A stretch of DNA of 63,016 nucleotides, counting the filler, from Rhabdomonas costata (taxonomy: Eukaryota): the NCBI GenBank assembly GCA_019059605.1. It is 28 parts of 28 records of this genome, joined end to end, with 100 filler letters (N's around TTAATTAATTAA, not from the genome) between each part and the next. Parts side by side here need not be neighbours in the genome. Positions count along the whole stretch, not along the records: positions 60,865 to 63,016 come from JAHMHO010005230.1; 27 more parts are not named here. One strand, written 5' to 3'. Below the pieces are notes generated by a model. That model was not told the origin of the DNA, did no database searches, and was given only the letters and a program-made list of their open reading frames with translations. The translations under genes and the position numbers were made by a program. Below are positions 1 to 63,016 of the stretch, in pieces. The number at the start of each line of letters is the position of its first letter. Within the stretch, counting starts at the first letter, position 1.

Positions 1-448
1 CTGAGGCCACAACCTGCACGGCATTAAGCAGTTATCAAAGGGAGGGGTGCGGAAGTGGGAGAAGCAGGATCCCACCGGGCGCGCGTGGCCTTGAGTGGAG
101 AAATGCAGAAATGCACAGAGCACTTTGAGAAAACGTGAACAAAAGAAGAGAATCGGGGGGTATCAAGAGATAGAACAGCAGCAGGACCGAAAGGAACAGC
201 CGTAAACGCAAACATCGCCTAAAAAAGGTTTTCGGATCGAGGCAAATCGAACCTTGCAAGTGGAATGATTCACTTCCATTGTTAACCGCGGATGATGGTT
301 AAGGTGAACGGAATCCTCACCACCTTCCACCCCCGACGACCACTCCAGTGCTTCAACGGTTGACCGGTTGGACAGGAGCAATAAAAGGCAAATTTTCCGG
401 TCCGACCAGCAGAAATGCAAAACAATGGATGACAGGGCGATGCTCAAC

Positions 449-1498
449 CTTCAGCTTCTTCTTGGAATCAGCTCCCAGGACATTCATGCAGTACGCCCAC
501 TCATCGCGGCTGAACTTATTCGGAGTCTGCGAGTGTGCGTGTGGTGGTGACAGTGGTAATGGTGGGGCATATAAAACTCAAAGGATGAGGCGCGCGTGAG
601 AAGATCGTTCCCCAGGCATTGCGCCGTTCGGAGGATGTCAGCAAACGGCCACTGCAAAACCGTGTGCACGGCTGATTTGGTGGAGATGGCGACCTTCCTT
701 ATGGTAGGACTGCGGCATGGGCATGAGGGGGGAGCAGCAGAGCTCATTCAGATCACATCCAGACCACCCAAGATCGGCGGCGAGGAGGCGTTGCGTGAAA
801 AATAAGGGAAACGGCCACGGAGGATCCTCAAGCAAGAAAAGTACGAGACAAAGCGGGGGGGAGGTCATAGGAGATGGCCAGGAATGGGTTTGGCGGTTCG
901 ACACCTGCGCCTCGCCCTTCCAGACCAGGCAGAGCATCACAATGTCCTCCACGTCGATCCCCAGGGCGTCGGCGAGGGCCAGGAAGGCGCTGCCCTGCAG
1001 CACATCCTCCGCGGGGTCGGCGCCATCCTTCACGGCACAGGCCTTCAGGCTGTCAAAGAGCTGCTCCATTTCCTTGCTGGGCATCTTGGGTTTCCCCGCG
1101 GAGAGCTGCACGTGCAGTGATAGGGTGAGCAATACGAGAAAGGGACGGCATACGCGCGAGGTCACCGTTGCGCAGTGAGCAGCAACAAAAAGATCTAGCC
1201 GTACAGCTGGTGTACATATCGCAAACAAAATAGATGACATTCAAGCTTACGTCGTCGCCTCAGTGGGACTGAGTCCACGGGTAGGGGCGGGTACCTGCTT
1301 GATCGGCCGAGTTCTGTATGTGCCGTCCTCGGTCTGCCGCAGCTGGTTCAGGTCCAGGGTGAAGGCTTTGCGGTTGACTTTTAGGCTGACTACCCGCTTG
1401 CCCGCCTGCCGGGCGTCCTCAATGGCGCGGCACTGTGGGAGGTCATAGGGGGTCCAGTTGCCAGCCTCGTCCTGCCAGGCCCACACCGCGGTGGTCAT
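449..1498 (-). CDS. WWE-domain / DCN1 (DCUN1D, cullin-binding neddylation co-E3)-like protein, 5' part; exons 1498-1295, 1105-905, 526-449, continuing off the contig
   Basis: Three phase-0 GT-AG joined exons. Exon 1 gives MTTAVWAWQDEAGNWTPYD..IEDA..FTLDLNQLRQTEDGTYRTRPIKQ (WWE). Exons 2-3 give MEQLFDSLK..LADALGIDVEDIVMLCLVWKGEAQ|TPNKFSRDEWAYCMNVLGADSKKKLK (DCN1 PONY pattern). Confidence 0.8.
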
Positions 1499-2156
1499 CC
1501 CAGCGCTTCCTCTCTCTTTCTCCTTCTGTCAAGTCACGCAACACCCACTCCCTCCCTCCCTCTATCTCTCTCTCCCACCAGCACAGAGGTCCGAAAGCAC
1601 TGGCTTCAAACTCACAAAGGAAAAATGCAGGAGGCAAAGAGCGCCTGCAAGCAACAGCCAGGCAAGGTGGCGAACTGCAGGGTGCCATAACTAGAATTCA
1701 ACGCCGAACTTGTTATAAGCACGAAACGGGCGCCCGCATAATGGTTTTCTTAAGATTGAGCCCTCGTGAAGAAATCGAAACCCACCATTCCCCGACTGCC
1801 GCGGATTCAAACTTGGGAATGGGGTGAACGCTGCGGAGAGCAAAGATCAGCCGAAAAACGTCGGAATGAAGCCCCCACTCTGGAACCTCTGGATCTCAGG
1901 GCGCTTGAAAATTCTTTGTTTGCATACAAAGTCAGCAAGCAAAGTCAGGGAGCACGGATTCTATTGTAAGTTATCGACAGCGCGGAAAGCAATGCAGCGA
2001 TTTCGCCCCTTATTATTTTTTTACACGGGTCTAGAAGTAGTTCACAGGCACTGGAGCTTGCGGGGGTGCTCGAACTGCCCCGGAACGCCCCGAGATGCCG
2101 GAGCCGCCCTACATAACACAAAGAGCAGAGGGCAGACAACAACTTGCACAACCAAC

Positions 2157-2256
2157 NNNNNNNNNNNNNNNNNNNNNNNNNNNNNNNNNNNNNNNNNNNN
2201 TTAATTAATTAANNNNNNNNNNNNNNNNNNNNNNNNNNNNNNNNNNNNNNNNNNNN
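2157..2256. other. Artificial contig-joining spacer (N44-TTAATTAATTAA-N44); first of 27
   Basis: Identical 100-nt spacers start at 2157, 4414, 6670, 8926, 11182, 13483, 15734, 17989, 20245, 22499, 24753, 27007, 29261, 31514, 33748, 35988, 38242, 40495, 42748, 45000, 47252, 49504, 51756, 54008, 56261, 58513 and 60765. TTAATTAATTAA places stops in all six frames. Confidence 0.99.
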
Positions 2257-3699
2257 TGTTCTCTTTTGCTTCTCTTTTTCTCCCCCATTTTTTCCATGCT
2301 TCTCGCTGTCTCTCTTTCTCTACTTTTTGGACTCATTTGCACCTCTTTTTTTTTCTCTCTCCTGATATGTGGTCTCGCTAGCTTCTGGAGTTTTTGTCAT
2401 CTTCTTCAGCTGTTGTTATTCTTTAGCTTTTCGTCACGCTCTGTTTATTATTGTCGGCTTGCCATCACGCACCGGGATCCCACTGCGCTTTTTCAAGTCC
2501 TCTTCTCAACTCTTCTACTCAACTGCATTGCTGGCCATGGACTTGCTGACTCAACCCGCAGCCTGCTACACTTTAACGCCACCTTCTTGTCCTCCAGGGG
2601 CTGCTTTCCACGGGCTTATGGCTCAAATCCTCCAAACCTGCGCGGACAACTCGTCGTGTGCTCAGCTTTGTGTCCTTGTCCTCCTCAACGGCGTCCTGTT
2701 TTCCGCCGCATTTGCTTCAAAGCTTCAGCTTGACCGCCTCTGCTCATAAAACAACTCCATTTCTGAAACCTCCTCGGGCCTTTGATCTGCAAAACTGCCA
2801 TATCACAATACCCGTCCTTACGAACTTCCTAATACTAAATTGCTTTTCTACTGGTCTTGCGCGGATTTGCGAATTTCTTGAACACCTTCAAAGCCTCAAC
2901 TGATTTCTTCTCTTTAGAGCTTCTGAGCTCCTCACAGACTTCTGCTACTAACAAAGCTTGCAAGTTACTACGAAATTTTGTCTGACTTGCCAAGCTGTCT
3001 CATTTATCTTCTATTGCACAACGTTCTTTTTACGTATGCTGAGCCGTTACGCAGGTCTCATCAGATCGCAGTGCATGTCAATGAATTAGGTGGTATGTGA
3101 TGCGTTGATTCAATATGTGCACTAGTGTTAAAATTAACAATTGACACTTATTCAAGGTGTATTTTTCAAAGATTGCGGTAAGCTGTTTGTTAGAAGTGTG
3201 CAAGATGCTGCTGGTATTTGTAATGTTTGTAGGTGCAGTGTTTTGCACAAAGTGCATTGTGTTTAGTACAAATAAGGTTAGTTGATACTTCATATGGTTA
3301 TATTTATTAGGCTTAAGTGCGCTATTGTAACCACGGGAGGATTAAAGTATTTTTCTCGCAGGTAATTATGGAGCCATGCACATGCGTGGCCGTCCTGTGT
3401 GTATCCGCCATCCCATTATGTCGCGTTGCTACATTTTCTTCAGATAATGTTTTCTTTGTTTATTTTTGATACTTTGTGCAATCATAAGTAGAAACTGAGG
3501 GTGTTTTCAGAGAAGTATGGCATGCTTTGCTCTACTCCTTCAATCTGTTTGACTTGTGCAGGCCAGGTGTCTGATGTGCAGCATTGCCTCACGTGAGGTG
3601 TAAGAGAATGTGTTGTCGCATCTGTATTTACTCTGCATCGAGATAATTTCTGAAGGATGCCACATATCTTTCAAGCAGCTCATCTACCTCTTCTACTTC

Positions 3700-4150
3700 T
3701 GGTCGTAATTGTGGAGTCTATCTGGCCGTTGACATGCTCTTTCATGGGAAACACTGTGTTACTGATTGGAGCCTGCGACTCAGAGTTTTTGTGTTTAAAG
3801 CAGAAGCGGCTGCGGAGAAACCCATCGATGGAAGGGTTTGGTGTGTTTGGTGCAGATATTCTGGAATTGAAATTCGACTAGTGGCAGAAGGGAGATGATA
3901 TAGAGCTCCGGTTTGTCCCTCCCAGTGTCGATGATTTGGAAGCTATTTTTATTTCAAAGAAAATGACCACCCTGTTTACTGATGGTGCTCGTTGTTACAG
4001 TGCTGAGGCCAAAAAAGATTATTTGTATCATGGGTCTGGCGTGTACGCAAAGTCTGCTACAGTGGACGGAAAGGTCCGTAGTGTACAATGTGTTGTAGCA
4101 CTGATACCACAATGACTGCCAGGTAGCCTGCAAGATAAATGGTCAGGTCG
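3700..4150 (+). pseudogene. Decayed ISXO2/IS1595-like (Merlin) DDE transposase remnant
   Basis: Stop- and frameshift-interrupted translation includes KMTTLFTDGARCYSA..YLYHGSGVYAKSATVDGKVRSV..DKW, resembling the TD-x3-Y..H..W pattern of ISXO2/Merlin transposases. The context is AT-richer and intronless. Confidence 0.35.
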
Positions 4151-4284
4151 CAGTGAAGGAATGTTTTTTAAACTGATGATAAAATAAACGTTTTGGTTTC
4201 AGAAAGTGTGTGGTTTCATCGCTCATTAAACGGCAGGCACTTTTTTCTATTACCATGTACTGGATTGGTAAATGTAATGGTATA

Positions 4285-4410
4285 GTGTGTTAATATCTCA
4301 TTCACTTAATTGTATCATTGCTGTAATGGGGTAAAAGTTTGGTAAGATGGTTAGGTGTACTGTACAATGTGATTGCTGTATTACAAAAAGTGAATGAGAT
4401 ATTAACACAC
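4285..4410. repeat. Perfect 23-bp inverted repeat at the contig end
   Basis: GTGTGTTAATATCTCATTCACTT (4285-4307) and its reverse complement at 4388-4410. Confidence 0.95.
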
Positions 4411-4801
4411 ACANNNNNNNNNNNNNNNNNNNNNNNNNNNNNNNNNNNNNNNNNNNNTTAATTAATTAANNNNNNNNNNNNNNNNNNNNNNNNNNNNNNN
4501 NNNNNNNNNNNNNGGGGGGTGGGCTGCAGGCTGGCACGGTCACCAGTGGTTTGGCAACCCTGCACCTCTCCGTTGTCTTTGTCTTCGTTTCCCCCACATT
4601 ATGCGATATAATGTGATCAAGCTTTCGATTGCATTGTTTCCCATACTTAGAATGCTTAGATTGGGGCAAACCATTGAACTGGCGCGGGGTGGGACAGCTC
4701 ATTTGCTGTGTGTGCTTTTTTTTTCCGCATCGGCATTCCAAGGTAGGGAAACGCTCTGGAACTTTACGGCTCCGCTAAAGCGCTATCTCGTCTTAATCTA
4801 G

Positions 4802-6298
4802 GAAGCGTGTACCCGATCGAGGTGCGCAAGCAGATGTTCCTGGAGGTCTCCGTGCTGCCCATGGCGCAGGACCAGTTGCTGGGCTTCACCACCGGAGAGC
4901 TGCTGGTGCTGCACCGGCTGTCCGCTGCGGCGGACGCGCCGGCGGTGTGGCAGATGAGCAACAGCGACACCGGGTTCCGCATGGCGACGATCTCCGCAGT
5001 GTCGTGGGGAACGGACTGGCTGGCCCCTGCCTCCGGGAACCTCAACGGCACCGGGTCGTTGTACAACGCGTCGATCCGGGTATGCTTCTGTGACCTGGGT
5101 TTCTGTCCAATTCCTATGTCGTTGAGTTGATGCGGTAGCAGAACGTAGTTTCGCTTTATTTGCGTCATAGTCCTGGTTTAAGACGGCGGTGCAGAACCCG
5201 GGCACCACAGTGACCTTTGGCTCGGTGTACTTCGCGCTGCACCCCACGGGACCCGCGATGGTGGTGCCCGCGGTGTACCCGGTCACTCAGACGGGGAGTT
5301 CCGTGATGACCTGCGTTGCGGCGATGAACGTTGTGCTTCAGTCGTTGGATGACTTCCTGAAGACGGTACTTGCCGCTGCTCCCCCCACCTTGTCGTTTGT
5401 TCAATTTCTCATGGCTCTGTGTGCCCTGGCGGTGCCCTGGCGCTCAGATCACGGCTTCGCTTCTGTCGGAGACGGTGCTGTTCCTTGTGGAGCGGAAGTC
5501 GGGAGCCCTTCTGGCGAGCTCGATTGCGGGGCAGTCGTTGGTGGGCTCGTACGACGCGGTGACGGGAGCGGCACAAGTTTTGCTTGCCCAGCAGGCCAGC
5601 AGCACGGTAATCCGCAAGATTGCGAGTGCCACGATGGACCCAGTGACGGGTTGGACGCGGTTCACGGGGACCTACGACGAGGACATCCAAACTGGGGACT
5701 ACTACGCCCATGTGGGCCCTATCACGATGCAGGTGTCCGCCTATTCTGTCTTTTCATTGCCTGAATATGCGTTTTTGTGCATTTTGCTTCTGTGTTTGCC
5801 TAATGTCTTATTATTAGGGCCTGGACTGGGTGCTTGTGGTGGGCACGAAGAGGTCGGTGTGGATGGCATACATCAACTCCGGGGTGCCGCTGACGGTGGG
5901 CCTGGTGGCGGCGTGCATCGTGGGGTGTGTTTGTGGATGAATGCCTGTCTGTTCTTATTTGTTCGCATTCTTCGTAGGATGAGTTGACGAACCTCATCCT
6001 ACGCCCTCTCCGCCCTTTTGTGTTCGCATCCTCCGTATTCTGCCTCGAAGCAGACGCGTTTTCGGCTCCTGTGCGTTTAATACCTAATGTTGTTTCTTTT
6101 CAGGTTGTGCCTGGTTTTGTTTGTGATGGTCCGGCTGTCGACATCGCCACTGCTTCGTATCATTGGGCAGCTCTCCCTGCTGCAGGAGCTTGACCTGGAG
6201 CAGGTCAAGCCCTTCAGCCGGCTCTCCGCGCTCAGTGAGGTGGCGACGTTGATGTTGGCTTTCAACGGGCTGGCCGCGGCGCTGAAGGAGTACCGCAA
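4802..6298 (+). CDS. Receptor-type signalling protein (Cache-like extracellular domain, TM, HAMP), probably a receptor adenylyl cyclase; internal exons 4802-5079, 5171-5365, 5448-5732, 5818-5924, 6104-6298
   Basis: Five GT-AG exons with matching phases. They give YNASIR|SWFKTAV (Cache-like R-x-W-F), GLDWVLVVG, a hydrophobic helix VPLTVGLVAACIVGLCLVLFVMV, then HAMP-like SPLLRIIGQL..SALSEVATLMLAFNGLAAALKEYRK. Confidence 0.8.
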
Positions 6299-7760
6299 GT
6301 ATGGAATGCAGCCAAGAGCTGTATATATGATTACATCGTCATGCTTCTCTGTAAGATTATTCCCAGCAAACGAGTAAACGACTCCCGCCAAGGTTCTTTC
6401 GGGCTAACGAACGGAACCATTTGACAGCTGCATTACAAAGAATCCAGTGCTGCTAGTAGTACAGTGTTCACAGTGTGGGTGAAAGAAAATAACTGATTTA
6501 CAGTGGCAGAGAAACAGAAGAGGAGCGGCACTATGCAGGAGGCAAAGGTGGGTTGAAAAAAATTGTCAAATAGGAGGAGTTTCGGTTTTTCGTAATAAAA
6601 AGCTCAGATATTTAAATTAAAAATGTAATTAAAAAAACTTGAGGACACGAAATATGACAACCCCCCCCCNNNNNNNNNNNNNNNNNNNNNNNNNNNNNNN
6701 NNNNNNNNNNNNNTTAATTAATTAANNNNNNNNNNNNNNNNNNNNNNNNNNNNNNNNNNNNNNNNNNNNTTTGTGTGGGGTCGACTTCCCTACCGTTCTC
6801 ATCCATTGAAGCGTTTCGCAGGGGAGGGCTATCGTGGGCCACCCAGATTTTTCACACCATGTTAGAAAGTAACGCAGATTCAAACGCCACTGAAAAGAGG
6901 GACAGTGGAAAAAGTGCACCAAACTCTGAAATCTGCAAATGCAAACTACTCCCGCACGGGAAAAATCGTGTCATCACTGCACCTTGATAATTCTGCATCT
7001 AAGGGGAATGCACACTCTGGTTAAGCAGGTATCTTTTCAGTTGTTACCGCGAACTGGGAACAACGGCAAAAATCATGGTAACAAGGTTCGGAAAATGACT
7101 ACTGCCAACCCCTCAAGTACTAAAACAAATTATGCGCATCCAATATGTTCTCGAAAGCACTAAACGTGTGTGAAACCTGCGTTCTTGAAGAAGAAGAGTT
7201 GAGAGAGACATTCCGTTCCTTAGTGGGAACCGATTGAACAATGCTTGGGGATGAATACATTAGTTCAATCAAGCGGAATTTTTAGCAACTCTAAGATTTA
7301 GCCACACCCAGGTTGCTGAAACTCGTTGAGTACGGAATTGGTTCCTCAGGTAACGAGCACTGAAGACAAGTGCTCGGGCCTGTGCGGTTCAGCGCGGGAA
7401 ACAAGAGGCACATATCTACACTGAGACCCTCAACGAAGATGAAATGGGATGAAAGAAGTGAATTGCAATGCAGGTTGCATAGCCCAAATTCTTCCATCCA
7501 GTACATCGCGCGCCTCGCGCACCCTTCTGAAAGCAAGTCAACCGTGGAGAATTAATACTTGCTCTCTGGTCAAGAATGAGAGAATTGTCACACATCGCAA
7601 ACAAAAGATGGGACTCACAATCGCAAGCCCCAGCTCCCAAAGACGGGCAAACAACACAAATAAGAACAAGCACACAAAAATCCATCAAGAGCACACCAAA
7701 AAACACACAGAAGCACACCAAAAAACAGTTCCACCGAAGCGCTGGGAACACTGGTATGAC

Positions 7761-8627
7761 TCATCCAAACCAACGAAGACTTTCCCTAAAGTCATCCATG
7801 GCAGCTCGAGTGGTACCAAGGTCCACCTCAGCCTCTGCAGCTCTTCTCTCATAGCTCCGCAGCTGCACCGCCATGCGCTTCATCGCCGCCTCCATGTCCT
7901 GCTTCAGCTCGCGAAGGGTCGCGTTCTCGGCCTCGAGGGCAGCTAGCCTTTGCTTCGCTCTGTGCAACGACCTCTTGAGCTGCACACCTTGAAGCTGCCA
8001 CTGCGAGACTTCGGCCTGGGTGCTCTGCAGACAGCTCGCTATGGCCTCATTCTCCTGTAAGACCTGTTGCAGCTGGGTTTCCAGAAGCGCTGCCTTGACC
8101 TGCAGGTTTTTTACTGAAGAGCTGGAACGTACAGATCGCAGGGAGTCGTGTTTCTGAGGAACTGGGGGGGATTCCGTGAGCTTTGCATCACAAGAAGGTG
8201 GGGGACTTGCATTTGAGAGTGACTTCCAAGCTCTAGAAAAGACAGAGCCTCGCTTTCGGCTGACTCCTGGCGAGGAGGCGGCTGCTTGGGTATGGAGCTC
8301 TGAGCCCTTGTTGGGAATGACCAGATGTGGGGACTTCTGCTCAGGAGAGGGGCGAGTCGCTTTGCACGTGTATTTATCGACACTTCCCCTTACCGTCGAC
8401 TCACAGTCTGACACCAGGGCAGATCCAAGGTCAGCTGGCCTGCTGTCGGTGCTTCGTCCCCCGCAATTGGCAGCATCCGACGGCTCCGGGGAAGTCGTAT
8501 GGCGTGGCGTCAGAGTGTGACTACCGGGACCTGGACTCGGACTTCGACTCCGACACCAGCTGACCTCGGAGTCCACTGGCGACGAAGGGCGTCTCCCTTC
8601 CAATGCTCTTTTTTGGTTGGTTGCCAT
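7761..8627 (-). CDS. Intronless hypothetical protein (288 aa): Ser/Pro-rich N-terminus, C-terminal coiled coil
   Basis: Long ORF starting MATNQ at 8627, preceded by a pyrimidine-AG (cttgcag). Heptad-rich tail LQVKAALLETQLQQVLQENE..LAALEAENATLRELKQDME. Confidence 0.75.
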   Translation of the reverse strand: MATNQKRALEGRRPSSPVDSEVSWCRSRSPSPGPGSHTLTPRHTTSPEPSDAANCGGRSTDSRPADLGSALVSDCESTVRGSVDKYTCKATRPSPEQKSPHLVIPNKGSELHTQAAASSPGVSRKRGSVFSRAWKSLSNASPPPSCDAKLTESPPVPQKHDSLRSVRSSSSVKNLQVKAALLETQLQQVLQENEAIASCLQSTQAEVSQWQLQGVQLKRSLHRAKQRLAALEAENATLRELKQDMEAAMKRMAVQLRSYERRAAEAEVDLGTTRAAMDDFRESLRWFG

Positions 8628-9291
8628 CTTGATGAGAGAGCGAGAATGACGGTTTGATGAACACACTGTTACCCTGCAAGACAGGTAGGTCACTGAAGCC
8701 TCAGTGCTGAATTGAACTCTGCCCTCCTTGAAAAATACTTGCGAAGAAGCTTCGCCTAAAAAAGGTACAGTCCTGGAAAGAAAGAAAAACTCCTGCAATT
8801 CCAGAAAACAGACACCTCTGACGTCCATATTCACTCAGTAGGTGTGGAAGTACCGAAAGCTGAAAATATCGTGTCTTAATTTTCAACGCAATGTGGGCAT
8901 ATAGTACCCCGCCGAACAAAAACCCNNNNNNNNNNNNNNNNNNNNNNNNNNNNNNNNNNNNNNNNNNNNTTAATTAATTAANNNNNNNNNNNNNNNNNNN
9001 NNNNNNNNNNNNNNNNNNNNNNNNNGTGTGGGGGGGGCGGCCCAAAGGGGGTGCCAGTGAAGACTGACAGAAAGTCAAAACTCGTGTGACTGCGCTTTTG
9101 CTCACTCACCAGCACACATCGCAGTGAGTCAAGAAATGTGCGGGGGTGTCAAGCTGCCTCGTGTCGGCTTCAGGAGAGGAAGGATATTAGGAGGACAGCG
9201 GGGCTTCGTCGGAAGGGCTTTCCCGATGGTTCCTTTCCCGAGTCACACAAACACACATCCGTGCTGCATGCACACACCTCTGGGAGCCCAC

Positions 9292-10712
9292 TTAACGGCC
9301 CCCGGCCGTGGCGGTGGGACTGACCGGAGGCAGCGCTCCGTCCTCGTCGGTGTGCTCCCGGTGGAAGTCCCACGGGATCAGTGCCCTCTCAGTGTACTTC
9401 CCCATCTTGTACGTCCGCATGTCCCCCACCACATCGGTTACTCTTCCTCTCGGGCGGAAGGCCTGCGTGCGGCCAAAGATCCCCCCCTCAACACGCACAA
9501 AAAGAGCCCAGGCGCAGGCCCAGGCACAGGCTTTGTGAAAGGCTTAGCAACCCAAGCTGAGTGGAATGACGGCAGTGGGGTTCGCAAGTCCTGAAATGCT
9601 TGTTCAGAGGCAAAACCTCTATTTGAGCCCATTTATCATTCCCAATCTTGGCTAGACCGATTTTCGAAAGAAAGATGGGCGGGGGCGAAAGGAGGTTAGT
9701 ACGGAACGCATTGCATCCTCCCGTCCGTCCCATCTCTTCCCCGACAGCTCCACTGTGCTCTCAGTCGAGCCTCAGTAGCGAAAAGAGTGACAGCAACTTC
9801 AAAACGACAGTAATTCCCGCATGTCTACATTTTCTCCATGACCAGACCAAAAACAAATAACTGGCTGAAGCAACTCAAGACCGTTTCCCTCCCAACAAAG
9901 CAGACAATGACAAAGAAAAAAATCACCCATCTATGGTATCGGCTGATATAGTGTGTACCATAGATGGGCTGCAGCGCCAAAGAGAATGGAGGCGACACCA
10001 ACCAAGGAACCAAACACATGTTCTCAACACTGCTGTAAGAGGGTGATACTCGAATGTCGGTCCTCTCTTCAGCACACCTCCAGCTCCTTCATTTGGGCGC
10101 CGGGGTCCTCCAGGGAGTTGTTGCCCTTGGGGGCGAGGCTCCACGGCTGGCCCGCCCGCTGGGCCTCGCACAGCTCCGCCATCTGCTTCCGGGTCTGCGG
10201 GGAGGGCTGTTGTGATGTCTGAGGGAAGAAGAAAAAGAAGGTTAGCACGCGCCTACGCGCCCAAATTCGCGAACGGAAATCCCACGTATGAAATCCAACA
10301 ATAACGTTGAAAAACACTATTTGGCACACCCGAGCTAACCCTCAGGTGCCTTCGGCGCAAACAGTACTAAACAGTAAATAGTGAGGGCAGAACCTTTTCA
10401 TGAGGAAAAAGTATCTGTGGTACCTGGTGCACAACAAGGATCCGCATCAGGTCCATGCACTGGGGTGTGGTAAAAAGAGTATCGTAAAGTACCTGTGGGT
10501 TCACAATGTGGATATGTGAGGGCTTGCTTGCGTTGCGTTGCTTTGCATTGCATGCGCCCTGGTCGTACCTTTAGAAAAAGCACCAGGGCATCTGGGGACA
10601 TCGACCGAGCTTTCACTCGGCGGGTGCGCTGCTCCACCCGGAACTCCTCGGAAAGCTCCCTCTGGTTCTGCGTGAACCACTCTGTGGAAATCCCGCCCGT
10701 TTTCCGCACCCC
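9292..10712 (-). CDS. Hypothetical protein, 3' exons ~10712-10617, 10218-10078, 9462-9292
   Basis: GC-rich exons with GT-AG, phase-0 joins, ending ..QMKELE|AFRPRGRVTDVVGDMRTYKMGKYTERALIPWDFH..GGR*. No family recognised. Confidence 0.6.
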
Positions 10713-11415
10713 CTTGATGATGAACCCATTCAGCATCATTCAGCATCAGGAAAAGAACCCTCCAAAAAACCACAGAAACCCAAGGACGCTTCCACAGTAC
10801 TTCCACCTAGCTTCCATCCCCGAAAGTGCCTTTCTTTGAAGTGACACGGACAGAAAACAATTCAACAGCATCCCCCAGAAGTCTCTGCACCCTCCCTTGG
10901 TCAAAAGCAAATTGGAAAACGCCTGTCATATTTTGGCTACCTTTGGGTTCTGTAACACTCTTTTCCCTTGACAGAGTTCACGAGAGGCCAGAAAGGATAG
11001 AGGATAAGTTCGCAAGCTGGGGATTCTGCCAAGTTGTCCACGATATACGATGGTGATTACTCCCATATTTAGCAAATTTTGTTTTCCGTTCAGAACCTCT
11101 CAGCAGTAGATGCCAAAACTGAGCCGATACAACAGTAAGGGTTAATTTGTTCGCCGCGCATCCATTGGTCCACAACAACCCNNNNNNNNNNNNNNNNNNN
11201 NNNNNNNNNNNNNNNNNNNNNNNNNTTAATTAATTAANNNNNNNNNNNNNNNNNNNNNNNNNNNNNNNNNNNNNNNNNNNNGGTGCTGTGGCTGCTGCCT
11301 GGTTCCTGTCTCCGGTGCTACGTTCCTTCCTTTCCGGCTTTGCACTCCCAAGTTAGTATCCAGATCTCGGGTTCCTTACGTGCACGTGTGTTATTATTAT
11401 TACTATGGTATGGTG

Positions 11416-11470
11416 TAGTGTAGTGTAGTGTAGTGTAGTGTAGTGTAGTGTAGTGTAGTGTAGTGTAGTG
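11416..11470 (+). repeat. (TAGTG)11 microsatellite
   Basis: Eleven perfect pentamer copies. Confidence 0.97.
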
Positions 11471-12229
11471 TGCGTTGTAGCGTTGGGTGTGGTTGTGGTT
11501 GAGGCGATGCGTTAGTGCTTTGTGTGTTGCTCTGTTACGTTGTGTTGGTGTCAGTGGCTTGGGGTGTCGATGCGTAGGATGGTGTCAGGTGAGTCGGAGT
11601 CTGGGGTTCTGTGCGTTGTCAAGCTGAGGGTCATGGTGTGTGTTGGAGTGACGATGTTGGGTTCTTGCGTGTGGATTTCAGGGTGTCAGGGTTTGCGTGG
11701 AAGTTGGAGGGTGGTTGCTGGTGATGCGTCTCAGGGTGTAAGGGCTGTACTGTGCTTCTGTGTGTAAGGGTGTTGGTGTTCTTGACGTGTGGGGTTCGTG
11801 GCGTGGTGTTTTTGGGTCTCAGGGTGTTGAGGGGTTCAGGTGTCAATGCGTTCTGTGTCAGTGCTTCTACAGTGTATGTTGGTGTCATGGTGTTCTGTGT
11901 TTCTAGGGGCTTTGTGTGAGGATGTTGGGGGTTGAGGTGTGAGGGGTTCGTGAGGCTATGGGTATCAGCATGACTATGGGTGAAGAATGCAGTAACTCAG
12001 CATGACTATGGGTGATGAAGATGCCAAAGATGCCAAGATGCCTAAACCCACCTGATGCCTTCCTACCGCAGGTGCCTTCTACTACGGATGGCTCCGTCTA
12101 AGCCTTCACCTTCTACCGGTATCTTCCTCTGTGGCTACGCCAGGACGGAACGAGTGAAGGCGCCTTGTGGCGGTGGAACGAGTGAAGTGACAGGTGTATA
12201 AGAGGTGAGTTGAGAGGGAGGGAGGCATG

Positions 12230-13160
12230 AAAGCACCTTATGGTGGTGGAGTGAGAGGAGTGACAGGTGGGGGTTAATGCGTAGGATGACCGAACGTAAG
12301 CACCTTATGGTGACGATGGCCACCGTCAATCCGTCACATTGTGGGATATGGACTGGATGTGGAGGACAACCATACGTCGTGGTGCGAGCCATGGCGGTAT
12401 TGCATCAGCTGCATGCTGCTATGATGTCATGTCAACCCGTAGTGTTGGCTCCTTCACAGGGTAATGGTGTTCCTGGCCACTCCAACACACCATCATCATC
12501 AGCACAGTAGCAGCACAGGACATCAGATACAGTAGGGTGTGTGCACTCTATTCCACTCTATGCGTACCTTGTGTTTGTGGTGGTGGCGGTGGCGTCGGAC
12601 GTGCTGTCCATGGGATCTTATCCCCTACCTCATGTCATCACAATGTGTGTCAAGGGATAAAAGTCAACCCAAGGTAAGGTGTCGCGGCATGGACCGATGT
12701 ACTGCCAAGGGGATGTCACAACTTCTATGGTGATGTTGTCCGTGTGGAGGTCATGACATGACGTGAGGGATATGCATCCGCGTTACCATGAGTGTTGTGA
12801 TGGCGGGGTGTGAAAGCGAAGATGACGCCATGACCCTGATGGTGGCGGGGAGCACCACTACCACTGAACCCTAAGGGAGGGTATTGGTTATGGCTACGCC
12901 CGGTGTGAAAGAAGATCCTGGTTGTTGCGGTCGCTGCGCTTCCTCCACTCCTAAATTTCTTGGTTGCATGGTCGCTGCTCTCCTATGCCCCTACACCCTT
13001 GATACCCTACTCACTGCGTTCGTGGGCCCCCAAGTTCTTGTTGGTCGCATGCTCCCTTCCGCTTGCATGTTCTGTAAATGCTGCGGCTATCAACCCTTGC
13101 CTTGATCGCGTCCACGGTGCTAGCCAGCGTTCCGGGATTGAGGGTTTGGGTTAGGGCATG
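12230..13160 (+). mobile_element. Decayed dispersed repeat (possible retroelement remnant), related to 25080-26240
   Basis: Shares collinear anchors with contig 12: CACCTTAxGGTGGTGGAG, CCACTACxACTG and GGGCCCCCAAG..GGTCGCATG. No intact ORF. Confidence 0.45.
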
Positions 13161-14228
13161 GGCGGGTTGGTTCCCGAAGCCGGCCCTATTTTTTTAGCAT
13201 GGACGTAGTGCGTTGCAACTTTTTGGATGCTTTTTTTAAATTTCTTTATCGATTTCCCTCTCCAGCGGCGGCGGCTATTAAAGTGCATCACCCCTGTCGA
13301 CCACCTTCAATTTTTTTTCCGGCGCTTCAGATGGGGAATATTGGGTATGAATCCAACGTTCGGCTTGGGATAAGTATTATCGCTAAGATGAATTCAATTG
13401 TTTGCGTCGATCGCCGGAAATGGGCAGAGGGGGCAAACCGGAAAAAAACGAACGAAGGCCACGTTCTCCGGCTGCTCCGGTTNNNNNNNNNNNNNNNNNN
13501 NNNNNNNNNNNNNNNNNNNNNNNNNNTTAATTAATTAANNNNNNNNNNNNNNNNNNNNNNNNNNNNNNNNNNNNNNNNNNNNTTTGCGGGCATCCCTATC
13601 ATCACGGCAACCAATATCCTCCCAGTGTACAGCCTTAGGCGTTGGAGGCACTCATTTCCCTGTCCCGGGGATCCGAGGAGCTGAGCAGCCTGTACCTCAG
13701 AGATCTGAGAAACCGCAGTGGACCCTCAAAAAAGCCGAACTCACAGAAACCATAATTAGCCCTTGGCTTTAATTTAACTTCATTACATATAGAAAGACAA
13801 AAACTGGCGTGCGCGGTGGGGTGGGGGCTGGTTCATACTGGCCCCCCCCCCCATGAACAATTTTATCCTGCGGCCTCTGCTGTGGAGGTGCCGGTTATGT
13901 CAAGGCTTAAAGTTACGGTTGGGGGCGGCGGTTTGCAGCTTTGCGGGCTTCTAAGCTCACTACACTTAGCCCCCCCTGGCACCAGCAGGTAGTAAAAAAA
14001 ATTGGCACCATTTCGTTCGTGGAGTTGCACTTTGCTCCTGTTTTCTTTTTCAGGTGAGCCTTCTTGACTTTATTCATCGTTGCCCTTGCTTCGGGCGTAT
14101 AACCAAACTGAGCAATGGAACTTCTGCACATGCATACGAAGAAATCGATCGAAGAACAGTGTGCCTATAATCACAAACATTTGAGGGGTATGACACCCCC
14201 CCCCCCTGTAACGCATCCGCGCACGAAC

Positions 14229-15141
14229 CGATTGGTTCTCCACAACAAAAACACCGCCGCCGCCAGGAAAATCACGACCACCACGGAGAGAGCGGCCCAG
14301 GTGATGGCCTGGAAAGGGCCGAGGCTCTTGCTCAGGTCCTCCACCAGCCCCCCACAGGGCACCTCCTCGGGATCCGGGAGGTCCGTGTCGCTGCAGGTGG
14401 AGTTCGGCCGGCGTAGGTAGAACTTCACCTGGCGCCCAACTCGGCACTCGCTCTGCAAATTAAACGAGAGGAAAGTTACAACGTTTTTGTTGTGAAAGTC
14501 CCCATCCAGGGACCCCCTTCCATCAGCAGTCACCTATATCAAACGACTGACCGCATTTTTGCGGCTCAATGTTTTGATGAACGATATCATGCTTCACAAT
14601 TAACTTATTCAAACACTTGTTTCCATCTCCAAACAGTTGCAGTATCATCACTTGCCCAGGCGGAAACCTTTGCTTGGTGAAAACTGTGGAATGAAATAGT
14701 GAACTACTTCCGTGGCTTGTAAAAGCAACACAGTCCTGGCGATGTGGAGCGCCAATAAGGCCGGTTGGTGGCGTTTCGGGCATACATCCGATGTTTTGCA
14801 GAATAGGAACAAATTACTTCCACAGAACTCATTGAATGTAAAAAAATGTCTCATTTTTGGTCATTGGTCACAACGGCACACAAAAGATGCAGCCTCTGCC
14901 AAGGTCAAATACACGTGCCCACCGCGATATCAGCATGGGTCACTTTGTACACGAACATCTATGTGAGTTGAGTAAGAGGAATCTGTGGTGTATTAAATCG
15001 TGGAATGAGAAAAGAGGCTCGCACCACAGTGTAAGTGTAGTTCAGCTTGCTGCAGGACTCGCAGGGCCTCTGCGTTGGTGGCAGGTTTAGAGAGGCGGGC
15101 CGGGTGCATTCGTCATTGACCTTCAGCCATTCTCCTCGGAC
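14229..15141 (-). CDS. ELAPOR/KIAA1324 (UPF0577)-like Cys-rich type I membrane protein, 3' exons 15141-15025 and 14452-~14229
   Basis: Spliced ..PCESCSKLNYTYTV|SECRVGRQVKFYLRRPNSTCSDTDLPDPEEVPC..TM helix..LWRTNR parallels the juxtamembrane Cys pattern and TM-W-x-x-N of KIAA1324-family proteins. Confidence 0.5.
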
Positions 15142-15165
15142 CTGCCCTGTTGTGACATGAACACA

Positions 15166-15257
15166 AAGAAAGTAAGAAAATAAGAAAGTAAGAAAGACAG
15201 ACAGAAAGAAAGACAACGCAAGTCAGTAAGTAAGTAAGAAAGAGAGAGAGAGAGAGA
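15166..15257 (+). repeat. Purine-rich low-complexity/(AG)n tract (intron polypyrimidine tract on the minus strand)
   Basis: AAGAAAGT-like units followed by (AG)n. Confidence 0.8.
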
Positions 15258-17022
15258 GGCACAACAGTCAGAAAAGGCCCCAGGCTGGGCTCCGACCATG
15301 TCACTTAGCCTCTCCCTCCCCCCGCATACCGCATAGTGGAGCCTATAAATAATGACAACCTATTAACTCAATCGAATAAAAATAGCTCACATCCGTCACT
15401 GCGTGTGATTTTGGGCAAATATTTATACCGATGCCCTGTAACACAATTGAATCAGTTCAGCTTTGTGCATCGAAAACTAGTCCTGTAGAAAGAGAGAATT
15501 AAACAGGAGGGGGCGGGCCCTCCACAACCAGCTGGGGACACCAACTGCATGACCAGTGGTAACAACGTGGTTAAATCCTGCTTTGAAGACTGGCTGAAAA
15601 TTTTTGGTACCCAGCTGAATGCGCGAACCCACCCCCCACAGACAGACAGACACCCTATGTACACCAGGCATTGCTGTGTGGAGGTTTTTCTGCCTCCAGC
15701 GGGCTTTGAACAACAACAGACATCCCCACCCACNNNNNNNNNNNNNNNNNNNNNNNNNNNNNNNNNNNNNNNNNNNNTTAATTAATTAANNNNNNNNNNN
15801 NNNNNNNNNNNNNNNNNNNNNNNNNNNNNNNNNTTTTGGTTATCCGATTTTCTCTATTGCAACTGCTTCCCCTTTTGTGGTACTCCCGCCTCACGTGTGC
15901 TGCTGCCGTGAATCCCCGCGGAAGTCCCTCCGTCGCCTCCGCATGTGGTCCAACTAATCTGGTTGTGTCCCTGCTATCTTTTGGGTATATGTGTTCACGG
16001 AAATTTTGCGTTCCATTTGATGTCGTGTGGACGGATGGACGGGGTGGTCACGGGCTTGTTGTGCTTGTGTTATGGTTGATTCGGCGCAAAGATGCGGAGG
16101 CAGACAGCGATTCCTTGCCCGCGCCTGGCCTTGGTCCCGCCCGAGCGTCTCAGACCATTTGAACTCGCACATGGAGCGTTTGCCCTTGCTGCACGAATGC
16201 TGCCTGTGCAGGAGGTCTCAGTGCATTTTGAAGCTTTGTGCTCTTACTGCGTACTGTAGGCAAGGTTTCCGAAGTTGCCAGGAGAAGAATTCTTTTCGTG
16301 GTGAAACGTATTTTTCGGCAGATTCTTGTTTTTTTTCCTACCCATCATCATCCATAATCCCAAACCCGCGAAGCCCTTCGCTAGGAGTGAGTGGATTGTG
16401 CTCTGCCATGTGAGGCCTGGGAGGCATTGCCAAAATCGTAAGTTATGCTTCAGGCGACCTCCCATTCACGTGTTGGGTCTGTGGTGGACTTTGGCTGAAG
16501 CGCCACGACCTTTGCGAATCTTCCAAATCCTTCCTTCTGCATGGGCAGTGTGGTAGGAACGCACTGTCCTTTCGTTCCAGTGCCATTTGCTGGGAGTGCA
16601 GTGGCATCACGGCTCAACAATGACGGTAGCGTGGATCGTCAGTGCGACTTTCGCGCAGACGGGGAATATAGTCAAAAACTGGTGGCTGCTGTAGCTAACC
16701 GATTACCCCGCGTGTTCCGTGTTTTATTTGCCATATGTGTTTTCGCGTTGCTTCTTGTCCTTCTTCCTCTTCTCTCGGTCTCTGTCCTTTCGTGGGTTTT
16801 TTTCGAGAACTGCGGTGGGTTGACCGCCCACCACTCGGATGTGTCGCCCTGGCTCACGATCGCCACTTCTGCCACGTGGAGCCTCTGATTTTACCTTCAG
16901 CATTTCGTCTTGCGCCTTTTTCTTAGCTGCCTGTAATTATCTCTTTTTGCATGTAACTTTTTTTTGATGAACTTTCTAGCCTTCTGAGCTAACCTGCCCA
17001 CCCTGCCTCCCCTGTGGAAGAC

Positions 17023-17224
17023 ATGGATCAGGTCGAGGACAGTGAGATCCTCTTTGATATGTCTGCGGAGAAATTCGAGCTGCGACGCGGGGAGTTTGAG
17101 ATTCGCAGCATGGATAATATTGAGGACACCAGGGGCCACAGCGGTGAGAAGGGCAGACTCCTCGTCACTAATCTGCGGATAATTTGGAGCTCCCAGAAGA
17201 ACCCCCGCGACAACACAAGCATCG
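17023..17224 (+). CDS. BBS5: Bardet-Biedl syndrome 5 protein, first coding exon
   Basis: MDQVEDSEILFDMS..LRRGEFEIRSMDNIEDTRGHSGEKGRLLVTNLRIIWSS..NTSIG matches the BBS5 N-terminus (EDTKGNNGxxGRLLVTNLRxxW). GT donor at 17225. Confidence 0.93.
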
Positions 17225-18399
17225 GTATTCTTTCAGTCTTCTTTTTCCGCCTTCTTTTTTATTTCAGCCCTCTCTTGTTTCATTTTTATGGCGCTTGCTG
17301 GACGCTCAGGTGTATGGAAGGAAAAGAGATTCCTTTACGCTTATTTTCTCAGGGCACGTTGAAAGCGTCTCTAAATTTCAAAAAAGGACAGCGTGGACGT
17401 CAAGGACGTCACCTGAGCGGAAACTGTAGCAGGGTTGAGCACTTTGCGCAATGCAAAGCCCAAACATATTGGAAAGCACATCCACTGAGCGGCTTGACGC
17501 TGTCTTCATCCTTTCACGAATCTTATACTCTCTATATATGAGCGCTGCTCACACAGACAGCCGTCCTTCGCAATCTTCAAGGATGGAAAGGCGGGCGCCC
17601 ATCCTCAATCTATTATTGGGAGATCACGGCTGTGCAGCTGCTTGCGGCCTGTGCGTGGGAGCTTAAACACGGTGACCTCTTTGAGGCGCAGGCTGGAGCT
17701 GATGTGAAGGTGCCGCAGCGAAAAGGCACCTCTCCGCTGCTTATGTAGAGCTGGTCGCCTTTGGAGAGAACCAGTGCGTGTGACCCTCCCTTGGTGGGTT
17801 CCCCACAGCCCGCTATAGGGATAACTTTTTCGTTGTGGTGCCTGGGGACGAAGTAATGCTGACCGGGAGAGGACTGCGGCGGAGAGCAGGCTGCTGCTGA
17901 TGCCCATGGGATTTGAGCGGGCATGTAGGATTGCCTTTCGGCCTCCATTCGTCAGGCGGCGCGTTTTCTGCATCATATACCCACCACANNNNNNNNNNNN
18001 NNNNNNNNNNNNNNNNNNNNNNNNNNNNNNNNTTAATTAATTAANNNNNNNNNNNNNNNNNNNNNNNNNNNNNNNNNNNNNNNNNNNNGGGTTTTTGTCA
18101 CCACACTCCACTCACACAATCTTAGGCAAATGTCACACCATTACTCTTAAGGAGATTTCTCCTTCTGCACGCAAAACCTTCAATTGGTGGTTTTCGACAT
18201 CTCTGGAAACATCTGAAAATTGATGGTGGTTCACAACCGCTAACACAGCATTAGTTAATTGTTATTCGCACAACATTTCCCGCAATTCTCGTATAATCTG
18301 GACAGATTCCATCTCTTCCTTATTACTCATATGATATTTCTGAACCAGTCCTGAACCTCTCCGCTCTGCATCAGACTTCAACACCATTAATGAGCCCGC

Positions 18400-20150
18400 T
18401 CGTGCACTTTCTGGCTTGTGGAAACTGGCCTGAGGCTATGCCATCTTCGTCAAACCCTTCTTCACGACTTGTTTCACGATTGCCTCTGGAGTGGCACTCT
18501 GAATCTACTCTGGGGCTGCCTCCGGTGTCACTCTGCATGAGCTGGGGTTTCGTGAATGCTCTAAATAATCAAATCTGATTGATCTGAGCACAGGCTCTGG
18601 TGGTCTCTGCAAACGCCTTAGCGCCTTAGTGCCTGAAACTCTCTGCACAGCATTTCGCGCTGGCGTTCTGACTGTGGACAAAGTGGGCCTCTTTGGTGGG
18701 GATGTAGTGGCCCTGTCTCCTATCCAACTAGTTTGATTGATATACCCTCTTCTGAAATTCTCCAACTGACCCCTTGGGCACACTTATCTGAACCAACTCC
18801 GTCTTAGGCAATTCACAATCCCTATAAAAGTGGCTCGTACTTCCACAATACATACACACTCTGAAATGGACCTGCGGCTTTGCGATTTACAAGCTTGAAC
18901 TCGGAAAAGGTGACTGCTGCATGCTTCATGTGGAAGTCGGGCTTGGGTTTCGAGGCGTGGAGACATCTCTCCTCCTTGGAAACTAGGTAATTCTGTGTTT
19001 AACGCTTCTAGGCGGTGAAGGTGATTTATAACCTCGGCCTCCTCTTCCCACGAATCCTCTACATCTGAACGCCAACACTCCTCTTGATGGTCACCATCCT
19101 CTCTAGAGATAGAGTACGCGCAGCATTGAATTGTGGCTGTTTTGTGGCGTAAAACATTACAGAACTCGGAGGAACTGTGGCTGCTAACGTTTGATGTGTC
19201 GCCATTTCGAACAAATTTGCACTTATATGCACAGCAATTACGTTAACCATACGCCTTGAAACTGTGGAAGTGGCACCGCTGACAGTTTTCTCTGTAGAAG
19301 TTAAAAAGGCCGTACTACACGAGAAAGGAGTGATACAATAACGTATGGCATCTAAATACATTTCCGCTCCACAGCAATAATTCCTCTCTGAACAGTGCTG
19401 TCTGGAACCACCACAATAACCTGTGGGTCTCTGATTTCTGAAGTACTCAAATTCCATATCCATTGCCATTCTTTGCCATAACGTTGGCCTGGATGTCACC
19501 TTCCAAACCTCTGACAAACAGATACTGCAAAAGAGTTTCGTTGTAGAACATCGTCCCATTCAACAGATTCATCCAGGTAACTAACTGATGATGGTAGAAT
19601 TGGAAATTCACCTTCGACATCTTTAATTGCTTCAACATCCACACTACGTTGTAGTCCTAAGTATGTTCACAACTCCGCCTATTCAACGTTTCTACAAACT
19701 CTTTACAGTCTGTAAGAACGTGAACTGGAGCAACAATTCCTCTGGAATGTGCACCCAAGGCACCTGAGGCATAAATGATCGCAACTTGATATGCAATCCA
19801 GCGAAATTCATTCAGCTCTTCTACCGACACAAGCCACGGTAGTAAATTAGCGTGGTTTCAATCGTACTTCGAGAACTCTGGATCTTTCTAATGCAATTTC
19901 CGCAATGCTCTCAGCGCCTCTGTAACGGTGGAAGCTGGCTCCTCATACACTCTGTAAACCTTCAGCTGAGGGTCCAGCCACCACTCTCCGCAGCAACTTC
20001 TGTGTAAGTTCGTAATTGGCTCCATGCTCTGTAAAATGGATACCATTTGTGTAAGAAAAGTCTGCTCCATCTGTAGTGCGTGGCTGCGCTCTGCTTTGGA
20101 GGTGGCGTATTTACTGACATCAAATCGAAACAAACCTCTGGAATTAGGCT
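18400..20150 (-). mobile_element. Decayed LTR-retrotransposon gag region with CCHC zinc knuckle
   Basis: The interrupted frame contains WMLKQLKM..LLQYLFVRGLEGDIQANV (gag-like F-x-x-G-L-x3-I) and CMYCGSTSHFYRDC (CX2CX4HX4C) at 18856-18815. Multiple stops and frameshifts; no introns seen. Confidence 0.7.
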
Positions 20151-21761
20151 GAACTCCACTCAGTGGGGGGATGAGATGAACTCGACCCCTATGAAATCAA
20201 CCGTCCCCTGAACTATGCGTACTTTTTCGCCTGCTGCCAAACTCNNNNNNNNNNNNNNNNNNNNNNNNNNNNNNNNNNNNNNNNNNNNTTAATTAATTAA
20301 NNNNNNNNNNNNNNNNNNNNNNNNNNNNNNNNNNNNNNNNNNNNTTTTGTTGGGGAGTCGCCTTATTCATTAGTTCACACCGTTCTTTCAAAATTGCGTT
20401 GATTTTAAGTATGGTGGGTGGCATGTGTGTTGGGGCAATGAAGCCATGTGGGATCAAAGATAATGGGGAAGAGGTTTTTATCTGAGATTCTTCGTCATTC
20501 TTAATTCGTCGGTCGCAGGTGGTGACTTGATGACGTCCCCGCGGAAATGCCCATACCCAATGCACGCACAAATATACAAATATGACCTTGTGTGCTGTGA
20601 TTTATCAAGCATACACTTTGCTCCCGGAGCCTAACTTACCCTAAAAACCCTGGCACAGCCACTTCAAATCCGATCATTATGCCGAAACATGGGATGTAAG
20701 TGCATCCAATCTCAGAGTATCTGTTAGTCTGTTAGTCCATCCCTTTTCAGAAACGTTTTCAATCTTTCAATTCATTCTTTCTGTTGTGATGAAATTTCGT
20801 GTTCTTTCCCCTATGCGTCGCTTCCTGTGCAGGGCTTCAGGTCACGGGGGAGGTGGTCTCCTCCCCAGTGGCGGCGGACCCTGAGAACGTCGCCATCACA
20901 CCGGACAGCAGAGGAGAAACTTCTGTGGTGCATGGGCTGGTGAGTTGGTGAGTGCGCCCTTGTCTCTTTCGGGTGTCCTGCTCAACAACAAAACGTGCAA
21001 CAAAACTGCTGTACTTTGCTTTCACTGAGGGGAGTGGGCATCTGAACGGTATTGCTGTGTATCTTGGGACGAGTTCTTGCAAGAGTCGCGTGGCACCGCG
21101 AAAAATATGGAGAGACCAGATGTGTGCACCCTTGAATCACACAGGCCGCGTCAGTAGCAGCAGCGGGGAGTCCTCCACTATCACCAGAAGAGGCATGGAA
21201 AGCGTCGGTTCCAACGAAGATAGCTTTTTAGGTTTTGATAGACCTCAGACGTCATACACACATACACGCAAAGAAGCACTGCATGTCTGCACAACCGCCC
21301 ACAATAGAGGGGAAGTCGCAGGTGAGGCTGGGCTGACCCCTCCCACGCCTGACATTGTGCAAAAAGAGTGGACGAGCATCACATCCCGACAGACATGGAT
21401 TTCTCGCCCCAATGCTGGGCGTGAGTAGGGGAGGACGCAGCGTTTTTTTCTGCGCGTTTTCTGAACATCGAGGGTTCTTGCCTCCTGTGAGGTAAGCCGG
21501 CACCTTTAAACAGTGCTATAGGACCCTCCATACCAAGGGCTCCAGATTGCTCCAGATTCATAGGTTAGGGGCCGCTTTTCTTTTCATACATGCTCCTTCA
21601 CATATGCGGTATTTCCTTTTAGTACTTATAATGCACAAACATTCACCGACGTGAACAAACAAGCACAACTCCCGTCAGACAACAAAACCCTGCGGGTGGG
21701 TTGAAGGGTCAGAAAGAGGGAGAGAAGGTGAGGGGGTGAGCGCATGACGAGCACAGCGCAC

Positions 21762-22194
21762 CGCGAGCCAGAGCAGCGCTGCGGCCATAGCGGGCGCACA
21801 CAAGGCGGCGACGTAGCCCTCATACTCGCGCTCCAAGTCCCTGAACACACAGTCGCAAAGATGAACGGATGGATCGGGCGGCTAATCATACCTAAACTCA
21901 GGACCTTTTTATAGGTCTTCGTAGCGTGGAGTGGAAAAAATCTTTGCCAGCAGAAGCAGACCTCGGGTATTGTTGTTGTTGGCACACACCCCGCCCTATC
22001 CCCCTTGTTAATATTTTGTACTGCAGTGTACACACTTGTCAATAGTTGTTTCGGTTTTCGTTCACACACCGATTGCAGAAGTTGCCGGTCCACTTGGAGC
22101 GCGTGAAGTACCCCACGGTGTAGGTGTGGGGCAGCAGCCGCTCCATTGTCGCCGAGCATAGTGAGGGCTTCACGCTGGGGCCCTCCAACGTGAT
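21762..22194 (-). CDS. Hypothetical membrane protein, internal exons 22194-22070 and 21840-21762 (possibly a multi-TM nucleotide cyclase linker)
   Basis: A phase-2 GT-AG join gives ..SKWTGNFCNR|DLEREYEGYVAALCAPAMAAALLWLA. F-x4-LE-x2-Y before a TM helix recalls multi-TM cyclases and PDEs. Confidence 0.45.
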
Positions 22195-22861
22195 CTGAGT
22201 GACACACGCACGCACATGCACACGCATACACAGCTCAAGTTTCCACCCACCCATCACCCCTCTTCAAAACAACAACAACGGAAACAACAACGGACGGCGC
22301 ACAATCTGCGTGGCAGACGCGGAAGGCATTGCTTTTCGTCCGAAGGAACCACCATCCTCATCCCGAATGGGCGTAGGCAGACTCACTCCTTTTCCTCGCC
22401 TCACCATGACGCACACAGCCAGCACATCAATACAATTCTTTTGGGGCTTAGCAACACCGAAAAGTGCACCCCAGCATGGCCCAGAGAAAAGAAGAGAANN
22501 NNNNNNNNNNNNNNNNNNNNNNNNNNNNNNNNNNNNNNNNNNTTAATTAATTAANNNNNNNNNNNNNNNNNNNNNNNNNNNNNNNNNNNNNNNNNNNNGT
22601 TTGTGGGAACTGCTGTATCGCCTCCAAGTGGGATTGGGGGAAATTTTTCCTCCTTGGGGGAAATTTTTTCACCTGGCTACGGCCCCTTGTGAAAATGCAA
22701 AGTTTGTCCCTTTCCTCCCCGGGACGCTAGTAAACGAAAACTTCCGAAGGAAAAGGATATTTCCGGCGCAAAAATAGATAAAGGAAGGGGATCTCTGCAA
22801 AAGACGCATTGTCATTGCGAAAAAGGGCTTTTCAGAGCTGGCCTCCACATAATTGTTTCAG

Positions 22862-24752
22862 GTGCAGTTCTTTGAAGCCTCTCTGGAGAAGCTGCAGCGC
22901 AGGCAACAGCTCTTCCAGGTCGGAGTCTGCGCCGGGGGACCGATTCGAGAGTGCCGTGAGGACCTGCGGCTGTTGAAACAGTTCTGGGACCTAGCGACGG
23001 TCGTGCTGAGTCAGCTGGAGGCCTGGAATACGCTTCCGCTGCAGGCTATCGACGGGGAGCAGCTAGAGGACCAGGCAAAGACTTTCGCGGCGATGGTCCG
23101 TGGTCTGGACAAGAGGATGCGGGAGTGGGAAGCATACCGTGGTACGCCCTTGTCCTCCCACCTCAACGCAGATTTAATTCGTATCAACAACAAAAATCAT
23201 TTGCACCACGCTAATTAGCACACCTCCTCCTTTTCCTTTCTCCAGACCTCTGGACGATGTGGACCCCGTGTTTACGGGCATTCCCTGTTGTGGGTTTGTT
23301 GTTTCAGAAGGAAGAAACTCCAGAATATCCGGTATGTGTTTGGATGTGAGCAGATGCCATCAACAGGGGGAAGAGCAGCTTCTCCCTCCACTAACGACCA
23401 CCCTAAAAATACGCTTGGGTCTATTCGAGACGTCTGGGACTCAGTCCATCCGTAATCCACCAACTCCTCAGGGCTCAGCTTGGCGGTGAAGAACTTCCTG
23501 GTGTGCTTGCCACTGATCCTCAACTTGCGAAACCCGGCCATCCAGGACCGGCACTGGCAGGAGCTCGTGGGCCAAACTCATGCCGTGGTGGACGTCTCAA
23601 AGCCCCTCACTCTTGCGAACATCCTCTCCATGAACCTCCAGAACTACATTAACGAGGTTTTCGAAGAGTGAAGTTTTCGGAGGGGAATGTGAATTGTCGT
23701 TTGTGTTTGCTTAGGCTCATCATCCAGGCTGCAAAGGCATAAAAGGTAACATGCATACCGGGCCCTGCAAATGTGGATACGTCGAAAATGCCTCAAAGGG
23801 TTCTTTAACGGTCTTACACTGCATTGACATGCACTCGAAGACCGGGGAAGCCGCCGAATATCTCATCTCAGGAGTATTACCACGCGAATTTGGGCGCAAC
23901 CCGCCACACCAACTGAGTGAGTGCTGAGTTCAATGGAATTGTTGGAGTGATCATGGAACATGTCCAGCGAATAAGGGAGGGGTGGTTCTCTAATAACTCG
24001 CCCTCTTGTGTGGGTGTGCGCGTGTCTCAGGTTGGGCAAGTGGTGGACAAAGCCACCAAGCAGGCGCACATCTGCAAGCAGCTGAATGAGCTGCAGAGCC
24101 TGTGGAAGGACTTCTGCTTTGAGTTTGTGCTCAGTGACACCGCTGACTACCCTGTGCTGAGGGTGCCGCCTCGGCTGACTGCGACCATTGAGGAGCACCA
24201 GGTGCCTGAGCTAGTAGTTTTTCACGACGTGAAGGTTGCCAATGGCTCCTTGGGAATCATCTCCCGATCTCCACTGACGATCGCGTTGGTGTTGATCCGA
24301 TTTTGGTGGTGCAGTGCAACAACGCCTTTCGAGTGTTCGTGTTTGTCGTGAAAGAGATGTTCTCGCTGAGCGCCTGTGAGAGATGAGGGGAATCAGCTTT
24401 TGGGCCAACACTGAACGTGTTATGCGCGGCACTCCACATCAGCTTTTTATCCAGTCCGTAAATATTGGCGCTTTTTCTGAGGATTTGGAGGATCCAGAGG
24501 ATCCTCGCTGCTTCTGTTTGTTTTATCTGCTTATTCAGGTGCTTTTGCAAAACCTGGCTACCAACCGCTTCGTCTCGATCTTTCTGCAGGTGTGCCAAGA
24601 GTCATCCTCCCTTTTGGAAAGAGAAATTCAACTCAGTGTTTTTTTTTAGGACTGACGGATTTCCGATTTTGCTTTTTTGTCTGCTTGCAGGACGTCCAGC
24701 ATTGGCAGGGTACCCTCTCCAGGGTGGGGTCGGTCGTGGCGCTGTTCGCAGA
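22862..24752 (+). CDS. Dynein heavy chain (likely axonemal), N-terminal region 2/linker; exons 22862-23141, 23472-23656, 24031-24201, 24539-24589, 24691->
   Basis: Spliced ..LLKQFWD..WNTLPLQAIDGEQLE..MREWEAYRGLSLAVKNFLVCLPLILNLRNPAIQDRHWQEL..IVDKA-like VVDKATKQ..IEEHQVLLQNLATNRFV..WQGTLS follows the DHC_N2 consensus. All splice phases match. Confidence 0.93.
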
Positions 24753-25079
24753 NNNNNNNNNNNNNNNNNNNNNNNNNNNNNNNNNNNNNNNNNNNNTTAA
24801 TTAATTAANNNNNNNNNNNNNNNNNNNNNNNNNNNNNNNNNNNNNNNNNNNNAAGTCACCTCAACCGTTACATGAAGGGACGTTGAGGGAGATGAAGAGG
24901 CTGATGCAGAGGATGCACAGACTGATGCTGACATGTCCAAACCATGCGTAGTAGTAACATCACGTATTGGCCCCGCAGGTAGGAATAGGCAGTGAATGTC
25001 GAGTGTGAACCATCAACGTGATCGAAAGAAAGAGGAGGAGCGTAGCGACGATAGGACGAATGTGACCCTGTGACCGTAA

Positions 25080-26240
25080 CCACCTTAGGGTGGTGGAGGG
25101 AACTATGGCATGTGATCGACAGAACGTGAAGAGGAGCATTTGTACAACTTCAGGGTGGGGAGTATGCGACGTCATGATGTTTGTATCCTTCCCGTCACTC
25201 ACTGCGTTCGTTCCGCACAACATCACTTCAACCACCATGACCAGCAGCAGGGTCACTCCACCACCACAAGGATTGTTACGCTCCCTCACACTCAACCGTT
25301 ATACAACATCAGGTATGGGTTGGTCGGGCTTGGCGCCCTCCGTTACGCATCTCTCCCTGTGGTTGGGTTGAGGTGCTGCTGGTCACCGCGTGAGGTTTGG
25401 TGGTTGTATGGCTACTACACTGTTCCTACGCAGCATCTATGGTACCACTACCCACCTCCTACTGTTATGGAGGGAGTATGTGCTATGATATGGTGTAGTT
25501 TTAGGCGTAGTGTACCGGTGTGGACGATAAACCACCTGGTGGGGTGACGCCCAACAACGGTCATAACAACCGCCACTACTACTGCACGTGGGTACTTCTT
25601 AGTGGATTGTAGCGTATGCATGGTTTTATCCTGCGCAAAGAATCCGGCACCCAGTATCATGTGAGAAAGTGATAGAACGCCAGACTCTGAGAGGCCTGCA
25701 ACCATTGCTTGGTTAGTCAGCGGGCACACCTCTAACGCCATCATCGGATAAAATGTTAAAAAAAATGCCACTTTTCTTCTTTGTAGTGCGATACTCACGT
25801 GATATGGCTACGCACTATAAAAATGCAATGGGCAAAAAATCCAGAAAACCAAAAAATTAAGAGAAAATAAAGTGCCACCATACACACCATGCATGCACAT
25901 ACAACGATGTGAGGGGGTAGGGAACGCGGATGCGCGATGAGAAATGCAGGATAAGACGTCTTGATACCATCTTAAAGGCACTAGTGTTTTGTAATGGGTG
26001 GCGGTGGGGGGCCCCCAAGATGTGTTTTGCCGGTCGCATGTTCCTTCTTCACGTGCTCCCTAAGTGTGGTGGTTCGAGGTACTCCCCGCCATAACGCGGT
26101 ACGTGCCTCTCACTGTACAGGTCCCATTTGCGGGGCCTGGATTTAGTGATTTGTGCATTCCAGAACCCTAAGTTGCTGGCGGGATTGCGGAAGACCAAAC
26201 CCGAACCCCGAACCCAAACCCCGAAAGCGAAACCCAACTG
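25080..26240 (+). mobile_element. Decayed dispersed repeat related to 12230-13160
   Basis: Same collinear anchors as contig 6. One frame reads MRRHDV, reminiscent of the RHD motif of restriction-like-endonuclease non-LTR elements (weak). Confidence 0.4.
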
Positions 26241-26709
26241 GTGATGTTGACTGATTCTATACTACTGGTGGGCGAAAAATGGTTGTTGAGCGACGTCGCT
26301 TCAGATAAGTTCAATGGACATCCGAAGCTCAGAAGAAGTTAAAGGAAATTTGCCGTTGCGCTGCAAGAAAAATGCTGCAGCGTGCTGTTCCGGGCGAGGC
26401 GTCTTACGGCATGTTCGTAAGTTTGATCCGACTTTTGTCATAAAAGCACTCCCACACGCGGCTTCCGTTTATGCCGTGTCGATCTGCAATCCAAGCGCCA
26501 AGCTAGCAGTTACTGAGGACAAGAAAATAGTACAAACGATCTACCGAGCAAAAGTCAAGGTTACTGTAAAGAGCTGCACACGCACGCAACGTCCTGTGAA
26601 GAGTTCTCCACAGGCATATGCGCGAAGACCGCTCACCTCAAACCACCCCACCCAAAGCAGAAGCGTTCCGCAAAGAACGCAACACGACGCCTCTACCCGA
26701 TAGGCCCTC

Positions 26710-26759
26710 TCATCTGTTGTCTTCAGGCTTCACCTTGTAGATCCTGATCATCCAGTGTT
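26710..26759 (-). CDS. STT3: Oligosaccharyltransferase STT3, terminal exon
   Basis: After ttcttgcag, a phase-1 exon encodes (E)HWMIRIYKVKPEDNR*, matching the conserved STT3 C-terminus EHWLVRIYKVKxxDNR. Too short for the ORF track. Confidence 0.85.
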
Positions 26760-27106
26760 CTGCAAGAAGAAAGGTGAGATGGGAAAGATGAGTTGCCGTA
26801 GTGTGCCTCACCGCAACATGCTAGGGAACCTAAGTCACTGCTTGGCCCACACACGCTGTGGTGGTTCTGTTACAGAACATCCCGGTAGTGCTATGGTTGT
26901 CAGGGTTCAGGGTGCATAGGGTTCAGGGTTCCCCTCCCACGACACAAGGATAAGGTGAAAAAAACCAGTGATGCCTGCATCACTAACATCGCACGGCCAA
27001 ACAAAANNNNNNNNNNNNNNNNNNNNNNNNNNNNNNNNNNNNNNNNNNNNTTAATTAATTAANNNNNNNNNNNNNNNNNNNNNNNNNNNNNNNNNNNNNN
27101 NNNNNN

Positions 27107-28301
27107 TTTCCCGCCTAAGTGGCACAGTGTTCGGAGTTTGGTTTAGCCCGGACGGCGGTCAGCTTCTCTTCTGCTGCCGAGATACAGCAACACTGTGGGA
27201 TTCTCAGAGTGGTGCTGCCGTGATTACCTGTCACCCGTGCGCTGCTGAATGGGTTCGCTTTGTATATCGTCTTTTTCCTTTCCTTTCCTTTCTTTTTCTT
27301 TTCTTTTCTTTTCTTTTTCCTTTTACAACGACGAACTCAACGACCTCTGCACTTCTGGCAGCGATACACAAACGGTGAACATTCGGGTTTTCTTCTCCGT
27401 CTGTCGTGTGATCCTCGAATCGCTTTAGAATCCATCCGCTCACACAGGTGCGATGGACTGCCTTCGCCCCCGCGGAAGGCGTGCCGTATGTCTTCACACA
27501 GTGTGGGGACCAGACTGTTCGGGTATGGCCTTTGAGGGGCGGGTCTGCTGTGGCGGAGCTGCAAGGGCATCAAGGCACCGTGAAGTTTGTGGACCTTGGA
27601 GGAGGGGCATCCCCACGGGTGGTGACAAGCTCAGCTGATCGCACTGCGCGAGTGTGGGATTTTCCGACGAGGAGAGAGCTGGCCACTCTCCAGCACGATG
27701 GAAATGTGTGGGCCGTGCACCTCAGCTCGTCGGAAAATCCCACACACGATACCCAGGGGCACTCCCGCCCTGCGCAAAGCACAACCCCTGCCCGCACCAC
27801 CTCTATGGAATGCAACCGGGTGAGCACAGCACCCCACAGATCAGAGGGAAGCTGACGAACATTGCGCACCACGGCCATGGCTTTCAGGGTTCTACCTGTA
27901 CTCTCACCTAGCTCCGTCTCATTCTGCGAGGCTTCACAAATAGAGTCTCAAAAACAGCGCCCGTGCAAATAGCACAAGAAAGTTTGGAAAGGGCGGACAA
28001 TGGTTGCAAGGCCTCAGCTGGCCTCGACAGTTAAGCGTCTGTTGGCAAAAAAGGTCGGTAGGAAGCTCACCGATTTTGCCCACCATTACCAGAGGCATTC
28101 GGGGTTCTACCCTTGCCCTTGCTTTCTCGCTTTGTACCGCCTCATTCTGCGAGGCTTCACAAACGAGCCTACAAAAGCAGTACCTCTAAAAAACAACCTC
28201 AACAAGAAAGGATAGATTTTGCAGGAGGCTGCTCAAACTCGGTGAACCCTCTTCCGCACACGCTTCTGCGTCTGGTGGTGCAATACCTGCTTACCGGCTA
28301 A
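27107..28301 (+). CDS. WD40-repeat protein, 3' part; exons <27107-27252, 27448-27728, 28011-28057, 28225-28301
   Basis: WD motifs: FSPDGGQL..ATLWD, ELQGHQGTVKFV..VTSSADRTARVWD, LQHDGNVWAV. Phase-consistent splicing leads to a helical tail ..NPLPHTLLRLVVQYLLTG*. Confidence 0.85.
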
Positions 28302-29360
28302 ACCAAGCAGTGACCGCAACTTCCTCCCCCACACATGAAGGCGATATCTCGTTCCCTCGATTGAACATCTTATCACTCCACTCCAAATGCCCCCCAGTCC
28401 AAGATGGCCAACGCACTCACAAGGTTTTCCCTGCAGCACCGTTTTCTAAGACGTCCGTGGAGCCAACACAGAACGCAAGCGACAGAGGGGGGCCTCGCAA
28501 AATGGGAGACCTCCCCATGACCAGAGGTCGGGGATGGAGGAGGGAGCCTACCACCCCCACACCCTTTGCCATCCCTCCCTTAGGATGGGAAACCCCAAAA
28601 GAAAGTTGAAGAAACACGCCATCACACACAAACCAGAAGGCTAGGAAAACCCGATCACCTCCTGCTCCCCAAAGGAGAGAGTCACGTACGCAGAGGCAAT
28701 GCACATAAAGCCGAAGGAAGCAGCACATGCGTCGCTGCTTCAGGACCCAAAGGGAGCGTGACTCGCACGAAATGCCAGCCAGGCGGGGGGCGTGCGGCAG
28801 CACAGGAAGAGGGCAGAGATGACTGGGTGAAACGTAATCGGCGGTGGCTTGGGTAACCACCAAGTAGGCCTCCTGCGCGGCGAGTTAAGCAAAGCTCCGC
28901 CCCCAGAAACGTCCTCCTCAGGCGGCAGGGTGAGCAATCGCAACGTCAGCAACTCGGCCACCACGGGCTGTGACGTTGTGTGCATGGCTATGCGGGGGAA
29001 AATGCAGAGCTTGTGTCACTCCTCAGTAAGACCCTTGTCTTCGGTGCATCGACGAGCTGTAGGCAAGTGCTCGCAACCCCTTCTCCCAAGCATAGGGAGG
29101 AAAGGAAATAACCGTATGGCGGTCACTCAACAAAATCAAAACAAGGAGAACAAGACGTACCCTAACACATTCAGTTAGAAATCCCTCCCCAGGTTGAGAT
29201 CCCCGTTCGTTTAGAGTAGGGACTAAAACACCCGCCGACTGCACCATGACACAACAAACANNNNNNNNNNNNNNNNNNNNNNNNNNNNNNNNNNNNNNNN
29301 NNNNTTAATTAATTAANNNNNNNNNNNNNNNNNNNNNNNNNNNNNNNNNNNNNNNNNNNN

Positions 29361-29552
29361 TTTGTTAAACAATAACGTGAACGTGAGCTGGATCATCCAT
29401 GACCCGCTCCACAGAATGAGATGTCCCAGCCTCTGGAAATTGCGAGCACCAAGCTGTTGGCACGTTGCAAGCCTTGATTCAACGTCAAGACGCGTCGAAG
29501 CCTTGTCAAGTCAAGGAAGATCCAGCTCACGTTCACGTTATTGTTTTACAAA
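29361..29552. repeat. 43-bp imperfect inverted repeat (MITE-like) at the contig start
   Basis: 29361-29403 versus the reverse complement of 29510-29552 shows 3 mismatches in 43 bp. The interior is non-coding. Confidence 0.85.
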
Positions 29553-32500
29553 ACAATATAAACAGCACCTGCTCGGGGACTTACTATAAGACCTTCGGCT
29601 GAAGCGTACTGCTCGCTGTCCGCGTCAAATCTGAGAAGCCAACCCAGTTGCAATAGGACGGGGCGTACGAAGAAAGCTTAAATGAAGTTCAGTGGTAACC
29701 TCTACGAGGTCTATGAGGTTAAACCCACCTTATTATCTTCGACAACACCTCGAGTCCCAGAATTTTCAGTCTTAAGGTGGCTTGGCTACAAGATTGCCCC
29801 AGCATGCGGACTGCAGTGCGTCATGGTGCGCGGAGCAGAACCGACCACACTGCCACAAGACACCTTCCTACGGTCCCGTTTATCATACTTATAAAAGTCA
29901 CACCTGGTTCACATTTTCGACGAGTACCAAGATTAAAAATCACACAATTTTGGGGGGCTTCCGAAAATTGTAGAGAAGGCTTGTTTCGGCTTCGCGTCTC
30001 GACCTCTTCATTGCCATCCATAGAAAACAAAACTCACTCCAGCAAATAACGAACGTCAAAGGCACATGCCAAACATCGACAGTAATTTCAAGGCTCAGTA
30101 AAATTGCTGCCCCAACCTAACGAACCGCAGACGTTCAGAAATTCTTGGCAGTGCATGCAAAGAGCCACGGCACCACAAGCAAGGAGAAGGGAAAAAGCGA
30201 GAAGAACAATGCCTGGAGCGATGAGCTGGAGAACCCGACGACTGAACGCTTCGATTTGGAGAATCTAAGGGGGCATCGGAAGGCCCGGAAGGCATGAGGT
30301 GGAAAAAACTCAGAAACAGGTTGAACTGAACGGGAAAAAGGTGAGGTACAAAGGTCACCTCAAAAGCCTAGATAAGCGCATGTGATCGCGAAAGAACCCT
30401 TTCGCGGACAAAACCCGCGTCTCCTCCGGTATTTAACGGGCTGCGTCTGCAGCGGGGCGGGCGGCGAGTCAGCTCGCTGAGATGCGGAGTATGAATCCCC
30501 GTTGGGGGTTACAATTGCAAGTGCTGGACATTCTCGTATGTCCGGTGACCAGAGAACAGGAGGACACAGCACTCCTCGGCGACCAGAACATGGGCAGTTC
30601 ATCCATCCTCGGCGAACCTGCCCCTGGAAGGCGACATGGAACAAGTTGCGCATGACCATGCGGACCCGGAGTATTCGGAAAGCGACACGGTGAACTGCCT
30701 GCAGAGTGTTCCGAGGTAGGCGGTGGTGTGCGAATCCGGGTGCGGCCACCACACACTGGCTGCCCAGAAATAGAAATGAGTACGGTAGCCTCCCTTCCTA
30801 AAATAGGAGCATGTATCCACCTTCCTCGTGAGTGCTCAGTGTTCAATCCAATTCAAAGTCATCAGTTCAGAGTTCAACGTGACCAGTTCAAAGTTCAATT
30901 CAAAGTTGAATGCGGTGATCGCGGGTGCTCATTCTGCAGTGGGTTGTGGTGTCGCTTCCTTTCGCTGTTGTGGTGTGTCGGTGTGTGCTGTGCTCGCTGG
31001 GCACATCATGCGAATTTACTTCAGCCTTATATTGCAGTGCAACCAAGGAAGGAGTTTCGCTGCGACTGGAAGGAGTTTCCCTCGCCAGACGAGCCGAAAG
31101 GGTCTTCTGTGTGTGTGTTGAGGTTATGCTTTTGCCCACACCTACAACCCCAGAAGTGCGTTGTTGCCTGACACACGCTCCTCCCGGTACAGGCTTTCGT
31201 CCTGGAAAACCCTTCTCCCCTTTCTCCCTTACCCCCTTCCTTGTCCTCTCGCGCACCTACAATGGTAAGTGGTCAGCCGGTTCCTCCCCCTTCCCAGCTA
31301 GGGACTCCACGTCCCTGTTTACAATGTCTCATAGAGGGGAACTTCATGAGTCTCATCTGCGGCCTTTGTGGCGCACACTATCCGCTTTTCTGCATCGTTC
31401 AAGGACCGGTTGAAACAAAGTGCAATATTTTCTATTGTTTTCTATTGGAAAAGTTTAGGGGTACGTTTACTAACCTGACCCACTGCAAAATCTCTGTCGG
31501 AAGCACAAAAAACNNNNNNNNNNNNNNNNNNNNNNNNNNNNNNNNNNNNNNNNNNNNTTAATTAATTAANNNNNNNNNNNNNNNNNNNNNNNNNNNNNNN
31601 NNNNNNNNNNNNNGGGGTTGGTTTTCCTTTGGGGTCTGCTTTCCGCCCTTTTTTTTCTTTTCCTGTTTTTTCACTTGGCCTTTGCCATGTGTTCATATAC
31701 GGATTCTGAAGCTGAATATGCAGGTGAGGCTATTGCAATCAGGGTTCCCCACCGAATCGTATGCGATTTCTTCCAGTGCAGAATAGGAGAAATACAAATT
31801 TTACGATTTTGTGCTTGTCTTAAACTGTGCTCCCGTGTTCCCGTTTGTTTGTGTGGGGACGCCTCGCATGTGGCCACTAGGGGCACGCTGCCTGGAGGGC
31901 TGAGCATTGGAAAAAATTCGATCTCTAAAAGTATCATTGAAGAAGTTTGAGTTTTTGTGACTTTTGACGACTCTTTACGAGATAACACGACCCAAATTTT
32001 GGTGAAAAATACGACTATATGGGGATCTCTGCCCTGGTGCCCTTGATGAGGGGAATAGAAAATCCCCTCAAAGTCGCCTGCCGCCCTGCCGCCCCTGTTT
32101 CCAAACGTACATCAATCCCACACCCACCTCGCCCACCTCTCTGTCTGTGGTCCTCCCTCCTCTCTTTTTCCCCTACCTGTTTCCCCTCCCTTTATTTTCC
32201 TGGTACCTTTGTGCCTTTGTGCCTCGCCACAACAATCATGCAATCCAATGCTGCCGCGGTGTTGTAAACTTACCTTGTTTTTATAGAAAGCAGAGGAAGA
32301 TGTCATGTCTATGGTTCGGGCAGCTGTACCTGGGCAGGTATTTGTTGTAGTACCGCCGTAATTTCAGTTCGCACCTGCCGGCTTGTGGGGCACGGGTGGA
32401 TTTTACTGCCTTTCTCGGTTTGTTTTTATGACTTATCCAAAAGGGTGAGCATCTGATGCTGCTTTGCTAACTGCTTCCATTACCGTCCAGCCCCAACCCC

Positions 32501-33957
32501 CACCTCAATCGCACCGTTCCGCACCAAAGTCCCCAGATCAACACCGGGCACTAGCGGGCACAGTTTGAGGATCATGGTAATGGTTGGTAGCTTCTTCTCT
32601 CTCTCTCTCTAGCCTGTGACGATCTATCCCTTTGTTCCTCTCCACCCGGTCTCCCCTCCACCCTCTATCCTGCCCATTGCTCCTGGCCATCGATGCCAGC
32701 ATTACTTTTTGTTTCGCCTGGGCGACACTTTCCCTTGTTTGTGCCTCCATTTTTGTGCAGTTATACGTGTACACACGTGGCATTCCCATTCTTTTGGGAC
32801 CAGTGTTTCAGGTGCGTGCAAACCGCTACATACTCTCCCTGACCCCGCTGCGCTCCTCATGACCGTTAAAGAGAAGGTCAGCTGTATTGGCAGCGCGCTG
32901 TTGAGCACCCAACCTTTCTGCGTGGGTGCCCCTCTCATGTAGTCTGGTTGAAGTTCGATGTCCCGGAAACACAAGCTACGTGCTTCCCTTTCCTTTCCCT
33001 TGCTCTTCACATGTGCACATCTTTGCCCAAGGGTTCAGTTGTGCAAACGCACGCTTCCCACTTCGTTCCAATCCACGCGTGGCATCATTTGGGTGGTCTC
33101 CTGTTGTCTCTGTCACTAATGAAGTGCAACTGGTGTGCCGGCTGTGGGTGCTTTAACCCGAACCCTCCACTGCCTGCAGTGTTGGTGCTGCCCGGCCGCT
33201 CCTTTTCTTTCTTTTTTTCTTTTTTGATTTGCTCTCGTGCCCTCTGACCCCAATGGAACGTTTGCAGTTTCTCACCTGGAGAGGGAAAGGGGGCTTCTCT
33301 CATTTATGCTGTACTTGTTCCGATGTCGGTATGCTGTCGTTTGGTTTGTATTCTAGATGAGGCTTTGGTGAGGTGGCTGTTTTGAATTGGATCGCAGTTG
33401 TAAAGTGTTTGCTAGTTTGTGAGAAGAATTAGGCTATGCCTTTGTTGGGGCAGTGCCTGTTTTATAGTCCATGCTTTCTTTGATTTTGTACTCCCTGGCC
33501 CACTGGGTAAACACAAAGGGAATCAGTCATCTGGAATATTTCGTGGGGCATCGTGAAGGTTAGTTTGATGGCTGCCGAGTAGCACGCAAGTATGAGCTTA
33601 CAGAGCACCTTCTGCAAAAAAAAAAAGGCAACTCCAGCACGGTGTAGCACGGTGCTTGAAAAACTCTTCCGCTGTTGCCGGAATTTGCTTGCTGCCCATT
33701 TTCGCCAATTTAGCTGCGGGATGGGCACATATCTGCACAACAACCCCNNNNNNNNNNNNNNNNNNNNNNNNNNNNNNNNNNNNNNNNNNNNTTAATTAAT
33801 TAANNNNNNNNNNNNNNNNNNNNNNNNNNNNNNNNNNNNNNNNNNNNGGTGTGTGGTGTGTTAACCTTAACCCAGCCCCCACATATTCTGCTCTGCGGAT
33901 GGTTACTATTCTTGACTGTCCCAGTTTCCGGAGGATTTTTCTGCTTCCCATCCACAG

Positions 33958-34223
33958 GCCTGGCGGCTGCAAGGTTGGGCTGTCCATCCAGTCGCCGGAC
34001 GGGAAGCGTCGTTTCCGTGGCGCACTCCGGCTGCAGCTCCGAGGCGCCCGCAATGGTGGTTCGGGTGGAGTTCAGCCCGTGCCCATTCGTAGTATTCCCA
34101 GGGACGGCGCTGCCTAAGCTGCACCACCTGTTTGCCATGTTGGGTCTGGAGAGGGTTTTTGTGGTGGAGCGGGGGCTGCTGCGCGGGGTGGTCAGCCGCC
34201 ATGACATCCTGCCCGGCTCATAA
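33958..34223 (+). CDS. CLC-family chloride channel, terminal exon (second CBS domain)
   Basis: EFSPCPFVVFPGTALPKLHHLFAMLGLERVFVVERGLLRGVVSRHDI matches the CBS2 pattern of CLC channels. AG acceptor at 33956-33957. Confidence 0.75.
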
Positions 34224-35447
34224 CCGCGCGGTTGGAGCCAGACCTGTCATCAAAACTAGCGGAAGCCTTGTGCAGGTGTGGTGTTTGACTGCAGGATTGA
34301 CTTCTGGCTCTGAATCAGAGTAGAATATTTGAAACCATGAACTATACCAATTGCACGATATGTAAAAAAAAAAGGTGAAGCAACGCCGGCTTCTAGCTTT
34401 TGTCCTCATCTACAGCAAAACAGTAACCCACCTAGCACAGCCGTGCACACCATCTCTATGCGAGCACTGCATGATAGTAAGGGGGTGGGCTAGAACACCA
34501 CCAGTTAAACCATGAGGACCATTAACGAATGTACCGGCGTTTTAAGTGAGCGATTGTTACTTTGCGAGCAAAAGATTAAAGACGACTTCTTTTTTTAGAA
34601 GGGTGGAGGGAGGGAGGGATGGAGGAGTGGGGAGCCACACATAGTACCGACTACCACCGTACACCGAGTATGATTAGTTCGAAGTTTTATGCTTTTGGGT
34701 TTCCTACAACATATGATGATTTCGGATAAAGATAGTCTTTCGGTGTGGGTAGGCGATGTTAAGTGTAGGAATGGGATCGCCAAGCCCCGTTTCTGGCCAG
34801 CAGCCTTTGCTTCGTTCTAAGGGGCACCGTGGAGAGCATGCTGGAGGCGGGCAACAAGTCCCCTGCCACGCTGGAGATGCACACCCAGCAGCTGGATCAG
34901 CTCGAGGTTTAATACACCGCCTGGATACACATATGCCCACACAAAGGAAGGAAGAAAGCTTTGGCTGACGTGCCGTGATATCTCCCCTTCTCTCCCCGCC
35001 TCAACTGTTGCGTGTTGCTCAACTGGGTGCCCGTGTCTCTTCCCTCCTGCGCTGTACTTTCGACATTCCGTCTTTCTCTGTGGGTTAACGTTGTGATGTG
35101 CACCAACTATATACATCCCTTCTCGCACACAACACCTCCCCTCTGTTTGCAGTTTTTTTCCCGCTCCTCTCTGTTTGCAGTTTTTCCGCAAGTGCTGTGT
35201 GCCGGACCTTGGACACTGGACTAATTGTTGCTGCCGTGTATATGGTGACGAAAAATGCCTGATTCAAAATGAATGAAAGTGGTTGGGTTAGGGTTATGAG
35301 CCGAAAAAGTCACGGACGGGGTCCGTTGACATTATGCCCAACGTTTGTTTTAAATATTTCACAAATCATCTGGATTGCAAAAGAATCCATCCATACGGTC
35401 ACACGGTGAGGGGGGAAGGTGCTGTCTTGCACCCCGGTTCGCCACAG

Positions 35448-35573
35448 GAGCAGTGCAAGGCGATGAAAGCCAGCTTGGATGGGCGGTACGTTGGGGTGGA
35501 GGAGGCCGCGGCGGACAGCCTGCGGGGCACGTTTGGGATCCTTTTTGAGGAGGCCGCCAAGTTCCACGCCGCG
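35448..35573 (+). CDS. Probable exon of a hypothetical protein
   Basis: GC3-rich 126-nt segment bounded by cacag and GT: EQCKAMKASLDGRYVGVEEAAADSLRGTFGILFEEAAKFHAA. Confidence 0.5.
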
Positions 35574-37826
35574 GTGTGTGGGTTTCACTTCTTTCTGCTT
35601 TCTTGGTATCTTATCCCACTCGAGCCCTTCGCCTTTCGTCAGGATTCACTCACTCTCACTCTCACTCTGAAGTGGAGCTTCATTCTCCGACTCAACGAGT
35701 GCATCTGCTGTCCCCATCAAATTGTTCAATTTCTTGTTTGCCGGAATGCTTGGAACCTGAAAGCTCTGTTCTGTTGCATCATTTGCAGTGGAAAAATTGT
35801 CCAGTGACAGTTCTCCAAGTAAGGCTTAAAGGAAACGCTAAGCTTCTCATTAGCGACAGCTTAAAACGAGGCGCTTTATCCGCCAAATATTTCTTGAGTC
35901 ATAAGGGGGGAGGGGGAGGAGCAGTGTCCCCTTAAGCCGCCACAACTCCCAACCCAAACTGCGACTCTAATTCCCTGCCCACACCACNNNNNNNNNNNNN
36001 NNNNNNNNNNNNNNNNNNNNNNNNNNNNNNNTTAATTAATTAANNNNNNNNNNNNNNNNNNNNNNNNNNNNNNNNNNNNNNNNNNNNTGTTGGGCACTCG
36101 TTTTTCCCCCGTTTTTGGGTTCTGCCGACGTTCTGGGTCAGAGTACTTCTCAACCGCCACTGCGTGAGTTTTCCGTTTTGGGTAAACTCTCTGGCGGTGA
36201 TTTTTTTGAGGTAGAGTTGTGAGTGAGTGATTGCGCGCGTGGGGAAGTCAGGGAAAATGAATGTGTGTGTGCATGGGAGTGTGAGTGGAGGAATTAAGGG
36301 AGCAAGCGGGGGCGAATGAGTGAGTGACTTTTGATGTACAACTCTCGTCCTCCTCCTTCTCTCTCCCGAGTATCGCTGCCTTCACCCACTGCTCCTCCCG
36401 CCATAAGCGAGAAGCGAGGAAAGAAATTCGCTCGAAGTGACGTGAGAAGTTGCAACACTCGTCTGGCCCGGGCTGGCCGGCGCGGCGCGGTTTTCGACGC
36501 TTCACGTCGACTGCGCTTTCACTTTCTTTCTCTGTCCTGCGAAGAAGAGGGAAGGGTTGCGTTCCCTGGGTAAGACGGCTTCTCTGTGTGGTTGAGATTC
36601 GGGAGTGCTTTTTATACTAAGTCACACGCGGATGGAACGCAACTTCTCTCATCCAATCACTTTTGCGCCCACAGGAGCATTTTTCGGCTGGCTTGGATTT
36701 TGTTCCTTTCCATGGGCTTTTTTCGTCCAACTTCTTTATTTATGTTCTTTCCTGTTCAATCGCTGTCTATTCAGGCCTCCTTTTTCCGGAAGGCGTTCCG
36801 GAAGGTGTTGATACGGTTGCTCTCCTGATGTTGACTTGCTGGGCTGTTGACTTGTCTCTCTCGGTGCTGGTCTCAGACTGCTTGATGTCGGCCTTCTTTC
36901 CCCCTCCGCCTTCCTCTTTCCCATCATTCCATTACAGTCTACTTTCGCCAGTTTTCGCAATGGCTTGACGTGTTTTGTTCTCCAATCTTATGTTTTCTGC
37001 GCACAGTTCCTTCTCAGATTCGCAACACCACGATTGAAAAGAACATATGCTCAACATGTTCCTGGAAACACCACAGCAATTGATGGTTCGTCTCAGAAAT
37101 TACTCTCAAATGCAGTGACAGATCCCTGGTCCTCTTCACCCTGAAGAGTTTATCAGCAGCACAAAACCTTCTTCATTGTCAGGCCACCCCACTCGATCCT
37201 TTACAGTCCAAAGTTGGGTTGAGGAATCGGTACGTGGCTGCGTGGTTTGTGTGTTGAGTGGCCAAGTGGCCTCATTTCAGAGATGCGCTTGCCAGGAGGA
37301 GCGGGAGGAGATCTCTCTCTGGTTGTCGAGGTACGAGATTAACCCAGCCACCGTGACTGCCCGGTGACTTCTTGGGGTGAGCCTGATTTTAACTGGTAGT
37401 CACGGTTAACGCACCCCCCCCCCGCAGAAAATTGCATTAAATCAGTACTTGTGGAGTTCGAAAGAACAAGGCCGCCACAGCAGATGACACTTCGAGAACC
37501 ATGCATTCCACATCAAAGATGAAATACCAGTCAAGCCGGTCTTAGAATTTCAATTGCGCATTGACGGTATGGATCAAAGGAGACAAAAGCACTGGAACCA
37601 TTTGATAGGCTGTGGCAGCAAAGATGCATTTAACAGGCACGCTTCGGAATGTCAAAAACGTCCTCCAGTGGTCTTTCAGTATTCAATTACGAGTTCGAGT
37701 ACCTCCCGCTTGTCCTGTGGTGTTGTGCGGCTTTTCCACTCGCCTTGCCTTCCAGAACCCTGTGCTCTTTCTCGTGGTTCCTGCTTGAACCATGTCTTCC
37801 CTTCTTCACGCAACTCACTTCTCCAG

Positions 37827-38223
37827 ACGAGTGCGCTTCCACGCCTCCCAGCCACCGTGCCTGAACGCCGCCCTGGTCACCTCCCCAGCTTACCTGTCCT
37901 CGCCGGGAAGCCCGATGGAGACGACTCCTTCCATGCCATCGGCCCCGGAGAGCCCCTTCTCACTGAACCCCCCGATGGCCCTGTGGGCGGACGAGATGGA
38001 CAGGCACGACGCCCTGAAGTCGCTGAGCATGCTTCTCCCCCAAGAACCCGCCGCTGCTGGAGCGACCGCAGCCCCCCTCCGGTTTTCGGTTGTGACTTCT
38101 GTCCCGCCAGCCACCGGTCCCTTCCCTGCCTCTCGGCAGCGCCTCCCGGTACGCTTGGCGCCTCTTCCGCAGCCGCCGCAGTTCAGTGGCGCCGCCGCTT
38201 TCCCTCCTACCTCTCCCGCGACG
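37827..38223 (+). CDS. Pro/Ser/Ala-rich exon of a hypothetical protein
   Basis: GC-rich open frame between a ctccag acceptor and a GTGAG donor; contains ALWADEMDRHDALKSLSMLL. Confidence 0.55.
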
Positions 38224-38450
38224 GTGAGGCATGCTCCCGCTNNNNNNNNNNNNNNNNNNNNNNNNNNNNNNNNNNNNNNNNNNNNTTAATTAATTAANNN
38301 NNNNNNNNNNNNNNNNNNNNNNNNNNNNNNNNNNNNNNNNNGGTGTTTTTGGCACCCTGTACCCTGTGCCAGAGCAAGAAATCTCTGAGTTCCAAACAGT
38401 GCTGTTCTCGGCGAAAGAAAGGAGCAAGGCAGAAGCGAAGAGAGGAGGGT

Positions 38451-39014
38451 ACCCTGCTTCCGACAGGTCGTCGGGCTTCACGGAAGCTGCCTCGAGCTCC
38501 TCTGCTGGGCCGCCCGCAAGGGATTCCGAGCTCATCTCCTCATTGCCCACCACAGCACAGGCGGGCCCACCCTTTCTCGAGGGTTTGGGCTTGGGTTTAG
38601 GTTTCGGTTTTGGTTTTGGAGGAGGTCTCCTCGCACGTGTGGCGGCTGCAGTCAGACCCTCGAGAGAGGCTTCTGCTCCAGCGGAGGAGGAGGACGAACC
38701 CACAGGCTGGTCTTGGATGGCATTTGAAGGCTCTGACAAGGCCGGCTGCTGTGGGCTTTCACTCTCCGCCTTGGATTTCACCAAGGGCTTGCCCCGAGCC
38801 GCTCTCTTAGCCGTCGCCTGAGAAGAAGCCAAAGCAGGAGCCGATAATCTCCCCGCTTGCGCAAAAAGTGCAAAATGCGCGGGGAAAGGCTGTGCGTTCC
38901 GAGAAGCTGGCACAGGTTTGCAGGCAGGGCAGGCAGGAATCACACCACGCGCACACGGCACACCTTTGCTCCACGTTTCGCAGGAGACGTCAAAACAGTT
39001 TCCGCTTCAGCCAT
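38451..39014 (-). CDS. Hypothetical basic low-complexity protein, 5' exons 39014-38964 and 38817-~38451
   Basis: MAEAETVLTSPAKRGAK|ATAKRAARGK..(PK)n via a phase-0 GT-AG intron. Confidence 0.6.
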
Positions 39015-39769
39015 TGCTGGCGGATGAGGTGCTTGGGAGCGAGGATTCACGAAGAAAGCATCAAAAAAGTTCCTCAGCTGCAGCAAAATAATGCGGCTCA
39101 AGGGCGGGAAAGTGGGTGAGCTTCGGTATATGTTTGACCGTGTACAAAAAACCTTCTTGCGCGGCAGGGCTGTGAGAAAACCTGTTTTTTTATAGCCTTT
39201 TTTCCTTTGACCCCTACGCATTCCGCAGGACCCCACTGCAGCCACTGCAACAGTCCAACCACTCCCGTTTCATTTCTCGGCCCAAACAACGCAGGCGGTA
39301 CCCCTGTTGCCCTTCCCGTGCATAATAAAAACCCTGTGTGCGCTGCTTTTGCTGTGCGGTCTACAGTCGTGTTCCTGGTTGCTTTTTCTTGCCCCTGGGC
39401 AAAACGGAAGTTTTCGGATAAACAGTTTCCCATCAGGAAAAATTGATAATAACACTATGGTTATTACCACTATGGATACCACTATGACTATTACCATTGA
39501 TTATAACCAACCAGGTTTTTTATCGGTGCTTCTGTCGTATGCACATTCTGCTCTGCTGAATGAATCCTCTCGTGTCTATTTGAAGTGCAACGCTCGAGTG
39601 AGTCCCCAGACCCACGTCACTAGAAACAACCCATCAGTGCTTCGTGGGATTGGACGCGACCTGAAGTGAAACAAAAGAATGACAGACAACGCACAAACAG
39701 AGAAGAAGCCCATAACAAAGGGGACGGGCTGCAGCTGAATGCCTCAAAGCGCGATTCCACCGTACAGCA

Positions 39770-40260
39770 TCACAGCACACAACAAGATTTCTCGCAAGCC
39801 TCACCGGGCTTCCGTTCAGTGGGTTGGGGGAGGTTCTGCAAGTACTTCACCCATGAATACCAACCAGTACCCGCAAAATTGAGCATGATTCCTAAAGCTC
39901 CCAGGGTGTTCAACGGCTTCTGAAAAAGGACTATTCCGATGCAAGTCGTGATGACGGCCTTGACGTTGCCACAGATAGCGTGGCTCAAAGGGGAATTCAC
40001 ATTGCAGTTCAAAAAGATCGAGTAGTTCATCGCCATAACAGAGAGTCCGTTGACAATGACTGTAGTTACTGCCCACGACAGGCTGCCGCTGTGTCTAAGA
40101 CCCGAGAAAGCCTCTTCCCATCCTTCCGTGATGAACACCACAACGGCGAGGAGCGGCACAGAGACCCACGAGTTATAGTAGAGCATGGAGAAGATCCTCT
40201 CCGAAACGGGGAGCTCTTTGGTCTGGCTGATAGCTTTCTTACTGAGCACAAAAGCCGTTG
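39770..40260 (-). CDS. Nucleotide-sugar transporter (SLC35/TPT family), terminal exon
   Basis: SMLYYNSWVS..MNYSIFLNCNVNSPLSHAICGNVK..GIMLNFAGTGWYSWVKY; multi-TM pattern typical of SLC35C/D transporters. Confidence 0.85.
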
Positions 40261-42148
40261 CTGAAAAACACAAAACGTGCAAGCAGCATAAAAAAAAGTG
40301 CAGGAAAAAACTTCAGCAGATTCCCCAATTTTTTCGGAATCTTCATCCTGCACCTGTGTCCAAGAGTCTCCTTTCAAAAGGAAAAAGCGTCCAGTACAAA
40401 TTTCGGGAACTTCAGAAAACTCACGCACGCACGGAGCACGCACTCCATGACTCCATGACACACCTTGGGCCAGCGAAGAGAGCATCGCAAAAAANNNNNN
40501 NNNNNNNNNNNNNNNNNNNNNNNNNNNNNNNNNNNNNNTTAATTAATTAANNNNNNNNNNNNNNNNNNNNNNNNNNNNNNNNNNNNNNNNNNNNTGTTTT
40601 TGGGAAGAAAGAGCCTCATCCCGGCAAGCGGTCGCATTCGTAAAGAAACCAAAGCGCACGGGTCCTTGTCGAAGGAAGTAGAAGGCCTCAACAACAAAAA
40701 CCTGAGTCAGAAAAAATGACTTTAGCCGCCTTGCCTGAGCTGGGATGGTACCGCAAAGGTACAAGCCACCCCCCCTTGGAAAGCACCACATAGGCTTCGA
40801 AAAGTGGTCACACAGGGCAGGCAGAGTCAAAGTGGCATGTCTAATGTCAAAGTCACCCACACTAGGTGCCGGTCCTGCCTATATGGCAGTTTTGCCCCAC
40901 GTCACCTGTTACCCATTGCACTGCACCAGAAAGACAGGTGCACTCCCTTTAAGTGAAGCAGCAATAGTCATCAAAAGAAACATAATTCAACCTTTTGCGT
41001 GCGTTTTTTTTCTCTGGATGCCGGTCATGGTGGTGAGCTTGATGCTCATGGACACGCCGGGTAGAGCAGTTCCACACCTATGTCAGAGCAGGTGCGAACT
41101 CATGGGGCTTGACGCCCGGAAACAGCACGGGCGCGCACATCAGCAGCAGAATGAATCGCCCAACTGTTGAGGATGGCGTGATGAAGAGGTCGGGTGATGT
41201 TGTCGTTGTGGATGTTCTTTCATTGGGCGCCTGAAGGCGCCACTAGAATGCTGCTGGCGGGCTGCCGAGAGGGACAGCATTAGACTTACGTGTTGTTGGA
41301 GTTATCTTTTGAGGCATCCTGCTTTCAGTCAAATCTTTGCTTCAGTTTGTTCGTGCTGTCGCGTCGCTGATGTCTTTGGAACCGTGTGGACAGCTGTTGC
41401 TGCGGTGACGTGTTTTCAAAAAAATGCCCAAAATGCCCCGCAATTTCCGGCACTTGCCCAGGGCAGTTGCCCGAAGGTCGGAATTGCCCGGTTTTTACAA
41501 TGCTTGCAGAGAGCTTGTCCCCCCCCCCCCAAGCGCGGTATTTGGCTTGGAGGAAGTCGAAATCTTTTCTGTCCGCCGAACCTGTCGTCATCTGACGCCA
41601 AAGTAATCATCCCGAGACGAGCAGAAGAACATTGCGCATGCAAAGCAAAGCAAGGTGGGTTTCCGCTCGCACCAAAATCGGCCCAGCGGAAGCGCATAGA
41701 GCAACGAACACACACATCTCCCAGACTCCAACTCCACTCGCAAAGGCCACAAAAGACACAAAAACAGCGGGGCCCAGCAAGAAGTGAGTGCAAAAGACAA
41801 GGTATGTGTTGGTGTCAGATGCATCATATGAAGAATGAAGACTAAAGTTAATGACACCCCAGACCCCAGCTTGCCAACTGGAGATAAGGGGAGGGAAGTA
41901 GTCTAAAGGTTATCTGTTTGCGTTTTGTCGCCAAGAACAGCGCCCCCTCTCCGCCCTCTGCGCACACGGCACTGAGCTGTTGCCCGAAGTGCTTTGGAAC
42001 CGTGCGGACCTCCACTGTTGCAGTGAAGAAAAGAAATTGAATTGAGGTTCAATTGATGTTTGGGCACCCCCTTGAATTTTGAGGTCTGTACAACCCTGCT
42101 TGGTTCCGCTTTTCAGTGTTTTCTTGCTGTTTTGTATCATATGAAATA

Positions 42149-42438
42149 ATGGCACAGCCAACTTACTATGACCTCTTAGGTACGTCACCTGTGTGTGATC
42201 ATTCAGCGGAGTTCGGTTGTTTACGACTGTGCACAAGTAGTTCCCAGGGTCCGCCAGAGACTTGCCGTGCCGCTGTCATTCCCTTTCGTTCTCGCACCTC
42301 CACATTGTTTTCTTCTGTTGTTTTCTCCTGTTTGTCATGCGTTTTTGCATTGCTTGCATCTTTTGCGCATTACTTTCACAATCAGGGGTAGACAATGGCG
42401 CCACGGAGCAGGAGATTCAAGCTGCTTTTGAGATCAAG
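42149..42438 (+). CDS. DnaJ (J-domain) protein, first exons 42149-42179 and 42386-42438
   Basis: A phase-1 join gives MAQPTYYDLLGVDNGATEQEIQAAFEIK (J-domain helices I-II). The HPD motif is not seen on this contig. Confidence 0.8.
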
Positions 42439-42668
42439 GTTTCGCGCCATTGTGACATACTTCTTCTTGGCATTCTACAGGTCAAAATGACCTTCCTCCG
42501 CGGTGGAAGAGCATGAACCTCTTCGGGGGCTCCTCCCCTCTCCTTGAAAAATTGGCACAGGCACATCGGACAGATCAGACATTGGAGGTCACCACAAAAC
42601 CAGAATAAAATGTCAACTTGAGCAAAAGGAAGAAAACAGGGACACTTTCCGCTCTTTTCGCTGGGTGT

Positions 42669-42744
42669 TGTTTAAGAGTTGAATTCGTCAACTTGTACAG
42701 TTCAGCCCTGACCTTTACAAGTTGACGAATTCAACTCTTAAACA
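42669..42744. repeat. Perfect 29-bp hairpin at the contig end
   Basis: TGTTTAAGAGTTGAATTCGTCAACTTGTA (42669-42697) and its reverse complement at 42716-42744, with an 18-nt loop. Confidence 0.95.
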
Positions 42745-42848
42745 CACNNNNNNNNNNNNNNNNNNNNNNNNNNNNNNNNNNNNNNNNNNNNTTAATTAAT
42801 TAANNNNNNNNNNNNNNNNNNNNNNNNNNNNNNNNNNNNNNNNNNNNT

Positions 42849-43322
42849 TTGTTGTTCACCCCAAACGACCCGGGCCCACAACAAAGTGCCCGCCTGGACG
42901 CCCTGCTGTGCCTGGGCCAGCCTGGCATCACCATGGTGAGCTTTGAGGTTATTAAGGGGAGCGCCATGGGGCTGACCTTCGGGGTTGCCCCTGTGAGCAC
43001 CTGCGGGGACCTGCAGCAGCGCTCGGGTGAGTTGCCCGGAAGAAATTCGTGGATCCCTGGGGTGAGTCTGTCTTTCGGAAACTGTGAGGCCTACCACAGC
43101 GGCACCACCACGGCCAAGACCGTCAGGGTGAAAATCGGGGATCGAGTAGAGGTGCGTGTGGACCGCAGCAACTCCAGCGACCCCATGGGAGGCACCGCGG
43201 CCTTCGCGGTCAACGGAGAAGTCGTGGGGGGTGGGGATTTGGCACTGCCGCTGGGCTTCACAGAAGATGCCTTTGTGGTGGTGTCGATGTACAATCAAGG
43301 CATTGCCGCCCGCATAGTTTAA
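42849..43322 (+). CDS. SPRY/B30.2-like domain protein, C-terminal part
   Basis: FEVI..LTFGVAP..KIGDRVEVRVD..GTAAFAVNGEVVG..FVVVSMYN follows the SPRY beta-sandwich consensus. Stop at 43320-43322. Confidence 0.7.
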   Translation: MLFTPNDPGPQQSARLDALLCLGQPGITMVSFEVIKGSAMGLTFGVAPVSTCGDLQQRSGELPGRNSWIPGVSLSFGNCEAYHSGTTTAKTVRVKIGDRVEVRVDRSNSSDPMGGTAAFAVNGEVVGGGDLALPLGFTEDAFVVVSMYNQGIAARIV

Positions 43323-45099
43323 GTGAAGCTGGCCTGAGAATGGGCAACGAATTGCGAGTTTCAGCCCTCTTTTTGACCCTCATTCTTAGACTACATGCTG
43401 GCGTCTCCTGCTGATCTGTGTCCCCAAAAAACTAGAGGCTGTGACCAACGACGGACTTGCTCACTTGCAGTGCCAGTTCCTTCCTGCGACTTAGTCTCTT
43501 TCCTTGAGCATAGCACAACCTCCCTTGCCCACTGTGCTTTTCCGTCTCTCCGATAGCTTCCTTCTCTACATTCCAACCCACACACAAACAACAAAATATG
43601 CTTGCTGGGGGACACGTGGCAATGGGTCAGAGTGAGAGATTGAGAGAGATGGAGAAGAGATTGAGGAAAGTGGTGGCCCGGTGCCCCTCCCTTTGGTGCA
43701 GTTGTCTGACAGCTGCATGCGAAGAGCGGTTTTTTTGTCTCCTCTGTGCTTAGCACTGAGGTACTTTTACCGCCCCTCTCTCTTTCCGTCCCCTTTCGCC
43801 CATCGCCCGGGTTCAGTGGGTGTTGCTTGGGAAGAAATTCCACCTCTGAACTCTCTTTGTACTCCGCCTCCTGGGCCCTCTCCGCTCTTCCTCCGAACAC
43901 TATCGCACAGGTTCCTGCCGCTCACTCCGTTGGTGCCTCGAAGACAGAGCGAGAGGAGAGGTTGGAGCTTGGAGAGAGGCGTCGTCCTCCCTCGCCATGC
44001 ACCGTGGTTACCGTCTGTTTCCCGTCTCTAGGTTTACTTTGGCTGTGCTATGTGCCCTGGGCCGACAGATTATGGGGACAAGGCCACCTGCCTGCAGGTG
44101 TGAGGTTTGGCGGAAAGGGTATGGAAGGTGGCCCACTGTATTGGGTTTTTGGGGGGGGGGTGCCTTTCCTTCTTTTCCTTTTGTTTGGTTGTGTGCCTTT
44201 GTTCCTCGTCCTCTTTGCCCTCGCCCACTCTTTCCCACAGCACTGACTGTCGCACAGGGATATGAGTGCGCCTTCCTGTTCGCCTTTTCTTTCTTTTGCA
44301 ATGCCTCTTGGAATGATGGCACAGGAAGCCTGGAGTTCTCGACATTGGAGTGTTCAGAAAAGCGCTGTTAAACATCGTAGGGAAAATCAGTTCCACGCCA
44401 ACAGATGCCCCTCTCTCACCGAGGAAGGAGTGGGTGGACGGGCGGACCAGTGGAAGCCGCAGAATTAGTGCCCAAAGTTAAATTCCGCGTCAGCGGTCGT
44501 CCCAAATGAGCAATCCCACCGCTCCGAAACGCTAGTTTCACGAAAGCTGATCTTTTGTCACAGTTGTGATATGTTGTCTTAATGACTTAATGAAGCTTAG
44601 AAATTTGGGAAATGCTCCGTTTTTTTTGCAAGCGGCTAAAAGAGGTTATAGATTCTGGCCGCCCGCCAACGTTAGGAACGTCACAAGAACTAAAACCAAG
44701 TCGAGGCTCCTCCCTCGCCTAACAGCGGTTTCTTCGTTTTGTTTTGCCTTCCGGTCTTCCTTGAAAGTCGCTTTTCAGAGCGCGGTGCCCCTTTTTTCCT
44801 CTTTTGAAGGGGTGTCCTATTTGCTCAAAGACTGTCACCACACCTCAACGTCTCTTTCTCACTGTCCTCGCTCGCCTCTCTGACAAAAACCCGAAAATGC
44901 AGACCGCACGGCGGGCCAGTGCAGACCGCCGTGCCAGCCTTGCAGGGCCCCCGCCCGGCGCCACTTCCTCCTCCACCACACACCAACCACACCCAACACN
45001 NNNNNNNNNNNNNNNNNNNNNNNNNNNNNNNNNNNNNNNNNNNTTAATTAATTAANNNNNNNNNNNNNNNNNNNNNNNNNNNNNNNNNNNNNNNNNNNN

Positions 45100-45423
45100 G
45101 GGGGGTGTGCGTATGGGATGATGCTGAAGGTGTCCATTCAACAAAATAGCTTTGAAAGGTATGATCGTTTCCTTTTCTGGATTTAGCAGAAGAGAAGCCG
45201 AGACTATCGCTTGTGACTCTCGCTCCATGCGTCGTTTCTTTTTTGCCGAAGATGTGCAACCTGTACTGTTCTGGCATCCAGGTATGGAATTGGGACGGGT
45301 GGCGGGGATTTCTCCTGACGCAATGAGTACATTGCGGCCATGGCGCTTCCCCTCAAGGTGACGACTGTGCTCCAGCAGATCCTTGGAAATGACATCACAA
45401 ATGTTGCACCGATAAAAGGGCAT
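45100..45423 (-). CDS. U1/matrin-type C2H2 zinc-finger protein, 5' part
   Basis: MPFYRCNICDVISKDLLEHSRHLEGKRH (C-x2-C-x12-H-x5-H with HxxGKxH), followed by basic KKKRR. Confidence 0.75.
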
Positions 45424-45614
45424 TGTAGCTGAGAACAAGTCTGCAGAAAAGACGACACAGCGAATCCCTCAGGGGGTAACAACTCGCTTGGGGGAGGAGG
45501 GTATGCCCTAGTCCTATTTGGCTTTGAAATCACAAAAACCACTCTGCGGCACACCGGCCGGTCCAAACGCCGCCCAAACTCCACAAGTTCCCGCCTGAAA
45601 AGCCTTGCCAGGAA

Positions 45615-46822
45615 TTACACCAAACCCGCGGAAGACACAGGCCCGTCTTTCTCTGTACTTTCTGCGGTGCACCGAGGGCACTCGCACTGAAACAGGTACC
45701 AGTCTCGGAGCACCTCCTGCCGCTTGCTTCTGGGCCACGACGGGTCGACATAGCTGATGGTCAGTTCTTCCCCCGCAGCGATGTCCCTCCGGGTCATGAC
45801 CAGGGCCTGGGAGTGGCGGTCGGTCACCCGCACGGTGACCACACAGTTCGGTTCGCAACTATGGTTCATCTTGGACTGAATGCAGAACAGGGCGCTTCCT
45901 GGGGAAACAAGCAGCTGCAGATGTTCCGTCAATACATCCTGCGAAAATAGTCCTTGCTTGATCGGAAGAAGCGACCCCGATGCACATTGTCATCGAAGCG
46001 ATCAGCTCCCAAGGGCAAGGGGCGTTCGGCAGGGTTCACTCCAATCTGTGTTTCCGTCCGGCAACGATGTCATCCCAAGCGGCAAGGCGTTCCGCAGGGT
46101 TTATCATATGTGACTCCGTAACGCGAGAAAAAGGCCACTCTCTAATGATAAGAAACATAGAGACGCACAGGAAACCTTGGCTGTGCAAATTTCCGGGTGC
46201 TGCGGTGGAAAGGACACGCTCCAGCCGAAGAAGGAACTGGTCCGATCCGTCCCAACTCAGAACGCCCTGAATGTCGAACGTGAGTGCATTCACAACACAC
46301 GTGTAGTACCGTAGAGAAGGACCCTGCACTCTGAGCTGAGGAAACGCTCGTAGTGAGTACAAGCCCAAAGGAAAACAAACTCCACTTGAACTGTCTGGGA
46401 AATACGCATGCAACTTAAAGAATGCAACTAAAAGCAATCCGCAGCTCCTAGTACAAATGAAAGTGAAAGAGATGGTATCGAGAGAATGGTGAATGAGGCA
46501 AGGAGAACACTTGCCAAAACCGGTGGAGTGGGGTTCAATGTTGAGGGCGGGCCGTGAAAATTAAGAAACGGTAGGGGAGGGGGTGTTATGAAAGGGGAAG
46601 CTGATCAATGAAAAGGTCGTGAAAACATCAACGACGAATTTGCACCTTGGTGTCGGCGGGTGTCTGGAGGTGTTGCCGCAATCGGGCCAAGGGGGATAGC
46701 ACACGGACAGTCTGCAGGTTCAGGTCCAGCCGGCACAGCAGGTCGTACCAAAGCTGAAGGGTAAACAGTTCGGGGTGGCCTGCGGCGTGAGTGGGCAGCG
46801 CGCGGCGGAGCAGCTGCAAGCC
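45615..46822 (-). CDS. SMYD-type SET-domain lysine methyltransferase, 3' exons
   Basis: GSALFCIQSKMNHSCEPN..RDIAAGEELTISYVD..RQEVLRDWYLFQCECPRC (NHSCxPN, ELxxxY, post-SET CxCxxC). Upstream exon LFTLQLWYDLLCRLDLN. Confidence 0.92.
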
Positions 46823-48237
46823 CTGGGAGAAGGGTGGGGACCCCCCGCGCAAGGGAAAACCGCCAGTGGGTGGCTGGGGGAATCGTGTGCAGGAAATGAT
46901 CACGACCACCATTGATGTCACCAAGAGATGATTAGGGTTGTGAGTACGCAGCGTTCGGGAGGCCTGCCGTATATACGCAAAAAACCCCAGGCCTGCTTCG
47001 CCTTCATCCCAGAATAACCGTGCTTTAGAAGTAAAAACAAAACCTGTCCGAGAGGTTCCCATGACCCTCATTAACAGGAGAGATAATGATTGTCAGCATT
47101 CCATTCAACCATCATTATTGTCAAGAGTAAACAGACAGATACCAGCAGAGAGTTTGGGCCAACCAAATATGAGCACAAATATTGGAGACATCTACAAATG
47201 CATGCAATGCAAAGCCACCCGGCATAGCACGGCGCGGTTTCCCCCAAAAAANNNNNNNNNNNNNNNNNNNNNNNNNNNNNNNNNNNNNNNNNNNNTTAAT
47301 TAATTAANNNNNNNNNNNNNNNNNNNNNNNNNNNNNNNNNNNNNNNNNNNNCGAGCGGGAGAGGCAGGGAATGTGGGAGAGAGGCACAGGAGCCGGAGCA
47401 GATAAAACAAGAAAAGAAGACAACCTAAAAGCCCGCGGACACTGAGGGTGCTGGCCAGAGCCAGAGCTAGCAGGGGGTGTCTGTCCAGAAACAGAGAACG
47501 ATCAAGAAAATCAGCGTGGAACACATGCCAGAGCCAAATTGCGGAAATACCCTCTCATATTCCAGCACAGCCAAAGTGTCTCCAAAAACTCAAACGGTTC
47601 GACTAGACCACATTAGACACGCCGAAAGATGATTCTTATGGAAATCACAAATTTGCTGCAACATGCAAAACGCAACCAGGCGGTTCCGAATTTGACAAAG
47701 AGATGGAAAGAGACCAAGCAACGCGAAGTGTGCATTTCAAGACAATTGGACCCATTAACTATTGGAGCAGAACGCCCCGAAAAAATCCATGGTCACAATT
47801 GTCGAGAAAAGCAGGCAACAACAAGCAAGAAGGGCATCATATCCAGAATCCCACCTGGAGATCAAGGGAGGAAGATGAAGAAGGCCGCAGAGCATCCGTT
47901 GCGACGCCAGAACCCGCACCATTTCCACCAATCTTAACAAAAGCGGCATACTTTGTGTGCTACAGGATTTTCCTGAAGTCTGAGCCCTTCATCCCGTGAA
48001 CAGAAATCAGCACTAACCCTTCACGAAACGCTCTGCGGGCACTTGAAGAACGCGGATAATGCGGATAATTGGGCGATCTCCGGTTTCCTAATATAAATTG
48101 CTCCGTGACTGCCTCCGTGAGAGTGAGAGTGAGTGTGTGTGTACGTGTTGATTATGGTGGCAAGAAAAAATTCGGGGTGGGAGTTTCAGGTGAATGTGTG
48201 ATCTTGAAAGCATGTGGCATCCTACCAAAAAGCTCAC

Positions 48238-49381
48238 CTGCTGCCGAAGCAAGCAGCACTCCCTGGTCTTCGCGTCCAGCTCATGACGAAGCCGTTCGTT
48301 GCTCTGCAAGGCCTCGGAAAGCTTTGCAGCCGTGCTTTGCAACTGCAGCGAGAGCCGGTTCAGAGCCAGGAGCGCAGACTCATAGTCGCGTGGCTTCTCT
48401 TCGTCAGGAAGGGGCGCCTGCGCCAACGTGAGTCAGGTTGTTTTTTGCAGCTGAGGGAGGGTGGTCAGGGTTTCCAGACCTTTCGCAGGTCAGAGCCGGC
48501 CTAGAATGACTTTTGAATTATCCCCGCAACACGTGAACTGAATTATGATAGACTATTCTACAAGAAGTCCGTATAAAAAAGGATGCCTTCGGTCGTCGCA
48601 CCCCTCGACCCTTAATTTAAACTCATACCAACCTTACTGCGGTTCCGTGATGCTCATGTCCATCCACTGCAAACAGCGAAATGCCAAATTGAAATGATGC
48701 ATGATGCTTTCTGTAAAAGGCAAGGGATGAGACCTGAGAAGAGCCGTTTTGCTCCAAGGATTCAGACGTCACCGACTGACCAGGTAAGGTGGCCTGCTCC
48801 GGAGAGCGAAGCTTCTCGAACCATTGCCTGTCCACTTCCTGCACAATCATATCACAATAATGATTGCTGGCACAGGAACCATTGACTAAAAGTTTTTAAA
48901 ACTGCTACCAGTCAACCAGTGTGAATTAATTCACTGCACACTCCGCACAGCCGTGACTGTTTATTTTTTTTTTAAATACTGTCTCACTCAGAACAGAACA
49001 GGGCAACAAACACAATCGGAAATGCAACAAGGCATACTCGCTCAACAAGCTGAACATAGAAGACCATCGCCTCAAGCTGCGACATGCCTCCCAGCTCCTT
49101 CCAAGCATCCCATTTGAGCTTTTCACGTACGTTCCAAGAGGAAGGTGATTTCGTATTGCAGACACCAATCGTAGCCTGAAATAAACCAAATTCTCCTTCT
49201 AAGAACAGACAACCGAAAATTGCATCTCGTTCCCCCAGCCGCTCACACTCACCTGCTGTTGCAGAGAGTACAAGGCCAATCGAATGGAAGAATTCAGCCC
49301 GCTGCAAGTTTCAATAGGATAGTGCTTGTCCATAAATTCACGCACCAAGTGAAACTTCTCCGGGAATGGAACAAGATGAGC
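48238..49381 (-). CDS. Acyl-CoA-binding (ACB) domain protein with downstream coiled coil; exons 49381-49253, 49175-49038, 48838-~48734, 48417-48238
   Basis: FPEKFHLVREF..LALYSLQQQ|ATIGVCNTKSPSSWNVREKLKWDAWKELGGMSQLEAMVFYVQLVE is an ACB signature. A later exon is heptad-rich. Confidence 0.88.
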
Positions 49382-49875
49382 CTATAAAGGAAGGGAACGG
49401 AGTTACACTTTTCCCCTCGCCCTTTCAAACACACCAGCCAGTGAATTTCGGTTCTTTGCACACAGACACTCTCCGCCTTCTCCTCTGGTACCCCCCCCCC
49501 AACNNNNNNNNNNNNNNNNNNNNNNNNNNNNNNNNNNNNNNNNNNNNTTAATTAATTAANNNNNNNNNNNNNNNNNNNNNNNNNNNNNNNNNNNNNNNNN
49601 NNNCACTCAGCACTGACTGATACCAGTGTAGCCGCGAGTGCGACCCTTGTTCACGAAGCCAAATGTCACTATGAATCCCGATTAGTTGCCACATCAACTG
49701 TGAAACAGAGAACCAAAACTGCGGAAGCTTTCAACAATAACTCAGAGAACAGGCAAGAGAGGGCGATATGCACTGACGCCCCGAAGTGGGTGGAGGGAGG
49801 ACTGTATGAGTATACCCCTTTGGAGGAAATCCAGAATATGAAGCAGTAGTAGCAAACACCCTTCACAGCTCATAC

Positions 49876-51201
49876 CTCAATATTGTGGGCCTTCAGGCGC
49901 GTGCGGGTCTCCTCAAACTCGCACAGGATGCGGATGGGCCGTGCCGGCCTGCTGTTCAAGAATTCCATGTTCTGTGCGTGGGACCGGGAGTGGAGTGGAG
50001 GGGGGAGGGCCAAAAGGGAAACGCTAACAAATCTCTGAATCATACGTACGAGTGCCGGACACTCTTCTTTAAGGCGCAATGCGTTTGTGTCCTCTGGTCA
50101 AATGCTTCACCCGGCCTTCGACTGCACGATCCAGTTTTTCTCTGGGAGACTGACTTCACTCTATGGACTAGGCACACTTATTTGGGGACTCGGGTGCAGC
50201 TGGTCGCTGCTCGGCCGTTGGCCCTTCGGCGCGGCGTCTCCCTTCCGGCGTTGGTGGTCCGGACTAGGCACACGCACACATACACTTGCACTACATGACC
50301 CAGCACTTGGCACCCACCACAGACACCTTGTAAGCCTTCACTGTGGCAGGAGGGGGTGCAGCGTCGCCACTGGAGGACGACTTCGGCAGCTAAACAAAGG
50401 GAAAGGGGGGGGATTGCAAACCACAAAACTAACAGCCAGAATGCTGCTGCGAAAGAAAAAAGAAAAAGGAGAACGGGAACACAGAACTGGGAAGTGGGGG
50501 AAAGGCACCAAACGATGAGACAAAATCGCGATTCGAGCAAGACTGGAAAGAAAATGTGGTCTAGTTCAGAGAGAGGCGGGCGCGTGGGGGAGAGGCCTTG
50601 GAGTGGGGAAAAAGGGAGAAGCACTGGAAGAGCGTGGTGAATTTTGGTGTAAAACGTGTGCGTGCATCGGCCACCAATCGCAAGAAGAACGCAGAGTAGC
50701 AAAGAAATGCATGCACGACGAGAGAGGGACGGTCGCACTGCTAACACGGCAAATACCAGACATTTACACAGTCCATCAAACCTTCCAGAATTCTTTCTGC
50801 TGCTGCGATTTATAAAAAAACAGACAACACCAGACAATCAGATAAAAACATTCTCTGTGCCAAAACCCTGCTCATAATTATATCCGTACGGTGTGTGCAT
50901 CTTAATTAATAGGACATGTCATTGCCAGTTCAATCTCCCTTTATGTCACACTGCGCCAAACCTTTGGTTACATATACCCATATACCTGTATTTTCCCAAC
51001 ATTGGTGAGGCAGGTTTCTGTCACCAACTCTAACGCATCAACATTACAGGCGGCCAAAAGACAGGGGGGATCCCATTATCAAGACAACGTTCTGGAGACA
51101 GCGGAGGAGGAGGAGGAGAGGGGTGAAGGGAGCGCTACCTCAGAGATATTCAGCTTAGGCTTCTTTTTTGGTCCCCCATCGGACGTCACCACAGGGTTCA
51201 T
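49876..51201 (-). CDS. LOG / lysine-decarboxylase-like nucleotide phosphoribohydrolase, 5' exons 51201-51139 (probable), 50389-50327, 49971-49876
   Basis: ..TVKAYK|NMEFLNSRPARPIRILCEFEETRTRLKAHNIE matches the AY-x3-FL-x-S-x2-AR-x-IR-I-x2-E extension that precedes FGSAR in long LOG proteins. Phase-0 joins. Confidence 0.75.
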
Positions 51202-52052
51202 CGTCGTCGCGAAAGAAGCAAGCAGCAAAAGCGCAAAGCGGTGGGTGAATAGAGGGAGTAAATATTACAAAGCCTGAGCCAGACAAAGAAGGGAAGACAC
51301 TCAACAAGCAGCAGGACAAATTTTCTGGATGGGTCGACCATGCAAATTTTCAGACAGAACTTTTGTCAAGCACTGATTTGGGCAGCAACTGCAAGCATCA
51401 GTGAGTACATGTAACGTGCTTGAGAAGACAGGGATTTCTTCATTTGTTTTACGCAACCATCAGGGTACCTCGGATGTCTTTGAGTGCAACAAAGGGACTC
51501 AGTGGGTGTAAAGGGTTACGGAATTCTCACTTCCCCTGGTTATCTGAAGTCACCGGGTCTATTTCAGGGCTAGGGAGCCCCGAAAATGTCCGATGATGAC
51601 TGCCCGGGGACCGGCAATAATCTCTTTTACCGACAGAAGGAAAGAACCACCGATTGCCCGCTTTCCGCTCAAAGATTTTGCTTTTTACAGTTCAAAACAT
51701 TCACGAGTGTGAGGGGCACGAGCACAGCTCGATCGTCCAATGGTCGCAAAACACANNNNNNNNNNNNNNNNNNNNNNNNNNNNNNNNNNNNNNNNNNNNT
51801 TAATTAATTAANNNNNNNNNNNNNNNNNNNNNNNNNNNNNNNNNNNNNNNNNNNNCGTGGGTACGGAAGCTCCATAGCATTAGTCTTTCCCTGTCCCTGT
51901 CTCTCGCACATGTCCTTGCACCCTGGAGTCCAGAAGGGCCCCAATGTTTACCGGATTATGGTAGCATTTAACTGCCAGTGGGCAGGAACGCTCAGCGTCG
52001 ATGCAGCGGTTACCTGCATCAATGGTTGGCGTTACTTTCTGTTTCTGGGCAG

Positions 52053-53982
52053 GTCACCATCTTGTTCATGGACATCGCTGGGTTCAGCCGGGTCTCCGAG
52101 GAGCTGGAGCCTGACCAGCTGATTGCCTTGACCACGGACTACATGCAGGCCATGTGTGACGTGATCGTGAACCACAGCGGCACCCTGGACAAGGTATTGT
52201 CCCATACATCACAGGTCTACTCAGCTGGGTGTTCAAGGCTCAGACGTGCTGGTGTGGCAGGTGGTGAATGTTTGGAAACTGTGATGCGATTTTTTTGTGT
52301 GGGGTGCTTCTACATATCTCGTTCTTAAATAGGCAAAACAATGTCTTTTTTTTTTAAAGAAGCCTAGCCACTGGCTGTTGTATTTTTGTAAGGGAGGGCG
52401 CTGATCGTTTAACACCGTTCAACGGTCTCGGGCTGGCTTCCGCCCTATATTAATGCTGTCCCAATTGATCCAGAAAGTTTCAAAACGTCCCCCTCCCCCC
52501 AAAGACGATCGTCCCCTCGTTTTTTATCACCGTCTTGGTTGTTTTTTGTTCGGTTTTTTTAACATTGATCCTGGTGCACTTTTTTCGGAGGAGGAGTTCG
52601 TGGAGGACTGGGAGGTGTTGGGTGGGGTGGGGGGTGCTTAAGCTGCAGACCTATCGGACCCCAGGCTTATCCGCTGGCGTCTTACGAACGCTTTGGGTTC
52701 TTTTCAGGACTCGTCTCCAGGATATCATCATGCTATCATGCCCTTGTGCGTATGTTTTTGCATCGATGTGCGATGTGTGTGTGTGCGCGCGCGCGCGGTG
52801 CCAGTTCATTGGGGACTGTGTGATGGCGCTGTGGAACGCACCGCGGCGGCTGCGGGCGCACGAGGGAGCGGCCGTGGCAGCTGCCCTGCGGATGCAGGCG
52901 GACCTGCTGCATCTGTGGGACCGGTGGGAGGCCCAGGGCCTGCCCCCACTCCGGTGCGTGTGCATGTCCGATGTGAATCCTGGAGGATGTGCGGGTTTTA
53001 TGGGTGCAATTGTTGTTTTTGGTTTGCTGCCTGTGGGGATGGGACGCTCGTGGTGAGCTACAACTGCAGCACACGGGCACCCGTGCGACTGCGACGCTGC
53101 ACTGATGTAACTCTTTTTTTTTTACTTCCTGCTGTGTAGTAGAAGCAAGCGAATATTTTCTCGACCTGTTTTGGCTGTGCCCCATATTATGTGACTTTGC
53201 GATTCTTTGCCATTATTGCGGTCACCCCCCTACCATTGCGCCGGAGAAGGGAGGTGAGTGCGAAAAGATCGCTTTTCTCTGCAGAACCTCAGTGTCACCC
53301 TAATAAATGAGCTTATTCACGTACCCCAGCATATCTTGGTGCGGTTATTTGCTTCAGCCATGCCTGCTGCCTGTTTGGTAGAGCTCCTGCGTTTTTTCGC
53401 CTCACACCCCGAAAGTTGCGGAAAAGAGGTGGAGTTGGAAGCCTGCCCTCCCCCGTCGCAGCTTTCGCGTGGGCATCAACACTGACGCCGTGTTTGTGGG
53501 GAACTTCGGGTGCGACCATCGCATCAACTACACGGTGCGTGCAAGCGTGTAAGGAGGGAACTGTGTGAACGGGTTTCTGGCCGTCTCTTCGCGCTTGGCG
53601 CTCGCCGCGCCAGGCACTTGGTGAGACCGTGATCTATGGGCTTCGGGACTGTCCGCCCAGTGCATTGGTTACAAGGAAGGGTCCTCGCAGCTGCCTGCTG
53701 AGATACCGTCATTGGCGTTAAATTTGTTTCAACCTGAAAATCAAACCAAAGCAAGCAAGATAGTTTGTGAGCGTGTCCATCACTGTGGCTTTGGACTGCC
53801 CTCCGCCCTTAGCTCGGGGTTGCAGAGGACTAGAGTGGACTAGAGAGTATCAACCAGCACCACACGATGTTTTTATCAACCATATGCATCTAGGTCTTAG
53901 GGCAGCTGCCACTTGTGCGCCCAACTCTCAGGTGCTGGGCGATGGGGTGAACCTGGCCAGCAGACTGGAAGCCACCAACAAG
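52053..53982 (+). CDS. Class III adenylyl cyclase catalytic domain; exons 52053-52193, 52805-52953, 53462-53534, 53932-53982
   Basis: VTILFMDIAGFS..GTLDK|FIGDCVMALWNAP..RVGINT..VGNFG..RINYT|VLGDGVNLASRLE. Both metal-binding Asp residues, the K/T adenine-specifying pair and N-x3-R are intact. Confidence 0.96.
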
Positions 53983-54412
53983 GTGGCCCTTTCTCTCCCC
54001 CACACCCNNNNNNNNNNNNNNNNNNNNNNNNNNNNNNNNNNNNNNNNNNNNTTAATTAATTAANNNNNNNNNNNNNNNNNNNNNNNNNNNNNNNNNNNNN
54101 NNNNNNNGGGGTTTGTGGTGAGTAAGTCCTCACTTAAAGAGATAACAGATAACATCCATATTAAAATCTTCGGGTGTTGGCTTTTTCCCGGCCAATCTTC
54201 TTGCACGAACTCTGACCAACCGTGCTTTTTGTGCTCTTGCGTTTTCCTCTCCGCTCTTGGCGTCACCAAGGTGAGTGAACCCCAGAGGATTAGAATTGTG
54301 GAATAAGTTTCAACACCTGTCTTCTGGTGGCAAGTGAACCAGAACCACCACCTGAGCTTTTTGACTGGACATCACAACTCCAAGGCGCGGAAAAGTCCAA
54401 ACAAGAAGCACC

Positions 54413-55611
54413 TGTTAAGCAGCACATTGTCGGGCTTGATATCCCTGTGAATGAGTCCCTCTTCGTGAAGGCTCGCCAGTCCCCGTAAGGCCTGCAGAAG
54501 CAGGGGAGACAAATGGGGCGTGCAATTACTACGTAATGGACAAAACAGCAGTCTAACAGCTTCCCGGAGCAAACGCCAACCTGAACGGCGATGCAAGAGA
54601 GCATCGGCTCAGCGATGAAGCCTGCAGCACAAGTCCAACACGCGAGAAGAAACTAAAGAGTTCCACCCAGAGAGAGTATCACCCACTTCCTTAAATGAAA
54701 AGTTCAAGGGGTTTTGAGTTGGCAGCTTCGAAACCGCAAAACATGAACGTTTACGTTCACCCGGGGTTGGGGGAAGTGCGCATGCAGATGGGTACCTTTC
54801 TGTGCTGTGAGGTCCTTCAGCGTCCCCCGGTCCATGAACTCCAGCACCAGAATGAGCTCAGGGAGTCGGTAGAAGGCCTGACGGTAAAACAAAGCAAGGG
54901 CCCGAGGAGACTGCAAGGTGTCCTGGGGAAAAGGTTTGGACAAAGCACACTGGACGAACCTCAAAAGCCCTGACAACATTTTTGTGGCCTTTAAGAAGCA
55001 CCCTTCGCAGCTCTTCGGCAGTTCCCGAGCGGTTGTGGACCTGTGCGTTGAGAAGAGAACAGAGAATGAAATATGCTGAACAAATTCTGAAACGCGCAAA
55101 AACACGAAGCACCCACCCTCAAAAAACGCACCTCTTTCGGAAACAATCGAGTAATCTTCACGGCGAACAATTCTTTCGTGGACTTTCGAGCAGCGAGCAC
55201 AACTGCAGAACAAAAATGTTTATTAAAAAGCCGCATGCTTTAACATTTTTGTCACGGGAGGATGAATGCAGCGAGCAAGAAAGCCGAAAGTTCCACGCAT
55301 TCACACCCTGTCCCTGAGAGCCAGCTCCAAGTCTCTTCCTGAAATCGAAGTCACTCAGAGCCATTCCGGTGGAAGTCTTTTCAGCGTTCAGCGCCGCAGT
55401 AGATGTGAGACCCTCAAGCCCCACAACGAGACCTCCGACCTCAAGGTGGTCCAAGGCACAACCGCTGTTAATTTGGAGAAATTGAAAAGGCAACAAAAAA
55501 AGAACAGAAGTAAAATGCTGTTGAATATCAGCAGTGCTGTAGGCAAAACCTTTGTGCAGTGATCATGGAGCGGGGAGGCAGGGGTGCCGCAACCCTGGTT
55601 CTCCGCTTCAT
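54413..55611 (-). CDS. STE7/MAP2K-like Ser/Thr protein kinase, N-terminal half, multi-exon
   Basis: [11 protein letters not shown].., [77 protein letters not shown] introns. Confidence 0.88.
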
Positions 55612-56360
55612 TGCGGAAGCGCTTGCTGCACAAAAAGCTGCCACACAAAAACAAGACGAAGACGGCGTTTGGGTGGGAACCTGGTTCATCCCCCTGGCAA
55701 AAACTCCTTTTTGGACATTACAAGAGCAGCTTTCACGGCTTAACCGCCCCTCCTGCGGCGGGACGGAGGGACCGAAAACCGTGTCTCCTTGCCCCCTGAC
55801 TCCTTGAAAGGAGTGTAGGTCTGCAACGGTAGGACAACGTCTTCCTGAAATAGGAAGTCTTTTCTGGACAACTGAGCTCTCTCCTATTCGCGCTATTTTC
55901 TGTCCCCCGGCCCTTGAGTTAAGATTTAAGGTGTTTTTTTTTCAAGGTTGCGAGGTTGGATCACCATGCACAGGAAGAGAAGGTGGCGAAAGAGACGTGG
56001 GAAAGAGCTTGCATCATTGAACCCCATTTTGGCCAACGTCGAGCGGGGAACATTGGACCTGCACGTAATCAGCTGTTTCCGACCCCAACTGCACAACCCC
56101 AGTCAACACACAAACCCATTTCATAACATCTCACTCCACGCAAATTCCAGCAATCATTTTATATTTTTGTGGCCACCTTTTGCCCTCTCGCTTCCCTCTA
56201 CCACATTCCCACCGACACATGAACCCTGCTGAACCCCCCCACAACAAACACACCAACACANNNNNNNNNNNNNNNNNNNNNNNNNNNNNNNNNNNNNNNN
56301 NNNNTTAATTAATTAANNNNNNNNNNNNNNNNNNNNNNNNNNNNNNNNNNNNNNNNNNNN

Positions 56361-56557
56361 GTGTGGGTGTGTTTGGGGGGGTTGGTCTGAGGCAGGGACT
56401 GAATGGAGGTGAAGCTGGTGGGGCGGAAGGCGTTGCGGACCCGGTCCTGCTCCTCGCTGTTGAACGTGCTAAATTTCTGCGCCAGGTTGCCCTCGAGGTA
56501 CCGGGCCTTCACCTTGGACGCGCCAGGGTCTGCCGCTGAGGCATTGTCTTCCGACAT
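56361..56557 (-). CDS. Hypothetical protein, 5' end
   Basis: GC3-rich frame MSEDNASAADPGASKVKARYLEGNLAQKFSTFNSEEQDRVRNAFRPTSF after a pyrimidine tract. Confidence 0.65.
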
Positions 56558-56894
56558 TGCGGGGAGGGAGCAAAGGAGGAAGGAAAGAGTTTCGAAAAAA
56601 TAATTTGTCGTCAACAGAATTCACAGAGTCAGAGAGAACGAACAAATAGTTGCACTGTGGATGAAAATTTCCAGGCGTTCACTGTTCTCCATCAGAGGAA
56701 GCAAAATCTTGATCAAAGGCTCCGCAAGGTGAACAAATCAGGCTGGCATGGCCAAGGCCATTGGCACCGCGTTCGATTCTCAGAAACGATGGAGAAGCGT
56801 TAATTAGGTTTGTGAAGATTCACACATCGGCAGAAGAATAGGAGAGGTGGACACACGCCGACACATTTTCCACACAAAATTATGCAGAAGCATG

Positions 56895-57912
56895 CCTGCT
56901 CACGCGGCCCAACGTGGCGAAATGCGACTTCATCTAGGTCAACCAAGGTCGAACGTCGTATATGAAAGACCAGTCTCCCCAGGCCAATCCTCCGCACAAA
57001 GTAATTTTGGCATACACCGCACGAGCAAACGTCCGACAGGTTCCTGTGCGTGTCAGTGTGGTTTTGTATACATGCGCGCGAGCGCGACCGAGCGTAGGGG
57101 GCCACCCCGCCCCTTCTCAGCGAAAGCGCTGATCAGCGCGGGGTCAGCCTTCCCCGGGTTCAAAGGCCCGCCGAGTCCCGTCCATTCAAGTGGAACCCTG
57201 AGACATACACAAAGAAGCATCCTGACTTCGTCGTGAATAATTAACCACCGTGTTTTCTGAGAGGTCGGCGGGTGGTCACGTCACAGTGCACACGAGGATT
57301 GCAGAGCACGGTGGTATATTGCGGGAGGCCATGCGACCCTGTTCAAGGCTTCAGCGGTAAATGTCTTCAAGGTTCGAGTGAGACATGAACACGAATGAGA
57401 GCAGTTCGCACTTGCCGAAGGAGGAACAGCATTTCCATTATCCTGCGATTCAATCCAAAAATAATGCCATGGGGGGCAAGCTTTTCTTAGGGGTAAATCA
57501 TGCATGAGTCCTTGAAGAGAGGTTCTAAGTGTGGTACGAAATTAAATGGTGGGAGGCAAGAGCGAGTCAAGGCAACAATCCTCACAAATACAGGCTTACG
57601 AAGCAGTGAGGAGAGGGCAGGCCGGCGGTGACAACGACAAACGACAGACCGTGACGGCAGCAAGAAAGGCATCCAAGTCGTCAGTGGCTGCTGCTGCCCT
57701 GAGCTTTTGGTCCTGCTGCCGCCTATGTTGGCGTTCCTTCATCTTATCGACACCCCAAGAGGACGCCCCAAAGGAATCCGTATCATCGCTCCCCTTCTCG
57801 CCAGTTTGCGACCGTTCACCCTGTGAGATGTGACCAGAAATGCTTGAAGCAGGTGAACAGTCATTTCCATTCTCTCGGTTTGAACTTAGTTCTCGAGAGA
57901 TGAATCCATCTG
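56895..57912 (-). CDS. Hypothetical multi-exon protein fragments
   Basis: Exon-like frames DGFISRELSS..KMKERQHRRQQDQKLR..DLDAFLAAVT and NYFVRRIGLGRLVFHIRR..VGPREQ. Exact structure not resolved. Confidence 0.4.
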
Positions 57913-58612
57913 CAATAACCGGAAAGCAGGAACACGGGATACACAGATAATGGGTAATCAAACACAAGGTTGTTTTTGTGGACCTTTGTCATCATGGTGC
58001 TATTATGTTGTGTTCCTTTGAAATAGTGACGCTATTATTTCGCGACATGTGATTGGGGAAAGTATTCCTAAAAGTCCACTCCCAATCATTTTACCGCTGG
58101 CGTGTCGAGCAGAGTGCGTAAAAAAGCTTTCCTCTTAGGAGGAAGGGGAATTCGGGAGGAACCGCGGCCCTGCTATCACAAGAAAAATAATCTGAATCTT
58201 TATATATAGTGCACGGGTAATGGTAGTCATATGTACCTCTTCATGCCCAGGGGCAACTGCGCTGCAAATGGGAATGCGAATGGGCAGAAGCAATCTGGCC
58301 CGTGCACACACAGAGAAAGGGAGAACAGGAAGGGAGATGTGGAGACGTTACACTGCAAACTCAGAACACATGCCCTTTTTAGCCTCAGAAACACGAAAAC
58401 GTCTGAAACCTGTCTTATGCGAACGAACAGCACTGCCAGGTTCGGTGTCCAATGCCCAGTTCAGTGGTAAGGGCATGTTTTCTGAGTTTGCAGTGTAACG
58501 TCCCCACACACANNNNNNNNNNNNNNNNNNNNNNNNNNNNNNNNNNNNNNNNNNNNTTAATTAATTAANNNNNNNNNNNNNNNNNNNNNNNNNNNNNNNN
58601 NNNNNNNNNNNN

Positions 58613-60764
58613 CGAGATACGACGGATACCAAATAACAGCCCCATCAAGAACCCCACAGCAACCTGTGCAGCAGTCACTGTGAGTGCAGGTCGTTGAGGA
58701 GCACAACGTCCTGGGGTCATTTGCAGTAAACCCACTGAGACACCTCACACCGCTGCTGCCGCAGGTCGCGTAGGCTGCGGAGAGAAACAATGCCCCCTCC
58801 AACACGAACACCTGCGCTGACACAGAAGAGGTTATGTCGCATCTGAGAGATATTTTTCTTCTCGGCAGGGGTCTTTAGGCTTTGGGAAAGGAGGAAACAC
58901 AGTCCAGACAACCTGTGCAGCAATCACCGCGAGTGCAGGTCGTCGAGGAGCATACTGTGCCGGCGTCATTCGGAAAAAACCCACTGAGACACCTCACATT
59001 GTTGTTGCCGCAGCTCGGGTACGCTGCGAGAGAAGAGCAACCCCCGGTCAAAACAAACTCGCGCCGTTGACAAACAATAGTTCGCAACGCATCAACGATG
59101 GTTTTCTCCTCGGCTGGGCACGCCAACTTAGAGACGTTTGCAAAAGTAGGAAACCCCCCTCCCCAGCCTCGCTCGAAATGTTGGACACGCTCTGAGTGAG
59201 GGAGTCAGCGAGACAGCGAGTGAATAAGTGAATGAGTGTGTGTGTGTGTGTGCGTATGCGTGTGTGTTGCGTGCGTGCGTGCGCGTCGAGAGCAAGGCGA
59301 GGAAGCGATTAAATGCGTACGCTGCAGGATAGTCTCCAGGAAGGTGGAAGTGTGGAGAGAAAATAACCGTTTTCTCTGCAACGTTCCGGCGGCGTACTTT
59401 TGCCGCGACGGGTGGGGGGGTGGAGCGATCCGCACAGTGACGTCATGCGGCACGACGGAAATTATCAACACCCCAACAAACGCGCACCCCACAGCAACCT
59501 GTGCAGCAGTCACTGTGAGTGCAGGCCGTTGAGGAGCACACCGTGCGGGCGTCATTGGCAAAAAACCCACTGGGACACCTCACACTGCTGGTGCCACAGC
59601 TCGGGTACACTGCGGAGGGAAACAACGCCACGCAAACATAAACGTCGCGCAGCCGTCACACAGATGTTCGCGTGCATATGAACCCCTTCCAGAGCAGCGG
59701 AAGACGGAGGCCTGCTTAGGCTTTGACGTAAGCGGAAAACCATCCACACAAGGATGGTCTGGAGAGCAATTGGAGCACAAGAAGTGGACAGGAAGGAACA
59801 AAACCCCAACGAGCCCGCAGCTTGCCTTGTCCACAAGGGAACCAGGAAACCATAGTGGGGAAAGGAGGCAGCCCTCACCCATCGCCCTCCGCCACTAACA
59901 AACCAATGCCGGACGAGATATTCACGCTGACCGTAAAGCTGCCTGTATTGTCCTGAAAGGCCCCGGGGCTGCCGTGGTAGCCCGGGGCATCGACGATCCC
60001 CATAAACAGCGTGGTTGCAACCCACGGAGCGTAGAACACCTGAGTGGAACCTACCCCATCCCCCGTGCGCCCATCGCCGATGAAGAACACTTGGTTCAGC
60101 TGCGGCGACAGCGAAGGAAAGTTTGTCCCCAAGCTTCGAAAGTCCAGCATCGCAGGTCGGGGGTCGTTGGCGCCGCCCGTGCCCAGGAAGACCCCCGCAA
60201 GGTAGCCCGCGTTCGGGGCCCAGATCCCGGAGAGGTTTCCATAGCCCGAGTTGTAGGAGTCTGAAACCGCCGCACCAACTCCGTCAGCATCATTCTGGTT
60301 CCCACCCGAGCCCAGGTTGAGCATCACACGGCCGCTCACTGAAAACCTTAGCGCATCGCCGCCGTGCACTGGCACAGCAACAGGGGGCTGGCCCCCCCCG
60401 CCCCCCGACACCGCAGGCCCGTACGACAGCCCAGCGCCGTATATGTTGCGATCAGCACTGACCACCACCTCCAAGTGTTGGACATGCTCTGAGCCCGTCA
60501 CTGCAAAGCAAACGGTGTACGCAGAGAGGGCAAAACAGTGAGGGATATAAAGCTCCGATGCGAAGCGAAGAGAAAGGAGTCGGGCGTCTTTCTCGGAAAG
60601 AGGGGTGGGACCGGACCTAAGCGGCCCAACGACGTTTCGAGATACGACGGATACCAAATAACAGCCCCATCAAGAACCCCACAGCAACCTGTGCAGCAGT
60701 CACTGTGAGTGCAGGTCGTTGAGGAGCACAACGTCCTGGGTTCATTTGCAACAAACCCACTGAG
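58613..60764. repeat. Tandem macro-repeat, unit ~2025 bp
   Basis: 58613-58739 recurs at 60638-60764 with about 3 substitutions, including intron sequence. Confidence 0.85.
58664..60764 (-). CDS. Modular, probably extracellular protein: 37-aa six-Cys repeats plus a 199-aa Gly-rich beta-type domain; exons <60764-60689, 60500-59904, 59609-59499, 59023-58913, 58774-58664
   Basis: Three complete 111-nt phase-1/1 exons encode YxxCGxxxVRCxSGFxxNDxxTxCSSTxCTxxDCCT. A 597-nt phase-1/1 exon encodes ..NIYGAG..LAGVFLG..LSPQLNQVFFIGDG..ATTLFMGIVD..DNTGSFTV. Confidence 0.85.
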
Positions 60765-61169
60765 NNNNNNNNNNNNNNNNNNNNNNNNNNNNNNNNNNNN
60801 NNNNNNNNTTAATTAATTAANNNNNNNNNNNNNNNNNNNNNNNNNNNNNNNNNNNNNNNNNNNNACTTCTCAATGGAAAATAATTGCTTCTTCAAATGGA
60901 CCAACACCCAAGTAAAAGACGAATTCAGTGAAAGGACTAAAATCATAGACAAGCATTTGTTTTGGTCGAGTATCTCCGTAACGCCTGATGGTAGCCGCCA
61001 TTCCGAAGGTTGTTAAGGTTGGTAAGGAATCTGGCAAAACGTTAAGTTGCCCATATCAAGTTGCACTTCATATAAGTTCTGTTGTTTCTAATTTGCGCGA
61101 AATAAACCCGCCACCCGCGTTGAATTCCACATTTTCGAAGACCAAGACACAAGTCAAATAGGCAGTCAG

Positions 61170-63016
61170 CTACTGGGTGATCTTCAGGCACATATCTACA
61201 GAAGCGTAACGTGAAAACCACTGGTGCACGAGCCAATGCGCCAAACGAAGCACGTCATCTAGTGAAGGACAAGGGCAGGAAGGCAAATGTTGGAGCTCCA
61301 TTTCGAACTTAAACGCCAATTTTCTGCCTGAAGTGGAGGGTGGAAAACCGTGGACGAAAGCCTTTAGTACCCAATCGCGAGTCCAAGCTGTAGCAATCGC
61401 TCCACATCCTGTGTTGTGCTGGCGTACTCGGCGGCGAAGGTTGCTTGTTGACCCCACATAAACCTTGAGGTGCGCCACGGATTCCAGAATGTACACGACG
61501 TTAGTCAGGGATTGAGGAAGCTCCAGTGATCGAACATAAAACGATTCTGCAAAGCTCTCATAAACTGCGGCTGGTGGTGGAAGTTCACGAGAAAGCAGGT
61601 TGGCTTCTTCGATCCATTCATCAACTTCAGCACGCCAGTATGTCTGCTTTGAAAGCAGAGCTCTCAACGCCGTGGGGTCGTAACCGCAGAAGTAGATGTC
61701 CCTAAGGTGACGTACTCGCGTGACCAAGGTAAAAAGCATAAGACGAGACCACATCATGTGGTCCCACCTTTGGTCGGCACTGGTGGCGATGCACTCCTCG
61801 GTGTTCCCCTGGCAGTCGTGAACTGTCGTTGCGCACGAAAGCTCCAGTGGAATCTGAAGTCGACGCAGTTGCATCGAAGCAGCCCCTCGTACTTCCTACA
61901 AAAAGTGTAAGATCACTGATGGACAAAAACCCGCAACTCCCACGGGCGCTTGCGAGTTGTATCTTTGAACGGTGCGGTGGGGTTCCAGCTTACCGCCGTA
62001 CACTTTAGTGTGTGTGTGTGTGTATGGATGGATGGGATCAACCCAACGCACGACATGGTGTTCAGCAGGGACAGCAGCATCGCCAACGCGCGAACAACAA
62101 CAAAACAGCAAACAGCGGGTGGGGGTGTGGCGGCTCACGAAAGGCTGAAATAATACCGCAGACGACTGTCGCGCGACAGTCACAGCAGACTTGTCTTCCA
62201 GAAGGATCGTGACACTGTCGACCTGCGCATCGAACGAGACAACCTTGCCAACGGTGCCATTCGCGACAAATCGATGCCCAATCCAGAGGTTTTGCGTTAC
62301 TGTCATGCTTTCATTGGTGATAACATTTGTTACCCCAGGAAGTCCCGACTTGCGTGATAGCAGACGAGCGTGAGCAGCATTGCGGTCAGTGTGCCATGAC
62401 CCTGAGTAAAAGCTTTCATCTTTTGCATGAAAAGAGTACTTTGTGGCCGCGGGAGCATCTGCAAATCGTTTCTCGCGAATCTGGTTCACAGCCTCGTGCG
62501 TCGAGAGCAGCCAGGTTGCATTTTTGGGCACTTGCTCCATGTTTTGAACGAAACGGCAGAAAGTAGCAACAATAGACTCCGCTTCGGAAATCTGCGCAGC
62601 GGTGAGCGTTGGAATACGGAGGAGAGAAATCAGCCGCTGCAGTGCCGGGTCGTTTGTCGCCCTGTAAAGCTGGCGCAAGACAATCGTGTCGAAAGTGAAG
62701 AGCACCAAAGAGGAGAGAAGAGGGGAACGGTCGCCTATGGGGTCCACTTGATAGTGATCTCCACAACAGATGAGCCACACACCGCCGAAAGGGCGATCAT
62801 TGCCACGAACCTTTCGCAGCACCAGATCCATAGCTGAAAGCAAGCTGGCACCAACCTGAGCAAACTCATCTACCAGCAGTACATGGAGTTCCTGAAGAAT
62901 GCGCTTCTGAACAGGGTTTGACAAGAAGCGTGCGATGGCTGCGGAAGCAAATGATACAGCTGTGTCTGTCCCTTTCGATGACGGTCGAAAGCCAAAAAAT
63001 CGGTGGATGTGAATGC
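61170..63016 (-). CDS. PIF1-family (SF1B) helicase fused to a C-terminal GIY-YIG (SLX1-like) endonuclease; exons >63016-62157 and 61895-61170; possible Helitron-like element protein
   Basis: Exon 1: IHIHRFF, LLVDEFAQV, DRPFGG, CGDHYQVDPI, LRQLYRA, VTQNL..ANGTVG. Phase-0 GT-AG intron at 62156-61896. Exon 2: QIPLELSCATTVHDCQGNT and TLVTRVR (helicase motifs V/VI), then VYILES..VYVGSTSNLRRRVRQHNTG..W..VHGF..AFKFE. Confidence 0.88.

Follow-up and report, generated by a model that had tools for sequence, protein, structure and literature searches.

A gene fragment of Rhabdomonas costata encoding a PIF1-type helicase and an SLX1-type GIY-YIG nuclease is probably the 3' part of a Helitron-like transposase gene

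The window analysed here, a stretch of 63,016 nucleotides from Rhabdomonas costata, is composed of 28 contigs of 2134–2201 bp each, which are arranged roughly with the longest first. The contigs are joined by spacers of 100 bp (44 N, TTAATTAATTAA and 44 N), and any feature that seems to span a spacer is therefore an artefact. The helicase-nuclease gene is located on the minus strand of the last contig (60865..63016, 2152 bp), whose end is position 63016. Its 5' side is truncated, since the contig stops inside the helicase. Two ORFs were found on this strand. The first one (61896..63014), which is open at its 5' end, gave a match to the Pfam family PIF1 at 1.1e-8. The second one (61170..61874) gave a match to GIY-YIG at 1.6e-10, comprising residues 126–183 (61499..61326), and a further match to UvrD_C_2 at 1.4e-4. 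Both ORFs are in the same frame, and the sole stop between them is a TAG at 61898–61896.

In the arrangement that is argued for below, exon 1 (62157..63014, minus strand) comprises 286 codons of the PIF1-type helicase and is truncated on the 5' side where the contig stops. A spliceosomal intron (61896..62156, minus strand) of 261 nt in phase 0 would follow, which reads GTATTA...TTTTTGTAG and has TAG as its last codon. A (CA)n microsatellite, read directly from the sequence, lies within this stretch at 62008..62024. Exon 2 (61173..61895, minus strand) comprises 241 codons for helicase motifs V/VI, a linker, the GIY-YIG domain and the native C-terminus. The catalytic core of the SLX1-type GIY-YIG domain (61298..61499, minus strand) contains the motifs VYIL...VYVGST, RRRVRQHN and FE. 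The TAG stop codon of the gene is at 61170..61172 (minus strand), and the relatives terminate no more than a few residues away. Over 527 codons, the reading frame is uninterrupted and the catalytic residues are retained. Neither exon contains a stop or a frameshift; the other frames contain 5–9 stops. The 3' flank (60865..61169, minus strand) has a length of 305 nt, and its GC content of 0.41 is lower than that of the gene (0.52). The flank showed neither a terminal hairpin nor an inverted repeat (0 inverted repeats in 60865–61300), and a search of the whole window against Rfam gave no match. By means of blastn and tblastn, no related sequence was found in the other 27 contigs of the window, that is, 1 of the 28 contigs holds the gene.

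Two further ORFs of the window may be mentioned. An ORF fragment at 16993–17538 (plus strand) matches BBS5 (Pfam BBL5, 2.3e-21, residues 15–82 only) and is probably a single exon of this ciliary gene, in keeping with an intron-containing eukaryote that bears flagella or cilia. An ORF of 357 aa at 7761–8834 (minus strand) gave only weak coiled-coil-type Pfam matches below the cut-offs (DUF3450, CCDC22_CC).

The putative intron begins with GT (62156–62155), ends with AG (61897–61896) and possesses a pyrimidine tract upstream of the AG. Its 5' splice site GTATTA looks weak. For the comparison with homologs, the region was translated straight through with an X at the stop. In the MAFFT alignment, none of 11 homologs had residues opposite the 87 intron codons. 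A BLASTP comparison with P0010, the closest homolog, aligned residues 2–285 of the query with residues 235–527 of the subject, and residues 374–576 of the query with residues 529–734 of the subject. P0010 is continuous across the junction, and the query jumps exactly the 87 codons of 62156..61896 without any indel. Four GT..AG options are in frame and free of stops; they have donor shifts of -27, -21, 0 and +18 and share one common acceptor. The option with donor shift 0 is the one that matches the homologs without an indel. The open frame of the intron is mildly unusual: in 880 of 20000 shuffles, the frame was likewise open until the final codon. Splicing of the 261-nt stretch, which would join the two ORFs into one, is well supported by this homolog comparison. 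In a previous interpretation (the sequence-only reading), it had been proposed that a PIF1 helicase and a GIY-YIG nuclease form a single gene, and that a GT..AG intron of 261 nt at 62156–61896 joins the two ORFs in frame. Both proposals agree well with the homologs, none of which (0/11) has residues at this site, with the closure of the junction against P0010, and with the occurrence of the same fusion in 112 of the best 150 relatives.

It was further considered that TAG might be read as a sense codon. This was rejected, as nothing in any homolog corresponds to the 87 codons in front of the internal TAG, and as the gene terminates with a TAG at the position where the relatives end as well. The shared end position argues that TAG functions as a genuine stop codon in this organism. 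In those relatives that were read as DNA, no intron was found at the intron site of the window gene. The called ORFs of P0001, P0002 and P0007, which are among the nearest relatives, begin where exon 2 of the window gene begins; the position of the intron may therefore be common within the subfamily. In locus L019, the frame of the transposase is divided into two long ORFs (5641–9354 and 9448–13248) that are 94 nt apart. An intron, a stop codon or a frameshift could be the cause of this split, whose site differs from that of the intron in the window.

Exon 1 starts just after Walker A with the HIH block and contains Walker B (VDEF), the Pif1 signature/motif III (PFGG..CCGDHYQ), motif IV and the SH3-like 2B part. 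Its Pfam PIF1 score of 35.4 bits exceeds the cut-off of 25.9. The match to the PDB structure of PIF1 (7otj) has a value of 4.2e-12, and the alignment covers the signature block and GD..Q. The comparison with P0010 yielded 38% identity over 295 columns (E 2e-56). Exon 2 opens with motif V (TVHDCQG) and the motif VI region (MWSRLMLFTLVTRVR), which are followed by the conserved linker YWRAEVDEWI. Motifs V/VI align in exon 2, which agrees with the earlier view that the second ORF opens with them. The helicase motifs II–VI and the Pif1 signature block are thus present, as is characteristic of PIF1-like SF1B helicases. Walker A is found in all 18 long relatives described below; the window copy stops short of its position. 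The sequence-only reading had further noted variants of the helicase motifs and regarded them as atypical. The variants do exist, but they are conserved across the subfamily and cannot be called atypical within it. Both HIH and MWSR.MLFTL.TRV are shared by P0010, P0004, P0009, P0005 and P0011, which are the nearest relatives, and are therefore traits of the subfamily and not signs of decay.

The nuclease part matched the PDB structure of SLX1 (6seh) at 1e-6, and its best solved relatives are SLX1 proteins. Residues Y135, Y146, R156 and H160 are invariant among close relatives (alignment A2), and the glutamate of the FE motif lines up with the corresponding SLX1 position. The retention of these residues had already been noted in the previous interpretation. 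A GIY-YIG core of the SLX1/URI subtype is present with its catalytic Tyr, Arg and Glu, and the nuclease looks catalytically intact. A structure predicted with AlphaFold from an alignment of 12 rows had a pLDDT of ~90 for the nuclease and low confidence for the helicase stub. In a Foldseek search against the PDB, the 11 best matches were all SLX1 or the plant homolog At-HIGLE (best value 4.7e-6); I-TevI (E 0.24) and UvrC (E 0.97) ranked behind them. Judged by its sequence and its predicted fold, the nuclease domain is of the SLX1 type. A C-terminal zinc finger as in SLX1 is absent: the homolog alignment shows ~40 residues after the core and no Cys/His cluster.

In order to find relatives, exon 2 was compared exhaustively by means of phmmer with 1.84 billion cluster representatives. 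The search yielded 463 proteins with E<=1e-3, of which 98 had values <=1e-10 and 10 had values <=1e-30. The best match (1.6e-47) is 45% identical to exon 2. Word-index protein searches with exon 2 ('longer' and 'near') found no relative. Among the best 150 of the 463 proteins, 112 contain both a helicase C-terminus and a GIY-YIG domain, and in 111 cases the two parts lie in one aligned stretch. The helicase part only was matched in 14 of these 150 proteins, the nuclease part only in 23, and neither of them in 1. Both parts were found in 27 of the 28 proteins with a length of at least 1500 aa among the best 150 of the 463, always near the C-terminus, with a median of 55 residues between the end of the match and the end of the protein. 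In many relatives, the short length simply reflects a short contig. Phage records and viral contigs gave no match; a viral origin is therefore without support.

A set of 18 long relatives (2363–2990 aa) was aligned and analysed with Pfam at E<=0.01. GIY-YIG was detected in all 18 of them, PIF1 in 16, Helitron_like_N in 8 and OTU in 2, with weaker OTU matches in others. P0052 and P0060 score above the curated Helitron_like_N cut-off. The block EFQ..H.H (E.Q...H.H) occurs in 18/18 long relatives, and both tyrosines of the block Y..KY occur in 17/18. We take these two blocks to be the HUH motif and the two-tyrosine motif of Helitron Rep nucleases. A profile of the Rep region matches all 28 proteins of at least 1500 aa among the best 150 of the 463, 10 of which are outside the seed. 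In relatives of 2400–2800 aa, a Helitron-type Rep (HUH, Y..KY) precedes the PIF1 helicase, which in turn precedes GIY-YIG. In front of Rep, the long relatives share an N-terminal region of ~1200 aa (alignment A1; for example residues 1–1200 of P0004) with invariant Cys, His and Trp residues and no Pfam family except for the occasional OTU.

The Rep region of P0052 was used for a further word-index search, which yielded 35 proteins. For 23 of them, a GIY-YIG match was precomputed. Among the other 12, 4 match the nuclease profile of the family, 7 stop before the position of the nuclease, and 1 is ambiguous. The 90% clusters in this set contain as many as 165 members, which speaks for repetition among the relatives. 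The one named protein in this set is a partial hypothetical protein of Perkinsus olseni. An AP endonuclease (Exo_endo_phos) was detected in 0/18 long relatives and in 0/35 proteins of the Rep search.

A quick tree was calculated with IQ-TREE from the last 640 residues of 61 rows, namely all proteins of at least 500 aa among the best 150 and the window copy. The window copy belongs to a clade of seven (SH-aLRT 97), whose other members are the Rep-bearing proteins P0004 and P0005 and four shorter proteins. In this tree, which contained no cellular PIF1 references, the window copy thus groups with Rep-bearing proteins and does not stand alone. Within its clade, it is the earliest branch.

The domain architecture is conserved in the family, and the catalytic residues of the window copy are intact. 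The contig probably carries the 3' part of a gene for a Helitron-like rolling-circle transposase, with a PIF1-type helicase and subsequently an SLX1-type GIY-YIG nuclease. It counts against this reading that Rep, Walker A and an element end are unseen in this copy, as the contig ends inside the helicase. The assumption of a Helitron-like element with GIY-YIG as its accessory nuclease, which was made in the sequence-only reading, holds at the level of the family, where it is backed by the Rep-bearing relatives and by the clade in the tree. The mobility of this particular copy and the role of its nuclease are inferences. The view of the sequence-only reading that the element is young is not supported, since there is no second copy for comparison. 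The nearest protein is only 45% identical and no relative was found by word index, that is, there is no sign of a recent burst.

The following sequence of steps is conceivable for such a transposase. Removal of one GT..AG intron of 261 nt would join helicase motifs I–IV to motifs V/VI and the nuclease. Judging from the homologs, the absent 5' part would encode a Cys/His-rich N-terminus, a Rep nuclease with HUH and two tyrosines, and Walker A. With the spacing of P0004, Walker A would lie ~40 codons and HUH/Y..KY ~650–700 codons upstream. According to established Helitron models, Rep would nick the end of the element and keep the 5' phosphate through a tyrosine, and the 5'-3' helicase would then peel the strand off. 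The GIY-YIG domain might give a second cut, either as a nick at the target or in the second strand, or by cleavage of a branched intermediate as in the case of SLX1.

It is less plausible to assume that the gene has been domesticated by the host, an alternative offered in the sequence-only reading. It would then be a cellular helicase-nuclease present as a single copy, which descends from such an element, no longer has Rep and has a role in repair or recombination. We regard this as unlikely, because Rep is found in 28/28 relatives that are long enough to judge, including P0004 and P0005 of the same clade, and because the absence of Rep in the window copy is due to the end of the contig and is not an observation. 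Similarly, many relatives are short merely as a result of short contigs. It is true that the frame is intact over 527 codons with the catalytic residues kept, that an intron is present at a site where the DNA of the relatives reads through, that no close paralog was found in the window or by word index in the protein collection, and that the window copy branches first within its clade, all of which would suit a host gene.

Still more improbable is a dead copy, in which the stretch of 261 nt would be an inserted sequence containing a microsatellite and a stop, so that helicase and nuclease are no longer one protein. An insertion could account for the (CA)n tract inside the stretch, for the weak-looking donor, and for the fact that the stretch is in frame and open to its final TAG. 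It would not be expected to have exact GT..AG borders whose removal restores the alignment with the homologs without an indel, nor a pyrimidine tract before the AG; moreover, both exons are free of stops and frameshifts, as opposed to 5–9 stops in the other frames. That the contig is an assembly chimera or a contaminant foreign to the genome, as might be suspected for a very short unplaced contig of a fragmented assembly whose relatives are common in environmental assemblies, is highly improbable, given its GC content of 0.51 inside the range of the other 27 contigs (0.43–0.58), the colinearity of the gene with homologs over the whole contig, and a eukaryote-type intron, which suits a window that also holds a BBS5 exon.

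A metagenome scan yielded 54 loci. Loci L001 and L002 share 99.8% identity over 9520 nt; for L016 and L031, the identity amounts to 96.1% over 6214 nt. On the left side, each of these pairs loses its likeness abruptly, and the flanks beyond are unrelated. A sharp left boundary with differing flanks is expected of one element that was inserted at different sites. In the loci of the relatives, neither right ends nor hairpins nor terminal inverted repeats could be defined; a reverse-complement match of 9 nt at L015:5001 was rejected as a terminal inverted repeat because it is too weak.

Near-identical internal pieces of the transposase, which are joined to unrelated sequence, were observed as well. 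Positions 1–1825 of L040 correspond to 1638–3462 of L021 and to 2074–3898 of L034, and positions 362–1997 of L046 correspond to 1933–3568 of L029; the identity in these comparisons is 99.5–99.8%. Such pieces might represent derivatives formed by deletion, non-autonomous copies or chimeras produced by the assembly. Furthermore, eight ORFs of 254–1464 aa adjoin the transposase gene in L011 (8431–15681) and L019 (207–5546 and 13367–16512). A Pfam family was assigned to 0/8 of these neighbours, which could represent either cargo carried by a larger element or genes of a host with a compact genome.

Among known systems, HLE2 elements (Helentrons) are among the closest. As described in the HELIANO paper (PMC11417382), they encode a Rep-helicase transposase in which an AP endonuclease forms the C-terminal part and an OTU domain is often located upstream. 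The family studied here likewise has Rep with HUH and two Tyr, then a PIF1-like helicase and then an accessory nuclease, and OTU lies upstream in some relatives. In contrast to Helentrons, the nuclease is GIY-YIG and not Exo_endo_phos/APE; the place after the helicase that is taken by the AP endonuclease in Helentrons is thus occupied by GIY-YIG. A second difference is the length of the family proteins of 2400–2800 aa with their conserved N-terminal region of ~1200 aa. In the same paper, HelenSM92 of Sphagnum magellanicum is described as RepHel plus GIY-YIG and as a capture in one family (PMC11417382). Judged by this description only, HelenSM92 differs from the proteins analysed here, in which GIY-YIG is a conserved C-terminal module of a large and diverse clade. 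HelenSM92 in the HELIANO paper (PMC11417382) was the only RepHel with GIY-YIG that we found in print, in full-text searches of a library without Repbase and subscription reviews.

The family profile was also compared with the PDB and matched PIF1 at 1.7e-30, the helicase part of Helraiser at 6.4e-25 and SLX1 (4xlg) at 3e-15. Helraiser (PDB 7lcc), a Helitron of the HLE1 type, is thus similar in its helicase, and Helitron_like_N is detected in 8/18 relatives. However, Helraiser has no C-terminal nuclease, and the alignment with the family profile is confined to its helicase part and does not include Rep. The nuclease belongs to the same GIY-YIG subtype as SLX1 and At-HIGLE, both by sequence (6seh, 1e-6; 4xlg, 3e-15) and by predicted fold. 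SLX1 possesses a C-terminal zinc finger and has SLX4 as its partner. In contrast, the window protein has ~40 residues after the core without a Cys/His cluster, and its nuclease would be fused to a helicase instead of being a free subunit. With the cellular PIF1 enzymes of yeast, human and Bacteroides, the window protein shares SF1B motifs and the Pif1 signature, which align (7otj, 4.2e-12; family profile, 1.7e-30). It is, however, far closer to the Rep-bearing family (P0010, E 2e-56), and HIH and TVHDCQG are family-specific. Finally, Penelope-like retroelements encode an enzyme with a C-terminal GIY-YIG domain that nicks the target (PMC11662393). They are comparable as a case of a eukaryotic mobile-element enzyme with GIY-YIG at its C-terminus, which is an analogy of use only: they have a reverse transcriptase instead of a Rep-helicase, and no homology of the elements is implied.

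The layout Rep-PIF1-GIY-YIG is common in sequence databases and, as far as the searched literature goes, barely described in print. What is new here is, as indicated by the homolog comparison, a divergent and intron-bearing member of this fusion family. An annotation that relies on Rep, helicase and APE will mislabel such genes as fragments of cellular PIF1 or SLX1; the short gene calls among the relatives are examples of this.

With regard to the wider family, we consider the chances to be about even that the fragment belongs to a large, essentially undescribed Helitron-like branch with a fixed architecture of 2400–2800 aa, in which an SLX1-type nuclease replaces the AP endonuclease of Helentrons in many eukaryotic lineages. 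This architecture would consist of a Cys/His-rich N-terminus (sometimes with OTU), HUH Rep, PIF1 helicase and SLX1-type GIY-YIG. Helitron-like elements are thought to need Rep and helicase only, and to our knowledge the role of the accessory AP endonuclease of Helentrons has never been tested. The presence of an unrelated second nuclease at the same position in hundreds of divergent clusters is an argument for regarding the extra cut as a component of the mechanism rather than as a passenger "capture". Since SLX1-type enzymes have known substrates, the GIY-YIG domain is tractable for testing. If such a branch does exist, it would point to a required second cut or to a step in which branched DNA is resolved during rolling-circle transposition.
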